Of a DNA stretch of 64,000 nucleotides, positions 1 to 64,000 are shown one piece after another; within the stretch, counting starts at the first letter, position 1, and each line of letters starts with the position of its first letter. The notes under the pieces were generated by a model. The model was not told where the DNA came from. It did no database searches and worked only from the letters and a program-made list of their open reading frames with translations. Source of the DNA: an uncultured Nitrososphaerales archaeon (GTDB lineage Archaea; Thermoproteota; Nitrososphaeria; Nitrososphaerales; Nitrososphaeraceae); NCBI GenBank assembly GCA_963709405.1, contig CAVPXM010000063.1:32001-96000 (forward strand). Direction: 5' to 3'. A program made the translations under genes and the position numbers.

Positions 1-351
1 AGAATTGATGACAAGGGAGCCTTTGCTCAGATTCTTAAGCAATATTTCTATCACAGAGTAGTCATCACAATCAGAGCATGTTTTTCTTCTACCTATTTCA
101 CTCAAAACTCTTGTTACTATCGACTTGCCGCGTTCAGAAGAGATTATTTCACATGACTTGGCTGTCTTTTCCGCCCTTCTAGCTTCTAATCTAGGTACAA
201 TTAGTACAGAGCTGTTCCTTGTGCAGATTGCCACAGACTCCCCCCAAAAACCAGTAAGGTAATAGGCGTTTTCTGGCCTAAAAGCAACTATGGCATCACA
301 ATGCAACTTAGAAATAAGGTGAAGAATCTTCTCTCGTCGATCAGCCAACAT
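1..351 (-). CDS. Xaa-Pro aminopeptidase (M24) family protein, N-terminal part, runs off the window
   Basis: Manual translation from ATG at 351 gives MLADRREKILHLISKLHCDAIVAFRPENAYYLTGFWGE, a creatinase/prolidase N-domain pattern. Confidence 0.75.
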   Translation of the reverse strand, partial: MLADRREKILHLISKLHCDAIVAFRPENAYYLTGFWGESVAICTRNSSVLIVPRLEARRAEKTAKSCEIISSERGKSIVTRVLSEIGRRKTCSDCDDYSVIEILLKNLSKGSLVINS

Positions 352-436
352 GCCATGTGATGTCACATTAGAGTATTATCACCCTTACTATTCGTGTAAT
401 TATAAATACGGGACGATCGGTCTTATCGAATAGAAT

Positions 437-1579
437 ATGGAATACCTAGTGATGGTGCCTGGTCCAACCAACGTTCCAGAGAGAGTAATGAACGCGATGC
501 TTACTCCGATTATCAATCATAGAAGCGATGATTTTCGAAATCTGTACAAAACTATAGTATCGAAAACTAAACAAGTCTTCCAAACCGAGAATGATATTGT
601 CTTGCTGACAGCCTCCGGAACTGGCGCAGTCGAAGCATCAGTGATAAACATGATTAGGAGAGGAGATAAAGTTGTTATACCAGTAAACGGGGAATTTGGA
701 AATCGTCTGGCAGATTTAATCGATATGTGGGGAGGACAATCAGTTCGAGTCGTGTCACAATTCGGTGAAAATCCGCCTTACGAAGCAATTGAGGAAGCGT
801 TTGAGAAGAATGACATAAAGGCAGCTTACGCAGTCTATAACGAAACCTCTACCGGGACGACTCTCCGATACATGCAAAAGATTGGAGAATTATGTTCTAA
901 GAAAGGGGCGTTCTTCATAGCTGATGCCGTTTCCATACTGGGTGGAGATGAATTGCCTGTCGATAAATGGAATATAGATATCTGTGTAACAGCATCACAA
1001 AAGGCCCTGGCGGCTCCACCTGGCGTATCACCGATTTCAATTAGCGACCGGGCGAAAAAGTACATGAAATCGAATCCTCCCCCTACCCAATATTTTAATC
1101 TGCCAAGATACTTTAAATATTTTGAGGAAAATTTTGAAACACCGTTCACGCCATCGTTGCCACTTTATTTCGCTTTCAGTGAAGCACTGGATATCGTGTT
1201 AGAAGAAGGGATGGATAATAGAATTAAAAGGCATGCTATCTGTGCCGACGCCTTTTACAGTAGCTTAGGTATGATCGGATTTAAGCCATTTGCTAAATTA
1301 GATTCTAGGAGTAATGTCGTCATTGCCTTCAACTACTTAGATGGTATGGACGACACAAAATTCAGAACTACACTTTCAAAACAATTTAAGGTGTTGCTAG
1401 CAGGTGGTTTCGGTAAGCTTAAGGGAAAGGTATTTAGAATAGGATGTATGGGTGAAGTAAACAAGTATCATGTCATGCGCACTATTTCCTCTATCGCCTC
1501 AGTGACTAATATGATGAATACCAAGACGACAACCGAACCTTTGAGTCTTGCAGCAGAAAAATTACAAGCTATTCCATAA
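437..1579 (+). CDS. Class V PLP aminotransferase (alanine-glyoxylate/serine-pyruvate type)
   Basis: Motifs MVPGPT, SGTGAVEA, NETSTG, DAVS, ASQKAL (PLP lysine), FRIGCMG. Confidence 0.92.
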   Translation: MEYLVMVPGPTNVPERVMNAMLTPIINHRSDDFRNLYKTIVSKTKQVFQTENDIVLLTASGTGAVEASVINMIRRGDKVVIPVNGEFGNRLADLIDMWGGQSVRVVSQFGENPPYEAIEEAFEKNDIKAAYAVYNETSTGTTLRYMQKIGELCSKKGAFFIADAVSILGGDELPVDKWNIDICVTASQKALAAPPGVSPISISDRAKKYMKSNPPPTQYFNLPRYFKYFEENFETPFTPSLPLYFAFSEALDIVLEEGMDNRIKRHAICADAFYSSLGMIGFKPFAKLDSRSNVVIAFNYLDGMDDTKFRTTLSKQFKVLLAGGFGKLKGKVFRIGCMGEVNKYHVMRTISSIASVTNMMNTKTTTEPLSLAAEKLQAIP

Positions 1580-1639
1580 AAGAACACGCTTTCTCTTCAT
1601 GCGTCAAACTTAATATATGGTAAATCATTAGCGAATTTT

Positions 1640-2398
1640 ATGACTTTAGAAAAAGGTACTTTAATACTAGTTGATTATACTGCCACAATCAAAGATACTA
1701 ACCAAGTGTTTGAAACTACAAGCGAAGAAGAGGCTAAAAAAAATAATATTTACGATCCAGCTAGACGATACGGATCAAGACTTATATCGGTAGGAGAAGG
1801 ATGGGTATTGAAGGGCGTTGATGAAGCCCTTGCAAATGCAAATTCAGGTGATAAATTGAGTATTACAGTGACCCCAGATAAAGGATTTGGAGAAAGGGAG
1901 CCCAATAAGGTCAGAATGATTGCGCAGCGAAAGTTAGGCGAAAAAGCGGATGAGGTTGGGGTAGGCGACGAAATAGAGTTGGACCAACGTCGAGGAACCG
2001 TGAGATATATTGGTTCAGGAAGAGTTCAAGTAGACTTCAATCACAAATACGCTGGCCGTACTCTTATTTACGAAACTAATATTTTGAAGACAATAGATAG
2101 CATTAATGAAAAGGTTTTTCAGCTTATAAACAGAAGAATTCCAATAAATGAGGAAGTTATTGACACTAAATCCGAGACATCAACGATTGAAGTTAGCCTA
2201 CCAGAAGAGAGTTTCCTATACGAAGGATTACAAGTCATTAAAAGGGCAATCGCAGATGATATATTCAAGTTTGTCAAAGAAATTAAGACGGTTTGCTTTA
2301 TCGAGAAATACCACTCGCCTAACGAACCTGTAGCGACTGGACAAACGTCACAATCCGAGGCAAAAATTATAGAACCCTCAGAAAAGAAGGCTACCTGA
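1640..2398 (+). CDS. FKBP-type (SlyD-like, archaeal long type) peptidyl-prolyl isomerase
   Basis: VDYT..VFETT, GVDEAL, PDKGFGER, VDFNHKYAG. Confidence 0.92.
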   Translation: MTLEKGTLILVDYTATIKDTNQVFETTSEEEAKKNNIYDPARRYGSRLISVGEGWVLKGVDEALANANSGDKLSITVTPDKGFGEREPNKVRMIAQRKLGEKADEVGVGDEIELDQRRGTVRYIGSGRVQVDFNHKYAGRTLIYETNILKTIDSINEKVFQLINRRIPINEEVIDTKSETSTIEVSLPEESFLYEGLQVIKRAIADDIFKFVKEIKTVCFIEKYHSPNEPVATGQTSQSEAKIIEPSEKKAT

Positions 2399-2493
2399 CA
2401 TATCAGCATATTTTTCTTTATTACCTTCTTACCAAGATTGATGCAGCGTCGCTGTTTGTCCCGGCCGCCCGGAAATTAGACCAGTCCTGAACA

Positions 2494-3570
2494 TCATAAC
2501 ACTGAAACGGATCTGGCCAATTCGCGGGCAGATGATTTGTCTAGTTTAATTTTACTAAGTACCGTATATCTGTCAGGCCTAAGCGACCTTGCTAATATTA
2601 GCGATGAGACTATCTGTTCTTCATTCAATCCGATCTGCTCAGCTCTAGTGGGGGCGCCAACATTTCGTAGGGTATCTACGATCCTCTCCCAATCCAGCCC
2701 GTGAAGTTTTGCCATCATAATCGTACCCAGTCCGACCCTTTCACCATGAAGTCCATAACCATGGCCTGCAACGTATTCTACTGCATGACTAAACAAATGT
2801 TCAGCACCAGAACAGGGCCTACTACTACCTGCGATACAGGATGCAACGCCTGCGCTTATTAGGGCTTCTATGACGGTACGAATTTCACATCGAGTATCCC
2901 CATGTCTGCCGCCAGCAAATTTATCTATTATAATTTTTGCACTCATGAACGCAAGGTTTGCTGCGTAAGCACCGTAGTATTCATTAGTCTCATCTCTTGC
3001 AAGCTCCCAATCCTTCACTGCAGTAACCTTTGCTACGAGGTCGCCGCATCCGCTGGACAGCAGACGCTTTGGTGCTTCCAAAAGAAGCTGAGTGTCTGCT
3101 AAAACAGCCAAAGGGGTGTTCGCCTGAACCGAGAATGGTTTGTCTATTCCCCGAATTGAGACAAACGGGCTAGATATGCCATCATGCGAAGCTGAAGTGG
3201 GTATGCTTACGAAAGGCTTCCCCAGGTCAAATGCAGCCATCTTTGCGACGTCTACGGATCGCCCGCCGCCAAATCCAAGAATAACGTCAGGAACATTGGA
3301 TCTCATGGAGGTTTCTAGGTTTCTCACCGTTAACATTGTAGCATCGTTAACCACATACCACGAATCGGAAAGGGAGCAATTAACGAGCGAAGATTGACAC
3401 AACGATTGAACTCTCGACTTTACGATTCTGCCCGTCACTATCGCAAGCTTTGAGAAATTATTGTTCAAAACCGTCAAAAACGATCCCAAATCTCTAATTA
3501 CATTTGGCCCGATAAGGATCTTCCTAGGAAATTCCATCAAATGCGTTGAACTTGTATTCACACCGGCCAT
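2494..3570 (-). CDS. egsA: Glycerol-1-phosphate dehydrogenase
   Basis: GGGRSVDVAK, PTSASHDG, SSRPCSGAEHLFSHA, LHGERVG. Confidence 0.95.
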   Translation of the reverse strand: MAGVNTSSTHLMEFPRKILIGPNVIRDLGSFLTVLNNNFSKLAIVTGRIVKSRVQSLCQSSLVNCSLSDSWYVVNDATMLTVRNLETSMRSNVPDVILGFGGGRSVDVAKMAAFDLGKPFVSIPTSASHDGISSPFVSIRGIDKPFSVQANTPLAVLADTQLLLEAPKRLLSSGCGDLVAKVTAVKDWELARDETNEYYGAYAANLAFMSAKIIIDKFAGGRHGDTRCEIRTVIEALISAGVASCIAGSSRPCSGAEHLFSHAVEYVAGHGYGLHGERVGLGTIMMAKLHGLDWERIVDTLRNVGAPTRAEQIGLNEEQIVSSLILARSLRPDRYTVLSKIKLDKSSARELARSVSVL

Positions 3571-3705
3571 ATGTCTCTCATATCAGTATAACTTCATACA
3601 GGTTAACAAAAACCAAAATTCAGCAATATGCTTAACTTCCCTAACATGGAATTTTAGTTGGCTCTAGTCGGTAAACCATCTTCTGGTAAGGCATTTGATG
3701 ACGTT

Positions 3706-4041
3706 TCAATTACGGCTCGCCGAAGCATAACCTCTTCCAACCTTTGAAATTCTGATTCTAACCTTGTCACCGACGTTTGTTGCCTCTATGAAGATAACGA
3801 GACCTTCCACCCTTGCTACTCCTGCATCGCCTCGTTTGCTCATTGATTCTATCGTTACATCGAATTCCTCACCAACCAAGACCGGGGCTTGTCTGAATTG
3901 TCTGTGTCCAGAATATGGCTGTCGAATAATTGTACCATTGTGACCCATTCCTTTATCCGGCCTACACTGATCGTAGTTGGTGTCAATCTCGGATTCAGGG
4001 TCCGGTTGCTGTCCTTGTGAATGGGAATCATTAGTCTCCAA
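3706..4041 (-). CDS. TRAM-domain RNA-binding protein
   Basis: C-terminal APVLVGEEFDVTIESMSKRGDAGVARVEGLVIFI is a typical single TRAM domain. Confidence 0.85.
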   Translation of the reverse strand: METNDSHSQGQQPDPESEIDTNYDQCRPDKGMGHNGTIIRQPYSGHRQFRQAPVLVGEEFDVTIESMSKRGDAGVARVEGLVIFIEATNVGDKVRIRISKVGRGYASASRN

Positions 4042-4236
4042 ACTCTATCAGTACCATACGATTGTTCTGTACGCTATTTCAACGTAATGTTTAGAACTCG
4101 GATTTAGTTGTGTTTTTTACTCGATGGCTGGTCGTCTTTAACGAAACATCTTTAAATAGCGTTGTGGACACAAAATATGTCGTTAGAGCCTATCTTCAGG
4201 GTTAAGCTCACCATATTAGTAGTGAAATAATAAAAC

Positions 4237-6120
4237 ATGCAAAATAGTTCATCGGGAAACGAGCCTTCAAGCCAGAATATTATGGCTAGCATCCTCAATA
4301 ATATCCCGGCCGATTCAGGTCTTACTAAAATTGTTTATGAAGGACCAAGAATTGCTCTTTATGCCAAAAATACAGAATTCATTATGAAAGACACACAGGT
4401 TATTTCTAACATGGTGAATATACTTAAAAAAAGGATAGTTATACGCACTGATGAGTCTATTAGATTACCAGACAAGGAATCACTGAGGATTTTGCAACAA
4501 GTGATGCCAGCTGACGTTAAAATAAGAGAAGTATTTTTTGATGACGCGTTAGGAGAAGCCTGGGTTTGGGTTCAAAATAAATCCTTTTCATTTGAAACAA
4601 ATGAAAACATAGGTGATTTTCTGAAGAAGACGGGATGGAAGTTGGTATTAATGAGAAGTCCTAATACAATTACAACGATTAAGGAAATAAACGATGTGCT
4701 AAAGAAACGGGTGGAAGAACGTGCTCGATTTTATAAAAGTGTCGGTGAAAAAATATTTAGGTCAAAGTTGAGCAACACAGTTGAGGCGAGTGTAGTCGCT
4801 TTAGGGGGCTTTGGTGAGGTTGGAAGGTCTTGTTTTTTGCTCATTACTGATGAGAGCAAGGTCATATTTGATTGTGGAATCAACCTATATTCTCGAGATA
4901 GAATTAATGCCGTTCCCAGATTTGACACCCTTGGCATCAAAATGAATGATATTGATGCCATCGTAATTAGTCATGCGCATCTGGATCACACTGGATTCCT
5001 TCCTGTGCTTTTTAGGTATGGCTATTCAGGACCAATCTATTGCTCTGATCCTACTGTTCCTCTCATGTTTCTATTGCATAAACGGTATATCGAGGAAGCA
5101 GGGTCAGAAGCACTGTACTCGACTAAGGAGATAGAAGATATGGTTATACACACTATCCCATTGACATTTGGGAGTGTGACAGACATATCACCCGACATAA
5201 AAATAACGCTGGGTAATTCTGGTCATATTATAGGCTCTTCCGTAATCCACGTCCATATTGGGAACGGAGATCATAATCTAGTTTATTCTGGCGACTTGAA
5301 GTTTGGAAAGACGTATTCTCTTGATAACGCAGTTTGGAATTTCCCGAGGGTAGAAACACTGATAATCGAAGGAACGTACGGTGGAAAACAAGACGTATTT
5401 CCACATCGTGATGAAGCAGATACTATTCTAATAGAGAGCATAAATAATACCCTCATACGAGGAGGAAAGGTACTGTTACCTGTTCCCTCAGTAGGACTTC
5501 CACAAGAACTAATACTGACGATCAATCAATATATGACTGCGGGAAAAATTAAAAAGTCAACAATGTTGATTGAGAAAATCATAGCAGAGACGACATGTGT
5601 TTATGAAAGTAACTTGCAATATTTATCAAAGGACTTGCAAGCTGTCCTTATTCAAGGTAACGAAAATCCGTTAAGGCCGGATAATATGAAGATAGTTGAC
5701 TCAGTGGCCTTGGATGATAAGCCTGCCATTATTATGTCTCCATCTTCGATGTTGACCGGCGGACGATCTGTTCATTATTTAAAGCAAATCTGTGATTCCT
5801 CAAAAAATAAGATGATTTTTACTTCCTATCAGATGACTGGGACACTCGGAAGGAGTATTCAAGAAGGGTTCACTCGTCGGTTGGTTGAGGATAAGGAATT
5901 TGATCTCGAATGCGAAATCGAGACAATAAATGGTCTTTCTTCCCATAACGATTATAATCAATCGCTAGCATATATAAGCAGAATGAAGCAAAAGCTCAGA
6001 CGAGTATTGGTTAATCATGGAGAAAAAACAAGAGTTCAAAATTTGGCAAATTCTGTTAGCAAGATTTTCAAGATCCAAACACAACATCCGTTAGTACATG
6101 AATCAGTCAGGCTTATTTGA
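4237..6120 (+). CDS. beta-CASP ribonuclease, aCPSF1/FttA family (KH + metallo-beta-lactamase + beta-CASP)
   Basis: YEGPRIALY, LGGFGEVGRSC, SHAHLDH, GHIIGS, NHGE motifs. Confidence 0.9.
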   Translation: MQNSSSGNEPSSQNIMASILNNIPADSGLTKIVYEGPRIALYAKNTEFIMKDTQVISNMVNILKKRIVIRTDESIRLPDKESLRILQQVMPADVKIREVFFDDALGEAWVWVQNKSFSFETNENIGDFLKKTGWKLVLMRSPNTITTIKEINDVLKKRVEERARFYKSVGEKIFRSKLSNTVEASVVALGGFGEVGRSCFLLITDESKVIFDCGINLYSRDRINAVPRFDTLGIKMNDIDAIVISHAHLDHTGFLPVLFRYGYSGPIYCSDPTVPLMFLLHKRYIEEAGSEALYSTKEIEDMVIHTIPLTFGSVTDISPDIKITLGNSGHIIGSSVIHVHIGNGDHNLVYSGDLKFGKTYSLDNAVWNFPRVETLIIEGTYGGKQDVFPHRDEADTILIESINNTLIRGGKVLLPVPSVGLPQELILTINQYMTAGKIKKSTMLIEKIIAETTCVYESNLQYLSKDLQAVLIQGNENPLRPDNMKIVDSVALDDKPAIIMSPSSMLTGGRSVHYLKQICDSSKNKMIFTSYQMTGTLGRSIQEGFTRRLVEDKEFDLECEIETINGLSSHNDYNQSLAYISRMKQKLRRVLVNHGEKTRVQNLANSVSKIFKIQTQHPLVHESVRLI

Positions 6121-6133
6121 GTCGATGTATTAA

Positions 6134-6150
6134 GAACCTATCCGAAAAGT
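6134..6150 (+). mobile_element. Extra (outer) IS5-type terminal repeat GAACCTATCCGAAAAGT, preceded by TAA
   Basis: 16/17 identical to the inner left end (6307-6323) and 15/17 to the reverse complement of the right end (7247-7263). Confidence 0.8.
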
Positions 6151-6157
6151 AGTTGAG

Positions 6158-6306
6158 GTCGTAATTTAACTAATATAGGATTGAAATGATGACTAGGCGG
6201 TGTACACTCAACCCCGCCTAGATGGTTGTAATTTGATCAATATAGAATTGAAACTTAGCTGCTCCCGGATTCGAGTCACATACTCGCATTGTTGTAATTT
6301 GACTAA
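6158..6306 (+). CRISPR. Orphan CRISPR mini-array: two 30-nt repeats plus a truncated third repeat, two spacers (37 and 36 nt)
   Basis: Repeats 6158-6187 GTCGTAATTTAACTAATATAGGATTGAAAT and 6225-6254 GTTGTAATTTGATCAATATAGAATTGAAAC, half repeat 6291-6306 GTTGTAATTTGACTAA. The ATTGAAAC 3' end and spacer sizes are CRISPR-typical. No cas genes in the window. Confidence 0.8.
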
Positions 6307-7263
6307 GAACCCATCCGAAAAGTAGAGTTTTATTGAGTTACAAGCAAAGTGTGTTTGATCGATAAAGCTAAGCTGTACTGCAAGTATCTTCTGAGTTGTT
6401 GTATTGATATCAGAGGTTAGTGGAGTTGATTCATCTTACTGCATACCTGATGTTGTTTGGGACAGGATCATTGCATTGCTATCTCCATCAATACGAAGGA
6501 GGAAGAAAAAGGCTGGTCGTCCAAGAATGGATGACAGGAAGGCTATGAGTGCTATTTTCTACGTCCTACGTACAGGCTGTCAGTGGAATGCTCTACCAAG
6601 AAGTCTTGGTGCTTCAAGTACAGTACATGACAGATTCCAGGAATGGATAAAGGCTGGTGTTTTCAAGCGAATGTGGATCGATGGATTGACCATGTACGAT
6701 AAAAAAACTGGGATCGATTGGAAATGGCAGGCTATGGATGGAGTGATTACAAAAGCACCTCTTGGGGGAAAAAAGCACAGGACCAAATCCCTACCACAGA
6801 CAGAGCTAAATCAGGTACAAAACGCAGTATTCTAGTAGATGGTAAAGGTGTACCACTTGGTGTATCTGTAGATGGAGCTAACAGACATGACATGAAGATG
6901 ACCAAAGCAACACTGCAAAGCATAGTCATCTATAGACCTGAACCAACAATCAGATTAAAGCAGCACATGTGCATTGACAAAGGCTATGCCTTTCCTGAAG
7001 TATACGAATTACTAGAGAAGAGTATGGTTATACAATTCACATCAGATTAAGAGGTGAAGAAATAAGCAACAATAAAGAAGAAGAAGAAGGAATACCAAAA
7101 TACAGAGCTAGACGATGGGTTGTTGAAAGAACCCATTCTTGGATGAACAGGTTTAGACGATTGCTAATAAGATGGGAAAAGAGGATAGAGAACTATGTCG
7201 GAATGCTACATCTTGCTTGTGCTTGGATCACGTATAGAAGAGGTGGACTTTTCGCATAGGCTC
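6307..7263 (+). mobile_element. IS5-family insertion sequence
   Basis: Ends GAACCCATCCGAAAAGT and ACTTTTCGCATAGGCTC, flanked by TAA on both sides, with an IS5 transposase inside. Confidence 0.9.
6404..7259 (+). pseudogene. IS5-family transposase in three frames
   Basis: GRPRMDDRKAMSAIFYVLRTGCQWNALP, KRSILVDGKGVPL, DKGY, RWVVERTHSWMNRFRRL. A G5A6 slippery-like site lies near 6765, and there are further indels. Confidence 0.88.
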
Positions 7264-7715
7264 TAAATTAAGATAGATATCTCGAAGTAATTCTCACTTG
7301 GCCTTAGGTTTATACTCAGGATGACGATAATGGTACTAGCAATATGAATTCGTTATTCACGTGCATTCAGGAATTTTATCCCAGATATTCTTGAAGCCAG
7401 TTAGGCGCTAAGGTTTTACTCGAGGGCTAGTAATGACTAAAAGCTCTCCGGCCTATCAGGCTATTGCCGAACTTGAGAAAAAGAGTGTAACTGAGCAGAT
7501 CTCGTAGCATTGTGTTAACTACTTTTGTCATTTCTTATTTGATTCTTGCAGCTAGCACATCATCCATTTTCTCTATATTGTAGGTTGATCGACCGACTTT
7601 AGGAACACAAGAAGGTTTGATAATTCTGTGCCACTACTATAAGATGAAATATATTCCAACTTCTCACGATTAGATAAATCATACTACTTAATACTGAAAA
7701 ATGAACTACTCGACT

Positions 7716-8750
7716 TCAGATTCTAAGCTTATTTAGGATTGATTCTTCACATGGAACTGAAGTGATATTGACCATAATTTTATCTTCACTCCAAACTCTT
7801 ACTGTAGAAACGCTGACCTTAGGAGCGTCTGAATACCGTAAGACTATTGCACCGGCAGTAGATAATACGGACTGGAGGTCAGTTCCCCTTAACATACCCA
7901 CAGGGCCCTTGTATTCTTCTGCTTCAAGCAATAGGTCACGATGGTTAGCAAGTCCCGATATAATTTCATTTTCGTCCTCGTTTCTACCAACTATCAATTT
8001 TGAACCACCGGACAATCTAAAATGTCTGCCTACCTTTAGGAGTTGTATGTCATTCATTGTCATATCACGGTCACCTTTTGTGATAAGGTCCTTAAGTTTC
8101 TTTGAAAAACTTTTATCTGTTAACAAACATCCCCCTGCGGCATTGGGAGGATCAAGTATTCCATACCGCGTTGCAAGCTTAATCTGCTCTTTTCTAGATC
8201 TGCCATTTATGGAATAAAGATTCTCGCGTTTTATGAGACCGATAATCTCTGGCTCAGAAGGTGGAAGGTTACCTGCCGATAATGGTCGTACTACCTTGCC
8301 GGTCATCTGGGCAGCTCGCTCAATAATTTGCAATGCTCTCCTATTCTGACTCATTGGTCTTTGAGAGAGAACCTCTCCAGTAATTAAAAAGTCGGCTCCT
8401 ATATTTTCCATGTGCTCCTTAGCACTTTTATACATCATAGCTCTGCAATCTATACACGGATTCATACCTGAACCATAACCGTATTTTGGATTCTTCACCA
8501 TTTTCAGATATTCTTCCCCCAGATATACGGTTTTAAGCTTAATCCCCAAATCAGCTGCTACCTCCTTTAGATTGTGTCCACATCCTCTACCACAGTCGAA
8601 ATCACAAAATGGTGTTTTAATTGCTACTGCTTCCACGTCTATGCCCTGTTCTCGGATGATTCTAACTGCTAGATTACTATCAAGACCTCCAGATAATAGT
8701 GCTACTGCCTTCTTTTTCTCTGCATTGGTATCAATTTCCCGCATGGGCAT
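7716..8750 (-). CDS. ThiI/MnmA-like PP-loop tRNA thiolation protein with C-terminal DUF814/NFACT-R-like domain
   Basis: LLSGGLDS, NPCIDCR, TGEVLSQRPMSQ, AGGCLLTD, VGRHFRL, IVGRN. Confidence 0.8.
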   Translation of the reverse strand: MPMREIDTNAEKKKAVALLSGGLDSNLAVRIIREQGIDVEAVAIKTPFCDFDCGRGCGHNLKEVAADLGIKLKTVYLGEEYLKMVKNPKYGYGSGMNPCIDCRAMMYKSAKEHMENIGADFLITGEVLSQRPMSQNRRALQIIERAAQMTGKVVRPLSAGNLPPSEPEIIGLIKRENLYSINGRSRKEQIKLATRYGILDPPNAAGGCLLTDKSFSKKLKDLITKGDRDMTMNDIQLLKVGRHFRLSGGSKLIVGRNEDENEIISGLANHRDLLLEAEEYKGPVGMLRGTDLQSVLSTAGAIVLRYSDAPKVSVSTVRVWSEDKIMVNITSVPCEESILNKLRI

Positions 8751-9207
8751 AGTCTAAAAATGCTTCTGGACAACAAAGACATATAATCATATTGTTTCGT
8801 TTTCAGTACTTTGAAGACGCAGGTCTTCCCGACAAAATTTCAATACTAATGTAGGAAGCGTTGGTTTATCGAGTGTGCTTCTCACATTCTTATCGATAAC
8901 ACCAGTCTGGGAACTGAACGTGCTGAAGAAAGCTATTCAACTATGAATGACCCTTATCGGCAATACTAAAATAAACTTATATGCACTTTCTTGATAGAAT
9001 CGACTTTCTTCATAGCCATGACAAATACTCCAGAATCAGCCGACTCACCTATGGGTATTTCTCTACTCAGAATAGCTTTACTAACGATTATATCCATGAA
9101 GACATAATTATGAATTGAAATGGTCTTCGAAGCTATCACAAATTTTGACTCGTATGTGTGGGCCGCACTAGGTCTCTTTGTTGCAGGTTTGTTGGGAGTA
9201 ATAATAT

Positions 9208-12042
9208 ATGAAAAATCGTCCTCTGGCTCAAAACAATATAACGAGGATAAGGGAATCTCTTCCAATATCTAAAAGTTTTGACGGCGAACAATACATTTAC
9301 GAAAAATTCAAGTGGGAAGGCTTTGAATCTCTAACTGAAGTTCAACAGAAATCTATACCTGTCATAGGAAGGAAGATTAACACTCTCGTCATCGCCCCTA
9401 CCGGCTCAGGAAAGACTGAAGCCGCAATGATGCCTATACTAGCTTTACTAAGCAACATGCGCAACGCAGCTCACTGCCCAGACTCAAAGTCCATCGGTAT
9501 CAGGGCCATTTACGTGACCCCACTTAGGGCATTGAATAATGACGTATTTCGAAGAATAATAAAATATGCAGAGTCAGAACATTTGAAGGTACAGATCAGA
9601 CATGGCGACACAACTTTAAAAGACAAAAGGAAAATCACGGACTGTCCACCTGACGTACTTATAACCACACCTGAATCCCTTGCGATAATACTAGTGAATG
9701 AAAAGATACTCGACCATCTTAAGAATCTGCAATGGGTTATAATAGACGAGGTGCACGAGATTCTTTCGAGTGAGCGAGGTGCGCACTTATCTGTGAGCCT
9801 AGAACGGCTGGAAGTGGCCTCTTCATACGCGATTACAAGAGTAGGAATGTCAGCTAGTATAGGCAATATTCGTGAGGCAGCAAAATTTCTCGCAGGTTCC
9901 GAGAGAAAAAGCGCGATCATTGTAGATAAATCTATAAGAGCGTATGATATCGAGGTCAAGTTCATAAAAGGGTCGATAAACAGTGTTGCGACATTTATTT
10001 TGGATTATGTTCGGATAAATTATGCTAACTCAAATCGAAATGACGCTTCGATTCTACTGTTTACCAACACTCGAGATGAGGCAGAATACATTGGAACTGT
10101 TCTAAGAAATAATGACTTGATTCATGTTGATGTGCATCATGGATCTTTATCTAGAGAAATGCGCGAAGAGACGGAGCAGAAATTGAGAAGAGGAGGTGCT
10201 GGTATAGTTGTCTGCACTTCTTCATTAGAGCTGGGCCTAGATTTAGGATCGGTAGACCTCGTAATACATTATGGTTCCCCAAGGCAGGTAACGAAACTAT
10301 TGCAGAGAATCGGAAGAAGCAGGCATAAACAAAATCTTTCTGCTAAGGGATTGATTATAACAAATATTCCTGATGACGAGGCAGAGGCCCTAGCAATCAT
10401 TCGGCTTGTGAAGAGCGGTAGCGTTGAGGAGCAACGACTGCATAATGGGGCGTTGGATGTTTTAGCTCACCATATAGTTGGGCTCTGCCTCCAGAGTAAG
10501 AACGAGGTAAAAATAGACTTTGCATTTGGGATCATTAGAAAAGCCTATCCCTTTATTAGAACCACAATTGATGATTTCCTCGGGTGCATCGAACTACTTG
10601 GCACTAACCAGATCATAAGGTATAATATGAAAGACCATTCCTACAAACGGATGAGGAAAGCTTACAAATATTATTTTGAAAATATTTCAACGATCCCTAC
10701 CGTTTTAAAATTTGAAGTAATTGATTGTGTCAACAAACGTAGAATCGGTACATTAGATCAGCAGTTTGTTGGCGACTATGGCGAACACGGTAACGTCTTT
10801 GTACTAAAAGGCTCGCAGTGGAGAATCGTCTCTATCGATGAAAAACGAATGATTTTAAATGTCGAGCCTTTGCAAGTAGGTTCTTTAAACGTTCCATATT
10901 GGATAGGGGAAATGATTCCGATAGACCCCCTTACAGCTCAACATGTAGGCCAGATTAGACAGGAATCTTTAATGAAGAAGATTCTAACAGATGATACTGT
11001 TCGCAAAATTCATGAAGAGTTGCAAGTCATCCCGGGTGCAAATAGAATTGTAATTGAAAGGTCAGTTCGAATGAATGCATTGGTAATTCATTCATTGTTT
11101 GGTACTAAAGTAAATAATTCCCTAGCCTCGTTACTTTCAACACTGCTGTCTTCGCAATTAGGATATTCTGTAGAAGCGAAAAGTGATGCATATAGGATAT
11201 TCATTACATCCACTGCTAGAATAAATGAAGCTCATATTCGAAAAATCTTTATTGATGAATATAATGTAGAAGATGTAATAATCGCATCGTTAACTGGAAC
11301 CCCTAACATAAATTGGAAGGTATGGTCGGTAGCGAAGAAGTTCGGTGTTGTCAGTCGTGAAGCAATCTATGATAAAAAAGTAGCAAGGATGATTTACGAT
11401 AGATATTTTAATACCGTCCTTACTAGGGAGTCGATTAGAGAAATAATACACGACAAATTCGATTTTCAACTGACCAAGCAGATCATAATGAATATTCGAA
11501 AAGGAGACATCACCTTCCACTGGCGAGAGGTTGATGAGTTCTCTGACCTCGCGAGACCAATAACTGAGCATACGGCTAGATTTTCGTCCACTCCATTGTC
11601 TACAGAAAGTGGCGTAATTGAACTAATGAAGGAAAGATTAGAGAAGACCAAACATCGACTAATCTGCATGCGATGTGGTAATTGGGAAAGGATAATGGAG
11701 ACTCGCGAAGTACCTGAATCCATCGTTTGTCCACGTTGCAAATCTAGGCTTATTGGAGCAACTTTTTGGTCCGATAATGCTCTATCCCAGACAATATCCA
11801 TGAGAATAAAAGGGCTGAAATTGAGTTCTGAAGAAAATAAACGATTCGAACGGGTATGGAAGACAGCGTCTCTAATTAACAGTTTTGGGACTACCGCATT
11901 TAGGGTGCTTGCAGGTCATGGGATAGGTGCCGATACTGCAGCGCGAATATTGCGAGACTATGTCAATGATGACGAGATGTATAAGAGTATTTACCAGGCA
12001 GAGAGATCATACGTCATGACACGTGGATTCTGGGCAGATTAA
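9208..12042 (+). CDS. lhr: Lhr-family ATP-dependent DEAD/H helicase
   Basis: APTGSGKT, PLRALNND, DEVH, HHGSLS, CTSSLELG, QRIGRS and a C-terminal Zn ribbon. Confidence 0.92.
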   Translation: MKNRPLAQNNITRIRESLPISKSFDGEQYIYEKFKWEGFESLTEVQQKSIPVIGRKINTLVIAPTGSGKTEAAMMPILALLSNMRNAAHCPDSKSIGIRAIYVTPLRALNNDVFRRIIKYAESEHLKVQIRHGDTTLKDKRKITDCPPDVLITTPESLAIILVNEKILDHLKNLQWVIIDEVHEILSSERGAHLSVSLERLEVASSYAITRVGMSASIGNIREAAKFLAGSERKSAIIVDKSIRAYDIEVKFIKGSINSVATFILDYVRINYANSNRNDASILLFTNTRDEAEYIGTVLRNNDLIHVDVHHGSLSREMREETEQKLRRGGAGIVVCTSSLELGLDLGSVDLVIHYGSPRQVTKLLQRIGRSRHKQNLSAKGLIITNIPDDEAEALAIIRLVKSGSVEEQRLHNGALDVLAHHIVGLCLQSKNEVKIDFAFGIIRKAYPFIRTTIDDFLGCIELLGTNQIIRYNMKDHSYKRMRKAYKYYFENISTIPTVLKFEVIDCVNKRRIGTLDQQFVGDYGEHGNVFVLKGSQWRIVSIDEKRMILNVEPLQVGSLNVPYWIGEMIPIDPLTAQHVGQIRQESLMKKILTDDTVRKIHEELQVIPGANRIVIERSVRMNALVIHSLFGTKVNNSLASLLSTLLSSQLGYSVEAKSDAYRIFITSTARINEAHIRKIFIDEYNVEDVIIASLTGTPNINWKVWSVAKKFGVVSREAIYDKKVARMIYDRYFNTVLTRESIREIIHDKFDFQLTKQIIMNIRKGDITFHWREVDEFSDLARPITEHTARFSSTPLSTESGVIELMKERLEKTKHRLICMRCGNWERIMETREVPESIVCPRCKSRLIGATFWSDNALSQTISMRIKGLKLSSEENKRFERVWKTASLINSFGTTAFRVLAGHGIGADTAARILRDYVNDDEMYKSIYQAERSYVMTRGFWAD

Positions 12043-12062
12043 TGATTCTACGCAATAGAAAA

Positions 12063-13507
12063 TCAGGTCTTCGGATTTATTCTTGTGATAGAAGAGTAAG
12101 GTTTTAACGTAATTTCGGCATTTCCTTGTAGACCGTTACTTGCAAAAGCACCTATTATTCTAATTCGATCACCTAAAGCAAGAGAATTTATGCTCAAACT
12201 CAAATCTCGCCATCCTATTAGTCTTATTTCTCCAGAATCATCACCGAGCAGTGTATCGGTCATTGTTATCATTTCGTTATTCCTAGTGTTAATTTGCATA
12301 CTATTCGGATGCTGCAAAACTATTGCCTCTATTATGTATGGGATATTCGATGCTACTATGTCGCTGATCTTAGTCTGGTAGTTAAATGCACTCGGGAATG
12401 AAGCATCTTCATCCAACAACCTGATATAGGAATCGTTTATTGTCAGCGTTATGTTCGTGCCAAGAATCCTGCTTGGAACACACTCTATTAATGAGCCAGT
12501 AGTCATATCGCTTGGGACAAGGGCTTTATCAATTGCAACTGAAACCAATTTACCATCACCCAATAGACCCAAGCAACTCAAACTGTCTCTAGTATTATCG
12601 GTTCCAATTGAAATTATCCTCAATGTCATCATCTCAATGTCAGGTTGCTTATGCGAGGTCACTAACATGGTAGCCTCATCCCCGTGAATTTCAAAATCTC
12701 CGTTACCGTACTGAGGATTTCCGGGTTTGATTTTTACCCCTATTAGTTTAATTTTGGATCCAATGGTGAATACTTTAGGAATTCTTATCTCAGCCACATT
12801 CCAAATTATTGTACGCAAGGATCGTGTACCATCTTCGTTAAACAGCTGCATTTGCAGAGATCTGCTCATTCCCCCACGTGAATCTCGGTACTCAGAAATC
12901 CGCGGGTTCGATTTAATGTAACCTTCAATCACAATGTTATCAACCGGGGAATCTACATCATCTATAATTTTTGTTTTAGAATCCAAACTGGGAATATTGT
13001 TAGGTGACTCGTTCGTTTTTTCTAATTGACAATCTGTACCAATATTAACAATCGGTTTTCCGTCTAGTCCTGTCTTAACGTATCCTCTGCTTATTTTTAC
13101 CAAGTCTCCAGGTCGAAGCCCTATTTCATCAGGCACGTAAACCTGGTTGTCCCAAAGTTTGATTTTGATACTAGATTGATGATCATAGATTACCATAGTA
13201 CGATTTTTGACTATTTCGATATTATCCTTCTTTGTATATTCTCTTGGAGAATAAATGGTAAGGATCCTGCCATACAACGTCACGTCTTTAGCTCCTACGT
13301 AGAGGTCGCTTATAGATGCCGGGGACTTTTGCTCTCTAATGAAATACCCAAATCTGCAGCAACTAAAAAGAGTGCTCCCTGTTCAGTTAGATAACCCGCG
13401 CCGATCTTCTGTTTCTTTGCCTCGATCAAATCCTTCAATTTATCAATTGTTAAGTCACTTCTTTGTTCTGTCAAATACTGAAGCATTCTTTCAAAATCGG
13501 TGGATAT
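12063..13507 (-). CDS. rpa: Replication protein A (multi-OB-fold ssDNA-binding protein); one frameshift near 13320
   Basis: The ORF 12063-13283 has several OB folds (GDDSGEIRLIGW). The upstream frame encodes the RPA-like N-terminus KKQKIGAGYLTEQGALFLVAADLG. Start is approximate. Confidence 0.8.
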
Positions 13508-14036
13508 AGTTAATAAACCTCCAATAACATCTCAAGATCATTATATTAATTGTGATACTTCACTTGCCTATATATCTTGACCAATTCTATTATTGAGGTC
13601 AGATTTGCATATTTAAGGTTTAATCATTTGTACGCATAATGAAAAATTAAACCGTGACTTGCGAAATTCAAAAATTACTTTTAGGAGTACAACACAACGG
13701 AGACCCAAATCGTAAACAAGGATATGCAGATACATACCATTTTTACAATGCATTAGAAAATATTCTGAGGGCGTGTTTAGTAGGCCGGTCTTTCAGTTTA
13801 TTTTGGCAGTGTCCCCAATTTTATTAATGTATCAAATTAGGATCTGTAAAGTGTCATTAAAGATTCCTGAGATCGAAGATATCACCCATAGATAGTTTCT
13901 CGTCGACATTATCGTCTTGCCAAACCTCATAGGCTAGCAAGTGTTTGAATATTTACGGCCTCGATATTAACTAACTCATCTCGAACCAAACCGACTTAGA
14001 TAAGGGTATTTTAGGCATCATATACTGTTTAGCAGC

Positions 14037-14336
14037 CTAATTTGAGACTCTTTTAACTTGTTCATTGTCTATCTCAAATGTGAATCTAGAACCTTGAAAC
14101 TGCTCTGAACCAGATCTTTGCCAGCTTACGAAATACGACTTTGTAATACATTTTCCGATTATCTTAATTTCTTGCGGAAGTTGTGTGTATAATGTTTCTA
14201 ACTTCTCTGGATCCCTTGTCATCAATAAACTCCTTCTTCTTTTCATCAAATACTTTATTGCCACATTCTTGTGAACTTGACCTTCAACTGGAATTGTCTC
14301 TTGGCCGATATCGATAAGGAACTGGCGTTTAGTCAA
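14037..14336 (-). CDS. Hypothetical protein
   Basis: 99-aa ORF with protein-like composition (HKNVAIKYLMKRRRSLL), in an otherwise empty slot. Confidence 0.65.
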   Translation of the reverse strand: MTKRQFLIDIGQETIPVEGQVHKNVAIKYLMKRRRSLLMTRDPEKLETLYTQLPQEIKIIGKCITKSYFVSWQRSGSEQFQGSRFTFEIDNEQVKRVSN

Positions 14337-14435
14337 TCAAATACGATAAAACGTGCGAGTATACAAAAGCCTGTGGGTTAAAATTAGTAAATGTTTTGAA
14401 AAAAATAGGCATACATAATCAACTAGTTAATTAAT

Positions 14436-15473
14436 TGTTGTACTTCCTAACATAGGTGACATTATAGCTTACAGACATGGGTTACACTTCTGTCAAGAAG
14501 TGTATACATATAGAAATCATAACTAAATTCAACCTAATCCACGAAAAAGAATGGACTGGTGACACCATAAGCAATATTTGTAAAAAGTATAGTGTCTCCA
14601 GGAAAACTTATTACAAATGGAATAAGAGATATGAACAGAAAGGAACAGAAGGTCTATCCGATAGCTCAAGAAGACCCCACAATATCAAGTACAAGAAGAT
14701 AACATCTGAAATACAGGAAACAATACTTGATCTACGATTAACCAAAAGGTTTGGATGTAATAGGATCAAGTTTAGATTGAGAAAGATTATTGGAATCTCA
14801 TTAAGCACTCGAACCATATACAAGATACTAAAGAGACATGGTCTAAATGTTCTAAACTGTAAGACAAGGAATAATAAAAAATACAAAAGGTTTGCAATGA
14901 AACGACCTAACGATATGGTACAGATGAATATTCTTGGACCGTTTTATATTCGTAATTCCAGTCAAAGGAATTATTACATCATTAGCTGTTTAGACGATTG
15001 TTCAAGAAAAGTAGCTAGCAAGTGGTCTGAAAGAAAGAGGTCAGTTGATGTTCTCAATGTACTAGAGGACTGGATAATGACTAATGGTAAGCCCAAGAAG
15101 ATAATGCATGATAATGGAAAACAATTTACGTCCAGAATATTCAGACATTTCCTGGTACACAACCAGATAAAGGATAAACAAATACCAAATTCCTATCCGC
15201 AGTTACAAGGAAAGATAGAAGCATATAACAAGATAGTAAAGAATGAATTTCTAGCAATAGAAGATATACCAAACATAGATGATGGTAAACAAAGGTATGA
15301 TATCTTTGTAAAAGCGTACAATGAAACTAGAGAACATGGAGGCATAAATGGTCTTACTCCATCAGAGATGTTTCTACAAAGATTAATTACATCCACCGTA
15401 CATACAATAACAAGCAGCAAAGTGTAACCCATGTAGGTACTTAATAATGTAACCTATCTGTGCAAGTACAACA
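14436..15473 (+). mobile_element. IS481-family insertion sequence
   Basis: TGTTGTACTT...AAGTACAACA ends with long imperfect inverted repeats (CATGGGTTACACTT/AAGTGTAACCCATG) and a 6-bp target duplication ATTAAT (14430-14435 and 15474-15479). Confidence 0.9.
14477..15427 (+). CDS. IS481-family DDE transposase, first catalytic Asp apparently replaced by Asn
   Basis: HTH (SRKTYYKW..RY), rve core MVQMNILGPF, HDNGKQF, PQLQGKIEAYN, YNETREH. Confidence 0.9.
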   Translation: MGYTSVKKCIHIEIITKFNLIHEKEWTGDTISNICKKYSVSRKTYYKWNKRYEQKGTEGLSDSSRRPHNIKYKKITSEIQETILDLRLTKRFGCNRIKFRLRKIIGISLSTRTIYKILKRHGLNVLNCKTRNNKKYKRFAMKRPNDMVQMNILGPFYIRNSSQRNYYIISCLDDCSRKVASKWSERKRSVDVLNVLEDWIMTNGKPKKIMHDNGKQFTSRIFRHFLVHNQIKDKQIPNSYPQLQGKIEAYNKIVKNEFLAIEDIPNIDDGKQRYDIFVKAYNETREHGGINGLTPSEMFLQRLITSTVHTITSSKV

Positions 15474-15593
15474 ATTAATTAACTAATTAATTTCCGTTAT
15501 TAGATTTAATGATTTTAGTTCAATTAGGTACGCCACTCATCAACCAAATACAATACAAGAATCAAAAGGTCTTTATCCCAGATTTCATGAGAA

Positions 15594-15827
15594 ATGGTGT
15601 TGAAGCTCTCTTATAAAAGGGCGCCGAGGTCCGCTAGGCGAACTCGCAAGCCCCTACAGGACAATTGGCCTAAAGGTCCTGTCAAGGGTACATGGATTAC
15701 ATGTACATATAAAAAGTGCGCATTCACGTGGAAGTATTTCGGAGGGCGAAGATGGGCCGAATGTCCAATCTGTCATAGCGTTATGAAGGTTGCCGCATCT
15801 AAAAGAATTTTTAACTATCAAAGATAA
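15594..15827 (+). CDS. Small basic zinc-ribbon protein
   Basis: CTYKKC...CPIC cysteine pairs. Confidence 0.6.
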   Translation: MVLKLSYKRAPRSARRTRKPLQDNWPKGPVKGTWITCTYKKCAFTWKYFGGRRWAECPICHSVMKVAASKRIFNYQR

Positions 15828-16382
15828 CTTAGCAGCTTTTGAGCTCGAGGGTTTCAAGCCCAATTCTACGCGTTTTTGACAATATTGTGGGATTGTTATA
15901 TTCATTCATTAATTGCACACAATCTCAGACACGTATGGGATTTTTGGTAATATTCAGAATTCACTCTTCGGATGGGAAAAAGCTATGAATAATGATTTGG
16001 AGGATTTCTGCTCCTGTTAATTTGCCTTGCCAATCCCAGTCAATTCGCGAGTCCGCAGATGACTCCCTCTGTATTGATCGTTTAACTTCTAAAAAACAAT
16101 TCAGCGAGATCGCCCGGATCATTTTTCACATGATTATGCTGAGGAAAATTTGTGGCCTTTCTAAACGTCTTGGATATGGGACTAAATCAACTTATGCATC
16201 CAACGGATTCATTTTCGATTGTTCAATGATGCGTGTTTGGTTTATGATCCTCAGCGTTCCAATTGTAAGTCCGAAACTGATTAAGCATTCCCACAGCGAA
16301 ATATATATTGAAGCAGTCCAACTATTTTGAGACATTTGAATTCTTCCGTGACTTCATTGACTGAGTACGCTAGTATATAATG

Positions 16383-16456
16383 CGGGGTCGGCCGGATTCG
16401 AACCAGCGGCCTCCAGCGCCCAAGGCTGGCATCATACCATGCTAGACAACGACCCC
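16383..16456 (-). tRNA. tRNA-Pro(TGG)
   Basis: The reverse complement folds as a cloverleaf: GGGGTCG/CGACCCC acceptor, CCAGC-CTTGGGC-GCTGG anticodon arm, GGTTCGAATCC. Confidence 0.95.
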
Positions 16457-16557
16457 ATACATTTATTTCACAGTTTGAATTTCTTTAATTGTCGATAATT
16501 TTAAGCTTGTTAGCTACATATGTCTAAATATACCGTGAACATTTTGAATTCTGATAC

Positions 16558-17454
16558 ATGGATTATCTTGAATGCTACCGAAAAGCAGGTAAAATAGCAT
16601 CCGAAGTGAGAAAAAATTCCAAAACAGAAAACCACGTCGGTAGATCACTATTTGAGATATGTGAGTCTGTAGAATATGATATCAAGAGACTGGGAGGCAC
16701 GCCGGCGTTTCCAGTAAATGTTAGTTTGAATGACATTGCAGCTCATTACACTGCTGAGCCTAATGACACAATTACGGTTAAAGATGGTGATGTGGTGAAG
16801 ATTGACATTGGAGTTCATGTTGATGGCTTTATCGCCGACACCGCAGTCACTGTATGTTACAATCCGAAATATGACGCGCTTGTGCGAACTGCAGAACTAG
16901 CACTCGATGGAGCAATTAGAATAGCAAAGGCCAATACCAGTGCTAGTGACATCGGAAAAGTCATAGAATCCAATATATCCCAACATGGCTTCAGACCCAT
17001 CCAAAATCTGAGTGGACATTCCCTTGAACAGTTTAAAATCCACGCAGGTAAATCCATTCCCAACATAAGGACCATAGGACCTTCGATTGTCTTGGCTGCG
17101 AACCACGCCTATGCAATAGAACCATTTTTAACTACTAAGGACGGTCAAGGTGTAGTCTACGAAGGAAAAACTTGCAATATATTTAGCGTGATTTCCAGGA
17201 AGCCATTAAAGGAAAAGCACGTTAATGATTTCCTTGAGGACATTTGGAATAGATATAAAACGCTCCCTTTTAGTGCGAGATGGCTGACTAATGAATATGA
17301 AATCAACGAAATTATGGTGCTTATCGACACTCTAAGGAGAAAGCGGAATCTTCATGGATACCCTATCTTAGTTGAGGGTAACAGCAAGGTTGTAGCTCAA
17401 GCTGAACACACACTGATTCCATCATATAACGGTACTGACGTGATCACTCTCTAA
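16558..17454 (+). CDS. map: Type II methionine aminopeptidase
   Basis: AFPVNVSLNDIAAHYT, KIDIGVHVDGFIADTA, NLSGHS, AIEPF, AQAEHT. Confidence 0.95.
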   Translation: MDYLECYRKAGKIASEVRKNSKTENHVGRSLFEICESVEYDIKRLGGTPAFPVNVSLNDIAAHYTAEPNDTITVKDGDVVKIDIGVHVDGFIADTAVTVCYNPKYDALVRTAELALDGAIRIAKANTSASDIGKVIESNISQHGFRPIQNLSGHSLEQFKIHAGKSIPNIRTIGPSIVLAANHAYAIEPFLTTKDGQGVVYEGKTCNIFSVISRKPLKEKHVNDFLEDIWNRYKTLPFSARWLTNEYEINEIMVLIDTLRRKRNLHGYPILVEGNSKVVAQAEHTLIPSYNGTDVITL

Positions 17455-18190
17455 TCACTAAATATCAAAGATATGCGATATTATTCAGTGAAGTCGTTGT
17501 TCGAGGCCACCCCCAACAGATCAGACTGATCCAAAAATAATGCATATTTATTTTCGTCTCTACAATAAAAGCTATAAACTCAGTTCGAACCTTCTGATAT
17601 TCGATACATTTTATGTGGGTTAAGATATTACAGATTAAATTTGCCCGACTTACAACAGTACTTTCCGAATATTTGGATAATATTACTAACCTATTAGCGG
17701 GTATTTTGGCATATTGCCTGGCGTCTTTAAGTATTTATGACATCTTAATTAACTTTGGTTGAGTTAATGCAGTTATTGCCTCATTTTCATATGAACGATA
17801 GTTATAGAGATTCTGCTAAAGCTCGATCACGACAGATTTTAGATCATTTATAAGAAATTCTACTTTAGATTACTCCATTTTGTTACACCATGCTGCGCAA
17901 TACAGTAAAGAAAATTAGTCTTACCTGAAGGTATAGTTAACCCAGGAGGGTTAAATTTTCCGGGACTGCTGCGCTACGCTGCAAAGCTAAACACAAGATT
18001 GATATTGAAACCGGTCATTATGCACTAATTTGACTCCTGCATTATAGCAGTTGAACAATGCAATAAAAACACGCTATGATATTGCAAGCATCGAATATCT
18101 ACCACATTAGATTCATCAGTGACTGACTTCTCATAACAAGATGTTTAATATCTTTTATAAAGAATGGACCCTAATTTGCTTTGATAAGAG

Positions 18191-18397
18191 TTGAGCGAGG
18201 AAAGTCAGCCAAATCCGAGTCCAAAATTTGTGTACGCTGTTATAAAAATGCCTGATGGGAAGGAACATGAAATCCCTTTACCACCTAAGGTATTTAGTTC
18301 TGGAAGGCAGGGATACTATGCTCAAATACCTTCGTTCGTTTATAACAACGAGGTATATGGAGGGCAGATTCAGCTTTGGAAGAAAGGGTCTAAATAA
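18191..18397 (+). CDS. Small hypothetical protein
   Basis: 68-aa TTG-start ORF (PPKVFSSGRQGYYAQIPSF), with an AT-rich TTTATA element upstream. Confidence 0.6.
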   Translation: MSEESQPNPSPKFVYAVIKMPDGKEHEIPLPPKVFSSGRQGYYAQIPSFVYNNEVYGGQIQLWKKGSK

Positions 18398-18663
18398 TCA
18401 CTTGTCAGATTGCCTTATCATACTGATTTAATTACATATCCTAGTTCAAATGTAAGTAGCTCATTAGGAATTTATAAATGAAGAAGTATTCTTGATGGAA
18501 ACGCGGACTTATCGTATTGTCTCTTTGCTTTCATTTAACGGTGAAATAAGTGATATTCGAAAGAAGTCAAATGGTAAATTGACATGGTATACTTCCCATC
18601 TATGCTCAAACCCGGCTAATACAGTCAGCCGTTTATCCCATGAAATACGAAGATAATATCGCG

Positions 18664-19707
18664 TTACTTAAACTCATCTTCAAGTATTTTCTTCTTACGC
18701 GTCATCTGGAATAATTTATCTGCTCTTTTGATTGCATCAGCCCTATCCCTCCTAAAATACATTGACTGAAGAAGCAAATAGTTTTCAGGAATCACCATTC
18801 CGGTTTGATCGTCTGAGTAAACTATTTTAACGACATCGTCTTGAACTCGGAGTACTTCTTGATGGATATGTGCCATCTGGGTATCGCCATGTGGAAAACC
18901 CAATTCAATTGCTTTATTCCTAACGTTGGCGGTGCCTTTAGCAGAATTAAGTAAGGCAACCCCAAATTCACCTCTGAATACTTCTAAAATACTGTCTCTC
19001 GTGGGGGCTTTGCCATCAAATCGTATCAGCATCTGGTGAACATGCATCATCCTCGAAGGCACCTTCAGTGCATCAACGAACAGATTCGCGGAGGGGATAA
19101 AATCCTTCACATCGTCTTGATGATGTGGGTTTTTGTCCCATTCAATAGAATCCTTCACCTCTTTTGAATCCTCTAAGTCTGCCCATCTCCTGACCAACGT
19201 TACATCAAACCTTTTTATTTGATTTCCGTATTTCTCAATTAATGGTTGCATGAGTCTTCCCATTCCGGAAACGTTGCAGCTACCTTGAATAACGTAGTCC
19301 TTACCCGAAGCCTTGTCGTAATTTACTCGTGAGTTATGGATCATATCTGCCACGCTATACGGACCATACCTATCTTCTCCTCCCTGAAAAATAGCTGGCT
19401 TTTTTAAAGGTGTATAAAATTTCTGTTTATTTTCAAAGCCGCGGCCCTCCTTCGAAGCATCTAAAATAAAATCACTGCATTGACATGCCTCATCGATGGT
19501 CCCTGCGATCTTATACCCCTTCTGTTGAAACAAGTCAAATTTATCCGCGGGGACATATACGTCTATATCATTATCCAGAGCTTCAAGGATCTTATCATCC
19601 ATTGAATATTTAGCAACTCCGACCATCTTAATTTCATCGTCCATTAAGACAGCTGTAGCAAGACGCCTGCCAATATTTCCGTATCCGTTTATAAACAATC
19701 TTACCAA
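18664..19707 (-). CDS. gap: Archaeal type II glyceraldehyde-3-phosphate dehydrogenase
   Basis: INGYGNIGRR, IFQGGE, SCN active-site Cys, VIPEN. Confidence 0.9.
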   Translation of the reverse strand: MVRLFINGYGNIGRRLATAVLMDDEIKMVGVAKYSMDDKILEALDNDIDVYVPADKFDLFQQKGYKIAGTIDEACQCSDFILDASKEGRGFENKQKFYTPLKKPAIFQGGEDRYGPYSVADMIHNSRVNYDKASGKDYVIQGSCNVSGMGRLMQPLIEKYGNQIKRFDVTLVRRWADLEDSKEVKDSIEWDKNPHHQDDVKDFIPSANLFVDALKVPSRMMHVHQMLIRFDGKAPTRDSILEVFRGEFGVALLNSAKGTANVRNKAIELGFPHGDTQMAHIHQEVLRVQDDVVKIVYSDDQTGMVIPENYLLLQSMYFRRDRADAIKRADKLFQMTRKKKILEDEFK

Positions 19708-19952
19708 TTAATGTCCCCCTATAATTTCTAAGTCAACTTGAGGATATTATATACATTTTTCTTTGACCTAGAAAAATCTTACGAATGGTAACTTTGCAAA
19801 ATACGCGACCACATACTCGGCGCTGAATATCTATCTATATATATAAATTATGCGTATGAAAGACGTCATAAAGATGGTAGATTTAAGGTGTTTGTATCCC
19901 CCGTGTGTAGCATAAAGACTCATCTGGCGATTCCTGGTTCGGCGGTGGTTTA

Positions 19953-20543
19953 ATGAAGATTCTTGTTATTGATAACTATGACTCGTTCGTATATAATATT
20001 GTCCAAATTCTTGGACAAAATAGTGTGGAACCCATAGTTAGGAGGAACGATATGATCACGATGCGTGGCATTAAGAAAATACGACCTGATGCCATAATTA
20101 TCTCTCCAGGTCCAGGAAATCCGCAAGATCCTAAGTATTTTGGAGTCTGTAACAATATAATAAAAGACCTTGGACCAACGCTACCGGTGTTGGGAATTTG
20201 TCTAGGACATCAAGGGATAGCTAGTGCCTTTGGAGGAAAGGTGATCAACGCAAGATCTGTCACGCATGGTAGAACTAGTGTGATACGACACAATAATATT
20301 AGTCGCCTATTTGAGAACGTAAAGAATCCCTTTATCGCCACACGTTACCATTCATTAGTAGCAGATGCGTCTCGCCTACCAGATTGCCTCGAGGTAACCG
20401 CTATAGCCGAGGATGACAACGAGATAATGGCTCTGAGGCACAAGAGATATTTAATTGAAGGACTCCAATTCCATCCTGAATCTGTACTCACTTCAGAAGG
20501 ATCAAAAATATTATTAAACTTTCTTTCAATGATCAAAAGATGA
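19953..20543 (+). CDS. trpG: Anthranilate synthase component II
   Basis: IDNYDSFVYN, ISPGPG, LGICLGHQ, RYHSL, QFHPES; overlaps the start of trpD. Confidence 0.95.
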   Translation: MKILVIDNYDSFVYNIVQILGQNSVEPIVRRNDMITMRGIKKIRPDAIIISPGPGNPQDPKYFGVCNNIIKDLGPTLPVLGICLGHQGIASAFGGKVINARSVTHGRTSVIRHNNISRLFENVKNPFIATRYHSLVADASRLPDCLEVTAIAEDDNEIMALRHKRYLIEGLQFHPESVLTSEGSKILLNFLSMIKR

Positions 20544-21616
20544 CGTACAATGATATAGAATTCCAACCTCTCATTAGAAAACTAATTTCCAAGAAAGAAT
20601 TGAGTGAAGAAGAGATCAGAAAATCTATTGATCTGATTTCTGGGACGCAAGTTTCGCATGTGTCAATAGCAGCCTTTTTAGTTGCCCTTACTATGAAAAA
20701 AGAGACTGCGAATGAGATTGGATACCTGATTAGATTTGTCAAAGAACATTCCATCCGTCTAACCCCAAAACTGAATTCCCCAATTGTCGATATTTGTGGA
20801 ACTGGAGGCGACTTGATCAGTACCCCTAATATCAGCACTGCAGCAGCTATCGTCGCATCCGCTAGTGGTGCTTGTGTGGCGAAACATGGAAACAAATCAA
20901 TGTCTGGTCTGTGTGGCAGCGCAGATTTTATGGAATACGTGGGCTTTGACCTCAATACTTCACCTGCAAATGTATTATCTTCCATAGAGCGGATAGGAAT
21001 AGGTTTTCTATTTGCCCCAAAATTTCACCCCGCCATGGCAGGGGCAGCTATTGCTCGCAAAATCATAGGTGCAAGAACGTTGTTCAACGTCATCGGCCCG
21101 CTTAGCAATCCATGCACTAATCTGTCCGGGCAAGTGATTGGCGTCACAGATGATTCATTAGTTGAGACAATCTCAGAAGCTAGTCGAAATTTCGGCATAA
21201 GAAACGTAATGGTAGTTCATGCCCACGACGGTCTAGATGAGTTATCTAATACGTGTCCGAATGACATCGTCTGGAGAAAAGAGGGCTACGTCCAGAGGAT
21301 TTGTTTGCACCCTAAAGATGTCAATTTAGATATAGCAACACTAGATGGATTGACTATGAAGACAAAAGAGCAATCTATTCGGACTACGCTTCGATGCATA
21401 TATGGCCAGGCAGAGAGGGACCTCTTGGGGATAGTTGAGTTAAACGCAGCGGCCGTTCTAGTTGTTGCGAATAAGGCTAGCGATTTAAAAGAAGGGATAG
21501 AACTTGCACGAGGGTCGATTAAAAATGGCAAGGCAAGAAAGAAGCTATCTGAATTAATTGAACGTTGCGGACGTAAGCGAAGACTTGAAGAAGTCGAAGA
21601 GGATTTCGAGCTATGA
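20540..21616 (+). CDS. trpD: Anthranilate phosphoribosyltransferase
   Basis: DICGTGGD, NISTA, KHGN, FLFAPKFHPAM, GPLSNP, DGLDE. Confidence 0.95.
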   Translation: MTYNDIEFQPLIRKLISKKELSEEEIRKSIDLISGTQVSHVSIAAFLVALTMKKETANEIGYLIRFVKEHSIRLTPKLNSPIVDICGTGGDLISTPNISTAAAIVASASGACVAKHGNKSMSGLCGSADFMEYVGFDLNTSPANVLSSIERIGIGFLFAPKFHPAMAGAAIARKIIGARTLFNVIGPLSNPCTNLSGQVIGVTDDSLVETISEASRNFGIRNVMVVHAHDGLDELSNTCPNDIVWRKEGYVQRICLHPKDVNLDIATLDGLTMKTKEQSIRTTLRCIYGQAERDLLGIVELNAAAVLVVANKASDLKEGIELARGSIKNGKARKKLSELIERCGRKRRLEEVEEDFEL

Positions 21617-21783
21617 ATTAGCTAAATTACTACCGGTTGTGCCAAGCACTGGGCTCAGCAATTTAATAGCCTACTAGGATATGACGCAAATCGCATGCCT
21701 TGAGAATATGATAACAGGTTCTGTAAGCCAATCTTTTGCCAAATTCATATTAAACGAATAACATCATGATTTAATCTAATTTA

Positions 21784-22465
21784 GGCTCTGTAAAGTTAAG
21801 GAAAAATCTATAGCTTTATGACTCCGATATAGGTTATGATGTGTCAAATAAGAAAGAGAACAGAACCTGAGGATATAGCATATTCTCTGTATCTGTATTT
21901 CCTTGGTCTTTCATTAAGAAATACTTCCAAAGCTGTGTCTAGATTTGTTAAAAGAAGTCATACTGCCATCAGAGACTGGATTCAAAAATATAAACCAGAG
22001 ATGTTAAGTTCCAGAAAGATAGATACGTATTACTGAATTTATAATTGATGAAACTATCATTAAAGTTGGTTCCGAATATATCTGGTTATGGATAGCCATT
22101 GAAAATGAATGATAACCGAGAAATCCTTCAAATAAGCATATCAAAAGAGAGAAACATGTTTGTTGCAGAACGTTTTATATTAAACCTTGTAAAAAGATAT
22201 GGAGAACATCTATCCTGTTTCAACTGATGGAGGTACATGGTATCCACAGACTTGTAGATTCTTGAGACTGCACCATCACATCCATTCTCCATATGAGAAA
22301 AGTATCATAGAAAGGACGGTACAATACATCAAAGATAGAACAGAATATTTCGATGATTATTTTCCTTGTAGAAAAAGTAAGTGTAAATTGCAACACATAC
22401 AAAAATGGTTGGATCTATTTGTTAGTCATCATAACAATAATTTGTTATCTTAACTTTACAGAGCC
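21784..22465 (+). mobile_element. IS6-family insertion sequence (682 bp)
   Basis: Perfect 17-bp inverted repeats GGCTCTGTAAAGTTAAG/CTTAACTTTACAGAGCC and an 8-bp direct repeat CTAATTTA (21776-21783 and 22466-22473). Confidence 0.93.
21836..22453 (+). pseudogene. IS6-family transposase, multiply frameshifted
   Basis: Fragments YSLYLYFLGLSLR, IDETIIKVG, TDGGTWYP, IERTVQYIKDRT in different frames. Confidence 0.88.
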
Positions 22466-22559
22466 CTAATTTATGATTAAACAGTAAAATACGCAGCTAG
22501 TGTACATTATATTTTTATTATATAAGCGCGTGTAAAGGCATGAGGGTAATTACTGCAAA

Positions 22560-23411
22560 TTGCAATCCCCTGATCAAAACTTCGCTGAAAAGGATATAGA
22601 TTCGTTAGATTGGCAAGAGCTCTTGAATTTGAAACGCAGATTCTCTTCGTATCTGAAAGAATTAACAAATGGAATCATTGAAATTGAAAGGTCCAAAATG
22701 CCATCCTTAAATCACAACATTCAAGCCGCCATGGATAGTCATAGGTTGTTAGTAAACAAGTCCAGAGATATTCGAGCTTCAGTCAGATCCAAAAATTCTG
22801 AATTTTTGGCAATTAGTCAAAAAATTTCACAATCCAAGGACTTTGTAAGTATGATGGAATCGAGGATTACAGATAACAGTGAGGATATATTATATCAGAC
22901 TAAAGATACTCTAACAAAAAATCTGGAAGACAAACAATACGAGAATGAAAGAGACAGAGCTAGAATAGTTCAGGAAATAAAAGATACGTCTATGAAGATA
23001 GAAGCTGTCAAGGCCGTAAATACAATCAAACAAGAACTAATTCAGTTCAATCGACAAGCGGAGGTTTTTAGAGATAATATCATGATAATGGAAAACGATA
23101 CCATAAAGTTGAATAATGATATTAATACAAGCAGAATTGCGCTAGATGCTTTATTTAAGGCTAGGCATAGGTTGGCCGGTGAACGAGGTAAGTTATTAAG
23201 CACCTATAATGAAGCACTGGCAAAGTTGGAGATGATTAATTCGAAGATGGACAAAATTGCTCAGGTGAGAAAGCAGCGTGTACAAGAGCATGGCCGTTAT
23301 GTCAGTGATAGCGTTCTTTTGAAAGTCAAAGAGGAGGCTAAAAAAAAGTTACAATCTGGATCGAAACTAAGTTTTGAAGAACTAAAATTATTGTATAATG
23401 ATGGCGGTTGA
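22560..23411 (+). CDS. Archaeal coiled-coil protein
   Basis: Heptad-rich 283 aa, ending EAKKKLQSGSKLSFEELKLL. Confidence 0.75.
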   Translation: MQSPDQNFAEKDIDSLDWQELLNLKRRFSSYLKELTNGIIEIERSKMPSLNHNIQAAMDSHRLLVNKSRDIRASVRSKNSEFLAISQKISQSKDFVSMMESRITDNSEDILYQTKDTLTKNLEDKQYENERDRARIVQEIKDTSMKIEAVKAVNTIKQELIQFNRQAEVFRDNIMIMENDTIKLNNDINTSRIALDALFKARHRLAGERGKLLSTYNEALAKLEMINSKMDKIAQVRKQRVQEHGRYVSDSVLLKVKEEAKKKLQSGSKLSFEELKLLYNDGG

Positions 23412-23529
23412 CACATGAAAAATATCTCATTATGTGATTAAATTGCTGACGAAAGAAGTAAGACTGTTATCTAATATCGTCTATTCATTAGTAAGCTGAG
23501 CACCATTCGCGGGGATGGGTATAATAGGC

Positions 23530-24138
23530 TTAAGAAGGACAGTTTGATGCCTTGAAATCAAGACAAACAAGATATATCTCGCTGCTTGACTGCCTACTTG
23601 CAACAGGCTTACTTAGTTTTACCCTGTGGAATCGAGTTGATAATTCACTTACAAAACCTCTTAAAGTCTCACCTTCAAAAACTTTAAACACCCCAGTTCC
23701 GCCGCTCTTCAGCAAGTTGGCGGCCATTTGGAAGGCAATACGACTCAGGTTGATTTGCGTAATATGATCAACTTCCCATATTCCACTTATATTTGGAGAA
23801 AGATCTGATAATACTACATCTATTTCATTTCTGAAATGCTTGATCAAATACTGTCGTAAAGCTGGATCCTCCACTGAATAGTTCAAAAATAATATACCTT
23901 CAAGATGAGTTATCTGTTTGAGATCTGTGCCTATAACGATGCCATCATGCCCTACTTCCCCTTTAGCAACTTGCAGCCACCCTCCCGGGTATGATCCGAA
24001 GTCTATGATCCTACCACCCTTTCGCAAAAAATGGTAGGACTTGTTTAACTGAAGAAGTTTGTATGCAGATCTACTTCTAAAGCCATCACTCTTTGCCAGT
24101 TTGCGATAATGATCCTTTCTTGCATCACGCAGCTTCAT
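23530..24138 (-). CDS. rlmE: 23S rRNA Um2552 methyltransferase (FtsJ/RrmJ)
   Basis: FRSRSAYKL, DFGSYPGGWLQ, VLSDLSPNISG, KPVASR..SSEIY. Confidence 0.93.
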   Translation of the reverse strand: MKLRDARKDHYRKLAKSDGFRSRSAYKLLQLNKSYHFLRKGGRIIDFGSYPGGWLQVAKGEVGHDGIVIGTDLKQITHLEGILFLNYSVEDPALRQYLIKHFRNEIDVVLSDLSPNISGIWEVDHITQINLSRIAFQMAANLLKSGGTGVFKVFEGETLRGFVSELSTRFHRVKLSKPVASRQSSSEIYLVCLDFKASNCPS

Positions 24139-24196
24139 TAGTTATGAATTCCGAATGCAGCGCGACCTAGAAACTGTTCTAACAGCTCATACTAGC

Positions 24197-25704
24197 CTAA
24201 AGTGTCACAAATATTTTGTCAAAATAGTCTGATTGCTCTTTTGTTAGTTCCGCTGCCTTCCCCTTCAGAAACATTTGCGAGGTTCTTGGCTAATTTCTTC
24301 TTATATTCCAATTGCATTTGACGTGCGATTTGGATTCTCTGTGCCTGAGGGGAACCTGCACCGTGCATTGACTCAGTAAGGTAACCAACGGCATTGCGGC
24401 CCATTGTCATATTTTCTATCAATCGCAAAATCCTTACCCTATTCTCAGTAGACACACCCTTCTTGCCCCTTAAATACTTCTCCAGCAATGGACCCGTATA
24501 AGGACTCCTAAAGTCTTTTTCTGAAGGCATAGTTACCATAAGGCCACCCGCGATGTCTTGAGCCAGCCTGCCCAGTTCGTACGGAAAACGTGTGACATTG
24601 TGTTTGCAAACATTTGCTAGCATGTCATCATTCTGGTAGTTTCCGGATGCCGTCTTATGGGATTGATAAGATGAAGCAATACCTGCGAGCAAAAATCGTC
24701 TCGTTCAGATGAGTCATTTCAACGAGCTTGTCTTTAATGTGAGATGCATTAGCAATCCCATTATAATCAGCTGTGGCCGCAGCTGCGCCAATCAAAACAT
24801 CCCCGAGTCCAGTTTTGCAGACGTAGCTCCTTCTATGGTAGCAAGTGAACCGTTCTACCAGCATTGAAGCAAATTCAACTTCGCCTCGCATGAAGATCAA
24901 TTCATTGGGAATGAATACCTTATCCAAAATCATCATGGCTTCCTGTCCCGAATACTTCGCGTTACCCGCGTCAAGAGTTCCACCTTCCATGCTTCGTGTA
25001 TCGCAGGATTGTCTCCCATAGATATACGTAATTCCTTCTGCATTAACTGGTATTGCACCAACTATTGCATAATCCTTATCCTCTGGTCGCAATCGCATGG
25101 TTGGCATGATTATGATCCAGTGCGAATTGATACACCCTGTCTGATGCGCTTTAGCTCCGCTCACGTAAACTCCATTTTCATCTGCCTTCACAATATGCAC
25201 AAACATGTCAGGATCTTCTTGCTGAGAAGGCGCAAGGCTTCTATCTCCCTTTACGTCGGTCATAGCTCCGCCAATAACTAGATTCTCCTTCTGTATCAAT
25301 TTGATAAATTCAATCAATCTCTTCTGATAAACTGTGTTATATTTCGAATCAATTTCATAGGTTGTAGAGTATAATGAATTCAGTGCATCCATTCCTACGC
25401 ATCGTTGAAAACAAGTTCCGGTTAATTGCCCCAACTTTCGTTGCATCTTGTTTTGGTTTACCAGATCTTCTCCCCGCTCTGTAATGTGCAAAAATCTATT
25501 TACTTTGATACCCGATAGTGAAGATTCTGCAGATCCCAAATCTGGGTCTCTTTCCGCCAGATCATACGTTTCAGCTACGGCATTTATTGATGGACGAATC
25601 ATCGGATGATCTACAGGTTCCTTGATGAGTTCGCCAAACAAATAAACCTTCAAATTCCTACCCCGCAAGCTTTGGATGTAATCTGCCCCGTTTTTAATAG
25701 GCAT
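24197..25704 (-). CDS. hcd: 4-hydroxybutyryl-CoA dehydratase (HP/HB carbon fixation cycle); frameshifts near 24690 and 24255
   Basis: GTCFQRCVGMDA, AMTDVKGDRS, GAKAHQTG, YHRRSYVCK, ESMHGAGSPQAQ. The likely C-terminus (ELTKEQSDYFDKIF) is in a third frame. Confidence 0.92.
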
Positions 25705-26030
25705 TATAAACAACTTATGCTTCAGATAATATTTATACCTTTTTGGATATTCAATGTATAAGAATTGTTTTAGACCTGGAAACGAAAATACAAAGTTTGG
25801 CAATATTTTGTGGAGACGGCTGGCATAACGACGTTAGAGGCAGTATTTAAATGAGCGGCATTCTTCCGGGATCCATGCGAGGTAGATTCTTGAATTATCC
25901 CAGCCTTCGGCCACAAAAAAATAGTCGGCATAAGCTACACATCTAAGAATAGTAGATTCACCCGGACCAGACCAATTCCGAACGAAATGGCGTAGAACAT
26001 TTTTTATGTCTGCCTTTCTCTCAAGAGTTC

Positions 26031-26567
26031 ATGGTGTCCAAAGAAGTAGACCTACGCAAACTAATTCAAGAATATCCTGATTTTCCGAAACAGGGCGTCT
26101 TGTTCAGAGATATTAATCCAGTACTTCGCAATGCAAAGGCACTAGATTTTATAGCTGAAGAATTCAAGAATAGGCTAAACGGACGTAAGATTGATTTAGT
26201 AGTAGGGATTGAATCTAGAGGTTTTATCATAGCTACTGCTATTGCTCTAAAATTCCAAGTCGGATTAGTCGTTGTTAGAAAGGCTGGAAAGCTACCAGGT
26301 CAAACAATAAAGAAGTCATACGAAATTGAATACGGTAGCGCGATAATGGAGATGCAGGTTAGTGCGCTGGATAAAAACCAGGCTGTACTCGTTGCAGATG
26401 ATTTGATAGCTACTGGTGGAACAGCTATGGCCTCTGCTAAGATTATAGAAGAATTAGGGAGTAGGGTTGTTGGATTTGCTTTCCTAGTTGAGCTTGGGAA
26501 GTTGCGCGGCGGAATGATACTCAGGAATTTAGGATACAATGTAATATCACTAGCGGTGTATAACTAA
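26031..26567 (+). CDS. apt: Adenine phosphoribosyltransferase
   Basis: PDFPKQGVLFRDI, GIESRGF, RKAGKLPG, VADDLIATGGT. Confidence 0.95.
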   Translation: MVSKEVDLRKLIQEYPDFPKQGVLFRDINPVLRNAKALDFIAEEFKNRLNGRKIDLVVGIESRGFIIATAIALKFQVGLVVVRKAGKLPGQTIKKSYEIEYGSAIMEMQVSALDKNQAVLVADDLIATGGTAMASAKIIEELGSRVVGFAFLVELGKLRGGMILRNLGYNVISLAVYN

Positions 26568-26570
26568 TTC

Positions 26571-27371
26571 GTGAGCTCCATTTCAGCCGAAATAGGTATA
26601 CTGGGTGGCACAGGAATCTATAGCGCCGAGATGTTCAGTGATGTAACTGAATTAAAGGTCCATACTCCTTATGGAGAAACCTCAGACACAGTGTGTATTG
26701 GGAAGTATTCCAATAGATCAATTGCTTTTATTCCTAGACATGGAAAGGGTCATAGAATACCACCACATCGAATTAACTACCTTGCTAATATTTGGGCGTT
26801 CAAGAGTTTGGGCGTGAAGCGAATAGTTGCCCCTTCAGCCGTCGGGAGTCTGAAGACTCGCTATAAGCCAGGCGACATTGTTGTCCCTGATCAATTCATA
26901 GACTTAACCAAGAGTAGAGATTACACCTTTTATGACGGCGGGCAAGTGTGTCATATTTCGATGGCTCAACCATTCTGTCCAGAATTGACCAGAATTGCTT
27001 TCGATAGCATAAGAGAATTGTCTTTCGATGGTCATCCAAGTGGAACCTACCTATGTATAGAAGGTCCTAGATTTTCAACTGTGGCTGAATCAAGATACTA
27101 TAGAGAAGTACTAAACGCAGACATTATCGGAATGACGCTTATTCCTGAATGTGTATTGGCAAGAGAGGCAGAAATATGCTATGTTTCATTGTCTACCGTG
27201 ACCGATTATGATGTCTGGACAGAGAATACAGTAAATTCGAAGGATATTGTTGCAATTCTTGAAAAGAATGTGTCTAAAACAAAAAAAATCATTATGCAGA
27301 TCATATCGCAAATACCGGCAGGAAGAGAAAAGTGTACGTGCGGTCATTCGCTTGATAATTCAGTACTATGA
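26571..27371 (+). CDS. mtnP: S-methyl-5'-thioadenosine phosphorylase
   Basis: IGILGGTG, PRHGKGH, SAVGSL, EGPRFSTVAES, TVTDYD. Confidence 0.93.
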   Translation: MSSISAEIGILGGTGIYSAEMFSDVTELKVHTPYGETSDTVCIGKYSNRSIAFIPRHGKGHRIPPHRINYLANIWAFKSLGVKRIVAPSAVGSLKTRYKPGDIVVPDQFIDLTKSRDYTFYDGGQVCHISMAQPFCPELTRIAFDSIRELSFDGHPSGTYLCIEGPRFSTVAESRYYREVLNADIIGMTLIPECVLAREAEICYVSLSTVTDYDVWTENTVNSKDIVAILEKNVSKTKKIIMQIISQIPAGREKCTCGHSLDNSVL

Positions 27372-27680
27372 ATTGACTGTGCCAGTTTCTGATGGCTTTC
27401 CTTGAAGTGTCACCTCCCCTTCTACTAGCTTTCTCTGTATGTTTAAATACACGACTTCTGGATCAAGCCCCATTTTTATGATCTCTTTTAACGCAACTTT
27501 CGGTATAGTTAGACTAATATTATGACCGCCTATTCTACCAAATGCAAGAGCTTTGAACCTAAATTCCTTACCATTTAGCAGAAAGTAACCGCTCAACTTG
27601 CTAGCTATGTTTCCCCCTTTTGCAGATTTCACAACTACCGTTATAGGTATATTATCTCCGGTATCTGAAGCAAGTTTCAT
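27366..27680 (-). CDS. Hypothetical protein
   Basis: 104-aa ORF translationally coupled (ATGA overlap) to the upstream ORF. Confidence 0.7.
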   Translation of the reverse strand: MKLASDTGDNIPITVVVKSAKGGNIASKLSGYFLLNGKEFRFKALAFGRIGGHNISLTIPKVALKEIIKMGLDPEVVYLNIQRKLVEGEVTLQGKPSETGTVNS

Positions 27681-28099
27681 TTTGCATTGCCCTCTACAGC
27701 GATATCTATGTTTCTATTAACATTTTTTTCTACAAGAAAGCTCCACCATTCGTCGTCCACTATAGTATAGTCTTTTACCCTCACTGATATAATTTTTTCA
27801 TCAATATCATCAGTAAACCTAGCACTCCCATCCTTGATTAGGCCTACAAGGTTCCACCTATCCTTTCCTATTCTATTCTTATTCACTGCGACTGACCACT
27901 TTCGATCTCTGGGAATTTTTGGCATTCCTATTTTATCGCCGATATCTAGTACACCCAGTCGTTTCTCTTCGCAGAAAAGTTCCTTAGTAACGACACTACG
28001 CCAAATGTCGATTGCACCAATAGTTTTTTCGTTCTCAAGGAGATTTATGACACCAAAATACACCACCTTATCTGCACCCAGTTGTTTCGAATCCGACAT
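27677..28099 (-). CDS. Hypothetical protein
   Basis: 140-aa ORF in an operon-like run on the - strand. Confidence 0.7.
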   Translation of the reverse strand: MSDSKQLGADKVVYFGVINLLENEKTIGAIDIWRSVVTKELFCEEKRLGVLDIGDKIGMPKIPRDRKWSVAVNKNRIGKDRWNLVGLIKDGSARFTDDIDEKIISVRVKDYTIVDDEWWSFLVEKNVNRNIDIAVEGNAK

Positions 28100-28130
28100 T
28101 TTCGTAATTATTGAATCAATCTTTGCCTAT

Positions 28131-28475
28131 TTAGACATTGATATGTTCGTAGTATTCCGCCATTACAGCCCCGACATGGTCTATTAATTCGTTTCTGCGA
28201 AATGGAATATTATCTTCTTTGCATCTTTCTCTATATCTATTGACAATTGCAAATCTAGGGTGCAGAGGAGTATATTCATTGCATGACATCTGGATTATCA
28301 TACCAAAATCAACCAGAGATCGGGCAGTCTTTTCTGCCACCTCTCTTGAACAGTTCAGATCTAAACTGATTCGATCTACAGACCTGCGACCAGTTTTTAC
28401 CATGTGTAGGAATAGCTCTGATTCTCGCTCGGATAGCTTCAATTCGGTTTGTAGCACGATTAATGGATCTTTCAT
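28131..28475 (-). CDS. TrmB-like winged-helix protein
   Basis: LSERESELFLHMV...ARSLVDFGMI..Y.PLHP pattern; start placed at MKDPL. Confidence 0.7.
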   Translation of the reverse strand: MKDPLIVLQTELKLSERESELFLHMVKTGRRSVDRISLDLNCSREVAEKTARSLVDFGMIIQMSCNEYTPLHPRFAIVNRYRERCKEDNIPFRRNELIDHVGAVMAEYYEHINV

Positions 28476-28830
28476 ATCCTGCTGAGGTCGAGTTATGAGA
28501 TAGTGACATAAATATATCTGTTGCAAGTAAAAAGATCATTCGGATTATATACATGTTCTATACGTTTTTTGCTTAAATCTAATAATATTATAATGAAGGG
28601 TCGTGAAATGATATGAGGAGCGAATAACTAGTGTATATGTACCAAAACTGATTCTGCTTGCCAATATAGCACCAATGTGCTCCATCTCGGCCTAGATAGA
28701 AATGATGAAACATTTCTATCTTACCTTACACATTGCAAAAAATAAGTGACAAAATCCTCATATTAGCCATTACACAAATTAGGTATTAACTGTTCTATGT
28801 ATTAGAAATATTCTTGATTTAGATAATATT

Positions 28831-29697
28831 TTAATAGTAAGTAATCTGCCCGCCCCCGATCTGCGTGCCAAGACCAGTAAATATCAAGATATTTACCAAG
28901 ATTACGGACACGACAGTTAATGATGATATCATTATTACCCTATATCCCTTGGGTATCATTTGTCTCCTCAACATAATCAAAAAGGATACGGACAGGAGCG
29001 CGGCTATTGAAAGGGACGAAATCATAGTAGCATTGGTAATCATCTTTCCAGCGTATGAGATGCTAGGATTCGTTAATATCTGCGTGCCAAGACCAGTAAA
29101 TATCAAGATATTTACCAAGATTACGGACACGACAGTTAATGATGATATCATTATTACCCTATATCCCTTGGGTATCATTTGTCTCCTCAACATAATCAAA
29201 AAGGATACGGACAGGAGCGCGGCTATTGAAAGGGACGAAATCATAGTAGCATTGGTAATCATCTTTCCAGCGTATGACATGCCTGGAAAAATAGTGTATG
29301 ATTGAGAGTATATCCCGACGCAAACAGATACTACGATCGCCATCGCCAATAATATCACTAGGTTTCCACGTATGAAATTCAACATAGAGTATTTTAGATC
29401 TACTTCTAGAGGTTCAGAATGCTGATCTCCCGACTCGGAATCTTCATCTTTGTGAATATCGGGAGCTTTAAAGTCAATTTCCTTAAGTAGTCCCCAGCCA
29501 TCCTGGGTAATAAGATACTGCTTAGAATCCTTCGTTATGTACTTGCCCATTCTTTCCAAATGGTAGTAGATAGAACCAGTCGACAGGCCGGTTGCATCTC
29601 TAATATCTGAGAAACCCGCACAGCCTTTTCTTCCAGCAATTGCCTTCAATATTTTCAACCTTGTACGCCTAGCACGCAGTTGTGTTTCTCCAGTCAA
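28831..29697 (-). CDS. Membrane-anchored winged-HTH (ArsR-like) regulator with duplicated transmembrane segment
   Basis: N-terminal GFSDIRDATGLSTGSIYYHL HTH; C-terminal hydrophobic helices repeated. Confidence 0.8.
   Translation of the reverse strand: MTGETQLRARRTRLKILKAIAGRKGCAGFSDIRDATGLSTGSIYYHLERMGKYITKDSKQYLITQDGWGLLKEIDFKAPDIHKDEDSESGDQHSEPLEVDLKYSMLNFIRGNLVILLAMAIVVSVCVGIYSQSYTIFPGMSYAGKMITNATMISSLSIAALLSVSFLIMLRRQMIPKGYRVIMISSLTVVSVILVNILIFTGLGTQILTNPSISYAGKMITNATMISSLSIAALLSVSFLIMLRRQMIPKGYRVIMISSLTVVSVILVNILIFTGLGTQIGGGQITYY
28859..29277. repeat. Two identical 200-bp direct repeats with a 219-bp period
   Basis: 28859-29058 matches 29078-29277; in frame (73 codons). Confidence 0.95.
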
Positions 29698-29885
29698 TAT
29701 CGTTGATATATCTTGAAATTATTTATCTGTTTCTAGCTTGTTTGAGTAGTTGCGACCACAGAATTGTTACATACTTTAGCTAATCAAATCTCTGAAATTT
29801 CTGATTTTGGCCTTATGAAAATAAATGATACGCTCGAGTAAGACTTATACAGATATACTTTTGTAACGTAAACTGATGCCACCGT

Positions 29886-30024
29886 GGGGTCGTAGCGAAG
29901 CCTGGCATCGCAACGGGCTCCAGATCTTTAGACTAGGGCTGGTCTTAAATGGAGGAAACCCGTGGATCAGGGGTTCAAGTAAATATGGTGAAATGCCTAT
30001 TCAGAACATATCCCTTCGGCCCCA
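29886..30024 (+). tRNA. tRNA-Trp(CCA) with an anticodon-loop intron and a 31-nt T-loop intron
   Basis: GGGGTCG/CGGCCCC acceptor; ACGGG-CTCCA...CCCGT; T-loop intron 29979-30009 with BHB helix GTTC/GAAC. Confidence 0.88.
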
Positions 30025-30114
30025 CATATTTTAGTCCATTCAAGGCATATCATTCCTATGTAAGTTTGCCTCGTTGATGTAAAATCGTGGATTAACCTAG
30101 CAGGGATTTCGATG

Positions 30115-30410
30115 CTAATATATGGATTTTGAAAGCTCTTCCGGAGACCCAAATGTTCCGCTGGCTTCAGGCAGGTGCATTTCAATAGCTCTAGCCGCAG
30201 CCTCCAAAAATATCTTTATTGCGGCCTGTTTCTTTATCGAATTGAACAGTTTTTTGGGGACCTTAATCTCTCGAAATATAATACAGAACTTTCCTCAATG
30301 ATAATATCTGCGTCTGAACAAGGAACTCCGTGTTTGATAAGGTGTGCCTCTAGCTTGCTTGCAAAAAGGGCAAATTGAATAGAATTGGCATTATGATTAA
30401 TGTTTGCCAT
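30115..30410 (-). CDS. Hypothetical protein, frameshifted at a C5A5 run near 30255
   Basis: MANINHNANSIQFALFASKLEAHLIKHGV... continues in another frame as KLFNSIKK...GTFGSPEELSKSIY. Confidence 0.55.
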
Positions 30411-30675
30411 CTTTATTACTCATCGGAGATTTCTTAATATGAGCACACCATTCTTTTTACTTTTCTGGATCAGAAGTTGGTGCTGTCATGAAAATATACT
30501 AGCATATCAATTTGGCTATTAATTACTCAGCTAATGAAGACCAATGCCCCGACATCGAAGTTACCTTCTGATGATCTTAATGAGGTTTAACCAAAGCCAG
30601 AATCAATCCGGATATTCTTCTGATATATGGGCATTTTCCTTAACATTATCAACTACCGGGATCTGGAGACCATAT

Positions 30676-30936
30676 TCACTTTCTGTATTTGTAATAAGTT
30701 CCCAGCCTGAGCATTAGAACTCCCGCAGCAATAAATGATAATGAAACGAACGCAAACCCAGGGTTTATAAGCGACAAAAATGGCTCTGGCGCCCTAGACA
30801 AATATTTGCATTTAGTCCCCGCAACACAATGCTCTACAACTGGAAAAGCAAGTAGCAGAGCTATCAGTATCACAAAGAAGCAAATTCCTACAAATGCACA
30901 TACTGCTCCCGACTTGATAATCACCTCTAGATTCAA
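30676..30936 (-). CDS. Small two-TM membrane protein
   Basis: Two hydrophobic segments separated by a Cys-containing loop. Confidence 0.55.
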   Translation of the reverse strand: MNLEVIIKSGAVCAFVGICFFVILIALLLAFPVVEHCVAGTKCKYLSRAPEPFLSLINPGFAFVSLSFIAAGVLMLRLGTYYKYRK

Positions 30937-30967
30937 AATTTCACCCTTTGGAAGAGGTCTACTTGGT

Positions 30968-31570
30968 TCACAATTTAGATCTGAGTTGCTTTATGTCTAG
31001 TGTAACATATTTGTATGTACTACCTTTCGAAACCTCGTTAAAACGTTCGTTATAGTAGAGATATGGCAAACCTTCATGAAGGTGGCGATTCCATAGGCTG
31101 TGAACCGCATCGAAATATTCTTTTCTTTTATTCCCCTTGATCCTCAATGCCTCGTGCGAAATTAAATGCGAAATCTTTGGACAGTTTATGTCGGCGAAGT
31201 ATTTAGATCTAACTGACCCAACACACGCTTTATCCGGTCTTCGCCACTGAACCATGCCAAAGTTATCTGCACTGTAACCTTCTGTTCCACAATCAGTCCA
31301 AAACGGCTTGAAATAAGTTAAATAAAAGTGATATACCTTATTCCCCCTTTCCTTATGATCTCGCATAAGATAGCTAAGTGACATCCTGTCGAAAAGCTTG
31401 CCAGTTACAACCGGCAAGATGTCTGCCTCAAGGTTGAATTCAATATTGAAGAGACGTCTAATCCACCAATGAAAGAACCTTGCCATCGAATAGACATAAT
31501 CCCAATCTTCTTTCTCCCTTTCCTGCCACTCATCGTGCTTGGATACATATATGAAGAAAAGCTTTTGCAT
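30968..31570 (-). CDS. Hypothetical protein with zincin-like His motif
   Basis: 200-aa ORF; PFWTDC..GY and SHLISHE motifs. Confidence 0.7.
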   Translation of the reverse strand: MQKLFFIYVSKHDEWQEREKEDWDYVYSMARFFHWWIRRLFNIEFNLEADILPVVTGKLFDRMSLSYLMRDHKERGNKVYHFYLTYFKPFWTDCGTEGYSADNFGMVQWRRPDKACVGSVRSKYFADINCPKISHLISHEALRIKGNKRKEYFDAVHSLWNRHLHEGLPYLYYNERFNEVSKGSTYKYVTLDIKQLRSKL

Positions 31571-31718
31571 GGTCGATATCCATTTAGGAAGGACTTGGTT
31601 TAAAATTGTAAGGTTTAGAAAGGCAAATCATAATCAAACTGATTATTGGGCAATAGGTTTTCGGCTCGTTTATCTATGCGAGTTTGCCTCAGATTTTTAA
31701 ATGCTAGAGACAAGGCTG

Positions 31719-32381
31719 TTATGAATTCCAAGTATTAAGGGAAACCGCCGCGAAAGTACCCCTCCATTTTGAAGCATATCGACTAGCATATGGCAAGTTC
31801 TTATTGCCATCCCAATAGGCAAAGACATATCGCCATTGCTTATTCAATCCCCGGCTTATTCCCACTCTTGATGAGCCAAGTATTACTGGAGGAGTAATTC
31901 CATTTTCAATATGAAGAGTCTCTGAAACTGTAACGTCTAGCCCATTAGACGTCAAATTAATATTTAATGCCTGTGTCAGGCGTCCTGGTCCACTGGCGAC
32001 TAAATATGGATTATCCGTCTTGCGGAATTTCATCATTGTGAATAGCCCTTCTAAAGGTTGAATTGCTCTAATGAGTACTGCTCCTGCGGAGCGATCAATT
32101 GAACGGGCTGTTACGTTGAAACAAAAATGATTACCATATGAAAGATATACATAGACCCTGCCAACTTCTCCAAACATTATTGAGTTTCTTTCTGTAGAAC
32201 CATTATATGCATGACTAGCTTCATCATTTGCAGAACCATATGCTTCGGTTTCAACAATTAATCCACTCAATATCTTCGGTGGCCTTGTCTTTTCAAGGAC
32301 TCGCACCAATTTCTTGCCTATTAATTTTTTAGCCACTTCTTCAGTTGGCTGAGTATAAAAGCTACGACTAAGACAGTCCAC
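31719..32381 (-). CDS. mpg: 3-methyladenine DNA glycosylase (MPG/AAG)
   Basis: IVETEAY, YVYLSYGNHFCFNV, AVLIRAIQP, GPGRLTQAL, RVGIS. Confidence 0.93.
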   Translation of the reverse strand: MDCLSRSFYTQPTEEVAKKLIGKKLVRVLEKTRPPKILSGLIVETEAYGSANDEASHAYNGSTERNSIMFGEVGRVYVYLSYGNHFCFNVTARSIDRSAGAVLIRAIQPLEGLFTMMKFRKTDNPYLVASGPGRLTQALNINLTSNGLDVTVSETLHIENGITPPVILGSSRVGISRGLNKQWRYVFAYWDGNKNLPYASRYASKWRGTFAAVSLNTWNS

Positions 32382-32522
32382 ATTTAATTGGGTCTGAAAA
32401 TCCTTTTAAGTTTTTTTGAAATACTTGCATTCAATAAGATCCACGTAGGGCATATGCCGATCTTATCGTCGCTCAACTTTGTAGCGGTTAACTAACAAAA
32501 ACTAAAAAATTACACATTAGTT

Positions 32523-33416
32523 CTAAACCCTCACAAAGTCTAGATATTTCTTATATCTTAATTCAATATCTTCCCGCGTAATACTCAATAGCTTCTTGAC
32601 ACCAAAGTCTTCGACAGCAAAAGAGCCCATGACATTCCCGTAAAGGACTGCCTCCTTCATAGTATCAATATCCATCATATTCCTTTCAGCTATATATCCC
32701 AAAAAACCCCCTGCAAACGAATCTCCAGCTCCAGTAGGATCTACAACCTCTTCTAAAGGATAGCCGGGGGTAGGGAATATCGTGTCGTCTTGTACAAAAA
32801 TAGAGCCGTGTTCTCCTTTCTTAATGATTATAAATCTTGTACCGAAAGATAAGATTATTTTTGCACATTTAACAAGATTCGATGTTCCGCAGAGCAATCG
32901 AGCCTCCTCATCATTTACGACAACGCCATTTACGCTACTCATCATATTTATTACTTGATCACGCTTATTTTGAATCCAGTATTCCATAGTATCACACATT
33001 GTCATCATAGGCGAAACAAAATTAGACAGCAATCGAACGTTCTGGACAGGATCGTTATTTGCGAGATAAAGGTGTTTGGGCTTTGGATAACTGGACGGTA
33101 AAACTGCATCAAAATTGGCAGCGACATTTAATTCTGTCTTATTTGTGGTCCTATGCGACAAATCATAATCGAAGGACGAGTCGTAATGAAATGTATTGCC
33201 TTCTTTTGTAACTAGACCACGCATATCTAACTTCGTTTGAAGAATGTTTCTGTATTCTGCCGGAAAATCTGATCCTACAACACCTATAAGTGATGTCTCG
33301 ACAAAATGACAAGCTGAAAGGGATGCGTATGTCGCCGCTCCTCCCAAAACTCTTGCTTCAGTTCTAAACGGGGTTCTCGTCGTATCTAATGCAACGCTTC
33401 CAAATACACTTAGCAC
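32523..33416 (-). CDS. PfkB-family carbohydrate kinase
   Basis: LGGAATY, KKGEHG, DPTGAGDSFAGG. Confidence 0.92.
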   Translation of the reverse strand: MLSVFGSVALDTTRTPFRTEARVLGGAATYASLSACHFVETSLIGVVGSDFPAEYRNILQTKLDMRGLVTKEGNTFHYDSSFDYDLSHRTTNKTELNVAANFDAVLPSSYPKPKHLYLANNDPVQNVRLLSNFVSPMMTMCDTMEYWIQNKRDQVINMMSSVNGVVVNDEEARLLCGTSNLVKCAKIILSFGTRFIIIKKGEHGSIFVQDDTIFPTPGYPLEEVVDPTGAGDSFAGGFLGYIAERNMMDIDTMKEAVLYGNVMGSFAVEDFGVKKLLSITREDIELRYKKYLDFVRV

Positions 33417-33495
33417 TCTTTATACCCATACACTTTAAAGAAAATTGAAATATAGGCACTGTTATATATTCTTTAGTAAATTTGTCGTTCAGCCT

Positions 33496-34077
33496 ATGAG
33501 ATTAATAGTCGCGATTACCGGTAGTTCGGGAGTCATCTACGGCATAAGAATGCTAGAATGTCTCAAGGTCCTAAATATTGAGACTCACCTCGTCATGAGC
33601 GAATGGGGAGAGAAAAACATTGAGATAGAGACCGAGTGGAGTGTGAACCATGTGAGGGATTTAGCTAATGTATGCTATGATAGAAAGAATATGGCGGCCT
33701 CCATATCGAGTGGGTCGTTCAGGACCGATGGCATGGGAATCGTACCATGCAGTATGAAGACATTATCTAGTATCGCCAACGGCTACGATGACAACCTAAT
33801 ATCGCGAGCAGCGAGTGTTTGCATTAAGGAATCACGAAAGTTGGTAATAGTTCCAAGGGAAACACCCCTATCTAAAATTCATATAGAGAATATGAGAACA
33901 CTAGTCGGTGTTGGAGTCACTATCTTGCCTGCTGCACCTGGATTTTATCAAAAACCTAAGAGTATAGATGATATGATAAACCATATTGTTGGAAAAGTTT
34001 TGGATCAGTTCTCTATAAGTCATGATATATTTCGACGCTGGTCAGGCGAGATGATTAATGGCAATAAGACAAGTTGA
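33496..34077 (+). CDS. ubiX: Flavin prenyltransferase
   Basis: AITGSSG, ISSGSF, PCSMKT, RETPL, PGFY. Confidence 0.93.
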   Translation: MRLIVAITGSSGVIYGIRMLECLKVLNIETHLVMSEWGEKNIEIETEWSVNHVRDLANVCYDRKNMAASISSGSFRTDGMGIVPCSMKTLSSIANGYDDNLISRAASVCIKESRKLVIVPRETPLSKIHIENMRTLVGVGVTILPAAPGFYQKPKSIDDMINHIVGKVLDQFSISHDIFRRWSGEMINGNKTS

Positions 34078-34555
34078 CTTGTCCTATTCAGTCTGAGCTC
34101 GTTGTGCTTGACATTCAGGTGAGGCAACGGACTTAAGTCAAGACCATAGTGCAATCAAATTCTAAAACTTTGGTTTTAGTCTGATTCCAATTGCAATATT
34201 CGGTACATGACTATTTTAGGACTCGATTTCGTATCTACAACCCTAATGTCAATCTATTCGTCTGCCTTAGATATTCCATATAGAAATTAGATACCACATT
34301 TTGATTATGAAATTATGCGTAAAAAATACTCTAGGAATAGCAGGAATACATCCCTACATCAAGATTTCCTTCTAATCATATTGTCGTTATTATTTATGAG
34401 CACAACCAAGGATACCGTATAGCACTTCCCAAAACTAAAATTAATAATGAAATTTGCTGGAGTAGGCGTGGATTTCATGCTATCTCTCGCACCCAAACTG
34501 ATTAGGTAAGTCCTTCTATCCTTGAGCCGTATTTCAGTGTAGCTTTTAGAGCAGA

Positions 34556-35137
34556 TCACTCTACGTCTCGTTTCAAATTATTATCTTCCCACAAGTACAA
34601 TTTCGATATTTTAGCTCGTCTCCTCTTTTCTTGAAGCAAGTTGTAGACTGTTTTGTGCGAGCTTCCCTTAACAAGGTGAAGGACGGCATCTGTCGCAAGT
34701 TTGATATCTTCAAAATTGCCTATTATACTTACGGTATGTCCATATATTGAAATATTCGTCCCAGTTAGCTCTTCAATCGTCTTCCGCGATTTGCCACCCT
34801 CTCCAATAATTCTTCCTTTTAATCTTGCCATGTCGTTAGATGATCGACCTACATAATCGTTCAGATCAATAATTTGAAGGTTAATTTCTTCCCTCAATAG
34901 TCTGTAGGCGCGTTGGGGAGAAAATCCTCTCGAAATAGCAGAGATTATATCCACTGCCTTAAAAGCTTGGTCCAATGGGGCCGAATCGTGCGGCGACACA
35001 ACTACACTACCGCTCTCACTATCAATCTGAATCAGAACTTTGCATTTATCCTCTATGTCATCTTTTACCTTACCCTCCTTGCCTATTATAACACCGATTC
35101 GGTCACCGGGGACTTTTACTACTTGATGAAAGCTCAC
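34556..35137 (-). CDS. KH-domain ribosome biogenesis protein (Pno1/Dim2)
   Basis: RIGVIIGKEG, GRIIGEGGKSR, GSSHKTVY. Confidence 0.9.
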   Translation of the reverse strand: MSFHQVVKVPGDRIGVIIGKEGKVKDDIEDKCKVLIQIDSESGSVVVSPHDSAPLDQAFKAVDIISAISRGFSPQRAYRLLREEINLQIIDLNDYVGRSSNDMARLKGRIIGEGGKSRKTIEELTGTNISIYGHTVSIIGNFEDIKLATDAVLHLVKGSSHKTVYNLLQEKRRRAKISKLYLWEDNNLKRDVE

Positions 35138-35276
35138 GTCTACTCTCCGTCCTCCAGGTAGTAACTAGAAGTGTACAACGTTCCAAGATCTCCAATTCGA
35201 TAGTCCGGTCATTATATAAGTATATTGGCATTCAAAATTCAACTAAATTAGAGAATAAGAGCACAGTAGGAATTTA

Positions 35277-35615
35277 TTAACCGGTTGAGTGTTGGAACTT
35301 GAATATCATTAAAAAAGGTACTCCCTGAATATTTTTGACCGTTATTTGCTTTGCCAATTTCATGTCTATAGCCAAGTTTATTATCCTATTTCCAACCAAG
35401 TTAAGTATAGATGATGATTTCAAGATATTCTTCGCTTCTGACTGACTAATAAGCTCCTCGAGGAAATATTCTCGAGTTAGACTTATTATGTGATCTCCAC
35501 TCCTAACCTGTCTCCCGACTAGCTCAAAGTCGCATATGTTTGCGATAACTGACCTTTCATATCTTATAGTTCTCAGTGCATACTTGTAGTTCAAGCGTTC
35601 ATCAGGCTCGAACAA
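35277..35615 (-). CDS. DUF424 family protein
   Basis: ANICD.ELVG and ILNLVGNRII patterns. Confidence 0.8.
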   Translation of the reverse strand: MFEPDERLNYKYALRTIRYERSVIANICDFELVGRQVRSGDHIISLTREYFLEELISQSEAKNILKSSSILNLVGNRIINLAIDMKLAKQITVKNIQGVPFLMIFKFQHSTG

Positions 35616-35857
35616 ATTTAGAAGACTCCATTCGTGCTTAATTAATTAATTGTACGAATCTTATTTATGGTTGCTGATATATAGATTTATGAGGTTCTTG
35701 GAAATACACTAATACCTGCGTGGATTACTTGGATTACCTCAAGTTCCTTGCCAAGTTGTTAACGGCAACAAGTCCTCTCGTCTGTACAATCTTACCGGTA
35801 TATTTTGAGATTAATTAATTAATTGGTAGAGTACTCTCAGAATGTACGCCATCGGCA

Positions 35858-37033
35858 ATGTCAAGAACGTATAAGGCAGATGATGAAGTGAAAATGGATT
35901 TCAGTCGAGACATGGCATCAAAGTCTCCACTTATTCATAATAGGATTCTAGTTCTGTGCATAGATCGTGATGACGACATCGGTTCCAAAGGAGGAGTGAA
36001 GACTCCCATAATTGGAAAGGAATCTTGTATAGATGCTGGTATTAGATTAGCTTTAGAAGACCCTGAAGATGCTGATGCTAACGCCATATTTGGGGCTATA
36101 AAGATGCATCAAGATCTCTTGGCAAAAGGATATGACACGGAAGTGGCCGTGGTGGCAGGCAAAATAAACCGAGGAGTAGAAGCAGATGAAAAAATAGGAT
36201 TTGAGATACAAACTGTCCTGGATAATTACGCCGCAGATGGGGCAGTTCTAGTGTCCGATGGAGAGGATGATGAGACGATAATACCCGTAATTCGTACTAT
36301 ACTACCCATTATTTCGGTACAGCGCGTAATAATTCGACATAGCCGCAGCGTAGAGTACTCTTACGCCATCTTGGGGAGGTACATCAAGATGCTTGTTTAT
36401 GATCCACGATACTCAAAATTCTTTTTAGGAGTACCCGGAGCACTCCTATTAGTATCTGGAATAGCTACGATTTTTGGGTTGACTAGGGAAGCGGTGGCTC
36501 TTGTTTTAAGTATGCTCGGTATCGCCTTCATTATAAGAGCTTTTGATCTAGATAAGGCAATTAGTTCTCTGGGAAGACCTACACCATCTGGATTCATTAG
36601 AATCTTTTCGACCTTCGCGGGAGTTTTGATCATCGTAGTCTCCATAGTAAATGGATTTTCAAATATCCCTGTCGATATTATCTCGCAACATGCCAGCTTG
36701 CTTAGTATCGTAACTAACAGAGTAATCATAGGTAGTTTTATGCATGGGACGATAACCTTACTATGGATAGGATTAGCAACGATATTGGCGGGTTCCTTGC
36801 TAAGTAACTGGTTCAAGGGAAGTATCGGAACTATGTCTGACATTCTGAGATTAGTTGTTTTGGCGTTGCTCTATATTCCCATCTTGCAGTTTACTTCTGT
36901 ACTGATCGAAAGGACTAATCCTTTTTCATTGATATCGTCCCTCCTAATTGGGCTGGCGATAACTCTAATAGCTGCCACTTTCTTGTTCCAATATTTTAGA
37001 AATAGAAAGGGTGGGGAGGCACTCAAGCATTGA
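35858..37033 (+). CDS. DUF373 family membrane protein
   Basis: LVLCIDRDDDIG, DPEDADAN, VSDGEDDE, followed by TM helices. Confidence 0.88.
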   Translation: MSRTYKADDEVKMDFSRDMASKSPLIHNRILVLCIDRDDDIGSKGGVKTPIIGKESCIDAGIRLALEDPEDADANAIFGAIKMHQDLLAKGYDTEVAVVAGKINRGVEADEKIGFEIQTVLDNYAADGAVLVSDGEDDETIIPVIRTILPIISVQRVIIRHSRSVEYSYAILGRYIKMLVYDPRYSKFFLGVPGALLLVSGIATIFGLTREAVALVLSMLGIAFIIRAFDLDKAISSLGRPTPSGFIRIFSTFAGVLIIVVSIVNGFSNIPVDIISQHASLLSIVTNRVIIGSFMHGTITLLWIGLATILAGSLLSNWFKGSIGTMSDILRLVVLALLYIPILQFTSVLIERTNPFSLISSLLIGLAITLIAATFLFQYFRNRKGGEALKH

Positions 37034-37107
37034 CAGTATTATGTATTGTTTTTGACCGATGCTAAAGAAAATGAAAATTGTCACAAATGGATCCGGGGAA
37101 TTGATAG

Positions 37108-37923
37108 ATGAGCATATCCGATATCGCAAATAGGAGGGCAATTGCCGACGTCATATTCAAACGCAGTGGCCTTTATATCCTATACGAACGACACTTAGAA
37201 TCAGAGATTAGTAAGCACCCTCTCCCCAACCATATTGCTATCATATTAGATGGTAACAGAAGGTGGGCACGGACGAACCTAATACGCGAGTCGACCGGCC
37301 ATTTCGTTGGGGCAGATAAGGCGGAAGAGTTGCTGAACTGGATACACGAGCTAAAGATAAAGATTACAACTCTTTATGTATTGTCAAACGAAAATCTCGA
37401 TCGAGATGAGGAGGAAGTTGATAATATCTATAAGCTTCTGCAGATAAAATTAGACAAGCTGTACGCAGATTCCAGAATACATCGTTTACAAATGAGAATA
37501 AAGGCAATCGGAAATCTTTCGATCCTTCCGATAGGATTACAGGAAATCCTCTGCAAATTGGAGAAGGTGACTGTAAAATACAACAGCATGTTCTTGAATA
37601 TTGCTATCGCTTATGGAGGACAGAAAGAAATCGTTGAAGCAATAAAGAAGATCGCTTTTATGGCAAAATGCGGGGAGCTGGATATAGAGAAGATTGATGA
37701 AAAGCTTATAGAATCGTGCCTATATACATCACATTTACCGCAGCCTGAGCCCGATTTAATATTGCGTACGTCTGGCGAAAAGAGGTTAAGTGGATTCCTA
37801 GTATGGCAGAGCGCCTATAGCGAATTGGTATTTATGGATGTCTTTTGGCCTGAATTTAGAAAAATAGACCTTATGAGAGCGATTAGAACTTATCAGCGTA
37901 GAATACGCAAATACGGCAAATAG
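37108..37923 (+). CDS. uppS: cis-prenyltransferase (polyprenyl diphosphate synthase)
   Basis: HIAIILDGNRRWA, AIAYGG, RTSGEKRLSGFLVWQ, WPEF. Confidence 0.95.
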   Translation: MSISDIANRRAIADVIFKRSGLYILYERHLESEISKHPLPNHIAIILDGNRRWARTNLIRESTGHFVGADKAEELLNWIHELKIKITTLYVLSNENLDRDEEEVDNIYKLLQIKLDKLYADSRIHRLQMRIKAIGNLSILPIGLQEILCKLEKVTVKYNSMFLNIAIAYGGQKEIVEAIKKIAFMAKCGELDIEKIDEKLIESCLYTSHLPQPEPDLILRTSGEKRLSGFLVWQSAYSELVFMDVFWPEFRKIDLMRAIRTYQRRIRKYGK

Positions 37924-38169
37924 TCTAGTTTTACGAGATTTGATTCTATTCACGATCACAAGTCCAATCCATGTTTGTGTTACATTGAAATAGATTGTCA
38001 CAAACGTGGCGTCAGCCTACTGTCAGCGTCTTACGAAATTTCATAACATCTGATCTTGGTAAAGGTATGAACATGATCCTGGTCGAGGGTATACTCAAAT
38101 AGCGGCCCAAGTCGTTGCTTTGCGGCAGATATCAAATCCCATCTGCTCACAACCCAATAAGTATCTAAT

Positions 38170-38937
38170 TTAGCCTTTTTTAATAGTGTTTGTCTGTTCT
38201 TTAAAGAGTCTAGCAGTTTTCAGAGGGTCCTTCGACTGAATTATCGATCTTCCGACTATAAAATAGTCTGTCCCTGATCTTGCAGCTTCATTCGGATCTC
38301 CACCTTGGAGTCCTAGACCAGGAGAGTAAATAGGCGATTTTTTTTCTCGGGAAATACTATTTATGACATCTATTCTTGTTCCTCCGACGATTATGCCATC
38401 AACGTCACACCCATTAGAGTATTCCAGTAATCTCATATACAATGGAGATGCTTGACTTGAAGTCTCAATATCGTTTATAACACTAAGGCCAAAGCCTTCT
38501 CTTGCACCGACATGACTCATATAGACTAGAGAAATTACACCAAAGTTATAATCATGCGAAAGTCCAACAGCTTTACTTAGTTCGTTCATCCCAATGATCG
38601 GATTGACGATAACTGCATCAAAACCCATATTGACAAGATGGTTTATGGCAATCTGATTTGTAGATGAAATGTCGTTCAATTTCAAATCCGCGATCGATTG
38701 CAGACCACAAGAATGGACAGTATTGTTTACATTCAACATATCCTGCAAGGAGAGTGGTAAAATGACATGGAAGTTGAACTTTATGGCACAAACCTCTTCT
38801 CGGAGTAGACATATCTTGTCATTGAGGTAATCTATCAGACTACTACAATTTATTGGATCTAACGCCAGGATAATTCGGCTATTTTTGCGATCTGAACAAT
38901 ATTCCATTCTTTCTCGATAGCAGGTTATTCTACCCAT
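38170..38937 (-). CDS. pyrF: Orotidine 5'-phosphate decarboxylase
   Basis: IILALD, IADLKLNDI, SPGLGLQGG, IVGRSI. Confidence 0.9.
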   Translation of the reverse strand: MGRITCYRERMEYCSDRKNSRIILALDPINCSSLIDYLNDKICLLREEVCAIKFNFHVILPLSLQDMLNVNNTVHSCGLQSIADLKLNDISSTNQIAINHLVNMGFDAVIVNPIIGMNELSKAVGLSHDYNFGVISLVYMSHVGAREGFGLSVINDIETSSQASPLYMRLLEYSNGCDVDGIIVGGTRIDVINSISREKKSPIYSPGLGLQGGDPNEAARSGTDYFIVGRSIIQSKDPLKTARLFKEQTNTIKKG

Positions 38938-39616
38938 CTAAATTCACCAAAGGATGAGTCGACGCTAATTTTATCACTTTGAGGTAAATGCATCCATGTT
39001 CGTCTAACTTGCTAGAAAATGAAGGATGTTCAGTCTTTTGACTAGAATACTTTACAAAAGGATTGGGTGGAAGATAATCAAGAAGGACATAATAGAAACA
39101 GTAGAAATCATCGGTCTCACTCAAACTGGTGGCGGCTCCGATTACAATCTCCTTACTTTTTTTGTGTTCAAAGAGAAGCAAAGGAAGTGGAGGCTCATCA
39201 TAAGCAGACTTGTACGCACAGACTTTGACAAGGCTAGTCAAGTCCTTTAATTTAATCCCCGTGTATCCCGACCTTGGCTTAGTCCTAGTATTTCTTCTTA
39301 AGGGCAACGGAAATTCATCGACGTTTATTATTGGTGAATAACCAAAACTCGGATTGCTTACGTAGTCCACCACTGCAACTTCTTCCAGCCCGCCATTAAT
39401 TCTATATGCTAAATATTCTCCTCCCTTATTATTTTTATCATGTACGAAGAACATTATTGGTCTTCCGAACATGAAGTCAGTTTGTACTGCATACACGCGC
39501 TCGCTATTCATATTTAGAGATAAAGACAGTAGCGGCACGTGCTCCAAAGCACAAACAAATCTTCCAAAATCGTTAAGGCTTGACAATTCTATATAATATG
39601 GAGATTTAGTACGCAA
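38930..39616 (-). CDS. Hypothetical protein
   Basis: 228-aa ORF with internal repeat-like halves, overlapping the pyrF start. Confidence 0.75.
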   Translation of the reverse strand: MRTKSPYYIELSSLNDFGRFVCALEHVPLLSLSLNMNSERVYAVQTDFMFGRPIMFFVHDKNNKGGEYLAYRINGGLEEVAVVDYVSNPSFGYSPIINVDEFPLPLRRNTRTKPRSGYTGIKLKDLTSLVKVCAYKSAYDEPPLPLLLFEHKKSKEIVIGAATSLSETDDFYCFYYVLLDYLPPNPFVKYSSQKTEHPSFSSKLDEHGCIYLKVIKLASTHPLVNLDG

Positions 39617-40041
39617 CTGACTACTATTTTTAATTGCTTCGATATTAATGTCCTTTGATAGTAGCTTTCAAGACGGCCTTCAATCAGGTGGTGTTGCTCC
39701 TGATATACTAATATACATAAGGTTTGGAACGTAATTAGAATTTACTGAAGTTTCGGTCCAGCCCGACATTCCTGGGTTAATAGGGATTCTTTCAATCGAC
39801 TGCACTAATTATATCCATATCTCAGTTAGGTCGAATATCCTTATTGTCTTAATAATGCACTATTTGGTTAATATCTCTAGAATGGCAATCATGTTTATTT
39901 CAATCCAGTTTGAATAGGTGGGACTGTTCTTTGAGGAGATGGCTCTCATCAGATAGCTATGCCCACGAAAATAACTAACTTCAATTACTAACTACAAGAA
40001 CGATTACAAAATGGCCATTTATATTTTTTACAATTCTACGA

Positions 40042-41052
40042 TTATTTTTGAGGTCTCCTATCGATTACCTCTGTCAGGTCCTCGCCAGTTCCTATTATAG
40101 TAACAGGCTTACGAGTTTCAATCTCAATATTTTCTATGAATTGTTTAGCTTTTTCTGGCAATTTTGCAAAATCCTTCATTCCAGCACACTCAGGAAATAC
40201 AATATCAAGTTTTGTCACTGCCAATTGACTGGCACTATTCAATTTAATCGCTTTTTTTGCCAGATTAATATCAAATGGAGCCGCTCTCCTTAGTCTACCA
40301 GTTACACTCCCATATTCCTGCCAACCTCTGCTTTCTGTCTGCTCTGAAGTAAACTCATCATTTAATGGTCCTTTACCTACTCTGGTTACATAGGATTTAA
40401 AAACGATCAATACTTCATCGACGCTTTTGGGACCAATGCCTACATCTGAGCAAACAGCAGAGGCCGTTACGTCCTTGGAAGTGACATAGGGATAATCTCC
40501 ATGATACAGAGAAAGGTATGTTCCTTGAGTACCTTCTGCTAGAATATTTTCGTTGTTTTCCAAAGCTCTAATAACCGCATCACTCACATCTTCTAGATAT
40601 ATCGCGAGCTCAGGAATTTCCTTTGCGATTCTTGCTGTCCTGAGTGCCCTATCCGCGTTCGCCGGACCGGTACCTGTTCCTGTTGTTCCCACCTTTTCCA
40701 CAAGATGGTTAAGAGAGCTGTCCTTCTCGATGTGTTTTTTTTCGATAATCGCACAGTTTCGGTCAACAAATGTTCTGTCCTGGGAATTAAACGCTTTGAT
40801 TTCAGATTGTAAGACCGTTGGATCAATAAGAACACCCGGACCAATAAGCAACCTTGTAGAGGGGTTCAAAACCGCACTTGGAAGCATTCTAACCTTATAT
40901 TTTATTCCATCGAGTGCAAACGTGTGTCCAGCATTTGGCCCCACACCGCCCCTAACCGCAATTGATATTTTGTCTTTTTGAGCTAAATATGCTATGAGTT
41001 TTCCTTTACCTTCGTCACCGTAAAATCCCCCAACTACCACGGTACATGTCAT
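40042..41052 (-). CDS. purA: Adenylosuccinate synthetase (short archaeal type)
   Basis: GDEGKGK, GPNAGHT, EGTQG, YVTRVG, TGRLRR, TKLD. Confidence 0.96.
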   Translation of the reverse strand: MTCTVVVGGFYGDEGKGKLIAYLAQKDKISIAVRGGVGPNAGHTFALDGIKYKVRMLPSAVLNPSTRLLIGPGVLIDPTVLQSEIKAFNSQDRTFVDRNCAIIEKKHIEKDSSLNHLVEKVGTTGTGTGPANADRALRTARIAKEIPELAIYLEDVSDAVIRALENNENILAEGTQGTYLSLYHGDYPYVTSKDVTASAVCSDVGIGPKSVDEVLIVFKSYVTRVGKGPLNDEFTSEQTESRGWQEYGSVTGRLRRAAPFDINLAKKAIKLNSASQLAVTKLDIVFPECAGMKDFAKLPEKAKQFIENIEIETRKPVTIIGTGEDLTEVIDRRPQK

Positions 41053-41144
41053 ATGTCCCTCTCCTTATCTTCTATATTTAAGTCTGATATCCTAATCGAG
41101 TTAAAAGTACGTTCTTATATACTGGACATTATTTTCGTAATTCT

Positions 41145-41615
41145 GTGGAAATGGATCACTCATTGTCAGCAGATATTCTTAGCATTCTATCCAATCTTCC
41201 AAAACATTTAAGAAAATCCATCGTTCTGAAAAAGATTGATGAATTCGCTTCAATGAGCGATGAACAAAAAATGGAAACTATTGATTCTGTATTAATAGGG
41301 TATCGGAAACTAAAGAAGAAAAAGTTAACTCCGTTGCTAACGACCTGCTTCGAAATAATTTCAACCCTCGATAGCCGAATGATCGTTCATATGTTTAGCA
41401 TTTACTTCGAAACGTACCTGCTAAATCCAGAACTCATCCTGTTACTGGATCTTCAACCCATAGTTGAGGCATTAGAAGCCCTCAGCGCTGGTCAGAAACG
41501 GTTAATATTCGACTGCTATTTTGAGGCCTTGCTATTGCACCACAAAAGAGAGATATTAAAATCGACGATCCCAAACTTTGCTATTCAAACACTCGACTCG
41601 AATCCTAGGAATTGA
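41145..41615 (+). CDS. Hypothetical helical protein
   Basis: 156-aa ORF divergent from purA. Confidence 0.65.
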   Translation: MEMDHSLSADILSILSNLPKHLRKSIVLKKIDEFASMSDEQKMETIDSVLIGYRKLKKKKLTPLLTTCFEIISTLDSRMIVHMFSIYFETYLLNPELILLLDLQPIVEALEALSAGQKRLIFDCYFEALLLHHKREILKSTIPNFAIQTLDSNPRN

Positions 41616-41634
41616 TATTAACAAGTCTCAAGGT

Positions 41635-41889
41635 TTAAGGTTTTTGATCAGGGTTCTTCTGAAATTCTCCTTCAGGTTTTTCTAATCCAAAGAACATCCT
41701 TTCATATTTTCTTAACGCCCGTCTGTGCTCTGGCATTGACATATCCAACCTCATTTCATTCATAACCATTACGGCATATTTTTTCCATTCGTTCCAACAT
41801 TCGAGACAGGAAGGAAACTTCTCAGCAGCAGGATCGTCAATCTCCTTTTCATCAAAAATCTTAGTACATTTAAGGCATGTTTTTGTCAT
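41635..41889 (-). CDS. Fe(II)-trafficking (YggX-like) protein
   Basis: CLECWNEW...MVMNEMRLDMS pattern. Confidence 0.8.
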   Translation of the reverse strand: MTKTCLKCTKIFDEKEIDDPAAEKFPSCLECWNEWKKYAVMVMNEMRLDMSMPEHRRALRKYERMFFGLEKPEGEFQKNPDQKP

Positions 41890-42184
41890 TTATTTCATCA
41901 TCATCGTTTGGATATTTTATCCTTTATCACCCTATTGTTCGATAACTGAATTTTTATTTTACTAACTGGACGAATATTAATACTAATCAGTTAGCCAGAA
42001 TTGTGGATTTCCAAATAGTTATCTCTTTTATTTGCCTTATTGAACACATTGCATTTCAGTACGTGACCAGTATGATTTTGTGAGCCAATAATAAGGAAAA
42101 ATTGTATTTGTAGACGGTGTCGATTTTTTGATACACATCATAACAAAAAGGATTACATAATAGTTTATGCTAAAATACTTAATT

Positions 42185-42529
42185 ATGAAGAAGATCGAAG
42201 CAGTTGTTCCCCATTCGAGGTTAGACCTCGTACTTTCGGCCTTGAAGCAGTTAGATCTTGGCGGAGTTACATATTATGAATCCAAGGGAAGGGGACAGAT
42301 GCCAAGGCCCAAAATACAATCAAGTAGAGGCACGTCAACCTATATTCCTGAGTTCAATGTAAATTCAACGATCGTTATTGTAATAAAGGACTCGGCCTTA
42401 CAACACGTGGTAGATACCATAACAAATAGTGCTAGTACTGGCTTAGCTGGTGAGGGCAAAATATTCATATCAGATATTGAAGAGGTAGTCGATATTGGCT
42501 CCAAAAAAAGGGGAGAATACCAAATATAG
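42185..42529 (+). CDS. glnB: P-II nitrogen regulatory protein
   Basis: MKKIEAVV, KGRG, ASTG..GEGKIFIS. Confidence 0.9.
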   Translation: MKKIEAVVPHSRLDLVLSALKQLDLGGVTYYESKGRGQMPRPKIQSSRGTSTYIPEFNVNSTIVIVIKDSALQHVVDTITNSASTGLAGEGKIFISDIEEVVDIGSKKRGEYQI

Positions 42530-43013
42530 GATTCTACTGGATAGTACGTTCTGGCAAATCAATATTGCTCATTAAGGAGCAATTTAACTTTTCTTAAGTC
42601 GGAAACGAAATCGTTTGGATTAAGAATATAATTCATATGTACTCACCGGTCCCAAATTCCAGAGAATGTAAATTATAGCTGTCTCAATTCTAGTCCATTA
42701 AAAACCAAAAAAAGTCCAGATTAACGGCCTAAAAAGTTATGTCTCATCAAGGCTCTTTATTAATTCATCTATGGCCTGCTCATAGCTAGTCATACCCCTC
42801 GTCGTAGCGTATTCCTTTATTATACTTAATTTATCTGAAGCAAAACATACTGGAATAGTTCTATCTTGAGCACTTTTCATTATAACTCAATATTTGCTGT
42901 GCGCTATATATGTTTCTTTTTCTGTGGAACTGAGGGTTTTTCGTCAAGGTGTGCAATGTGTAACTAAAACATTCGCTAACCGATACCGCTTTGCAGACTT
43001 GATCAAAATTCAT

Positions 43014-43406
43014 CTATCCTTTTGCCCTGACAATTTTTATCCTTCCCAAGACCTTCCAGTACTCAACTTCTCCACCCTGCCTGATTTTATCCTTAATCTC
43101 ATCTTCAACAGAAGAGGTCTCAAATACCTCGAAGGTCTCTAAATCCATAATTTGAAGCGTTTGCCCGGATATAGAGATGACCTGGCCACTCCGTTTGTCA
43201 ATTAGAGGAACTTCCATGTTTGCAGATACTGGCGACACCAGACTATGTTTAGAACCATCGAAAACTCCAATCGCCGCTACCCTGGCTTTAGCAGAACCAT
43301 GCTTGCCTGGTTTGCTATGATCATATGAAACTATCCTGCATGGTTCTCCATCTATAACAATATAAGATCCAACCTTCAAACTGCCTAAATCCATAGGTTT
43401 GCTCAA
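43014..43406 (-). CDS. eif5a: Translation factor aIF5A
   Basis: SKPGKHGSAK hypusine motif. Confidence 0.97.
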   Translation of the reverse strand: MSKPMDLGSLKVGSYIVIDGEPCRIVSYDHSKPGKHGSAKARVAAIGVFDGSKHSLVSPVSANMEVPLIDKRSGQVISISGQTLQIMDLETFEVFETSSVEDEIKDKIRQGGEVEYWKVLGRIKIVRAKG

Positions 43407-43456
43407 GATATATCATGCATAGCGCCATGGATTTCATATTTAACAGTTCTGATTGT

Positions 43457-44059
43457 TCATTTCAATTTCTCAAGAATTGATAGACTTATCAAATTACTTA
43501 ACGCGATGCCCCTTCTAACCACATCTCTCCTAGTACGTTCACAGTATTTTTGATCGCTCTGATGGGTTTTGTCACCGTCAACTTCGAGAACGAGGACATT
43601 TTTGGAATACGGAAATGCAAACTTGATGTGCCTTGAATTGAGTAGTTGAATATTTGCTAAACTAGCCTTGCTTACCCTATCGCGTCTGGCAATAATGTTA
43701 GCAATATCACTCATTTCATTAGCACCATACGAATATTTCATAAAATAAATCGAAATATAATTAAGCTTCTCATAAGTCTTCTCAAATATCGAGTTACTTA
43801 TATTGAATACAAAAGTCAACTTGCTATTAATTCCTTCCTTTATCTTTTCGCGGATGGATGAAGGATTTACAAACGAGGCCAATATATAGTGATTAGCTTC
43901 ATTTGGAAAATAGGGCAAAATTTCCTCCGAAAAAGTAGCTGTAACAAAGTACATATTGATTACGTCGTCACTTTTCTTCCAACAATTTATTAGCTCGTCG
44001 TAGTGGCTCTCATGCGGTGAACAAACGTACCCGTAAGATGATGTCCCGGAATATTCCAA
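43457..44059 (-). CDS. Hypothetical protein
   Basis: 200-aa ORF upstream of aIF5A. Confidence 0.7.
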   Translation of the reverse strand: MEYSGTSSYGYVCSPHESHYDELINCWKKSDDVINMYFVTATFSEEILPYFPNEANHYILASFVNPSSIREKIKEGINSKLTFVFNISNSIFEKTYEKLNYISIYFMKYSYGANEMSDIANIIARRDRVSKASLANIQLLNSRHIKFAFPYSKNVLVLEVDGDKTHQSDQKYCERTRRDVVRRGIALSNLISLSILEKLK

Positions 44060-44119
44060 ACCACAACTGGTACTACACGTATATATTAATACCTAACTAG
44101 CCATTAAAACAGAATATTA

Positions 44120-45049
44120 TTACGTATTATTCTCTATGTCCTGTCTCGAGATAAATTCATCATAGTCTATGGATTTAGTGGTCTTTGAAGTATTCCATTT
44201 TGCGTTGTCCGTTCCACCTATTTTTCTAGAGAAGTACGGAACTAACATTAAAGAAGTGGCCGCTGCAGCGGCCTCCAAGGGTTTGGTACATATTGAACTG
44301 AGTACGCTCCCAAGCAATGATCTTAATGATGCGTGTAAGTTAAGTTCGTTTTGTAGCGTTTTCACTTGTTTATGGCCATTCTGAGCTCTTATCACCTGTG
44401 ACGAGAATTCAGATAGATTTGTAGGAGGCTTAAAGTAGACCAAGGCTCTGTCATTATAAATAACGTCGAAGCGGCTTTTCAGGACCAAACACTGAAGATA
44501 AAGATCTACTGCTATAATTTCTTGTGGAATTTGAATGCTTTTTGCGAGATCGGAACAAATACACAATGCTCTCCCCATGACTGTATATTTGGACAGTTCC
44601 CTCTTTCTCAGCGAGCGAAGCCATTCCATAATAAAGGAACAAGCTTTTCCAGTGATACCTGTTGTTTCTATTGGACTTTGATTCGTTGCGCACAGTCCTA
44701 CCCGTTCCTTTTTGGCCAATGAACCCACCAATTCTGCAATACAATCTCTTTCAACGACAACATCTGCATCAAATAATATTATTATTTTCTCCATTGCTTC
44801 CTTGAATATCTCATTCCACGCAGCCGCTGTTCCCCTTCTGATATCATGATGATGAAGTTTGACATTTAGCGATGGATTCCGTTCTTTGAAGTTCTGAATT
44901 AATTGAGGTGTAGAATCCGTAGAGTCATCAGATATAATTACTTCTTTGATGAGGATCTTATCAATATTGGATGAAAAAATGGATTTCAAGAGATTAGTTA
45001 TATTCCCTTCTTCATTGTATGAGGGGATTCCTATCGTCACTTCATTCAT
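44120..45049 (-). CDS. GT2-family glycosyltransferase
   Basis: IGIPSYNEE, SDDSTDST, FDAD motif. Confidence 0.9.
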   Translation of the reverse strand: MNEVTIGIPSYNEEGNITNLLKSIFSSNIDKILIKEVIISDDSTDSTPQLIQNFKERNPSLNVKLHHHDIRRGTAAAWNEIFKEAMEKIIILFDADVVVERDCIAELVGSLAKKERVGLCATNQSPIETTGITGKACSFIMEWLRSLRKRELSKYTVMGRALCICSDLAKSIQIPQEIIAVDLYLQCLVLKSRFDVIYNDRALVYFKPPTNLSEFSSQVIRAQNGHKQVKTLQNELNLHASLRSLLGSVLSSICTKPLEAAAAATSLMLVPYFSRKIGGTDNAKWNTSKTTKSIDYDEFISRQDIENNT

Positions 45050-45115
45050 TTTTATACTAGTACTGATAGAAAAATGGTTTTTAAGGGTTAGCAACCGAAT
45101 ATTGATATTGGCCGG

Positions 45116-46114
45116 ATGAGCAGAGTTCGAAGAGTGAGACAGCGTAGAATTCAAAAGAATAGATCATTGATCTTGAAAATGCTTATGGAAATAGGCCTTA
45201 GAAGGGAACAGCTCATAATGCCCCTCATCATCTATGAGAATAGAAAAATAAATAAAGATGACATAATACCTGGTGCGGTCTACGATTGTGAAACTGACAT
45301 TGTATACTCCGTTCGAAAAGGTCTCGAAGTAGGTATAAACTCATTCATTTTATTTGGAGTTCCAGATAGGCGGGATTCGAGAGGAACAGGGGCGTCTGAT
45401 AGTCACGGCATTGTTCAACGATCGGTAAGAAAGATTAAGAAAGAATTTGGAGATCAAGTAGAGATAATCACTGATGTTTGCGTCTGTCAATACAACCTAA
45501 GCGGTCACTGTGGATTAACAGAGTATCATAATAACATTGTTGATAATGACACAACATTAGATCTACTTTGTGAGATCGCCCTGAGTCATGCGGAGTCTGG
45601 TGCGGACATGGTCTCACCTTCATCGATGATGGACGGTCAAGTTTATCGTATCCGTTCGTCATTGAATGAAAAAGGTTTCAAGAATGTCAAGATAATGTCA
45701 TTTTCTGCAAAACACTCTTCAAATTTATATGCACCATTTAGGACGATGGCTTTTACCAGCAATCTTCAAACCAGACCTTATCTCGATAAATCCACTTATC
45801 AGCTTTCCTTTTCCAATCAGCGTGAAGCTTTAAGAGAAATCGAAGCTGATATTAATGAGGGGGCAGATATCGTTATGGTAAAGCCTAGTCTAGCATATCT
45901 GGACCTACTACCGATGATCAGAGATAACATTGGTGATTTCCCTCTTGCTGTTCAAGTTGTTTCTGGAGAATTTGCAATGATCAGGGCAGCTTCATTACAC
46001 AAATGGATAGATGAGTCAGAATGGACTGTTTACTCGATCGCTTCAACTAGGAGAGCCGGCGCGGATAGGATTATCACGTACTCTTCCATAGATATTGCAG
46101 AATACCTGAAGTAA
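45116..46114 (+). CDS. hemB: Porphobilinogen synthase
   Basis: DVCVCQYNLSGHCG, SPSSMMDG, MVKPS, VSGEFAMI. Confidence 0.95.
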   Translation: MSRVRRVRQRRIQKNRSLILKMLMEIGLRREQLIMPLIIYENRKINKDDIIPGAVYDCETDIVYSVRKGLEVGINSFILFGVPDRRDSRGTGASDSHGIVQRSVRKIKKEFGDQVEIITDVCVCQYNLSGHCGLTEYHNNIVDNDTTLDLLCEIALSHAESGADMVSPSSMMDGQVYRIRSSLNEKGFKNVKIMSFSAKHSSNLYAPFRTMAFTSNLQTRPYLDKSTYQLSFSNQREALREIEADINEGADIVMVKPSLAYLDLLPMIRDNIGDFPLAVQVVSGEFAMIRAASLHKWIDESEWTVYSIASTRRAGADRIITYSSIDIAEYLK

Positions 46115-46437
46115 GATAGGTGTTGTGCGAAGTGATTGTCTCCGTCATGTTTGATTTTCAGATTCCTTATCAATAAAGTAATTTACCACATAGTAAAGCA
46201 ACACACAAGCGGGCCCGATAGTCCTATGTCATCTTCAACAGATTAGAGTTTCTGGTGGAGTCACTCGTACTTGTACTGCACTTAACCAGCATACCAATGT
46301 ATATTACCAACCTTCACTTGTCAACTGGACCAAATATAGAATTAGGCCCATAAATCTACTGTTATACACAAGGATTTTGGCTATTTATCCACAATCGAGT
46401 CACAATTATATACCATTCAAGTAGATCACGAAAATAT

Positions 46438-46609
46438 CCCGCGGTAGCTCAGCCTGGTAGAGCTTTCGGCTGTAGAAGTTGGCTTATAAATAGATATCAA
46501 GCTGACCGCGTAAACAGCCTATCGGGCATACACTGTGCAGTTACCGAAGAGTCGCAGGCTCAAACAAGGCTAGCAAAATCTTGCTTTGGGGCAAATCCTG
46601 CCCGCGGGA
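46438..46609 (+). tRNA. tRNA-Tyr(GTA) with a 67-nt canonical intron (46476-46542) and a 31-nt T-loop intron (46564-46594)
   Basis: CCCGCGG/CCGCGGG acceptor; TTCGG-CTGTAG|A-CCGAA; BHB helices CTGT/GCAG and GCTC/GGGC. Confidence 0.88.
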
Positions 46610-46846
46610 TATATTCTTGTTATCACACATACATTCTATGCTAACGAGTTATCCTATACTACAAAACCAACCATGATTACGTTTCGTTTGATCCTCCTAG
46701 GATTATCGCATTCCATCCTACGATGCAAAGTCGTTCTGAGTACAGATATTTATCAGCATAAGAATATCTTTCATTACAAAACAGACGCCTCACGATGAAA
46801 TCATTAAGAAGAGTACCTATGTGTATAATGAAGAAATGAGGATGGT

Positions 46847-47221
46847 TTAACTAGTTCTCGTTCGACTAGCTACCCATTTTCCTTCCTTTGAATTTGATTC
46901 CTGTAATTTCTGAAATTTTATCCTTAGGCGCTTAATGGTACCCGAGATGCATAATACTAGGGCTGGGGGGTCCATAAGTGGGATTGTCGAGAGTACAGTT
47001 TCTAAGAAGATTAGGTTACATCTGATTATATATACAGCATTGTCGTTATGACCGATATCCCTAACTGAAGACTTGTGAGCAACAATGAATCCATAAAGCT
47101 CCGCGATTCTCTGCGTTAATTCGAAGGCAAAGCCAGAATTGTGAAATCTATTCCCTGCAGCATCAGAAGTGAATCTGTCACATCTAACGGCGATGTATCT
47201 TCGCTTATGTCTCCTCTTCAA
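46847..47221 (-). CDS. rnp2: RNase P protein Pop5/Rpp14
   Basis: KRRYIAV, IIRC, ISGTIKRL; probable TTG start at 47221. Confidence 0.8.
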   Translation of the reverse strand: MKRRHKRRYIAVRCDRFTSDAAGNRFHNSGFAFELTQRIAELYGFIVAHKSSVRDIGHNDNAVYIIRCNLIFLETVLSTIPLMDPPALVLCISGTIKRLRIKFQKLQESNSKEGKWVASRTRTS

Positions 47222-47702
47222 CAAGATTAGTACACCGCTTAAGTAATCTGCTTTGTAGCCAGTTATTAAGGTCGTTCCAATAAGACAAAGGATCGATGTC
47301 ACATGTCCTAAGTAGTGCATCGAAGCTACGCCCAGAAACCATCTCGCAGATCGAAGATGCTCCACTGGATAGTATAAATTGGAATCCAGCATGTTTGCAG
47401 TAGGCGTAGAGAGATGAAATGTCAGCGATCCATTTGCCGAGCAGTTTTCCATCGGCTTGTCGTAGGTCTGATACAGTTACCTCCAGCCCAATGCCATGAC
47501 GCAACTTCCTTATGTCATCTAATCTAAGGTTGATATCCGTTAAACGAATGATATCAATATTGGGGATCGAGGATAAATCATTGATACATTTTGTCGTAAT
47601 AAGAAAAGGAGATTTAGGAACTGACGTTCCACTAGATCTGTATATTAAACTTGCTTTGATCTTTGTAAAATAATCATCAGTACCAAAGAGTGCAATGCCC
47701 AT
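47205..47702 (-). CDS. rnp3: RNase P protein Rpp30-like; true start may lie further upstream
   Basis: IGLEVTV, FILSSGASS pattern, and position between the COG1325 gene and Pop5. Confidence 0.7.
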   Translation of the reverse strand: MGIALFGTDDYFTKIKASLIYRSSGTSVPKSPFLITTKCINDLSSIPNIDIIRLTDINLRLDDIRKLRHGIGLEVTVSDLRQADGKLLGKWIADISSLYAYCKHAGFQFILSSGASSICEMVSGRSFDALLRTCDIDPLSYWNDLNNWLQSRLLKRCTNLVEEET

Positions 47703-47755
47703 AGATTGAGGGATGTCGCTCAGTTCATCAGCCTTGGAAAATCGAACGTATAAAT

Positions 47756-48217
47756 CTATTCGCCTAACGATAGAATCACCTTGTAGTCTGGTATGTGCGC
47801 TAGTTTCCTATAGGTTTTTACCGGCTTAAACTTTATCCTTACGGCATCAAATTCGCTAAGTTTTATTTTACCTCTACACATGGCTTGCTTATCGATTCTG
47901 ATGTACATATTTCCTTTTTCATCGACTAGGCTATGAAGTGTATTTTTCAATTGAACTTTGTCAACAGAATTCAATGCTAAAGAAATACTCAATGCCGTTG
48001 TCCTTGCCTCTTTTCCATCCAGAAGTGCAAATAAGTATGTTATAGGATTTCCCCAATGACCTTCTAATCTTTTGAAGAAAAACTTGTCTTCAGATATTGA
48101 AAATAGTTTTGCAGCTGACTTGAGGACACTATTTTCATCTTCAGTGGCATGCAAAACACAGCTTATCTCAGCCCCTGAAAACTGTTCAGATCCATTCACT
48201 TCATATTTGCTGGACAT
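47756..48217 (-). CDS. Predicted exosome-associated RNA-binding protein (COG1325)
   Basis: HATED, EGHWGNPI, YIRIDKQ. Confidence 0.85.
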   Translation of the reverse strand: MSSKYEVNGSEQFSGAEISCVLHATEDENSVLKSAAKLFSISEDKFFFKRLEGHWGNPITYLFALLDGKEARTTALSISLALNSVDKVQLKNTLHSLVDEKGNMYIRIDKQAMCRGKIKLSEFDAVRIKFKPVKTYRKLAHIPDYKVILSLGE

Positions 48218-48259
48218 CGAGGCCGTATGATTTCATTGAAGGGAATAACTATAAAGATT

Positions 48260-48931
48260 CTATGCTGCTGCCTCAGCAGTCTGTTCACTGTCCTCAGGCA
48301 TTACCTGAATTTCTTTAGCCTCTTCAATTGCCCTTGATTGAGGTGTGGAGATCAACTTGGTTTTCTTAATTCCTATATGACGAAGTGACGCGATCTTCTT
48401 CGCCTCAGCCAGGAGATCGGCACCCATTTTTCCAAGGGTCACCTCCTGGACAAATTGATCTACCGTTAGTTTTGCGATATTAGCAGTCAACTGACTATGT
48501 GCTACCATGCGAATTTGATGCTTCTTGGAAGAGTTCAATCTTCTCTGAGTAAATGCTACTACTTCAACTCTAAAGGTGTAACCGTCTGTAGTCATGTAAT
48601 CGTGTATAAAACTTATCATAGAACTGCCTCTTCTTATTAGGCTTCTCAAGAACTCTTTTGCATACTCATGACCTTTGAAAACCGTGGTGGCTGAACCCTC
48701 AGCAATCTTCTCAATTTTAACGAAAACTTTTGTTTGATGTTGTGTTGGATCTTGTTTTAAGATGTCAAACATGGTATTTTCGAGTACTCGACCCTTCGCA
48801 CCATTCTGATCAGTAATCGGAACGTAATTTAGCGCACCGCCACCAAAAGCAGAAGGCGAATTAACGATTATCCATTGTTTGTCACGCCATTTATCTCTAA
48901 CTCGACCTCCCCTTTTACCTCCCTTTACCAT
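48260..48931 (-). CDS. rps3ae: 30S ribosomal protein S3Ae (eS1)
   Basis: RDKWRDKQW, FKGHE, LRSLIRRGSS. Confidence 0.95.
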   Translation of the reverse strand: MVKGGKRGGRVRDKWRDKQWIIVNSPSAFGGGALNYVPITDQNGAKGRVLENTMFDILKQDPTQHQTKVFVKIEKIAEGSATTVFKGHEYAKEFLRSLIRRGSSMISFIHDYMTTDGYTFRVEVVAFTQRRLNSSKKHQIRMVAHSQLTANIAKLTVDQFVQEVTLGKMGADLLAEAKKIASLRHIGIKKTKLISTPQSRAIEEAKEIQVMPEDSEQTAEAAA

Positions 48932-49639
48932 CAAATCTACATTTTGCATCCAAAATATAAGTTGTTGGAAAAGTGTCGCGAAAGCCTGAGAAGCATCATT
49001 AACTAGACGAGAACTGAACTTTGATGAGTAGCTGGGGGTAACCAGCCCTCTCTAGTCTAAGACCGTTCTTGAATCCTTTATCTTCCTTTAGTTTCTTCAA
49101 TGACTAGGCCCTTTAGTAGATTCATTGTATGTATTGCATAAGTCCCCTTGTGGTTCTCTATATAACAACTGCGATGGACAGAACTTTTCGCTCAACTTTT
49201 CATGGTAATTCCAGAATATACTAAACTATTTTCTCTTATTTCAATTCATATTATTCATTTTCGTCCTTGTTGGGTAGTCGAATACAGGGTTCTAGTACAT
49301 TTCACATTCACCAATAACATTCGTAAGGTATTTTTGTACCACTGAAATTGTGTCTTAATGAATCGAGTAAGGTTTATCAGCACATAAACCAGGAGAAAAA
49401 TCGTTACCTAAGGGCTTCCATTTGCCAACACTAAAAATCAGGCAACAGGACGTCTTCACTTTAATCCCTAACAGCAGTCTATCTAGGGAGCTAGCAGTAA
49501 AGATACAATATTGCATGACGCTCTCGCCAATCATCCTGACAATAAATTAATTCTTGAATTAGCTACTGATTTAACAAAAAAGGAGAGATTGGACGGGTTT
49601 GATGTCCGCTTAATTCTGTGCGCCGGTCTCAGTTTTTCA

Positions 49640-52600
49640 TTAAGCACAACCTACTGCGGCTGCTGCAGCTGCTGCAGCTGCCGGCGAAGCTCCAGCTCGC
49701 TGTTGCTGCTGCTGCGGCTGCTGCAGGCTGTACCAGCTGCCGATGCTCCACTAGCTGCTGCGCTTGAGGCTGCTGACGCTGCGGCTGCTGCGAGCTGCTG
49801 GCGAAGCGCCTGCTACTGTAGTGGCTGCTGCGGCTGCCGCTGCGGCTGCTGCGGCTGTACCAGCTGCCGAGGCTCCACTAGCTGCTGCGCTTGAAGCGGC
49901 TCCTGCTGCTGCTGCTGGCTGGCTGCCTGGCGATCCTCCTGCTGCTGCTGCTGCGGGCTGCTGCCGGCTGCTGCAGCGGATGCCGTTGGTGAACCTCCAG
50001 CAGATGAAGCTGCCTGCTGCGGCTGCAGATGCCACGCCACCTATAGATGCTCCGGCTGCGACTGCGGATGAGGCTGCACTCGCCGCTGCCAATGCCGCTG
50101 ATGCACTACCACCTGCTGAAGATGCGGCTGCTGCGGCGGATGCTGCTGGTGGTACCACCAGCTGGCTGCGGCTGCTGCGGCTGCTGCTGCTGGCCGGCGA
50201 TGCTCCTGCTGCTGCTGCTGCTGCTGCGGCTGCTGAGGCAACTCCGGTTGGTGAGGCTCCATTAGCTGCTGCGCTTGAAGCTGCTGCTGCGGCTGCTGCT
50301 GCGGCTGCTGATGAAGCTCCTGCTGCAGAAGCGGCTGCTGCGGACGCTGCTGCGCAGGTACCACCTGGTGAAGCTCCAGCTGCTGCGGGCTGCTGCCGGC
50401 TGCTGCTGAAGCAACTCCGGATACAGATGCTCCACTAGCTGCTGCACTTGAGGCTGCTGACGCTGCGGCTGCTGCTGCCGATGTGGATGAGCCAGCCTTT
50501 TGCGCAGCAGACGATGCGGCTGAGGATGCTGCTGTGGCTGCTGCTGAAGAGATTGGGGATTTCAAAAGTGATGACGCTGGCGGCTGCTGCTGTTGCCGCT
50601 GTCGAAATTGAGGAGGATATAGTGGATGCGGCTGCCGATGAGGCTCCAGCTGCAGTTGCTGCTGCTGCGGCTGCTGTGGCAACTCCTGAGGCTGAGGCTC
50701 CACGAGCTGCTGCACTTGCTGCTGCTGCGGCTGCTGCGGCTCCGGCTCCTGGTGAAGCTCCAGCTGCACTTGCTGCTGCTGTCGGCTGCTGCGGCTGCTG
50801 CTCCACCAGGTGAAGCTCCTGCTGCTGCTGCGGCTGCTGCGACTGCTGCTGGCTGTTCCAGCTGCCGATGCTCCACTAGCTGCTGCGCTCGAAGCGGCTG
50901 ACGGCAGCTGCTGCGGCTGCCGCAGATGAAGATCCAGCTGAAGATGCGGCTGCTGCGGCTGCTGCAGAGGTGGCTCCACCTGCTGCGGCTGCTGCGGCTG
51001 CTGCGGCTGCTGCAGGTGAGGCTCCAGCTGCTGTTGCTGCTGAGGCTGCTGGAGATGCTGCACTTGCTGCTGAGGCTCCACTAGCTGCTGCACTTGCTGC
51101 TGCTGCGGCTGCTGCGGCTCCGGCTGCTGGTGAAGCTCCAGCTGGCACTTGCTGCTGCTGCGGCTGCTGGCGGCTGCTGCTCCACCAGGTGAAGCTCCGG
51201 CTGCTGTTGCGGCTGCTGCGGCTGCTGCGGCTGTTCCAGCTGCCGATGCTCCACTAGCTGCTCGCGCTCGAAGCAGCTGCTGAAGCTGGCCTGCGCTGGC
51301 TGCTGCTGAAGATCCAGCTGAAGATGCGGCTGCTGCGGCTGCTGCAGAGGTGGCTCCACCTGCTGCGGCTGCTGCCGGCTGCTGCGGCTGCTGCAGGTGA
51401 GGCTCCAGCTGCTGCTGCTGCTGAGGCTGCTGCAGATGCTGCACTTGCGGCTGAGGCTCCACTCAGCTGCTGCAGCTTGCTGCTGCTGCGGCTGCTGCGG
51501 CTCCGGCTGCTGGTGAAGCTCCAGCTGCACTTGCTGCTGCTGCGGCTGCTGCCGGCTGCTGCTCCACCAGGCGAAGCTCCAGCTGCAGTTGCGGCTGCCT
51601 GCTGGCTGCTGCGGCTGTTCCAGCTCGCCGATGCTCCACTAGCTGCTGCACTGCTGCGAGCTAGCTGCTGAAGCTGCTGCTGCGGCTGCTGCTGAAGATC
51701 CAGCTGAAGATGCGGCTGCTGCGGCTGCTGCAGAGGTGGCTCCACCTGCTGCGGCTGCTGCCGGCTGGCTGCGGCTGCTGCTGGTGAAGCTCCAGCTGCC
51801 TGCTGCTGCTGAGGCTGCTGGCAGATGCTGCACTTGCGGCTGAGGCTCCACTAGCTGCTGCACTTGCTGCTGCTGCGGCTGCTGCGGCTCCGGCTGCTGG
51901 TGAAGCTCCAGCTGCACTTGCTGCTGCTGCCGGCTGCTGCGGCTGCTGCTCCACCAGGTGAAGCTCCAGCTGCGGTTGCGCGCTGCTGCGGCTGCTGCGG
52001 CTGTTCCAGCTGCCGATGCTCCACTAGCTGCTGCGCTTCAAGCTAGCTGCTGGAAGCTGCTGCTGCGGCTGCTGCTGAAGATCCAGCTGAAGATGCGGCA
52101 GCTGCCGGCTGCTGCAGAGGTGGCTCCACCTGCTGCGGCTGCTGCGGCTGCTGCTGGCTGCTGCAGGTGAGGCTCCAGCTGCTGTTGCTGGCTGAGGCTG
52201 CTGCTGCGGCTGCTGCTGCGGCTCCATTATCAGCTGCGCTTGAAGCGGCTGCTGCGCGCTGCTGCTGCTGGCTGCGGTGAAGCTCCAGCTGCGGTGGCGG
52301 CAGTTGCGGCTGCTGCGGCTGCTGCTGCACTTGGAGTTGCACCCGAAGCAACTAGTGATGAGGCTGCCGATGCGCCTGCACTTGCTGGTAACAACCCTTG
52401 GCTAGTTGCTGTTTGTGCCGCTGAGGTTGCATTAGAAAGTTGTGCTGGGTCTAATTTCTGAGTTGATAAGGCACTCTGTAAGGTTGATTGGAACTTTTCA
52501 GTTGATATGTTTTTGGCTGGCTAAAGTTTGCCCTGGTGGTGCAAAGCCAGGTGCTGTTGCATTTTGTTCCGATGAGAGGGCGGCGGCATTTTGAATAGGT

Positions 52601-53469
52601 CCAGGTGCTGTTGCATTTTGGGGTTGAGCTCCAGTTGCATTTTCAATTGGTGCAAAGCCAGGTGCTGTTGCATTTTGGGGTTGAGCTCCAGTTGCATTTT
52701 CAATTGGTGCAAAGCCAGGTGCTGTTGCATTTTGGGGTTGAGCTCCAGTTGCATTTTCAGGAGCAGCCAATTGTTGTGGGAAGTTTGTTGCTGGTCCGGT
52801 TAGGTTTTCAGGACTGGTGGCTGCTCTGGTGCTGGTGGTTGTTCCGGAAGGGTTTCAGGCTCCGGTTGGTTTTCAGGAGCGTGTCTGCTCTAGTTGCGCT
52901 GGTGGTTGTTCTGGAAGACCAGTTGCTGGTCCGGTTAGGTTTTCAGGAGGTGTCTGCTCTGTCGCTGGTGGTTGTTCTGGAAGACCAGTTGTTGGTCCGG
53001 TTAGGTTTTCAGGAGGTGTCTGCTCTGTCGCTGGTGGTTGTTCTGGTTGGCTAGTGTTATTTTCAGTTGAGGGTTGTCCGCTATTACCAGTTGAGGGTTG
53101 TTCGTTATTTTGAGTTGAGGGTTGAGGAATGATCGTGGGCAATGATCCTGAAGGGTTGTTTTCAGTTGACGGTTGTCCGCTATTATCAGTTGAGGGTTGT
53201 CCGCTATTATCAGTTGAGGGTTGTTGTGAAGGATTATTTCCGTTCGTATTATCATTAGTCGAGGAGTCCTGAGATCCGGAACTTCCACCTGAATCTTTCT
53301 TACTCTTTGAGAAAGATACTTGATATGTACTCAGAGGAAGTATCCCTGACAGAACGACGATTGAAACTATTACGACCGCAAATAACTGCTTATTTTTGGA
53401 TCTAAATGGATCGTAAAACACAGTTCCAGGTAGGCACCGTAATATAAATATGATTCGCCAATTCTGCAA
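49640..53469 (-). CDS. Large secreted or surface low-complexity protein (Pro/Thr repeats then a poly-Ala/Gly-Ala-Ser-Pro domain); reading frame broken by many indels
   Basis: N-terminal hydrophobic segment, then PSTDNSGQ, PEQPPATEQTPPENLTG and PQNATAPGFAPIENATGAQ repeats, then STEKFQSTLQSALS... leading into (A)nGASP repeats. Probable stop near 49640. Confidence 0.7.
49650..52330. repeat. GCT/GCG trinucleotide-rich array with a ~383-bp higher-order unit
   Basis: The anchor GATCCAGCTGAAGATGCGGC recurs at 50931, 51311, 51697 and 52080. Confidence 0.9.
52540..53225. repeat. Coding tandem repeats of 57, 63 and 24 bp
   Basis: 57-bp unit at 52601/52658/52715; GGTCCGGTTAGGTTTTCAGG units; CAGTTGAGGGTTGTCCGCTATTA units. 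Confidence 0.9.
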
Positions 53470-54003
53470 TACACTAGGATGCTAAATTAGACGCGTTGGT
53501 TTCGAAATTAGATTTATAATAACTGTCGTAATAGCACTAAAATATACAGGAATACTTACAATACCCGAACAAATGCCCCTAGGCACTGTCTTTTATGCAT
53601 GAGTTTAACATAACAGCAGTGACATGCCGAACGTATCGCAAATTAATCATCGCATCCTGCCTTTCTCGGAATAAACTATATTGTTTAGGGTTACGATGCG
53701 AATCATTCACGTACTAATTCCAATTCCAATTATCGCGACAAAAATCATATCTTCGTCTACTTTTTTGAAATGCAAATGCTTGGACGTGGCTACCAATTTA
53801 TTGTATGACCTATGCGGCGAATGCCAACGTTCAATCAATATTATCTCCACTTTGACAAGTTGGAATGAAATGTGCTCGAAAAGGGTTTTTGCATGTTAAT
53901 GCAGGTATACGCGGTCTTTATGACTTGCAAATATTCTTACCTACAGCTCGTTGACGATTGCCTTCCACACGTTGATAATCCAGGATTCTGAAAGGCCACG
54001 CCT

Positions 54004-54095
54004 GTGCAGGAAACTGAATCCGTCATAACAAGGATTGCAACAATAAACGACTAGGCGGTAAGTACCAAACCCCGCCTGTGCATGATACTAATCCT
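54004..54095 (+). CRISPR. Putative single repeat-spacer-degenerate repeat unit of a second (37-38 nt) repeat family
   Basis: GTGCAGGAAACTGAATCCGTCATAACAAGGATTGCAAC (AATCC/GGATT stem, ATTGCAAC end), a 36-nt spacer at 54042-54077, then GTGCATGATACTAATCC matching the 5' half. Confidence 0.5.
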
Positions 54096-54436
54096 TGTAG
54101 CTAGACGCTATTAATGCCTATATCCACTTTACAGATTGTGCAACATCATTGCCATTATCCAGTAGAGTGGCACTAAGAACGAGTACTGTGTTAGCCTTCT
54201 CTCCACACCAGTTAACGTAGACGGAATGTATACGTTTAGTGATTTTACCTCTATGATCTCTATATAACTTGGATACACTTTTACGTAACGGTTATGCATT
54301 GGGTTAGTTATGTGAAAAATCGGAGTATGGAAGTGTACGAAGGCCTACTCGCTTCAAATATACAAGGAAAAAGACCAAAAGTGTAATTAGATGCGAATAA
54401 TTGTCAATTTACTAGATGTAAACCAACGGACAAAGA

Positions 54437-54629
54437 AACTCTCGAATAGGTTCTTAGGTCAAATTACAACGGTTCACCCTCGATATCTAAACATTACTTC
54501 TTTCAGGATGTTTCAATCCGATATTAGTCAAATTACAATACAACAACACACACACCCACAATCTCAGATAGGAGTGTTTCAATCCTATGTTAGTCAATTT
54601 ACAACCTCAACCACTTTTAGGATCGGTTC
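54437..54629 (-). CRISPR. Second orphan mini-array (same 30-nt repeat family as 6158-6306) bracketed by IS5-type ends; spacers 36 and 39 nt
   Basis: On the - strand: GAACCGATCCTAAAAGT, GGTTGAG, GTTGTAAATTGACTAACATAGGATTGAAAC (54576-54605), spacer, ATTGTAATTTGACTAATATCGGATTGAAAC (54510-54539), spacer, GTTGTAATTTGACCTAA, GAACCTATTCGAGAGTT. Confidence 0.8.
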
Positions 54630-54804
54630 CTAGATGGTCATGCATATAGTATTGTCTGCAAGTGTTTTGACTGCTTCAACTATGCGTGCCTTTACCTAAG
54701 CAACGAGGCCTATACACTTTGTCTTTCTTGCTAAATGTCTATACATGACTTCATAAGAAGCAGAAAGAAGGAATCTACATACCTAATTGCAGCCATTCTC
54801 AAAT

Positions 54805-56706
54805 TCACAACATATCATATTGTTCTGTAAATTCTCTAAATAATTGGTGTTTCTTTATTTGGTGCCGTTCTTCGGTACTTAGTAAGGCTGCAAGCGTTTT
54901 GACCGCTTCAGCTATGTGTGTACCATTGTTCAGCATCACACATTCTGCACGCTGGCCCATTATCGCATCAGTTATTTCTGCGCGACTCCTAAGGCCACTT
55001 TCTGTCAAGCTCTCTAGTATCTGGGTGGCTAATATGACAGGGATATGTGCAGCCTCGCACAAACATAGTATATCTTCCTGAACGAATGCCAAATTTTCAA
55101 ACCCCACTTCTACAGCCAGATCTCCCCTAGCAATTAAAATCGCGAATTTTGGCAATTCAAGTCCGGCGATAAGTATTTTAGCCAGATTATGGATGGAATC
55201 AACTGTTTCTATCTTTGCGACTATACCGAAATCAGGCCTGTTTAATTCAAACAGCTTCTTGCGTAATTCATCAATATCTTCAGGTTTTTGAACGAAACTT
55301 AATCCCACCATATTCGCATTATTGACAACAAATTCCAAGTTTCCAAGGTCTTCTTGTGTCAGTGCAGGCATTCTAATAGAAGAGTCTGGAAAGTTTATAC
55401 CTTTGTGCGACTTGATTTCAGCCATCACACCTTTTGGCGAAACGATTTCCAACTCAAGATATTGGTCATTCGATGACCTCACTATGGCTTCAATTTTTCC
55501 ATCATCTATGAATACCCTGTGGCCTATCATAACACGGTCGAGTACCTCTGGATGGGTACAACTAATGCCGGCAGGAGTACCATTTGCTTTATTAGCGCTG
55601 TGACCTAACTTTGCATTATCTCTGTAAAGGCGCAGCGTGTTTCCTGCTTCTACATTAATTTCAATTGCTTGTGCCGTAATCCTACCTATGGTAAATGAAC
55701 ATTTACTATCGTTTTCAACGGCACTGTTTGACTGACATTCTAATTTTATACCCTCTTTCAAGTATGCGGTGTGCTCCAGTCCAATCCGAACTTTGGTAGG
55801 ACTTATCCTTTCAAGGACCGTGAACGTGCGCAGCCGTTCATCCCTTGCATCCTTGAAGGTTATTTTCTGGCCTATCTTCAAACTACCTAACCCACCGTAT
55901 TCAATTTTTGATATTGCGATAACAAAGCTTGATGGTGTCCCTTCCAGACTGATTAACTCAGTTTGGCTTGCTTCACTGTCTAGGAACCCTTCAACAAATC
56001 GCACAGGGCGGCCGTGAAGATCCTTTAAAACGGAAATTTTTAGTGGACTAACTTTAAGCTCCATTGGACCCGTACGAATTTTTGGACCTCCTAAATCCAT
56101 TAGGATTATACATTGATGTCCAATTTCCTTACCACGTTCAACCAATCGTTGTTCTGCGATACGGATTGATTCGATTAGTAGCTTCCACTCCCTCTTCGAG
56201 TTGTGAGCACAATTAATACGAGCGATATCAAGACCGTTCTCGAGTAGCTGCTCAATTAGATCATATTGGAAAATATCTGAGGCATCAAGCGTTACCATAA
56301 TACGTGTTCTTCTTCCCTTCCCTGGAGATCCAAACAATAATTCAGTCCGATTACCCAACGTCAAACTACCCCATTGAGAAGTAACCTTACACAATTTGTC
56401 ATGTTTCGTAGGTGTTATTCCAAAATGTTTTAGAACTTGTTCGATACTGGTTAGTACATTACTTTCAATCATTCCTAAGGAAGAAAGGCCCTCTTCAGCT
56501 AATCGCAGCTGCAAATCTGACAAATCATGCTTTCTTAGTGCCAAATAGCACAACAGATTATCACGACTACATCTCTGTTCACTTCTATTTGACTCAAATT
56601 TGATCTTACTTTGTGTTTTTTCGGCATTTTCTATGGTGTTAACATAGAGCGAATGAAGCTCTCGACCAAGGTTTTCAAAGTCTTCACTCCGTTGGACTGT
56701 AGCCAT
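54805..56706 (-). CDS. pyk: Pyruvate kinase (long, 633-aa form)
   Basis: TRIMVT, ARINCAH, MDLGGPKIRTG, IDDGKI, KGINFPD, AKIE, ARGDLAVE, ATQILES, RAEITD. Confidence 0.9.
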   Translation of the reverse strand: MATVQRSEDFENLGRELHSLYVNTIENAEKTQSKIKFESNRSEQRCSRDNLLCYLALRKHDLSDLQLRLAEEGLSSLGMIESNVLTSIEQVLKHFGITPTKHDKLCKVTSQWGSLTLGNRTELLFGSPGKGRRTRIMVTLDASDIFQYDLIEQLLENGLDIARINCAHNSKREWKLLIESIRIAEQRLVERGKEIGHQCIILMDLGGPKIRTGPMELKVSPLKISVLKDLHGRPVRFVEGFLDSEASQTELISLEGTPSSFVIAISKIEYGGLGSLKIGQKITFKDARDERLRTFTVLERISPTKVRIGLEHTAYLKEGIKLECQSNSAVENDSKCSFTIGRITAQAIEINVEAGNTLRLYRDNAKLGHSANKANGTPAGISCTHPEVLDRVMIGHRVFIDDGKIEAIVRSSNDQYLELEIVSPKGVMAEIKSHKGINFPDSSIRMPALTQEDLGNLEFVVNNANMVGLSFVQKPEDIDELRKKLFELNRPDFGIVAKIETVDSIHNLAKILIAGLELPKFAILIARGDLAVEVGFENLAFVQEDILCLCEAAHIPVILATQILESLTESGLRSRAEITDAIMGQRAECVMLNNGTHIAEAVKTLAALLSTEERHQIKKHQLFREFTEQYDML

Positions 56707-57411
56707 CTCTAATGACTTCTATGCCAACTATTTGTTATGTCTTTTACTCAACGTATTTTCATCTTCAGGAATTTCCTAGTACCTAGTTCAGATCATCTGC
56801 ATCAATAACCAGAGTGTTTCCAATTTCCAAACCTACCTACTCAGGTTGGATCTCGATAATCCCATTTAATCCTACCATTCGAACTCTAACAGCCAGTTCA
56901 GAGTTATTAGTCCGAAACACTAGAACCTGTAAATTCCGATCTGGATGCATTCAAACTGAACATCGAATCATTCCTACCGTACCAAGCAACGCACCAAAAT
57001 AGGATACTTCTTACTACAAAAATTCCTTCAAATAACTTTCATCAAGGATTAGGTCATCGTACCCAACCTAAACTATCATCGCAGATTGTGATGGCACACG
57101 ATAGGTTTATACGCCTAAGCCTTGGGTGTTGTGTTCATGTCTTGTTAGTATTGTCTATAACCAATGTATCTTCGACTAACTGTTTTACAGTAGTGGATGC
57201 ATTCTTTTATTCTGTATTACTATGATTCAGTATATTTTATAATCAATTCCTCCCTAAGACATCTATCCTCTGTATTGGTGCTAATACACTCTCGATTATC
57301 AATGGCAATTGCATTCAATATAAATAATAAATGCTAATAACAATTTTACTATACAAGGCAGCACAGTGCAACACTGATAACTTAATTTTGTTTTAAATGT
57401 AAAATTCATAA

Positions 57412-57669
57412 TTGATAATAGAGAAAATGTTTGAAAGATATACATGGGTATGCTCAACATGCGGACAAGGCCTTACGAGAAAGAGTAGCGCCAGGAGACA
57501 CAACGATAATCTTCACTTTGGACAAAGCAGTATAATCAGACCAGTTGGAAGGTCAAATGGTAAAATCCCCCCCACAATTAATCCTTTACTATTCCAACTG
57601 CTATTAAGGTGCCCATTATGGCGAGTATCTTTTGGCGAAAGTTATTCAATTCCTATAAAAAAAAGATAG
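57412..57669 (+). CDS. Small C2H2-type zinc-finger protein, possibly truncated
   Basis: CSTC-x12-H-x4-H (WVCSTCGQGLTRKSSARRHNDNLH). Confidence 0.55.
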   Translation: MIIEKMFERYTWVCSTCGQGLTRKSSARRHNDNLHFGQSSIIRPVGRSNGKIPPTINPLLFQLLLRCPLWRVSFGESYSIPIKKR

Positions 57670-58408
57670 TTATAATAAAGAGTTGAAGGCATTTTTGATT
57701 AATGTTAATAATAACATGTTATTATTTATTTTATGTTAATTATTTTAATAATTTCAGAGAACTAAGTTCACTTAGTAAGTCAGCCGTACATTTACAGGAA
57801 GTGGTCGATAGAAAGGAGAACAAGAGGAGTTACCCGGGACTGCAGGAGACTCGGCAATCTCATGATCTCGCTGCATCTTTCATGCCCCAATTCATTTTGT
57901 ATTTTCTTTAAACATTTGTTAACTTGTAAAAGACGTATCTAGTAGATAATGGTATAATAACGAGAATTAGAGTTGTAACTATGCTAGCTTTTGAGATATT
58001 GAAACCAACAAAAATACAAGTACTATGATAATGATAAATGCAGTGAATAATATGCCAAATACCCTTTTAAAATTTACCTGTGACACAAATCTACCTATCA
58101 TTCATTGTTTAAAGTCTTTGTCCGAGCCAACACTCAAAGTCGAACGTTTTAACTATTTAAAAAGATCCTGATTGACTGAGATGAGTCAGATACCATCTTA
58201 TAATATTCGGTAATTAGATAAATAGATCAATCATATTGTCGAATCTTGATTTTGCAAATTTTTCAACTCAATCCTCACTAAAGGCAGAAAGGACAATACA
58301 TACAAATTTGCCCTTGCGAGATTCTTAGTTGAATATTCACACGAACAGAACAAATCAGATATTGAGATCAAGATAAAGAATAATGAAACTACTATCTAAA
58401 ATATTCTG

Positions 58409-58660
58409 TCATTGCCAAGCACCAGCTGCTGTTTCTTTAACTTCCATGATCCATTCACATTTTATTCCTATTTTCTGATGATTTTTTTCAACTGCATCTT
58501 TGCTTGGAGCATCCAATATACAATACACTCTGTCTGCTTCGGGATTGAAAAGAATATTCACATGGGTAACACCAAATTCATCTTTTGGTGATATTTGTAT
58601 TTGCTTTAAAGTATCCTCAGTAACTCCTTTCATAGGATGGACATCAAGGAATTTTGGCAA
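58409..58660 (-). CDS. DUF4242 domain protein
   Basis: MPKFLDVH...VYCILDAPSKDAV..H...I.EV pattern. Confidence 0.85.
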   Translation of the reverse strand: MPKFLDVHPMKGVTEDTLKQIQISPKDEFGVTHVNILFNPEADRVYCILDAPSKDAVEKNHQKIGIKCEWIMEVKETAAGAWQ

Positions 58661-59091
58661 TTAACTTTAGTTACTAAATTTTGTATTTAAGTTTGGCTAT
58701 TATTTTTTGATGTAGTTAAAAGATGTAGTAAAAAGACCGTGGTATATGCTTTGAAATTTGGTAAGGAACTACCACACTTTAAAGATCAGTTCCAGTATCG
58801 TGTTGATGAAATATACAGTCTTGAGTATTCAGGAGAAAACTAGGGAGGATATACTTATGCCTATCACCAACTAGACTTTCCATATTTGAGCCACTTGTCC
58901 TAGGCTAGCCGGTATGGCTTATTGTAACCAGCTTGGTCCTTGTTTGCGTATCATTTCATACGATCGCCATATGTGTTTATTTATTTCTGTATATCAACTG
59001 TGAAGCACCAGACGTTTTATAGGAGTTGTACCTGAAATCGCAGTTACAAGTGAGCCCAAAAATATTGCATCCGCTCTAACAATAATTATTA

Positions 59092-59553
59092 TTAATCCCA
59101 ACCAGCAATGTTCTTTTCTGCCATTATTCTTGTAGGTCTTGTTCGTACAAGCACTGCACCTTCGCTACTATTCCTTCTACTGTGAGCTTCAGCATTTTTC
59201 CTACCCATATATCGTTCTGCTATTTTACTGGCCCATTTTGAAACCTCTTTTTGGCTGTAAGTGTGTATTTTTGCACTTCCAAATATTGTTACAAAAGAAA
59301 ACGGTCGTGTCTGATCGTCTATACAATTACTTACCTTATTATTACGCTGAATATAGGTTGCTTTGACTGATGTGCTATCAGTGGTAAATATGTTATCTCC
59401 TATTCTACTCCTTCTTTTGCTATTCTCATTATCCACTACAAACCAGATTGGAACAACATGAGAACGTCCATCTTTTCTCAGTGTAGCGAGTTTTCCTGTG
59501 AATGTACCTTGCATAACAGATCTCGCAATTTCCTCTTTGCACATTTCTGTCAT
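59092..59553 (-). CDS. PPOX-class (F420-dependent) pyridoxamine 5'-phosphate oxidase family protein
   Basis: GKLATLRKDGRSHVVPIWF, KVSNCIDD, IAERYMG; several consensus residues look drifted. Confidence 0.82.
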   Translation of the reverse strand: MTEMCKEEIARSVMQGTFTGKLATLRKDGRSHVVPIWFVVDNENSKRRSRIGDNIFTTDSTSVKATYIQRNNKVSNCIDDQTRPFSFVTIFGSAKIHTYSQKEVSKWASKIAERYMGRKNAEAHSRRNSSEGAVLVRTRPTRIMAEKNIAGWD

Positions 59554-59843
59554 TGTTGTTATTATCTTATCTTGTTTGTTGAACATAATGTGTGTTCTTT
59601 CTTGTCCAAATTCCAGGATGGCTATTTCTGGCCGCTCATAGTCGGGCTTTTCTAATGTTGTAGGAAATGGATTATCTTTGTAAGTCTTTAAGCTCAGTTT
59701 GTATATTGTTGCAGCGGTTATCTTAAGCATTTTAGTTGGAAGAAAAATCGATTAAACCAAGATATAGTGTAATTCAATGACACCAAAGTCAAGTACTAGT
59801 AAGTCCCTACCGCTGAACAAAACCGAACCCTAAAATGACTAGA

Positions 59844-60053
59844 TTAGTTTTTGTCGTCTTTAAAATTAATTACTTTGTGCATACCATCGCGAAATGGCTT
59901 GTTAGTGGACGCACCACAACGACAAAGAGTATAATGTTCTTTTGATGCTCCATCTCCGAATTGTATATTGTCTCCAATCAAATCTATACCTCCAGTAATG
60001 ATAAAAGGTCCATCTTTAGAAACCGTAACCACTGGCGATCTTTCGCTACTCAT
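59844..60053 (-). CDS. CDGSH iron-sulfur domain protein, possibly degenerate
   Basis: LCRCGASTNKPFRDGMH; the third Cys of the CDGSH motif is Arg. Confidence 0.78.
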   Translation of the reverse strand: MSSERSPVVTVSKDGPFIITGGIDLIGDNIQFGDGASKEHYTLCRCGASTNKPFRDGMHKVINFKDDKN

Positions 60054-60200
60054 ACCTCAATAATGGTTGTATTTGTACTGTTAGGTAAATATCCGGTAGT
60101 CGACAGTTTTGTTGGCATTGTTTGATGTTATGACCTCCTGTTGACATGGCTGAAACTTCCATTGTATAGTAATCTTCAGTATTTGAACCCGTATACATAC

Positions 60201-60274
60201 TGGGCCCAAGGGGATTTGAACCCCTGGCCGACCGGTTATGAGCCGGTCGCTCTTCCAGGCTGAGCTATGGGCCC
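60201..60274 (-). tRNA. tRNA with CAT anticodon, most likely tRNA-Ile2
   Basis: GGGCCCA/TGGGCCC acceptor, ACCGG-CTCATAA-CCGGT; the GGGCCC start is typical of archaeal Ile tRNAs. Confidence 0.88.
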
Positions 60275-60330
60275 TCGGACAAAAATCTCATGATTAAGAG
60301 CATATAAAAGGGTTAACAATAGACCGTATG

Positions 60331-61022
60331 TTACCCGTTTGGAGCTTGTTTCACGTACTTTTCTTGTACGTCGTCAAGTATGCTATTCAAGCATGCCAAT
60401 GACGACTTTGATGCTAATAAAGCTTCCTCCTGTTCCGCCCTCGAATCAATAGACATCAAAGCTTCACGCCATATGGCAGCATGCTTGATATCAATTTCCT
60501 GATGGATGTCGAAGTAGTTGAGACATTTCTTGTCAGTTAATCCATAGAAATTTCGAAGACCATCTATCTTGGTATTACTAATTTTTGGAAGCTCTTTTTC
60601 ATATGCATACATCGCTCGGCACCTTGTGATACTGAGCTTTGAGTTAATTTTCTCATATCCTCAATGGCCTTGTTAGTTTTATCACTTCCTTGATAATCTA
60701 GCAGTGCCTTTTTCGATACGCCTAACGAGGTGGCAAAATCTATCCAAGGTTCGACATGATCGGATTCTTCTTGCATGCTGTTATTTAGCATCTCTTTAAA
60801 TGAGTCATTGGCAAAGTATGAGGCATTTGAAAGAGACGAATTCGTTATGATGTTCCCTACAAATCCAGGTATCGATTTTACTAATTGAAAATATTCCTTA
60901 GAGTATCCTTGAAGATGATTAATATGGAGCTCCCCTTTGGACCATAGCTGGTAAAATGCATGTTTTAGCAAACTCTTTCTTTCAATTTCCTGATCTATCC
61001 TAAATACAAAAGTGCTTTGCAC
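60331..61022 (-). CDS. TenA/PqqC/CADD-like heme-oxygenase-fold protein; frameshift near 60615
   Basis: LLKHAFYQLW, YSKEYFQLV, EESDH..W, YAYE, YFDIH.EIDIKH across two ORFs. Confidence 0.8.
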
Positions 61023-61133
61023 GTCAAGAACTTCAGCTTACCCATAAAAAAACTTTTTTGCATCAATAAATATTATTCTACATTGATAGTCTAAGAAACG
61101 ATTTTATGTGAATATATTTTACTTGTCGAACGA

Positions 61134-61256
61134 GCTCCGGTGGTGTAGTAGGGCATGTGTCTTCATGAACTAATAGACGACAACTAGCTGCACAATTCGG
61201 TCAAGCATTGTGGCCTTTCGAGTCGCAGATCCCGGGTTCAAATCCCGGCCGGAGCA
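61134..61256 (+). tRNA. tRNA-Glu(TTC) with a D-loop intron (~61150-61197)
   Basis: GCTCCGG/CCGGAGC acceptor, GTGGC-CTTTCGA-GTCGC, GGTTCAAATCC; an insertion of ~48 nt interrupts the D arm. Confidence 0.85.
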
Positions 61257-61358
61257 ATATATATATATTTTTCGCCTATAGAATTCGTTTCAAATATATT
61301 GTAAAGCATTAATAACCTCAACATTTCAACATAACACAAGGCAGGAAAGAACAGATCT

Positions 61359-62231
61359 TTGAACAGAAATCCAAGTGTAAATCCATTGATTGAGCTATTT
61401 AGCGACTATCTGTCCAAGATTGATGGTGCGTTGGAAAGAGAGATCGATCTTTATTCTTGGTCGGAATTCTATGCACCCTTACGATATGCATGCGACGGCG
61501 GAAAGAGAATACGACCACTCATTTTAGTTCTCTCTTCTGAATCTGTCAGAAATAGAGAGGTTGAATGTGATATCAAAATTGGTGAACCTACATTTTTGGC
61601 AGCATCAGCCATCGAGCTTCTACACACGGAATCAGTGATACACGATGATATTATAGATGAACAGAATACTAGACGAGGTTTGCCATCCTTTCATATTAAA
61701 TACGGATATAATAGTAGTATACTTACTGCGGACTTTGTACTTGGCATAATCCTAAACATAGGTTCAAAGATTAATAATCCTCGAGTGTCCGCAGAACTAT
61801 CTAATGCGGCCCTCAAGATGAGTGAAGGTGAAATGATCGAAATAAAACTTGGCAAGCAACCTGAAATAGACGTCGATGATTACATCAAAGTCCTTGAATA
61901 CAAAACTGCTTCTCTTTTCGAGGCCTCAGCAAAGATTGGAGCGATAATGGGTAATGGATGTGAGGATGAGATCCACGCACTTGCCTCGTTTGGAAATTTA
62001 CTTGGGATAGCATACCAAATACATGACGACTTGATTGATTGGAATAATGAGGACAGGCTATTTAATCTGTTAGCCAGGAAAAACGGACGGTCTGTAGAGT
62101 TTGTTAATAGTATGGAAGATATCTACTTCTCTTATTCTGTCAAAGCAAAGAACGAACTTCGAAAGATCAGGAATAGTATAACAAAGAACCATTTGGAACA
62201 CTTAACTGATTTGGCTGCGATCCAGAAATGA
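61359..62231 (+). CDS. Polyprenyl (geranylgeranyl-type) diphosphate synthase
   Basis: GGKRIRP, IHDDIID..RRG, KTASLF, AYQIHDDLID. Confidence 0.92.
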   Translation: MNRNPSVNPLIELFSDYLSKIDGALEREIDLYSWSEFYAPLRYACDGGKRIRPLILVLSSESVRNREVECDIKIGEPTFLAASAIELLHTESVIHDDIIDEQNTRRGLPSFHIKYGYNSSILTADFVLGIILNIGSKINNPRVSAELSNAALKMSEGEMIEIKLGKQPEIDVDDYIKVLEYKTASLFEASAKIGAIMGNGCEDEIHALASFGNLLGIAYQIHDDLIDWNNEDRLFNLLARKNGRSVEFVNSMEDIYFSYSVKAKNELRKIRNSITKNHLEHLTDLAAIQK

Positions 62232-62295
62232 TACTACAATTAAGGACTCGCCTGAATTAGTTTTAATACAGATTATCGAATGTCATAGTTCACAT

Positions 62296-63871
62296 TTAAT
62301 GTACAGGAATTAATAATTGGCCGGAATTAGTATTGATACCATGAGTAGTAATAACTGGCGACGGTTTTGATAAGCCTATGTTGAATGTGTTACTAAATGT
62401 AGGTACCGCCTTAGCTGCGAATTCAAGAAGAGGTGCGTGCCAAATTCCGAAACCAACCATAAACACGACAGCAAAGATCAATACCGCAACGGTGGCTCGT
62501 GGTTCCTTAACTCTAGTCATATCAGGTCCTTCTTCCATGTACATTTTTCTTATAATCCAAGCATAGTAAGCCAGCGACAAAGCACTATTAAGTACGCCAG
62601 CTATCGCCAAGTATGGACCCCATGGGACTTGAGTACCGCTATTAATCGCTGCGCCAAAGACCACCAACTTACTCCAAAAGCCATTTAGTGGAGGCACGCC
62701 TGCAAGGGCTAATAATGAAATCGAAAATGCTATGGCCGTAATTGGCATACGGTAACCAAGTCCTCTGTACCTCTCCAGACTATAGCTTGCTAGAGCAGTA
62801 GCGACTGCCGCAGGCAGCAATAAAGCCGGCTGATTTCATGACAGCATGATTCATAATATAAAATAGCGAACCTGTCAACGCTTGATCAGAATATGGTGCA
62901 AGTGCAAGACCAATCAAAATATAGCCTGCTTGAGCAATGCTTGAGTAAGCTAGAATCCTAGGAACGCTTTTCTGAACTAGTGCACCGAAGTTTCCTAGTG
63001 TCATAGTAAATACAGCTACCACAGCTAATACTAAACTCCAATCTGGATTTAGGACGAACATTCCCAGCACAATTACTCGAATCGCTGCCGCAAAGCCCGC
63101 CTTCTTGGTCCCAGCTGCTAACAGTGCACCTATAGTGGTAGGCGAACCTTCGTATGCATCAGGGAGCCACATATGGAATGGCACTAGACCCATCTTGAAC
63201 CCAAAACCAGCTATAAATAGGCCTACCGCTAGTAGACCAACTGGTAACATATCTTTTTGAATATGAGCCATCGCTTGGATCGATTGAGCAATATTCGTAG
63301 TTCCTGTTATTCCATACACTAGACCTATAGCAATTACAAGAATAGCCGAAGAAAGCGCGCCGAACATAAAGTACTTGATAGCGGCTTCATTGGAAATCGG
63401 ATCTCTTTTTGAAAAGGCTGCAAGTGCATAGGTTGGAAGCGACATTAATTCCCAAGATACAAGCAACATGACTAGATCGGTAGAATAAGCGATTAGTACC
63501 ATCCCTATGGTAGACAAAAGAATGAGAGAATAGTATGCCGCAGGGTTTGTCTTGCCCTTCATATAGTTCCATGAAGATACCGTTACCATAATAGAGACGA
63601 TTAAGAACGCAGTAGCGAAAAACGATCCAAATACGTCGTTAGAAAGAACACCTGGACCAAATGCCATACCTGGAATTACTTCCCCAGACAATACTCTAAA
63701 AAGGACAAATCCTATGGCAAAAATTAAGGTTCCAACAGAAATACCACTGTATAGCTTGTTACTATCACCTCTCTCTTTCCGTAATCCATCAATAACTGGT
63801 ATAGCAAGTCCTACTACTCCTAATACTACTGTAAGAATAAGTGGTGTTGATATTACTAGATCTTCAACCAT
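62296..63871 (-). CDS. nuoN: NADH-quinone oxidoreductase subunit N; frameshift near 62815
   Basis: EAAIKYF, FKMGLVPFHMWLPDAYEG, RILAYSSIAQAGY, LAGVPPLNGFWSK. Confidence 0.92.
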
Positions 63872-63887
63872 TTTTCAATATCTCCTG

Positions 63888-64000
63888 TTAAATCAAAAGT
63901 AACATGATGATGATCATGATACCGACTCCGAATACAAACAAATAAGTCTGCGTAATTCCTGTTTGAGCTGCTTTGACGATCTTGGAAAACGATGCCATAG
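63888..64000 (-). CDS. nuoL: NADH-quinone oxidoreductase subunit L, C-terminal fragment
   Basis: ...KAAQTGITQTYLFVFGVGIMIIIMLLLI* immediately upstream of nuoN. Confidence 0.75.
   Translation of the reverse strand, partial: MASFSKIVKAAQTGITQTYLFVFGVGIMIIIMLLLI

Follow-up and report, generated by a model that had tools for sequence, protein, structure and literature searches.

An IS5-family mobile unit that carries a short CRISPR array was identified at positions 6134-7263 of the window, the stretch of 64,000 nucleotides from an uncultured Nitrososphaerales archaeon that was analysed here. The unit (1,130 bp, read directly from the sequence) is made up of a 957-bp insertion sequence (IS) and, in front of it, a 173-bp non-coding passenger consisting of an extra left end and an array fragment. 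It is a real, mobile and apparently undescribed IS-borne mini-array, in which the array is probably a passenger. The evidence comes from an empty site in a related strain, from the recurrence of the same end-to-repeat junction at 11 loci and from target duplications that match in every composite with both outer ends.

Organization of the unit

From left to right the unit comprises a 24-nt extra left end (L'), two CRISPR repeats with two spacers and a half repeat, and the 957-bp IS, all read on the forward strand. It is flanked by two copies of the target duplication TAA (6131-6133 and 7264-7266), both recognized from the sequence and from the empty-site contig described below, and in agreement with the TWA duplication of the family; the half repeat ends in TAA as well, and the 3-bp duplication cannot separate the outer from the inner end. 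L' (GAACCTATCCGAAAAGTAGTTGAG, 6134-6157) is identical to the left end of IS-B, a sister element, over the first 24 nt of that end; on direct reading it is composed of the terminal 17 nt GAACCTATCCGAAAAGT (6134-6150) and the linker AGTTGAG (6151-6157). Next come CRISPR-type repeat 1 (6158-6187), the 37-nt spacer 'b' (6188-6224) with a hairpin CTAGGCGG...CCGCCTAG whose loop varies among copies, CRISPR-type repeat 2 (6225-6254), the 36-nt spacer 'g' (6255-6290), parts of which are also found at C21:92678-92694 and C55:151376-151394, and the half repeat GTTGTAATTTGACTAA (6291-6306), which ends in GACTAA, a half-site of the target preferred by the IS family. The two repeats are alike at 24 of 30 positions, each shows three mismatches to the family consensus, and the repeat signal from the window alone is weak.

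The IS proper, IS-A2 (6307-7263), starts with its own left terminal inverted repeat GAACCCATCCGAAAAGT (6307-6323, the inner end) and is closed by the right terminal inverted repeat (7247-7263, reverse strand), which reads inward as GAGCCTATGCGAAAAGT. Its transposase is split over three forward frames: an N-terminal frame at 6395-6835 with the DUF4096 domain of the IS4/5 family (Pfam PF13340, E 1.4e-24, in frame 6404-6835), a second frame at 6703-7050 with the DDE part (Pfam PF01609, DDE_Tnp_1, E 1.3e-08, in frame 6718-7050), and the C-terminal part at 6999-7259. In a repeat search the outer and inner ends emerged as direct repeats of 22 nt (6131-6152 and 6304-6325, 95% identity), and both pair with the right end as inverted repeats (22 nt at 86% and 25 nt at 76%). 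Direct reading and repeat search agree with the layout of ends, repeats, spacers and transposase given in a preliminary description of this DNA; a recount also reproduced the match of the right end to the outer end (15 of 17) and to the inner end (14 of 17), and the missing half of the third repeat is indeed absent beyond the right end, where the sequence is TAAATTAAGATAG.

The unit follows aCPSF1 at a distance of 13 nt and has the same orientation as that gene. An assembly artefact is ruled out because contigs from public runs span both junctions: the transition from aCPSF1 through the outer end to the array is covered by contigs over 5600-6289, 5784-6227 and 5720-6225 (DNA runs, three studies), and the right junction by one contig over 7237-7800 (DNA runs).

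Empty site

One contig from a public run (X15) joins position 6130 to position 7264, skipping 1,133 nt (6131-7263), and three letters (TAA) fit both sides of the joint. The contig has a length of 270 nt with 93 letters on the shorter side and 6 differing letters in 177; its depth is low (3.7), the run is labelled RNA, and the likeness is 90%. It comes from a related strain rather than the same one. The whole unit and one TAA are absent from the otherwise matching site of this related strain, and the empty site with a single TAA downstream of aCPSF1, which had been named beforehand as a thing to look for, is present in this one contig. The depth of X15 over the array was also considered as a sign of expression and was discarded, since expression cannot be read from the depth of contigs and the stretch occurs in several copies.

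At the aCPSF1 site neither an array nor an IS end was found in any of the five same-genus genomes in which the locus extends into the following gene (a sixth, whose contig stops short of that gene, was left out of the count). In these five relatives aCPSF1 adjoins a ThiI-like gene with 520-725 nt between the two, a region too diverged for base-level alignment, in which the reading was confined to gene order and to the lack of any repeat or IS end. The empty site, the five relatives without the insert and the 11 junction loci uphold the earlier proposal of a mobile unit that has the outer end and the right end as its borders.

The insertion sequence and its relatives

The domains DUF4096 and DDE_Tnp_1 make the IS of the window an element with an IS5-type DDE transposase, and its terminal inverted repeats are short, as is the duplication that it makes at its preferred target motif. 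IS-A2 is 92.4% identical to the reference copy of IS-A (C25:26254-27195), the seven array-less IS-A copies are 90.6-92.4% identical to IS-A2, and its left part shows 93% identity over 365 nt to a shortened copy on C59. The identity of the sister element IS-B to the IS of the window is approximately 81%. TWA flanks six of the seven complete array-less IS-A copies, and the target logo of the family, derived from 99 ends, is (G/T)AC-TWA. With its three frames the transposase of the window has one break more than the best IS-A copies; a two-frame or fused layout is found in the copies C25:61400, C86 and C58. Frames are broken in the IS of the window and in all four examined IS-B copies (three of full length, and C50, which lacks 28 nt), but the breaks are possibly assembly indels, which makes the label 'defective' uncertain.

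The left ends of IS-B read ..CCTATCCGAAAACTAGTTGAG.., their first 24 nt are identical to L', and the likeness of the L' side to IS-B ends after nt 24. IS copies in relatives begin like L', and in the genome studied here the 24-mer stands at 11 array junctions. The preliminary description had placed the mini-array between two left ends; the outer one is a genuine IS end, but it is that of IS-B and not a copy of the end of the window IS itself. An array is attached to the right end in all six IS-B copies of at least 640 bp, a count that sets aside four fragments of 44-167 bp without array (C35, C38, C53 and C54). Subterminal homology of IS-B to the repeat was tried as a cause of the fusion between L' and the repeat and was rejected, 66% of shuffles scoring equally high.

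Mini-array copies in the genome

Allowing up to 7 mismatches, 42 matches to the repeat were found genome-wide in 16 clusters, which is far beyond chance. The clusters correspond to 15 mini-arrays of 1-4 repeats (37 repeats in total) and one cas-linked array (5 repeats). The consensus repeat that had been deduced from the window, GTTGTAATTTGACTAATATAGGATTGAAAC, is the exact consensus of 36 mini-array repeats. The mini-arrays have the regular build of a CRISPR array, with 30-nt repeats and spacers of 36-39 nt, the exception being one fused spacer of 57 nt in C55. Further copies of the end-linker-repeat junction had been anticipated: the succession of L', AGTTGAG and repeat is present at 11 of the 15 loci, with flanks that all differ, and each of the 11 is preceded by TWA or near-TWA. 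Seven further flanks were inspected and are unique, other repeats aside. A tandem repeat at C38:13313 with a spacing of 66-67 nt turned out to be a plain tandem duplication and not a CRISPR. Of the loose matches to the right half of the repeat, those in C6 and C83 are intragenic.

The 15 loci draw on about seven recurring, colinear 'spacers', the order of which (a<b<g<c/f<d/e) is broken in no copy, and the 'spacers' of the window are not unique to it but come from these approximately seven sequences common to the copies. The repeats of the mini-arrays diverge by 4.6% from their consensus, with no difference between the 5' and 3' parts, and the spacers by 3.8% pairwise. In spacer b, pairwise divergence amounts to 48% within the loop and to 4.2% in the remainder. 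The loop was examined as a possible target guide and dismissed; the longest word in common with the own flank averaged 5.17, compared with 4.74 for the flanks of other copies, which gives no signal.

A second, more decayed member of the family is located in the window at 54437-54629 (reverse strand). It consists of L' (54629-54613), GGTTGAG, a repeat, spacer a, a repeat, spacer d and a half repeat (54470-54455), followed by a remnant of the right end of IS-B. The duplications match in all three composites that have both outer ends (TAA/TAA in the window, TTA/TTA in C55 and TAA/TAA in C49). Joint movement of passenger and IS between inverted ends, with one duplication, is thereby seen in the empty site, the 11 loci and the three composites. 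In the IS-less copy C21:283k the context is ctgacTTA/...GACTAT/TTAgtcaac, which is a target with perfect palindromic symmetry and fits a later excision of the IS part. IS-A and IS-B, which are oppositely oriented, occupy the same repeat position. The arrays C21:92k, C50 and C97 have no L', yet their flanks are unique, and they fit the model only via later deletion.

Repeats and the host CRISPR-Cas system

By its homology to the repeats of bona fide arrays, the mini-array repeat is a genuine CRISPR repeat of the lineage. An array of two repeats, identical to it at 29 of 30 positions and with a spacer of its own, is present in a same-genus genome, and members of the family have related repeats in arrays of 9 and 24 units, the spacers of which are unique. 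The exact repeat was found on one contig in the JGI metagenomes, with two other spacers, and gave no match in 185,579 species genomes. No cas genes were seen beside the related arrays in the genomes G006, G017 and L118.

The sole cas-linked array of the assembly is of type I-B (contig C46, 5 repeats). Its repeat agrees with the mini-array repeat at 23 of 30 positions overall and at 13 of the last 14 nt, the handle ATTGAAA included. Beside it lie the type I-B genes cas8b, cas7, cas5 and cas3 as well as a Cas6 C-terminal domain; the open frame of cas6 has 146 aa, and the gene may be truncated. In the assembly, which is 91% complete, cas1 was not found, and the search for a cas locus with the repeat of the mini-arrays, suggested at the outset, likewise returned none.

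Spacer targets

None of the seven spacers matched elsewhere in the own genome, ISs and other elements included. With the cargo of the window as query, no protospacer of spacers b and g was detected in 40 relatives, and the array of C55 (a, b, a g/c hybrid and d) gave nothing above chance in 237 other genomes of the family, the best spacer-only matches having E values of approximately 0.002 or more per genome, which is the chance level. Three arrays were compared with the GenBank phages and yielded no protospacer (the best match, to a Bacillus phage, with 79.6% over 53 nt, is irrelevant). In IMG/VR, four of the seven spacers (a, d, e and f), each represented by its first 24 nt, had 0 exact matches. 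Regulation of the host cas operon by the spacers was considered as well and rejected, the best seeds in C46:1-8000 (11-12 of 15 positions) being equal to those of shuffled spacers. Targeting of related competing elements by the spacers is thus not seen, with no match to an IS or other element and with seeds in the cas locus at chance level. The collections searched are poor in viruses of these archaea, and the absence of protospacers is weak evidence.

Proposed mechanism and alternatives

We consider it probable that the region represents a single IS5-family transposable unit of an IS and a CRISPR array fragment, the array being most likely a passenger. An IS of the family would have inserted into GACTAA of a repeat in the native array of the lineage, and a second, inverted IS copy would have supplied L', its bulk being deleted and 24 nt left fused to the repeat. 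We infer this derivation of L' from an inverted, later deleted second copy; no intermediate of that course was found. A DDE transposase, provided by the unit itself or in trans by intact IS-A copies, would pair L' with the distal end of the IS and cut and paste the whole unit into (G/T)AC-TWA sites, with duplication of TWA. Once inserted, arrays could shed units through recombination between repeats, and the IS proper could depart or be swapped; such departure or replacement would explain the presence of IS-A in one orientation, of IS-B in the other, and of IS-less copies. The hypervariable loop of spacer b is left unexplained by a neutral passenger. The array is most likely a passenger, a view favoured by repeats that are no better conserved than the spacers and by the broken frames of the window IS and of the four IS-B copies. 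A working crRNA output has no support from the findings presented here.

A plain insertion of an IS into a resident array, with loss of the downstream part and with the outer end explained as a leader or as the scar of an unrelated IS, is extremely improbable and at this locus already contradicted. The IS5 family prefers GACTWA here, which is present in the repeat, and IS insertions into CRISPR loci are common (PMC10359306), but the empty site is without the array as well as without the IS, an array is missing from the site in all five informative genomes of the genus, the outer end belongs to an IS and is found on full IS copies here and in relatives, and the identical junction recurs at 11 loci. 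The preliminary description had named an array in relatives, a leader in place of the outer end, and a want of copies or empty sites as grounds for giving up its view; relatives have no array, the outer end is an IS end and not a leader, and both copies and an empty site exist. The repeats themselves could also be the point, either as decoys that soak up Cas6 or Cascade (an RNA anti-CRISPR) or as harmless landing pads with the preferred IS target. The 37 mini-array repeats against 5 cas-linked ones speak for this, as do the fit of GACTAA in the repeat to the target logo, the position of IS-A and IS-B in opposite orientations at the same place of the repeat, and a passage of PMC11656645 in which single viral repeat units are proposed as decoys. 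It is rendered improbable by the lack of any extra conservation of the repeats and by the absence of an IS inside the internal repeats of any mini-array and of orphan right repeat halves beside IS ends among 22 loose matches.

It is unlikely, though the least so among these alternatives, that the array is functional cargo which is transcribed, cut by the host Cas6 at 8 nt from the end of the repeat and loaded into the type I-B Cascade; equally unlikely is the accompanying view that the transposon provides guides directed, for instance, at competing elements or serving gene regulation. The crRNAs of the mini-arrays would then be predicted to bear the 5' tag ATTGAAAC. The assembly does contain cas8b, cas7, cas5, cas3 and a Cas6 C-terminal domain by the array of 5 repeats, whose repeat has 13 of the last 14 nt in common with that of the mini-arrays, including the handle ATTGAAA; the length and spacing of 30 plus 36-38 nt is retained in nearly all units; read-through from aCPSF1, 13 nt upstream, could transcribe the copy in the window; and cas-less mini-arrays in archaeal viruses are known to work in this way (PMC6858448, PMC11656645 and PMC8616872). 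The earlier claim of an element that moves guide RNAs with Cas proteins borrowed from its host is, however, not supported so far: no target of the spacers was found in the own genome, in relatives, in the GenBank phages or, for four of the seven spacers, in IMG/VR; repeat identity with the cas-linked array is just 23 of 30 overall; cas1 was not found, and cas6 has an open frame of merely 146 aa and may be truncated; the repeats are no better conserved than the spacers; the strong hairpin of spacer b makes it a poor guide; and spacer seeds against the host cas locus are at chance level. The broader idea that transposable elements of soil Nitrososphaeraceae repeatedly capture and amplify mini-arrays whose transcripts are processed by Cas6 and occupy or steer the type I-B Cascade of the host is a little more doubtful still. 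If it were true, a plain DDE insertion sequence would own guide RNAs for the exclusion of competitors, the titration of defence or regulation, and the hairpin spacer with its hypervariable loop would be part of the function.

Comparison with known systems

The ways in which guide RNAs and transposons are connected stand at the centre of present research (TnpB/IscB, CAST, IS110 bridge RNAs), and viruses, plasmids and Tn7-like elements are known to carry cas-less mini-arrays. Even if it is purely a passenger, the array described here offers a route for orphan mini-arrays to arise and spread, gives rise to false or confusing CRISPR calls when genomes are assembled from metagenomes, and provides a natural setting for testing if dispersed repeats disturb resident CRISPR-Cas. 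In another genome, an unrelated MITE of approximately 560 bp, present in at least 8 full-length copies, represents a second, independent capture of a mini-array in the same family, and it is suggested that the capture of mini-arrays by transposable elements is a recurring event and not an accident. No case of a fragment of a CRISPR array being carried and multiplied in a chromosome by a simple DDE insertion sequence emerged from a full-text literature search, nor from the passages of PMC11656645, PMC8616872, PMC6563490 and PMC10120712 retrieved by term search.

The mini-arrays borne by viruses (Medvedeva et al. 2019, PMC6858448; PMC11656645; PMC8616872) are similar in that a mobile element without its own cas genes bears short arrays of 1-4 repeats in an archaeal host with a class 1 system. 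There, the viral repeats are identical or nearly identical to those of the host, and most spacers match related viruses. In the present case the repeat is not host-like in this sense (it agrees with that of the only cas-linked array at 23 of 30 positions overall, with 13 of the last 14 nt in agreement), no target was found, and the carrier is a multi-copy chromosomal IS. Tn7-like CAST and repeat-targeting Tn7-like elements (PMC11837452) share the link of a transposon to a short array and an insertion tied to repeats. Unlike these, the unit of 1,130 bp has an IS5 DDE transposase only, without genes for TnsB, TniQ, Cascade or Cas12k, that is, with neither Tn7-like genes nor a Cas effector inside the element, and its target choice follows a short sequence motif with no guide implied.

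Closest to the IS itself are the IS5 subgroups with a TNA/TWA duplication and a two-frame transposase, which we take to be those of the IS1031/IS427-like elements. They have in common with it DUF4096 and DDE_Tnp_1 domains, inverted repeats of approximately 17 nt and a 3-bp TWA duplication, and the two-frame layout is paralleled by the run GGGGGAAAAAAGC that IS-A copies bear at the frame change; the extra end and the array passenger set the unit of the window apart. Passenger DNA surrounded by IS-type ends is also found in composite transposons, 'transporter IS', mobile insertion cassettes and MITEs. These resemble the present unit in that a passenger lies between IS-type ends, the whole unit moves with a target duplication, a DDE transposase is depended on and derivatives without transposase occur, whereas here the passenger is a non-coding CRISPR array fragment instead of a gene, and one of the ends is reduced to a piece of 24 nt that is joined without a gap to a CRISPR repeat.

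Structure of the unit

Direct reading of the sequence bore out in full the layout given in the preliminary description. After a TAA (6131-6133) the unit opens with an outer end, GAACCTATCCGAAAAGT (6134-6150), directly followed by AGTTGAG; two 30-nt repeats (6158-6187 and 6225-6254), each with a spacer behind it (37 and 36 nt, respectively), lead on to a half repeat, GTTGTAATTTGACTAA (6291-6306). A second, inner end (6307-6323) has the same orientation as the outer one; transposase frames lie between it and the right end (7247-7263), which is followed by TAA (7264-7266). A repeat search of the window returned the outer and inner ends as a direct repeat of 22 nt (95%) and paired the right end with each of them as an inverted repeat. 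The missing half of the third repeat is absent past the right end, as had been claimed; the sequence there differs. The transposase, with its reading frame broken into three, matched the Pfam families DUF4096 (IS4/5 family) and DDE_Tnp_1 in the two frames searched. The aCPSF1 gene ends at 6120, and the outer end lies 13 nt further on. In the product of the gene past the insertion (7716-8750, minus strand), an NFACT-R_2 RNA-binding domain is joined to a HUP domain of ThiI/tRNA-methyltransferase type; the adjacency of this gene to aCPSF1 is conserved across the genus.

Dispersed mini-arrays and their insertion elements

BLAST and pattern searches over the entire assembly of 4.83 Mb (100 contigs, completeness 91%) gave 42 repeat matches grouped in 16 clusters. 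Contig C46 carries one of these, an array of 5 repeats with the distinct repeat GTTTAAATCGAACTATTATAGGATTGAAAG; the remaining 15 clusters are mini-arrays, each with one to four repeats. The further copies of the end-linker-repeat junction for which a search had been proposed were found: 11 of the 15 mini-arrays open with a TWA-type flank, GAACCTATCCGAAAAGT AGTTGAG and the repeat, and the outside flanks differ among all 11 loci. About seven spacer sequences (a, b, g, c, f, d and e; the window holds b and g) are common to several copies and hence not unique. Each locus holds a subset of them, and the order a<b<g<c/f<d/e is violated in no copy, which is what would be expected from repeat-repeat recombination deleting parts of copies of one ancestral array.

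Two related IS5-family elements occur in the genome, IS-A (942 bp) and IS-B (988 bp). The left end of IS-B reads ..CCTATCCGAAAACTAGTTGAG and continues into the IS-B interior, and elements of relatives begin likewise. Since IS-B left ends read in this way, the outer end plus AGTTGAG corresponds to the initial 24 nt of a left end of IS-B type (L'); the likeness ends after those 24 nt. Each of the six IS-B copies that reach 640 bp has the array on its right end (four shorter fragments, 44-167 bp, lack it there and were left out of the count), so that the IS-B layout is left end, transposase, inverted right end, half repeat, array and inverted L'. In the window and on contig C59 it is instead a diverged IS-A whose left end adjoins the array; identity of the window IS is 92% with the reference IS-A copy, 93% with the copy on C59 and about 81% with IS-B. 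The seven array-free IS-A copies share about 97% identity. Whichever of the two layouts is present, L' and the distal IS end stand in inverted orientation to each other, the geometry required by the transposase. In all four IS-B copies examined (three full-length, and one on C50 lacking 28 nt) only short frames remain, and compared with the best IS-A copies the window IS shows an additional frame break; some of these breaks may stem from assembly indels. A two-frame or fused transposase is kept in three IS-A copies, which, judged from their frames, could act in trans.

A second, decayed family member lies in the window at 54437-54629 (minus strand) and consists of L' with two mismatches, GGTTGAG, repeat, spacer a, repeat, spacer d, half repeat and only a remnant of an IS-B right end. 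Elements of about 440 bp with IS5-type ends and without transposase were seen at C37:45880-46319 and C65:8911-9350, and at C37:26555 and C96:4381; an L'-like end is followed in them by other sequence. Some contigs of the assembly are redundant, as the paired loci (C37/C65, C37/C96) have identical flanks.

Target site and movement as a unit

The flanks of 99 IS5-like ends of this genome, excluding five ends that adjoin the half repeat, gave the target logo (G/T)-A-C-T-W-A. The CRISPR repeat includes GACTAA precisely at the point where the array is cut, which argues that capture started as an ordinary IS insertion at a preferred site within a repeat. The same site is re-usable, which would account for IS-A and IS-B lying at one position in opposite orientations.

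In five genomes of the same genus aCPSF1 adjoins the ThiI-like gene with 520-725 nt between them, and neither a repeat nor an IS end was found in that interval; a sixth contig stops too early to inform on the site, and these intergenic regions are too diverged to give an empty site at base level. Contigs of four public runs were compared with 5600-7800. One contig of X15, a run labelled RNA, fuses 6130 to 7264, skipping 1,133 nt (three letters fit either side), and thus represents the predicted empty site: TAA occurs there once, and L', the array and the IS are all missing. The contig is 270 nt long, its shorter side has 93 letters, and it shows 6 differences in 177 nt; being one low-depth contig of a related strain from an RNA-labelled run, it is good, not overwhelming evidence. 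DNA-run contigs from three studies, one run each, span the filled left junction, and one contig spans the right junction. Duplications match in all three composites with both outer ends (window TAA/TAA, C55 TTA/TTA, C49 TAA/TAA), which alone does not discriminate, as TAA also precedes the inner end. A copy without an IS (C21:283k) reads ctgacTTA, L'...GACTAT, TTAgtcaac, a perfect palindromic target, as would be expected if a composite had inserted and its IS part had then been excised. The empty-site contig, the array-free relatives and the recurring junctions together support the proposal that the mobile unit extends from the outer end to the right end.

Origin and function of the array

On sequence grounds the mini-arrays are CRISPR-derived. 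Their repeats are 30 nt and their spacers 36-39 nt long, and the repeat agrees with that of the C46 array at 23 of 30 positions and at 13 of the final 14 (manual count). The C46 array sits between a Cas6 C-terminal domain and type I-B cas8b-cas7-cas5-cas3. In this sole cas locus of the assembly (C46:1-7570) the open frame with the Cas6 C-terminal domain is just 146 aa long; cas1, a RAMP-family match and a further array were not found in the 91%-complete assembly. A cas locus sharing the mini-array repeat, also sought, was not found, the C46 repeat being different. G006, a genome of the same genus, has a two-repeat array with a 29/30 alike repeat and its own spacer, and family members have longer arrays, of 9 and 24 related repeats, whose spacers are unique. 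One JGI metagenome contig (L118, Ga0182008_10008529, ~1974-2068) has, between GH5-like and CorA-like genes, the exact repeat together with the half repeat GTTGTAATTTGACTAA; its two spacers are different ones, and IS ends are absent. Within the stretches inspected, cas genes are absent near all of these related arrays.

The array is probably a passenger. Across the mini-arrays the repeats differ from their consensus by 4.6%, both halves alike, and the spacers by 3.8% pairwise, so that the repeats are under no visibly stronger constraint. The variability of spacer b does not fit a neutral passenger: b (6188-6224 and 11 other copies in the assembly) forms a hairpin, CTAGGCGG ... CCGCCTAG, whose stems and flanks are 4.2% divergent between copies while the 13-nt loop is 48% divergent. 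The motif is confined to mini-arrays, loops and the insertion flanks of the same copy do not match, and at one locus two tandem b units differ in their loops. Several ancestral b-type spacers collapsed through recombination, or mutation specific to the loop, are possible sources.

That the mini-arrays supply guide RNAs, the function inferred in the preliminary description, is unproven and currently unlikely, as neither spacer matches, seeds nor conservation showed guide activity. The spacers have no other match in their own genome; protospacers were not found above chance for one array in 237 other family genomes, nor for the window's own spacers in 40 relatives, nor for three arrays in GenBank phages; the first 24 nt of four of the seven spacers had no match in IMG/VR; and seed matches to the host cas locus were at chance level only. 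A decoy or landing-pad role is more improbable still.

A second, MITE-borne case

A degenerate-repeat scan of species genomes found two-repeat, one-spacer arrays on a dozen contigs of the Nitrososphaerales MAG G254 (CAWIYT01). Their carrier, at L053:2620-3184 and 11 further loci (L024, L028, L029, L062, L068, L073, L075, L082, L085, L097 and L100), is a MITE-like element of about 560 bp whose termini are imperfect inverted repeats of some 65 nt; at least eight full-length copies, 96-100% identical, are present. Its ends show no relation to the IS5 ends of the window genome; since the MITE and the IS5 unit are unrelated, mini-arrays were captured and amplified by transposable elements at least twice in the family. 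Part of the element interior also adjoins a 24-repeat array in G254. At L123 (G017:C14, ~311300-311400) a 9-repeat array is followed by a truncated repeat touching AAGTCAGGTGTCAT..., like the G254 MITE end, and may represent another transposon insertion into a CRISPR repeat.

Comparison with known systems

The observation itself is confirmed, and mobility of the whole unit is supported. In full-text literature searches, and in passages matched by term in PMC11656645, PMC8616872, PMC6563490 and PMC10120712, an IS- or MITE-borne mini-array was not met, and an earlier mention is possible. Identity with a CAST was rejected for the window unit. Virus-borne mini-arrays are likewise short, without cas genes and on a mobile carrier, but their repeats closely match the host's and their spacers are directed against related elements; neither trait was found for the window unit as tested. 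In the features covered, the window unit behaves like a composite transposon or a passenger-bearing IS: its ends are inverted, its movement as a whole is supported, the target is duplicated, and the transposase is of IS5 type.

Follow-up and report, generated by a model that had tools for sequence, protein, structure and literature searches.

A hairpin spacer family common to a probable orphan CRISPR mini-array in decay and to IS5-linked 30-nt-repeat mini-cassettes in a Nitrososphaeraceae archaeon

The 54-kb unit and its surroundings

The window, that is, the whole stretch of 64,000 nt analyzed in this work, lies on a contig (C63) of an uncultured Nitrososphaerales archaeon whose assembly (GCA_963709405.1, hereafter G000; 4.83 Mb, 100 contigs, 37% GC, 91% complete) contains the archaeal amoA gene. 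Among 18 ORFs located around 4-8 kb and 43-64 kb, those matching a Pfam family correspond to housekeeping genes or, at 6.4 kb, to an IS5 transposase, while six had no match. Neither cas families nor mobile-element families were found among these ORFs beside the unit located at 54 kb, the neighbours of which are ribosomal protein S3Ae, ALAD, a pyruvate-kinase-domain protein, a polyprenyl synthetase, and a Nuo/Mrp subunit; a search of the whole window against Rfam at the gathering threshold retrieved two tRNAs and nothing else. The window also contains a very long GCTGCT-rich, Ala-codon-like repeat region (49640-53470), which has numerous nested direct repeats, is broken in several reading frames, and is probably the gene of a repetitive surface protein or of a low-complexity one, or else noise of the assembly within such a gene. 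Two 210-nt direct repeats (28859-29287), 99% identical and 219 nt apart from start to start, are present as well.

The region 54004-54094 reads ...GTGCAGGAAACTGAATCCGTCATAACAAGGATTGCAAC / AATAAACGACTAGGCGGTAAGTACCAAACCCCGCCT / GTGCATGATACTAATCC..., i.e., a repeat, a spacer, and half a repeat, the first of them a 38-nt repeat-like unit with the 3' terminus AACAAGGATTGCAAC (Table 1). The first-pass annotation had described a 36-nt slot preceded by a 38-nt unit and followed by a degenerate half repeat, and this anatomy was confirmed by both the sequence and the alignments; indeed, the global alignment of the two repeats (R1 and R2) revealed 15 matches across the first 17-18 nt, with one gap. If the unit is compared with the definition of a mini-array given in the accessible text of the Shmakov 2023 preprint (two repeats 15-60 bp apart), it comprises a full repeat and a 36-nt spacer, the second repeat being represented by its first 17 nt only. 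Further degenerate 37-nt repeats were not detected upstream of position 54004, the local alignment score (16) being lower than the shuffled median (19), and the predicted fold of 53990-54115 does not stand out (z-score on the plus strand, -1.78; on the minus strand, -1.05). The unit and the second 30-nt-repeat cassette are convergent, as had been stated, with ~340 bp between them, the repeats of the latter (54510-54539 and 54576-54605) being on the minus strand.

Table 1. Features of the 54-kb unit and of the two 30-nt-repeat cassettes (positions in the window)
Feature	Positions	Strand	Remarks
'Leader' of the 6.2-kb cassette: solo left terminal inverted repeat of a type-2 IS5-family element, GAACCTATCCGAAAAGTAGTTGAG	6134..6157	+	matches the distal ends of type-2 IS copies
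H spacer of the 6.2-kb cassette ('spacer 1'), GATGACTAGGCGGTGTACACTCAACCCCGCCTAGATG	6188..6224	+	between 30-nt repeats 6158-6187 and 6225-6254
IS5-family insertion sequence (DUF4096 + DDE_Tnp_1, frame broken)	6307..7263	+	in the last, truncated repeat (6291-6306)
Repeat R1 of the 37-nt CRISPR repeat family (38 nt here)	54004..54041	+	AATCC/GGATT internal stem; 3' end ATTGCAAC
36-nt spacer, member of the H hairpin-spacer family	54042..54077	+	alignment to cassette copies, BLAST
Hairpin 5' arm AGGCGG	54053..54058	+	CTAGGCGG begins at 54051
13-nt loop TAAGTACCAAACC, hypervariable part of the H family	54059..54071	+	
Hairpin 3' arm CCGCCT	54072..54077	+	next repeat begins in place of the two outer stem pairs (..TAG) of the cassette copies
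Truncated second repeat R2, GTGCATGATACTAATCC	54078..54094	+	corresponds to the 5' part of R1
Second 30-nt-repeat cassette (spacers A, F)	54440..54629	-	solo IS-end stub on each side

The region is, in our reading, an orphan, decaying mini-array composed of one 37/38-nt repeat, one spacer, and half of a second repeat. Isolated (orphan) arrays lie away from cas genes and consist of one or two repeats and a single spacer, part of the repeat sequence being degraded. The 54-kb unit resembles them in its few repeats, its single spacer, its degraded repeat, and the absence of cas genes beside it; unlike them, however, it carries a spacer with a homologue that is present in 12 copies, in the same genome, among repeats of a different family, and its locus is kept in related strains.

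The unit occurs in a single copy in G000, and the earlier assignment of it to a repeat family other than that of the cassettes holds: it belongs to the 37-nt AATCC...AACAAGGATTGAAAC type, being identical at 27/37 positions to the bona fide array repeat (GTCAAAAAAGTTAATCCAATATAACAAGGATTGAAAC, 37 nt) of G024, a genome from another genus of the same family, while the 3'-anchored comparison with the 30-nt cassette repeat yielded 16/30. The arrays of G024 contain 7-10 regularly spaced copies of this repeat, and one of them lies directly after cas3, an unnamed ORF, cas1, cas2, and cas4. The 54-kb unit is the sole site of G000 (4.83 Mb, both strands) with up to 10 mismatches to the G024 repeat, the next-best ones having 11 (one site) or 12 (five sites). 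The Rfam family CRISPR-DR7 (RF01320), which has the same AATCC/GGATT stem and AACAAGGATTG.AAC end as the unit, aligned with 54005-54041 over its full length (model positions 1-37/37) at 19.1 bits (E 0.13 on 141 nt), i.e., below its gathering threshold of 37 bits. The 54-kb repeat, then, is like a CRISPR repeat with respect to the array repeat of a relative, the internal stem, the ATTGAAAC-type 3' end, and the register with the spacer. Similar 37-nt units were observed in two genomes of other genera, G010 and G017 (loci L016, ~1489-1525, and L013, ~1040-1076), where they looked solitary within the 500 nt examined.

Soil-metagenome contigs from two studies match 53701-54109 at ~95% identity, the longest piece showing 18 differences and two gaps in 409 nt. 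Within R1, these related strains lack the G at 54016 and have G>A at 54022 and C>A at 54038; by reading, each of the three differences would go towards the family consensus. The missing letter at 54016 closes the gap in the alignment of R1 with R2, the letter at 54038 is the canonical A, and the resulting repeat is 37 nt long, ends with ATTGAAAC, and is identical to that of G024 at 29/37 positions (by reading). Since the related strains hold the locus with a more canonical repeat, the locus is inherited, the repeat being the part that is decaying in G000. No difference was listed for the related soil strains within the 71 nt from 54039 to 54109, while the flanks differ by ~4%. Among the species representatives of the same genus, 53950-54130 had no detectable match (best E 0.18 or worse).

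IS5-linked mini-cassettes and the H hairpin spacers

The 30-nt repeat GTTGTAATTTGACTAATATAGGATTGAAAC occurs 37 times in G000 (with up to six mismatches), in 15 clusters of 1-4 repeats and in no long array. The spacers of these cassettes are seven reused modules, present in full or nearly full copies (A, 6; B, 5; C, 3; D, 3; E, 1 plus two partial ones; F, 5; H, 12), and modules A-F had no match elsewhere in G000. The array at 6.2 kb is thus no ordinary array but one of about 15 IS5-linked mini-cassettes that have a common spacer library, a context not anticipated in the first-pass annotation, so that its 'spacer 1' is a copy of a 12-copy module, H. This module is absent from 4 of the 15 cassettes, occurs twice in tandem in some of them, and is second, behind spacer A, in five. 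The order of the modules differs among cassettes, and the soil contigs show a further one. In the second cassette of the window, 54458-54542 is covered by soil contigs at 29-100x (3-9x in the flanks), with other modules attached to the repeat (an E-like spacer, as its reverse complement), a pile-up pointing to cassette modules that are multicopy and differently ordered in related populations. Outside G000, one of the 120 genomes of the family that were searched, a congener, has the 30-nt repeat, in a two-repeat mini-array with an unrelated spacer (L044, G006:C190, 1500-1590).

Besides the two loci of the window (6134-7266 and 54440-54629), cassettes are borne by contigs C21, C30, C40, C49, C50, C55, C59, C63, and C97, and most of them are preceded by the 24-nt GAACCTATCCGAAAAGTAGTTGAG. 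Many terminate in a repeat that is interrupted after GTTGTAATTTGAC-TAA by an insertion sequence; at 6307-7263, for instance, the element is inserted at TAA, which is duplicated at 7264-7266, and the target duplication of this IS5-family element is a 3-bp TWA. All six copies of the type-2 subtype (~80% identical to the copy in the window) abut a cassette, and most of the ~8 full copies of another subtype (~91% identical) do not adjoin one. On the basis of the IS ends found around the cassettes and of the unrelated sequences lying past the far IS end among the loci examined, we infer that the assembly [IS end - mini-array - IS] would move as a composite transposon, with the mini-array as its cargo. 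The 6.2-kb cassette starts (6134) 14 nt past the stop codon of a 627-aa protein of the FttA/aCPSF1 type (window 4237-6120; KH, beta-lactamase, beta-CASP, and RMMBL domains), and from this distance it can be predicted that read-through could transcribe the cassette.

The first-pass annotation was based on a gapless alignment of 54049-54077 with 6191-6219, and the identity of 23/29 was reproduced, with all six differences lying between AGGCGG and CCGCCT. The pattern GACTAGGCGGT-N8-AACCCCGCCT occurs in the window at these two sites only (both strands, up to two mismatches); none of 100 dinucleotide-preserving shuffles of the window contained any match, and the reversed pattern, used as a control, had none in the whole genome. 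The genome-wide search that had been proposed as a check revealed 12 copies in slots flanked by repeats, spread over 11 cassettes, one copy at C30:43373, and the one at 54 kb, i.e., a family of 14 copies, the signature of which consists of an AAYGA flank, the stem CTAGGCGG/CCGCCTAG, and a 13-nt loop beginning with T. The 54-kb copy is identical to this signature in the flank and in the 5' arm, has a 13-nt loop with T in the first position, and keeps six of the eight letters of the 3' arm. Moreover, the BLAST comparison of 54031-54077 with C21:283369-283411 gave 79% identity (E 7.4e-4 to 0.008). The central claim, according to which spacer 1 of the 6.2-kb cassette has a homologue in a unit of the 37-nt type, is therefore borne out. 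Both flanks of the 54-kb spacer are of the 37-nt type and not the 30-nt repeat of the other H copies. The copy on C30 (43373-43399; locus L022, ~1480-1560) reads GACTAGGCGG...CCGCCT, is followed by GTGTAATTTAAC, a decayed 30-nt repeat, and is ~20 kb from the C30 cassette.

These observations bear on the possibility that the unit is a product of chance, the 38-nt stretch not being a CRISPR repeat and the hairpin being a common dispersed palindrome. The sub-threshold Rfam score, the single copy of the unit in G000, and the six 37-mers with 11-12 mismatches to the repeat of the relative are what such an explanation would predict. However, the unit abuts the spacer in exact register, with the half repeat 36 nt further on, related strains have a more canonical version, a CRISPR repeat or a remnant of one adjoins 13 of the 14 hairpin copies, and the reversed pattern is absent from the genome, so that we regard a chance origin as highly improbable.

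The H copies do not vary evenly along their length. Compared pairwise, the 12 copies in the cassettes differ on average by 2.1% over the 16 stem positions, by 48.5% in the loop, and by 10.6% in the flanks; the corresponding averages for spacers A, B, and F of the same cassettes are 4.3%, 1.4%, and 2.6%, so the H loop is ~10-30 times more variable than the neighbouring spacers. The cassette loops closest to the 54-kb loop (those of C21 and C59) are alike in 8 of the 12 compared columns, and an exact 14-nt stretch, AACGACTAGGCGGT, is common to the 54-kb locus and to four cassette copies. None of the eight stem pairs shows a compensatory change (96% of the cells are paired, and the shuffle control was uninformative), which means that RNA structure and plain sequence conservation are not separable for this stem; the suggestion that the spacer is a conserved structural RNA module has consequently found no confirmation in covariation. 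A reading of H as a mini-ORF (ATG ACT AGG CGG ... TAG) was discarded, the ATG being missing in 5 of the 12 cassette copies.

The boundaries of the spacers are also informative. The 54-kb spacer aligns with positions 1-32 of H, has four extra letters (AATA) at its 5' side, and ends 5 nt earlier, before AGATG. All the cassette copies run on as ...CCGCCTAGATG, with an 8-bp stem; at the 54-kb locus, CCGCCT is followed by the repeat start GTGCA. Given this offset (4 nt more at the 5' side, 5 nt fewer at the 3' side), H was not copied from the 54-kb locus, and the earlier suggestion that spacer 1 derived from it is excluded, the cassette copies extending past CCGCCT and the 54-kb spacer not. The orientation of H relative to the repeat is the same in both formats, with ...AAC AA at both junctions.

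The resident type I-B locus and the search for a target

A type I-B locus is present on another contig (G000:C46:1-7570, L054), where a cut cas6 gene (95 aa) is followed by five repeats GTTTAAATCGAACTATTATAGGATTGAAAG with four unique spacers and then by cas8b, cas7, cas5, and cas3. The repeat of this array is identical to the 30-nt cassette repeat at 23/30 positions. Cas1, Cas2, and RAMP searches retrieved no match in G000 (91% complete), and no cas1, cas2, or cas4 gene follows the I-B genes of C46. The first ~870 bases of this contig are high-GC, foreign to G000, and contain an ABC-transporter-like fragment (by reading of the translation), and C46 looks chimeric just upstream of cas6; together with the 91% completeness of the genome, this implies that the absence of the cas genes may be an assembly gap. 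The 54-kb unit (on C63) ends with AGGATTG.AAC, like the I-B repeats, and might for this reason remain a substrate of the resident Cas6 and Cascade. Nevertheless, it is probably no longer used for immunity, given that neither adaptation genes nor a cognate cas locus are found in the assembly.

The target of H was sought in several collections. The exact stem with a 9-15-nt loop is absent from 119 of the 120 other genomes of the family, the single match being in G059. In IMG/VR, the bare stem pattern retrieved 69 loci, a number close to the chance estimate, none of them with H-like flanks, and a stricter pattern retrieved five loci, none convincing. Scans of metagenomes and of GTDB yielded none convincing among at least 233 loci (filtered for repeat handles, low GC, and TAG continuation), with a pattern that is too loose for collections that large. 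A low-GC virus group with GGACTAGGCGGC...CCGCCTAGTTT (~11 contigs) and, in addition, contig L102/L366 looked faintly H-like; no match was found in five such records searched with the whole cassette or in five searched with the I-B array, and these leads were dropped as due to chance. The phage collection had no match either, and the plasmid collection gave only matches at E=6, to Klebsiella plasmids. Concerning the other modules, the exact 19-nt core of spacer A was found in IMG/VR on two contigs resembling one virus, with no extension past the core, while the cores of B and F (19 nt, exact) had no match there. The proposal that two CRISPR formats point at the same conserved hairpin, such as the end of a mobile element or a replication origin, fits the offset boundaries of the spacers, but none of the collections searched yielded a target. 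As a whole, the first-pass interpretation is supported in part.

Searching G000 itself, we found no promoter with a seed match for the 54-kb spacer, a weak test since the PAM rules of this system are undefined; the partial matches are one of 10 nt, at the junction of a spacer with a repeat in the I-B array, and one of 14 nt, inside a 339-aa ORF that, by reading, would be Kae1-like. This bears on a possible role of the unit as a working crRNA-like regulator or decoy (of the CreA, CreR, regulatory mini-array, or RNA anti-CRISPR kind), in which a hairpin guide cut by Cas6 would steer Cascade or tie up Cas proteins. The architecture of degenerate repeat, spacer, and half repeat is in agreement with such a role, as are the 71 nt of spacer and half repeat without listed strain differences and the 3' end in common with the I-B repeats, themselves 23/30 to the cassette repeat; furthermore, in the accessible text of the Shmakov 2023 preprint, regulatory mini-arrays are common in archaeal I-B loci. 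Several data point in the opposite direction, though: the unit and the cas locus are on different contigs, the matches in G000 are limited to the junction and to the interior of an ORF, the G000 repeat bears three changes away from the consensus, one of which is in the 8-nt tag, and the lack of differences in 71 nt is only weakly unexpected (~3 would be expected). Hence, we consider a regulatory or decoy function unlikely.

Origin of the hairpin spacer and its relation to known systems

The explanation that we hold to be probable, with modest confidence, is that the 54-kb unit is an orphan mini-array of a second type I repeat family and that two repeat systems separately captured the same, or a homologous, palindromic site. 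According to this model, a foreign element would carry the palindrome CTAGGCGG-N13-CCGCCTAG, the arms of which would be constrained while the loop would change freely; each repeat system would have captured the site independently, giving rise to the 4-5 nt offset of the spacers, and the loop variants would represent separate captures of diverged versions of the site. The IS5-family element would then most likely have carried the 30-nt I-B-like cassettes around as cargo. From the offset of 4-5 nt at the boundaries, we infer that each of the two systems captured this site; moreover, since both flanks of the 54-kb spacer are of the 37-nt type, a genuine integration fits the unit, for which just one crossover with a cassette would not account. 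The main weakness of this explanation is the lack of a protospacer for H in the collections searched. In addition, the position of H behind spacer A in five cassettes means that independent captures at the leader end would need later shuffling between arrays, and shuffling is evident from the many orders in which the modules occur. The same orientation of H and the ...AAC AA junctions of both formats also fit a transfer of spacers between arrays.

A different, rather unlikely, origin would be the capture of the 54-kb spacer from the H module of a cassette-bearing insertion sequence, a host system of the 37-nt type having once targeted transposon-borne mini-arrays; no third-party target would be needed for this copy. 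The match runs from the end of the repeat through H (AGGATTG.AAC AA..., 54031-54077 vs C21:283369-283411) in the same orientation, the exact 14-nt AACGACTAGGCGGT is found in four cassette copies as well as at the 54-kb locus, and the cassettes, being mobile and multicopy, are plausible targets. However, AACGACT is preceded by AATA, where a cassette source predicts AAAC (two of four letters match), with no difference listed there for the related strains; the best cassette loop agrees in just 8 of 12 compared columns, and the origin of H and the diversity of its loops would be left unexplained.

Alternatively, H might be a functional module of the IS-linked cassettes and not an immune memory, i.e., a structured RNA released by Cas6 or a DNA palindrome bound by a protein, with a diversifying specificity loop, and the 54-kb copy would be another carrier of it. 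The invariant stem with a loop so much more variable than the neighbouring spacers, the 12 copies, at times two in tandem, and the association of 6/6 type-2 IS copies with a cassette are consistent with this idea. Against it stand the absence of compensatory changes in all eight stem pairs, the fold z-scores of only -1.8 and -1.1, the four cassettes (out of 15) devoid of H, and the loops themselves, the complementarity of which to the adjacent IS (as an antisense idea would require) was no better than that of shuffled loops. We therefore deem a functional module decidedly doubtful. One might also combine some of these elements into a scenario of a CRISPR against a CRISPR-like array: the IS5-borne cassettes would be a selfish transposon riding on the host I-B machinery, H would be a palindrome jamming Cascade or binding a protein, and the 37-nt mini-array would be the old spacer of the host against that module. 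Such a scenario appears to us improbable.

Returning to the mini-array as an independent capture, its comparison with known systems revealed both likenesses and differences. With the CreA/CreR-type mini-arrays of type I-B (accessible part of the Shmakov et al. 2023 preprint), the 54-kb unit shares the degenerate repeats around a spacer-like segment and a host with an I-B effector, whereas it differs in not being in or beside a cas operon, in having no promoter target found, and in a repeat type unlike that of the resident I-B array. The mini-arrays of viruses and mobile elements, as described in the accessible portions of Medvedeva 2019, Camara-Wilpert 2023, and a 2024 BMC Biol review, are resembled by the 30-nt cassettes, which have 1-4 spacers on a mobile element and repeats near to those of the host I-B array (23/30); the carrier of the cassettes, however, is an insertion sequence of the IS5 family and not a virus or a plasmid, and the 54-kb unit itself is, unlike such mini-arrays, chromosomal. 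None of the cassette spacers matched a rival element. As for RNA anti-CRISPRs, a mobile carrier and the mimicry of a host repeat are found in the 30-nt cassettes but not in the 54-kb unit, which occupies a housekeeping site orthologous in related strains.

Precedents exist, as far as the accessible parts of these sources go, for orphan, regulatory, and virus-borne mini-arrays, for repeat decoys, and for arrays carried by integrated elements of Thaumarchaeota. What is new here is one hairpin spacer family common to two repeat families, the combination of an invariant stem with a hypervariable loop over the 14 copies of this family, and an IS5-family element as the carrier of mini-cassettes. The term 'insertion sequence' has no occurrence in the accessible text of the 2024 BMC Biol review, and no insertion sequence carrying mini-arrays was found in the literature searched, in the parts of it that were accessible, although a published case may exist.

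Ammonia-oxidising archaea drive soil nitrification, and little is known of their mobile elements and defences. In G000, an I-B effector locus for which the assembly contains no adaptation genes occurs together with the fossil of a second repeat family and with about 15 mini-arrays that an insertion sequence appears to have spread, and the H spacer connects both kinds of array. If H corresponds to a hot, constrained site of an archaeal virus or plasmid, then the stem would be a handle for searching for it and the loop variants a record of an arms race; if H is instead the cargo of a transposon, we would be dealing with an insertion sequence that uses CRISPR parts for its own ends, a case not encountered in the literature searched.

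Lastly, the integrated mobile elements of Thaumarchaeota, conjugative or cryptic, harbor long arrays of 69-96 mostly unique spacers (Krupovic et al. 2019, accessible part). The cassettes analyzed in this work are similar to these arrays in the archaeal group, in the I-B context, in standing alone on mobile DNA, and in having host-like repeats; they are instead many and tiny, and reuse seven spacers.

Follow-up and report, generated by a model that had tools for sequence, protein, structure and literature searches.

A CRISPR-type mini-array between insertion sequence stubs in a soil archaeon: probable remnant of a non-autonomous composite element

The 64-kb stretch of DNA analysed here (the window) belongs to the assembly of a soil ammonia-oxidising archaeon (4.83 Mb in 100 contigs, 91% complete, 3.7% contamination) and carries two loci in which CRISPR-type repeats and spacers adjoin the ends of IS5-family insertion sequences (Table 1). 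At the locus that concerns us most, on the minus strand, two repeats, two spacers and a truncated third repeat stand between two IS stubs of 24 and 21 nt; the other, 48 kb away on the plus strand, is referred to as the first locus. Four matches to the repeat (with three mismatches or fewer) and two to a 22-nt IS-end pattern were found in the window, against none of either in 100 shuffled versions of it, and a chance origin of these repeats and ends is excluded.

Table 1. Coordinates of the array and IS features at the two loci of the window.
Feature	Position	Strand	Remarks
Flanking triplet	54630-54632	-	Reads TAG; putative TNA target triplet beside the left IS end
24-nt stub of the A end of a type-2 IS5-family element	54606-54629	-	Includes the former 7-nt "linker"
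CRISPR-type repeat 1, 30 nt	54576-54605	-	2 mismatches to the 30-nt consensus
Spacer type A, 36 nt	54540-54575	-	Spacer comparison across 15 loci
CRISPR-type repeat 2, 30 nt	54510-54539	-	2 mismatches to the 30-nt consensus
Spacer type C, 39 nt	54471-54509	-	One inserted base relative to other C copies
Truncated terminal repeat	54457-54470	-	First 13 nt plus one extra base
TAA (54454-54456), then ~20-nt stub of the inner B end of the type-2 IS	54434-54456	-	Rest of the IS deleted
TAA, then 24-nt A-end stub	6131-6157	+	End-pattern and junction matches
Repeat, spacer B (6188-6224, hairpin), repeat, spacer G (6255-6290), 13-nt truncated repeat	6158-6303	+	Repeat and spacer comparison
TAA, type-1 IS5-family element (6307-7263) with frame-broken transposase, TAA	6304-7266	+	

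The 19-nt core of the A-end stub at 54606-54629 differs at three positions from the copy at 6134-6152, and an earlier count of 15 matches in 17 between these ends, made again by eye, holds; the 32-nt pattern that spans the junction of IS end and first repeat is present with four mismatches. A preliminary description of this DNA had placed a separate 7-nt linker at that junction, which turns out to be nucleotides 18-24 of the IS end itself. The same description was right in matching each of the two full repeats to the consensus at 28 of 30 positions and in reading a third repeat cut at a TAA and followed by an IS-like end. Its count of 13 of 17 positions shared by this end and the first one is correct, and a better match (19/21, or 90%, at 54434-54454) is to the type-2 IS copies of contigs C21 and C40, at their B end. 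It had also reported neither a transposase nor a clear partner end, and we likewise found no transposase, ORF or inverted partner end at 54434-54632, where blastn of the 3.4 kb downstream returned only the 21-nt stub; the DDE transposase between terminal inverted repeats is thus absent, with only the two stubs in its place. Because the IS is gone and the right boundary is lost, the TAG beside the left end has no partner triplet with which a target duplication could be checked. The two ends point in the same direction, and not towards each other within a few hundred bp as in a MITE. As to the array itself, direct repeats of 30 nt alternate regularly with spacers of 36-39 nt; the spacers are not unique to the locus, and no leader precedes them, the 24 nt 5' of the first repeat being an IS end and the flank beyond it differing at every locus of the family described below.

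The genome has 37 repeats at 15 loci on 10 contigs, numbers that are lower bounds and may include copies from co-assembled strains because this is a 100-contig genome with 3.7% contamination. No long array of the repeat was found in the 4.83-Mb assembly. The flanks are unique and different at each of the 15 loci, 11 of which share the junction between IS end and first repeat and nine the junction of truncated repeat, TAA and IS end (the present locus and eight others, with a 13-nt stump), so that the dispersed family suspected earlier is real. Both loci of the window lie just downstream of a same-strand gene; as a rule, placement 3' of co-oriented genes was rejected, since orientation relative to the neighbours is mixed across the 15 loci.

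All the spacers of these cassettes fall into seven recurring types, A to G, whose relative order (A, B, then G/E/F, then C or D) is without conflict in the 15 loci. Type B is present in 11 loci, D in five, E in three and in a hybrid, F in three, and G in one and in two partial copies, while A occurs in six (the present locus, C30, C50, C55b, C63:258k and C97) and C in five (the present locus, C21a, C21b, C40 and C55b). Each copy holds one to four units, drawn from any part of the order. The two loci of the window have no spacer in common, the first having B and G and the present one A and C; the earlier statement that their spacers are entirely different is therefore correct for this pair and fails genome-wide, where A and C recur at other loci. 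The fixed order of seven shared types indicates that the copies are nested subsets of one ancestral array from which units have been lost, and the different spacers of the loci are what remains of a single common set and do not record new immune memories. This order, together with the failure to find cas1, cas2 or cas4 (no match to Cas1, Cas2 or Cas4 profiles in the 91%-complete assembly), speaks against the suggestion that spacer content is exchanged or acquired. It had been envisaged that only two copies might exist, both from the fragmentation of one ancestral array: the copies are far more than two, and they do all trace to one ancestral array. A complete ancestral or "master" array was not found in the assembly.

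The repeat has relatives in genuine CRISPR settings. Contig C46, of which the first ~960 bp look chimeric, so that the N-terminal half of Cas6 is missing, carries a cas6-array-cas8-cas7-cas5-cas3 locus with a five-repeat array between cas6 and cas8; the cassette repeat agrees with this cas-linked repeat at 23 of 30 positions, among them the 14 that precede its final base, and the unit size (30 plus 36-39 nt) is the same. Agreement rises to 26/30 with a nine-repeat array in another genus and to 30/30 with the repeat of a metagenome mini-array that has two different spacers and no IS end, and in genome G001 related repeats adjoin the 3' end of a cas6. Because degeneration at this same point is also seen in the final repeat of related arrays without any IS (L014, G001), the apparent cut in the third repeat may simply mark the natural last repeat of an array.

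The IS component belongs to an IS5-family variant of ~985 bp (type 2) with six copies, all pseudogenised: their reading frames are in pieces of 45-129 aa, with a break recurring at one point in five of the six. The 24 nt preceding the first repeat correspond to the outer end of this element with one or two mismatches, and they also match native IS ends in two genomes of the same genus (G004 and G006), in which they lead into IS sequence and not into a repeat. The ends of the type-1 IS of the same genome differ from those of type 2 by one base in 19, and this type is represented by one copy with an uninterrupted frame and by several that are split over two frames; the IS copy of C58 encodes an open 280-aa DDE transposase (Pfam DUF4096, 8e-22; DDE_Tnp_1, 2e-19). 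The group makes a 3-bp TNA duplication: of the 37 full elements whose end pairs were listed, 33 have the same triplet on both sides. Among the 132 IS-end cores of the assembly, directly oriented pairs spaced by less than 700 nt are found at array cassettes (5/5 pairs) and nowhere else. Two 440-bp MITEs of this genome have the same IS ends and carry no repeats.

All six type-2 copies adjoin an array, as do one of the eight full copies and one partial copy of type 1 and none of the other size classes. On the far side of the attached IS, each locus has unique DNA of its own, which is never the rest of the repeat or array. In the IS tree, the copies of C50 and C97 form a pair (support 100/99) and have identical A-B-D arrays, and those of C21 and C40 pair with 93/94 support and have arrays that both end in spacer C. 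Three composites could be checked for their outer boundaries (C55b, C49 and C63:38k, the last being window 6131-7266), and in each an inverted pair of IS ends brackets the passenger with the same outer triplet on both sides, a match that carries little weight because TAA is the commonest target and the inner-junction triplet is the same; the present locus, having lost its IS, does not have this arrangement. Repeats attached to the type-2 IS diverge from their consensus by 3.3% (20/600) and the dead IS itself by 3.3% (177/5380), the mismatches of the repeats being evenly spread (27 in the first half, 25 in the second) and their last base changed in 8 of 37. The cassette thus evolves as if unconstrained.

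Since the supposed linker is part of the IS end, all six type-2 copies stand beside arrays, and the IS tree agrees with array content, we consider it probable that the locus at 54434-54632 represents a non-autonomous composite transposable element, old and decayed, that carries a fragment of one ancestral array. That the family is non-autonomous had been proposed before and is borne out by the attached IS copies, which are pseudogenes with shared frame breaks. In the complete element, an inward 24-nt A-end stub is followed by a type I-B-like array fragment, a 13-nt terminal repeat, TAA and a whole pseudogenised type-2 IS, whose own A end is outermost and inverted, so that the outer A ends form an inverted pair. 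A related transposase could use this pair, with the array fragment travelling as a passenger and the type-1 IS, acting in trans, as the likeliest mobiliser. The passenger would go back to a single ancestral array of seven or more spacer types, its last-repeat stump at the IS side and the IS-end stub standing at the leader's place. After each transposition, recombination between identical 30-nt repeats would have removed units, leaving one to four of them in the ancestral order. At the present locus, the units between A and C and nearly the whole IS would have been lost, and the remnant would be immobile. One pair of copies does not fit this scheme: C50 and C97 are the youngest (98.4% identical IS) and are without the A-end stub, their arrays beginning at the exact first base of the repeat beside unrelated flanks, and the copying of these arrays is unexplained by the composite-element model.

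Spacer B also sits uneasily with simple decay. At the first locus it folds into a hairpin (-17.4 kcal/mol, z -3.1), and type B in general is a GC-rich hairpin whose 12-13-nt loop is ~50% different between copies, the rest differing by 10% or less. This hypervariability is not predicted by plain neutral decay and needs either an ancestral block of many B variants or local hypermutation. Other explanations were rejected: the loop is not a record of the insertion site (the longest word shared with its own 150-nt flank averaged 5.3, as with other loci's flanks, also 5.3), nor does it pair with a genomic target (longest exact matches of 10-14 nt, against shuffled means of 11.4-12.5), and a diversity-generating retroelement is contradicted by the lack of any reverse-transcriptase match and of a B template copy outside the cassettes. 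A search of Rfam returned no family at the first locus and, at the present one, no more than two rows at chance level (E about 0.5).

The search for targets and relatives was extended beyond the assembly. Spacers A and C to G were compared with GenBank phages, the genome itself and the genomes of its family, and no convincing protospacer was found in GenBank phages, 200 family genomes, the own genome or viral contigs (the latter for type-B arms only); nor were template copies or matches of the cassette spacers present in the host genome outside the cassettes. We attribute to chance the one phage match obtained (Bacillus phage SPR, 79.6% over 53 nt, E 0.03); two further phage searches gave none. 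Apart from IS ends and repeats, the cassette was not found in 40 relatives and 200 family genomes; five weak rows inside the spacer part among the latter (G022, G023, G144, G167 and G169; E 0.002-0.009) were also taken for chance. The left-junction pattern has no match in the genome and metagenome collections, and the repeat pattern has none in the genome and viral collections and occurs on one metagenome contig. Four soil or peat runs from three studies contain pieces of A, B, E, F and G and the type-2 junction, with no other type among the matches listed. No empty site could be defined, since same-genus genomes align over the upstream gene only (68-76% identity) and not past its stop. In an oligo-dT RNA library (X20), cassette contigs have about ten times the depth of the neighbouring gene; the same excess, of 10-20-fold, is present in the DNA runs, and transcription cannot be read from contigs. 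One contig of this library (record 21) joins the flank of the present locus to A and then to a B unit, which would fit a loss of B at 54434-54632; being a 334-nt contig through repeats, it may be a mis-join.

Processing of cassette crRNAs by the genome's Cas6 and their use by a Cas8-Cas7-Cas5-Cas3 effector are possible, given that the repeats of the cassettes and of the cas-linked array agree in the 14 bases ahead of the final one. The cassettes could have had the same history and yet have been kept as working, transposon-borne crRNA genes, Cas6-processed and serving an adaptation-less type I-B effector with multi-copy guides against rival mobile elements, for the host or for the element, or acting as regulators. 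The cas locus of C46 and the kinship of its repeat are compatible with such a role, two full repeats have been kept even in the old, IS-less copy studied here, and no spacer matches the own genome outside the cassettes, so that no self-targeting cost would arise. Moreover, the use of host Cas proteins has been described for viral mini-arrays and for stand-alone arrays that integrated elements of this archaeal group carry (PMC8616872, PMC6563490). We nevertheless regard this role as rather unlikely, because the rate of divergence in the repeats equals that of the dead IS, conservation in the repeat-derived tag region is no higher than elsewhere in the repeat and its last base varies as noted, the searches of GenBank phages, 200 family genomes and viral contigs (type-B arms) gave no protospacer, no leader or evident promoter is carried and orientation to neighbouring genes is mixed. 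A spacer that forms a stable hairpin, as B does, is also expected to make a poor crRNA guide. An elaborate version, in which the crRNA genes are spread by the non-autonomous IS5-family element for a type I-B effector without adaptation genes and the near-universal B unit is not an ordinary spacer and is instead a deliberately diversified or hypermutating module, seems to us improbable.

In another reading, which the preliminary description had put forward in the form of IS ends repeatedly cutting arrays and mobilising the two newest spacers, separate pre-existing arrays were hit again and again by IS copies at the repeat's TAA, leaving two or so units. The preference of the IS group for TNA would suit it, as would the C that by eye just precedes the triplet in several full copies, a context the repeat also offers, and the finding of two IS types, in two orientations, at the same truncated-repeat position. 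It is mostly unsupported all the same, and we hold it to be very improbable: the remainder of the repeat or array is never found across the IS, the units come in numbers from one to four and from any part of the order, the spacers common to the loci keep a fixed order that would be unexpected for independent arrays, the left junction is identical at 11 loci, and arrays without IS degenerate at the same place. Even less credible is the view that the cassettes are not derived from CRISPR and form a mosaic interspersed repeat, like bacterial BIME/REP mosaics, that just happens to have a period of 67 nt. A few "spacer" modules reused in many loci, one of them a conserved hairpin, and the lack of a long array would be expected of such a mosaic; the 30/30 identity to the repeat of a metagenome mini-array with unique spacers, the close kin in cas-adjacent and long arrays of this genome and other genera of the family, and the unit sizes of a cas-linked array would not. 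That the locus arose from short-read mis-joins across IS ends and repeats is, in our judgement, the remotest of all. An assembly of 100 contigs with 132 IS-end cores invites such errors, and the start of C46 may be one; yet the present locus lies 54 kb inside a 260-kb contig between unique flanks, the flanks differ at all fifteen loci, and both junctions are covered by soil-metagenome contigs of run X3 (record 26, spanning 54475-54684 with no other letters, and record 24, spanning 54186-54490), an independent support that is weak because X3 may be the source sample.

If the composite element is the right explanation, these cassettes show a route by which array DNA can become dispersed, multi-copy and detached from cas genes, namely capture by an IS and amplification as its passenger. 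Array predictors and spacer-based linkage of hosts and viruses would count the 15 loci as independent arrays and the seven types as about 30 spacers, and spacer differences between such loci could be mistaken for acquisition when they are deletions. Should the cassettes be expressed, they would be the first case found of an IS-type element spreading guide RNAs. The hypervariable loop of the B hairpin is a separate small puzzle that can be tested with population data.

Composite transposons and ISs with a passenger have inverted ends that bracket foreign DNA, can be mobilised in trans and decay to immobile relics. The cassettes resemble them in the inverted IS ends around a passenger, the 3-bp TNA duplication, the mobilisation in trans that we propose and the immobile relics; they differ in that the passenger is non-coding CRISPR array DNA, that one IS copy is down to 24 nt, and that a third, inner end stands in direct orientation beside the truncated repeat. 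Like MITEs, they are short, non-coding, multi-copy and derived from an IS, with a transposase that would be supplied in trans; unlike MITEs, the ends flanking the array are direct and the true inverted partner lies ~1 kb away, on the far side of the IS.

A search of full-text literature, which excluded supplementary files and most subscription papers and is no proof of absence, found no IS-borne multi-copy mini-array, and returned arrays on viruses, plasmids, integrative-conjugative elements (ICEs) and Tn7-like elements. The orphan mini-arrays of viruses and the stand-alone arrays that integrative-conjugative elements of Nitrosocaldus carry (PMC8616872, PMC6563490) are similar in having one to four spacers, repeats like those of the host cas system, no cas genes of their own, a location inside a mobile element and possibly a truncated last repeat. 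The carrier here is, in contrast, a ~1.3-kb IS derivative and not a virus, plasmid or ICE (PMC8616872, PMC6563490), the same few spacers occupy up to 11 loci of one genome, and no target, sign of spacer turnover or adaptation gene was found in the searches and the assembly described above. A Tn7-like family that targets CRISPR arrays offers another parallel, since its TnsD-type targeting leads it to a fixed position within the spacer regions of resident arrays (PMC11837452), so that in both cases a transposable element is joined to array DNA at a fixed position. Where the Tn7-like elements go to an array (PMC11837452), however, here the array departs together with an IS5-family element that sits at the last repeat's TAA.

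The studied cassette (window 54434-54632, - strand) is laid out in the table below. Four repeats in the window match the 30-nt consensus with up to three mismatches, against none in 100 shuffles, and a 19-nt core of the IS end is present, with up to four mismatches, at four window sites (6134, 6307, 7245 and 54611, the last two on the - strand). The first window locus (locus 1, 6131-7266, + strand) has the same layout followed by a complete IS with a broken frame. Recounting by eye confirmed the match counts given for the studied locus in a preliminary description, including that for its second IS-like end, but this end corresponds better to the opposite end of a variant IS, matched over 21 nt at 90%. 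No further IS sequence was found in the 3.4 kb downstream of this stub. Also downstream, window 51850-53470 holds overlapping low-complexity frames on both strands, with Ala/Pro/Gln-rich and Pro/Ser/Thr-rich tandem repeats, and an ORF of 198 aa in which short motifs recur.

Features of the studied locus and reference positions of the seven spacer types
Feature	Position	Strand	Remarks
Flanking triplet	window 54630-54632	-	adjoins IS end; read from sequence
IS end, 24 nt	window 54629-54606	-	read from sequence
Repeat 1, 30 nt	window 54605-54576	-	2 mismatches to 30-nt consensus
Spacer, 36 nt (type A)	window 54540-54575	-	between repeats 1 and 2; reference for type A, 6 loci
Repeat 2, 30 nt	window 54539-54510	-	2 mismatches to 30-nt consensus
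Spacer, 39 nt (type C)	window 54471-54509	-	after repeat 2; reference for type C, 5 loci
Third repeat, initial 13 nt and 1 extra base	window 54470-54457	-	then TAA
IS-end-like stretch, ~20 nt	down to window 54434	-	after TAA; read from sequence
Spacer type B	window 6188-6224	+	11 loci, 12 units
Spacer type D	C97:2932-2968		5 loci
Spacer type E	C21:283447-283483		3 loci and a hybrid
Spacer type F	C40:9050-9087		3 loci
Spacer type G	window 6255-6290		1 locus and two partial

A scan of the whole assembly (up to six mismatches) detected 37 copies of the repeat at 15 loci on 10 contigs, with one to four full repeats per locus and no long array of this repeat. The junction between IS end and first repeat is found at 11 of the 15 loci (10 by pattern scan, plus contig C59), and that between truncated repeat, TAA and IS end at nine (eight by pattern scan, plus the studied locus, counted despite one inserted base). 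The two window loci had been said to carry entirely different spacers; they do share none (B and G versus A and C), but both draw on a common set, the spacers of the 15 loci falling into seven types, A to G, rather than being unique. All loci follow one relative order, A before B, B before G, E or F, and these before C or D, with conflicts at none of the 15. The differences between loci are best read as unit loss from one ancestral array, which, from what is generally known of arrays, would have occurred by recombination between identical repeats. In contig pieces from four soil and peat runs of three studies, five types (A, B, E, F and G) were seen together with the IS junction; the matches listed for these runs include no further type. 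Outside the window, at C63:192397-192433, a cassette repeat contains a 7-nt insertion, which gives it a perfect internal palindrome of 10 nt, and in another genus of the family (genome G020) a solitary related repeat lies inside a sequence duplicated on two contigs, C30 and C21 (L039/L040).

The genome contains 132 copies of a 15-nt core of the IS end and 37 inward-facing end pairs, with size classes of approximately 890, 941, 972 and 985 bp and two elements of 440 bp; the four larger classes have common termini and TNA duplications. Identical flanking triplets (TAA or TTA) are found at 33 of the 37 elements and amount to a 3-bp TNA duplication. Type 1, the 941-bp class, has eight full copies approximately 91% identical to the window copy. 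The copy on C58 has an open frame of 280 aa, whose matches to DUF4096 (8e-22) and DDE_Tnp_1 (2e-19) assign the element to the IS4/IS5 group; some other copies have two overlapping frames. The 972-bp class looks recently active; in at least ten of its copies the longest frame is the same, at 184 aa. Type 2, the 985-bp class, shows 81-83% identity to type 1 and 92.6-98.4% among its own six members, all of which adjoin an array and have a reading frame split into pieces of 45-129 aa. One break point is common to five of the six, which shows that type 2 multiplied in an already defective form.

The preliminary description had set a 7-nt linker apart as a separate component; it is part of an IS terminus of 24 nt. 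This terminus, directly before the first repeat, differs by one or two mismatches from the outer end of the type-2 copies. In G004 and G006, two genomes of the same genus, this end of 24-26 nt runs into IS sequence without a repeat. In G004 (contig C1), the alignment to the cassette continues past the junction for 19 nt of the repeat (85% overall). The IS thus resembles the start of the repeat immediately internal to its end, a similarity that may have guided the fusion of end and array. At the type-2 loci the inner (B) end of the IS adjoins the truncated repeat and the A end lies outermost, inverted, while on the opposite side of the array the 24-nt stub is an A end pointing inwards. The whole unit thus consists of A end, array, B end, IS and inverted A end.

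It had also been proposed that IS5 ends cut arrays again and again at the TAA of a repeat. In that case the repeat should continue beyond the IS, and it never does: the DNA there is different at every locus, so that the IS did not simply drop into a resident array at each site. Our observations indicate instead that array and IS moved together, because all type-2 copies have arrays and the IS tree is consistent with array content: the C50 and C97 copies pair (100/99 support) and have identical A-B-D arrays, and the C21 and C40 copies pair (93/94 support) and have arrays that end in C. Direct-oriented end pairs within 700 nt are confined to cassettes (5/5). At the three composites that could be checked, the same triplet stands on both outer sides, a weak sign, as these IS usually target TAA and the inner triplet is no different. 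Locus 1 and C59 have a type-1 IS at the same position, in the orientation opposite to type 2, and private variants beside spacer B in common. They look like a second, related composite, which another insertion, or recombination between IS ends, may have produced. One case does not fit the composite model, namely the copying of the stub-less arrays of C50 (68551-68715) and C97 (2767-2931). This is the most similar cassette and IS pair (98.4% identical IS) and the youngest; the arrays have no A-end stub and begin at the first base of the repeat, beside unrelated flanks.

Variation in spacer B admits two explanations. This spacer is a hairpin with 8-bp GC-rich arms (-17.4 kcal/mol, z -3.1 versus shuffles). 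An alignment of the 12 B units and adjacent repeats gave a mean pairwise difference of approximately 0.5 for the 12 loop columns; elsewhere it was mostly 0.1 or less, with the exception of six polymorphic columns (0.3-0.6). The loop hardly varies in length (12-13 nt). The loops had no match in their own flanks or the rest of the genome beyond shuffled controls, and no reverse transcriptase match was found. Two tandem B units on C30 (63786-63822 and 63853-63889) have, by eye, the same arms and flanking repeats except at one repeat position, and loops that differ at eight. We favour an ancestral array that would have held a block of several B spacers, possibly taken up from variants of a single palindromic target at a time when adaptation genes were still present. 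Such a block would collapse easily by recombination, each copy keeping one random variant. Local hypermutation of the loop would be the alternative source of such variation.

The third repeat was described as cut at its TAA. This apparent cut may be the last repeat in the degenerate form natural to this repeat family, with the IS placed at its TAA, since similar endings occur elsewhere. A metagenome contig (L014, 1900-2080) has the identical repeat twice, with two other spacers and a third repeat matching over only 16 nt, in an orphan mini-array that lacks an IS end and is flanked by ordinary chromosomal genes of a related organism; in the cas6-adjacent array of the same-genus genome G001, the last repeat degenerates at the same place. 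A natural last repeat would also fix the polarity, placing the IS on the trailer side and the stub of the A end at the former leader position. The studied locus is the most diverged copy: it has four mismatches in the 32-nt left junction pattern, its spacer A is 93% identical to the common form over 30 nt and its spacer C, with one inserted base, 97% over 35 nt. The IS is gone except for 21 nt, and as both remaining ends point in the same direction the transposase cannot move the locus, which is a relic. In X20, a sequencing run of an oligo-dT RNA library, a contig from a related strain joins the same flank to an A and then a B unit; it is short and possibly mis-joined, and would fit later loss of units at the studied locus.

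The window sits in a 260-kb contig of an assembly of 4.83 Mb in 100 contigs (37% G+C, 91% completeness, 3.7% contamination), and the stretch has its closest counterparts in metagenomes from soil and peat. The presence of archaeal genes for 16S rRNA and for amoA (E 5e-118), the latter on a contig also bearing two cassettes, identifies an ammonia-oxidising archaeon. One cas locus was detected in its assembly, on contig C46 (L016, 907-7570), in the order cas6 (3' part), a five-repeat array (1440-1734), cas8-like, cas7, a cas5 candidate and cas3. This array, which separates cas6 from the effector genes, has five identical 30-nt repeats and four unique spacers. The large subunit is of the CXXC type, cas7 is DevR/Csa2, cas3 has HD and helicase domains, and the cas5 candidate is a 187-aa ORF at the position expected for cas5. 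No adaptation genes follow cas3, and profiles for Cas1, Cas2, Cas4 and RAMPs had no match in the assembly, an absence that is unproven at 91% completeness. Positions 1-960 of C46 are very G+C-rich, unlike the remaining contig, and stand in place of the 5' half of cas6; these first ~960 bp look like a chimeric contig end or a contaminant join.

In the repeats that adjoin type-2 IS, 20 of 600 positions depart from consensus (3.3%), compared with 177 of 5380 (3.3%) in the dead IS and 52 of 1110 (4.7%) in all 37 repeats. Mismatches are evenly spread (27 in the first half, 25 in the second), and the last base, which we take to be the final base of the crRNA 5' tag after Cas6 processing, is altered in eight of the 37. 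Spacer searches had been suggested in the host genome, where no match was found outside the cassettes, and in soil viromes, for which the type-B arms were sought and not found in viral contigs; comparison with GenBank phages and with 200 genomes of the family gave no convincing match. Judged by this divergence, the spread of mismatches and the absence of spacer matches, the cassettes offer no positive sign of function. Cas6 might still process their repeats; 23 of 30 positions, including the 14 bases before the last, are common to the cassette and cas-linked repeats.

Earlier reports describe viral mini-arrays of one or two spacers that use host Cas proteins (PMC8616872), Tn7-like elements that target CRISPR arrays (PMC11837452) and, in the same archaeal group, integrated elements with type I-B systems or stand-alone arrays, as well as 244 IS of 13 families (PMC6563490). 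Our full-text literature searches returned no IS-borne, multi-copy mini-array with shared spacers, which is not proof of absence. Like the known orphan mini-arrays, the present cassettes are arrays borne on mobile elements; they differ in that the carrier is a non-autonomous IS5-family composite and in that the array was probably amplified as a passenger.
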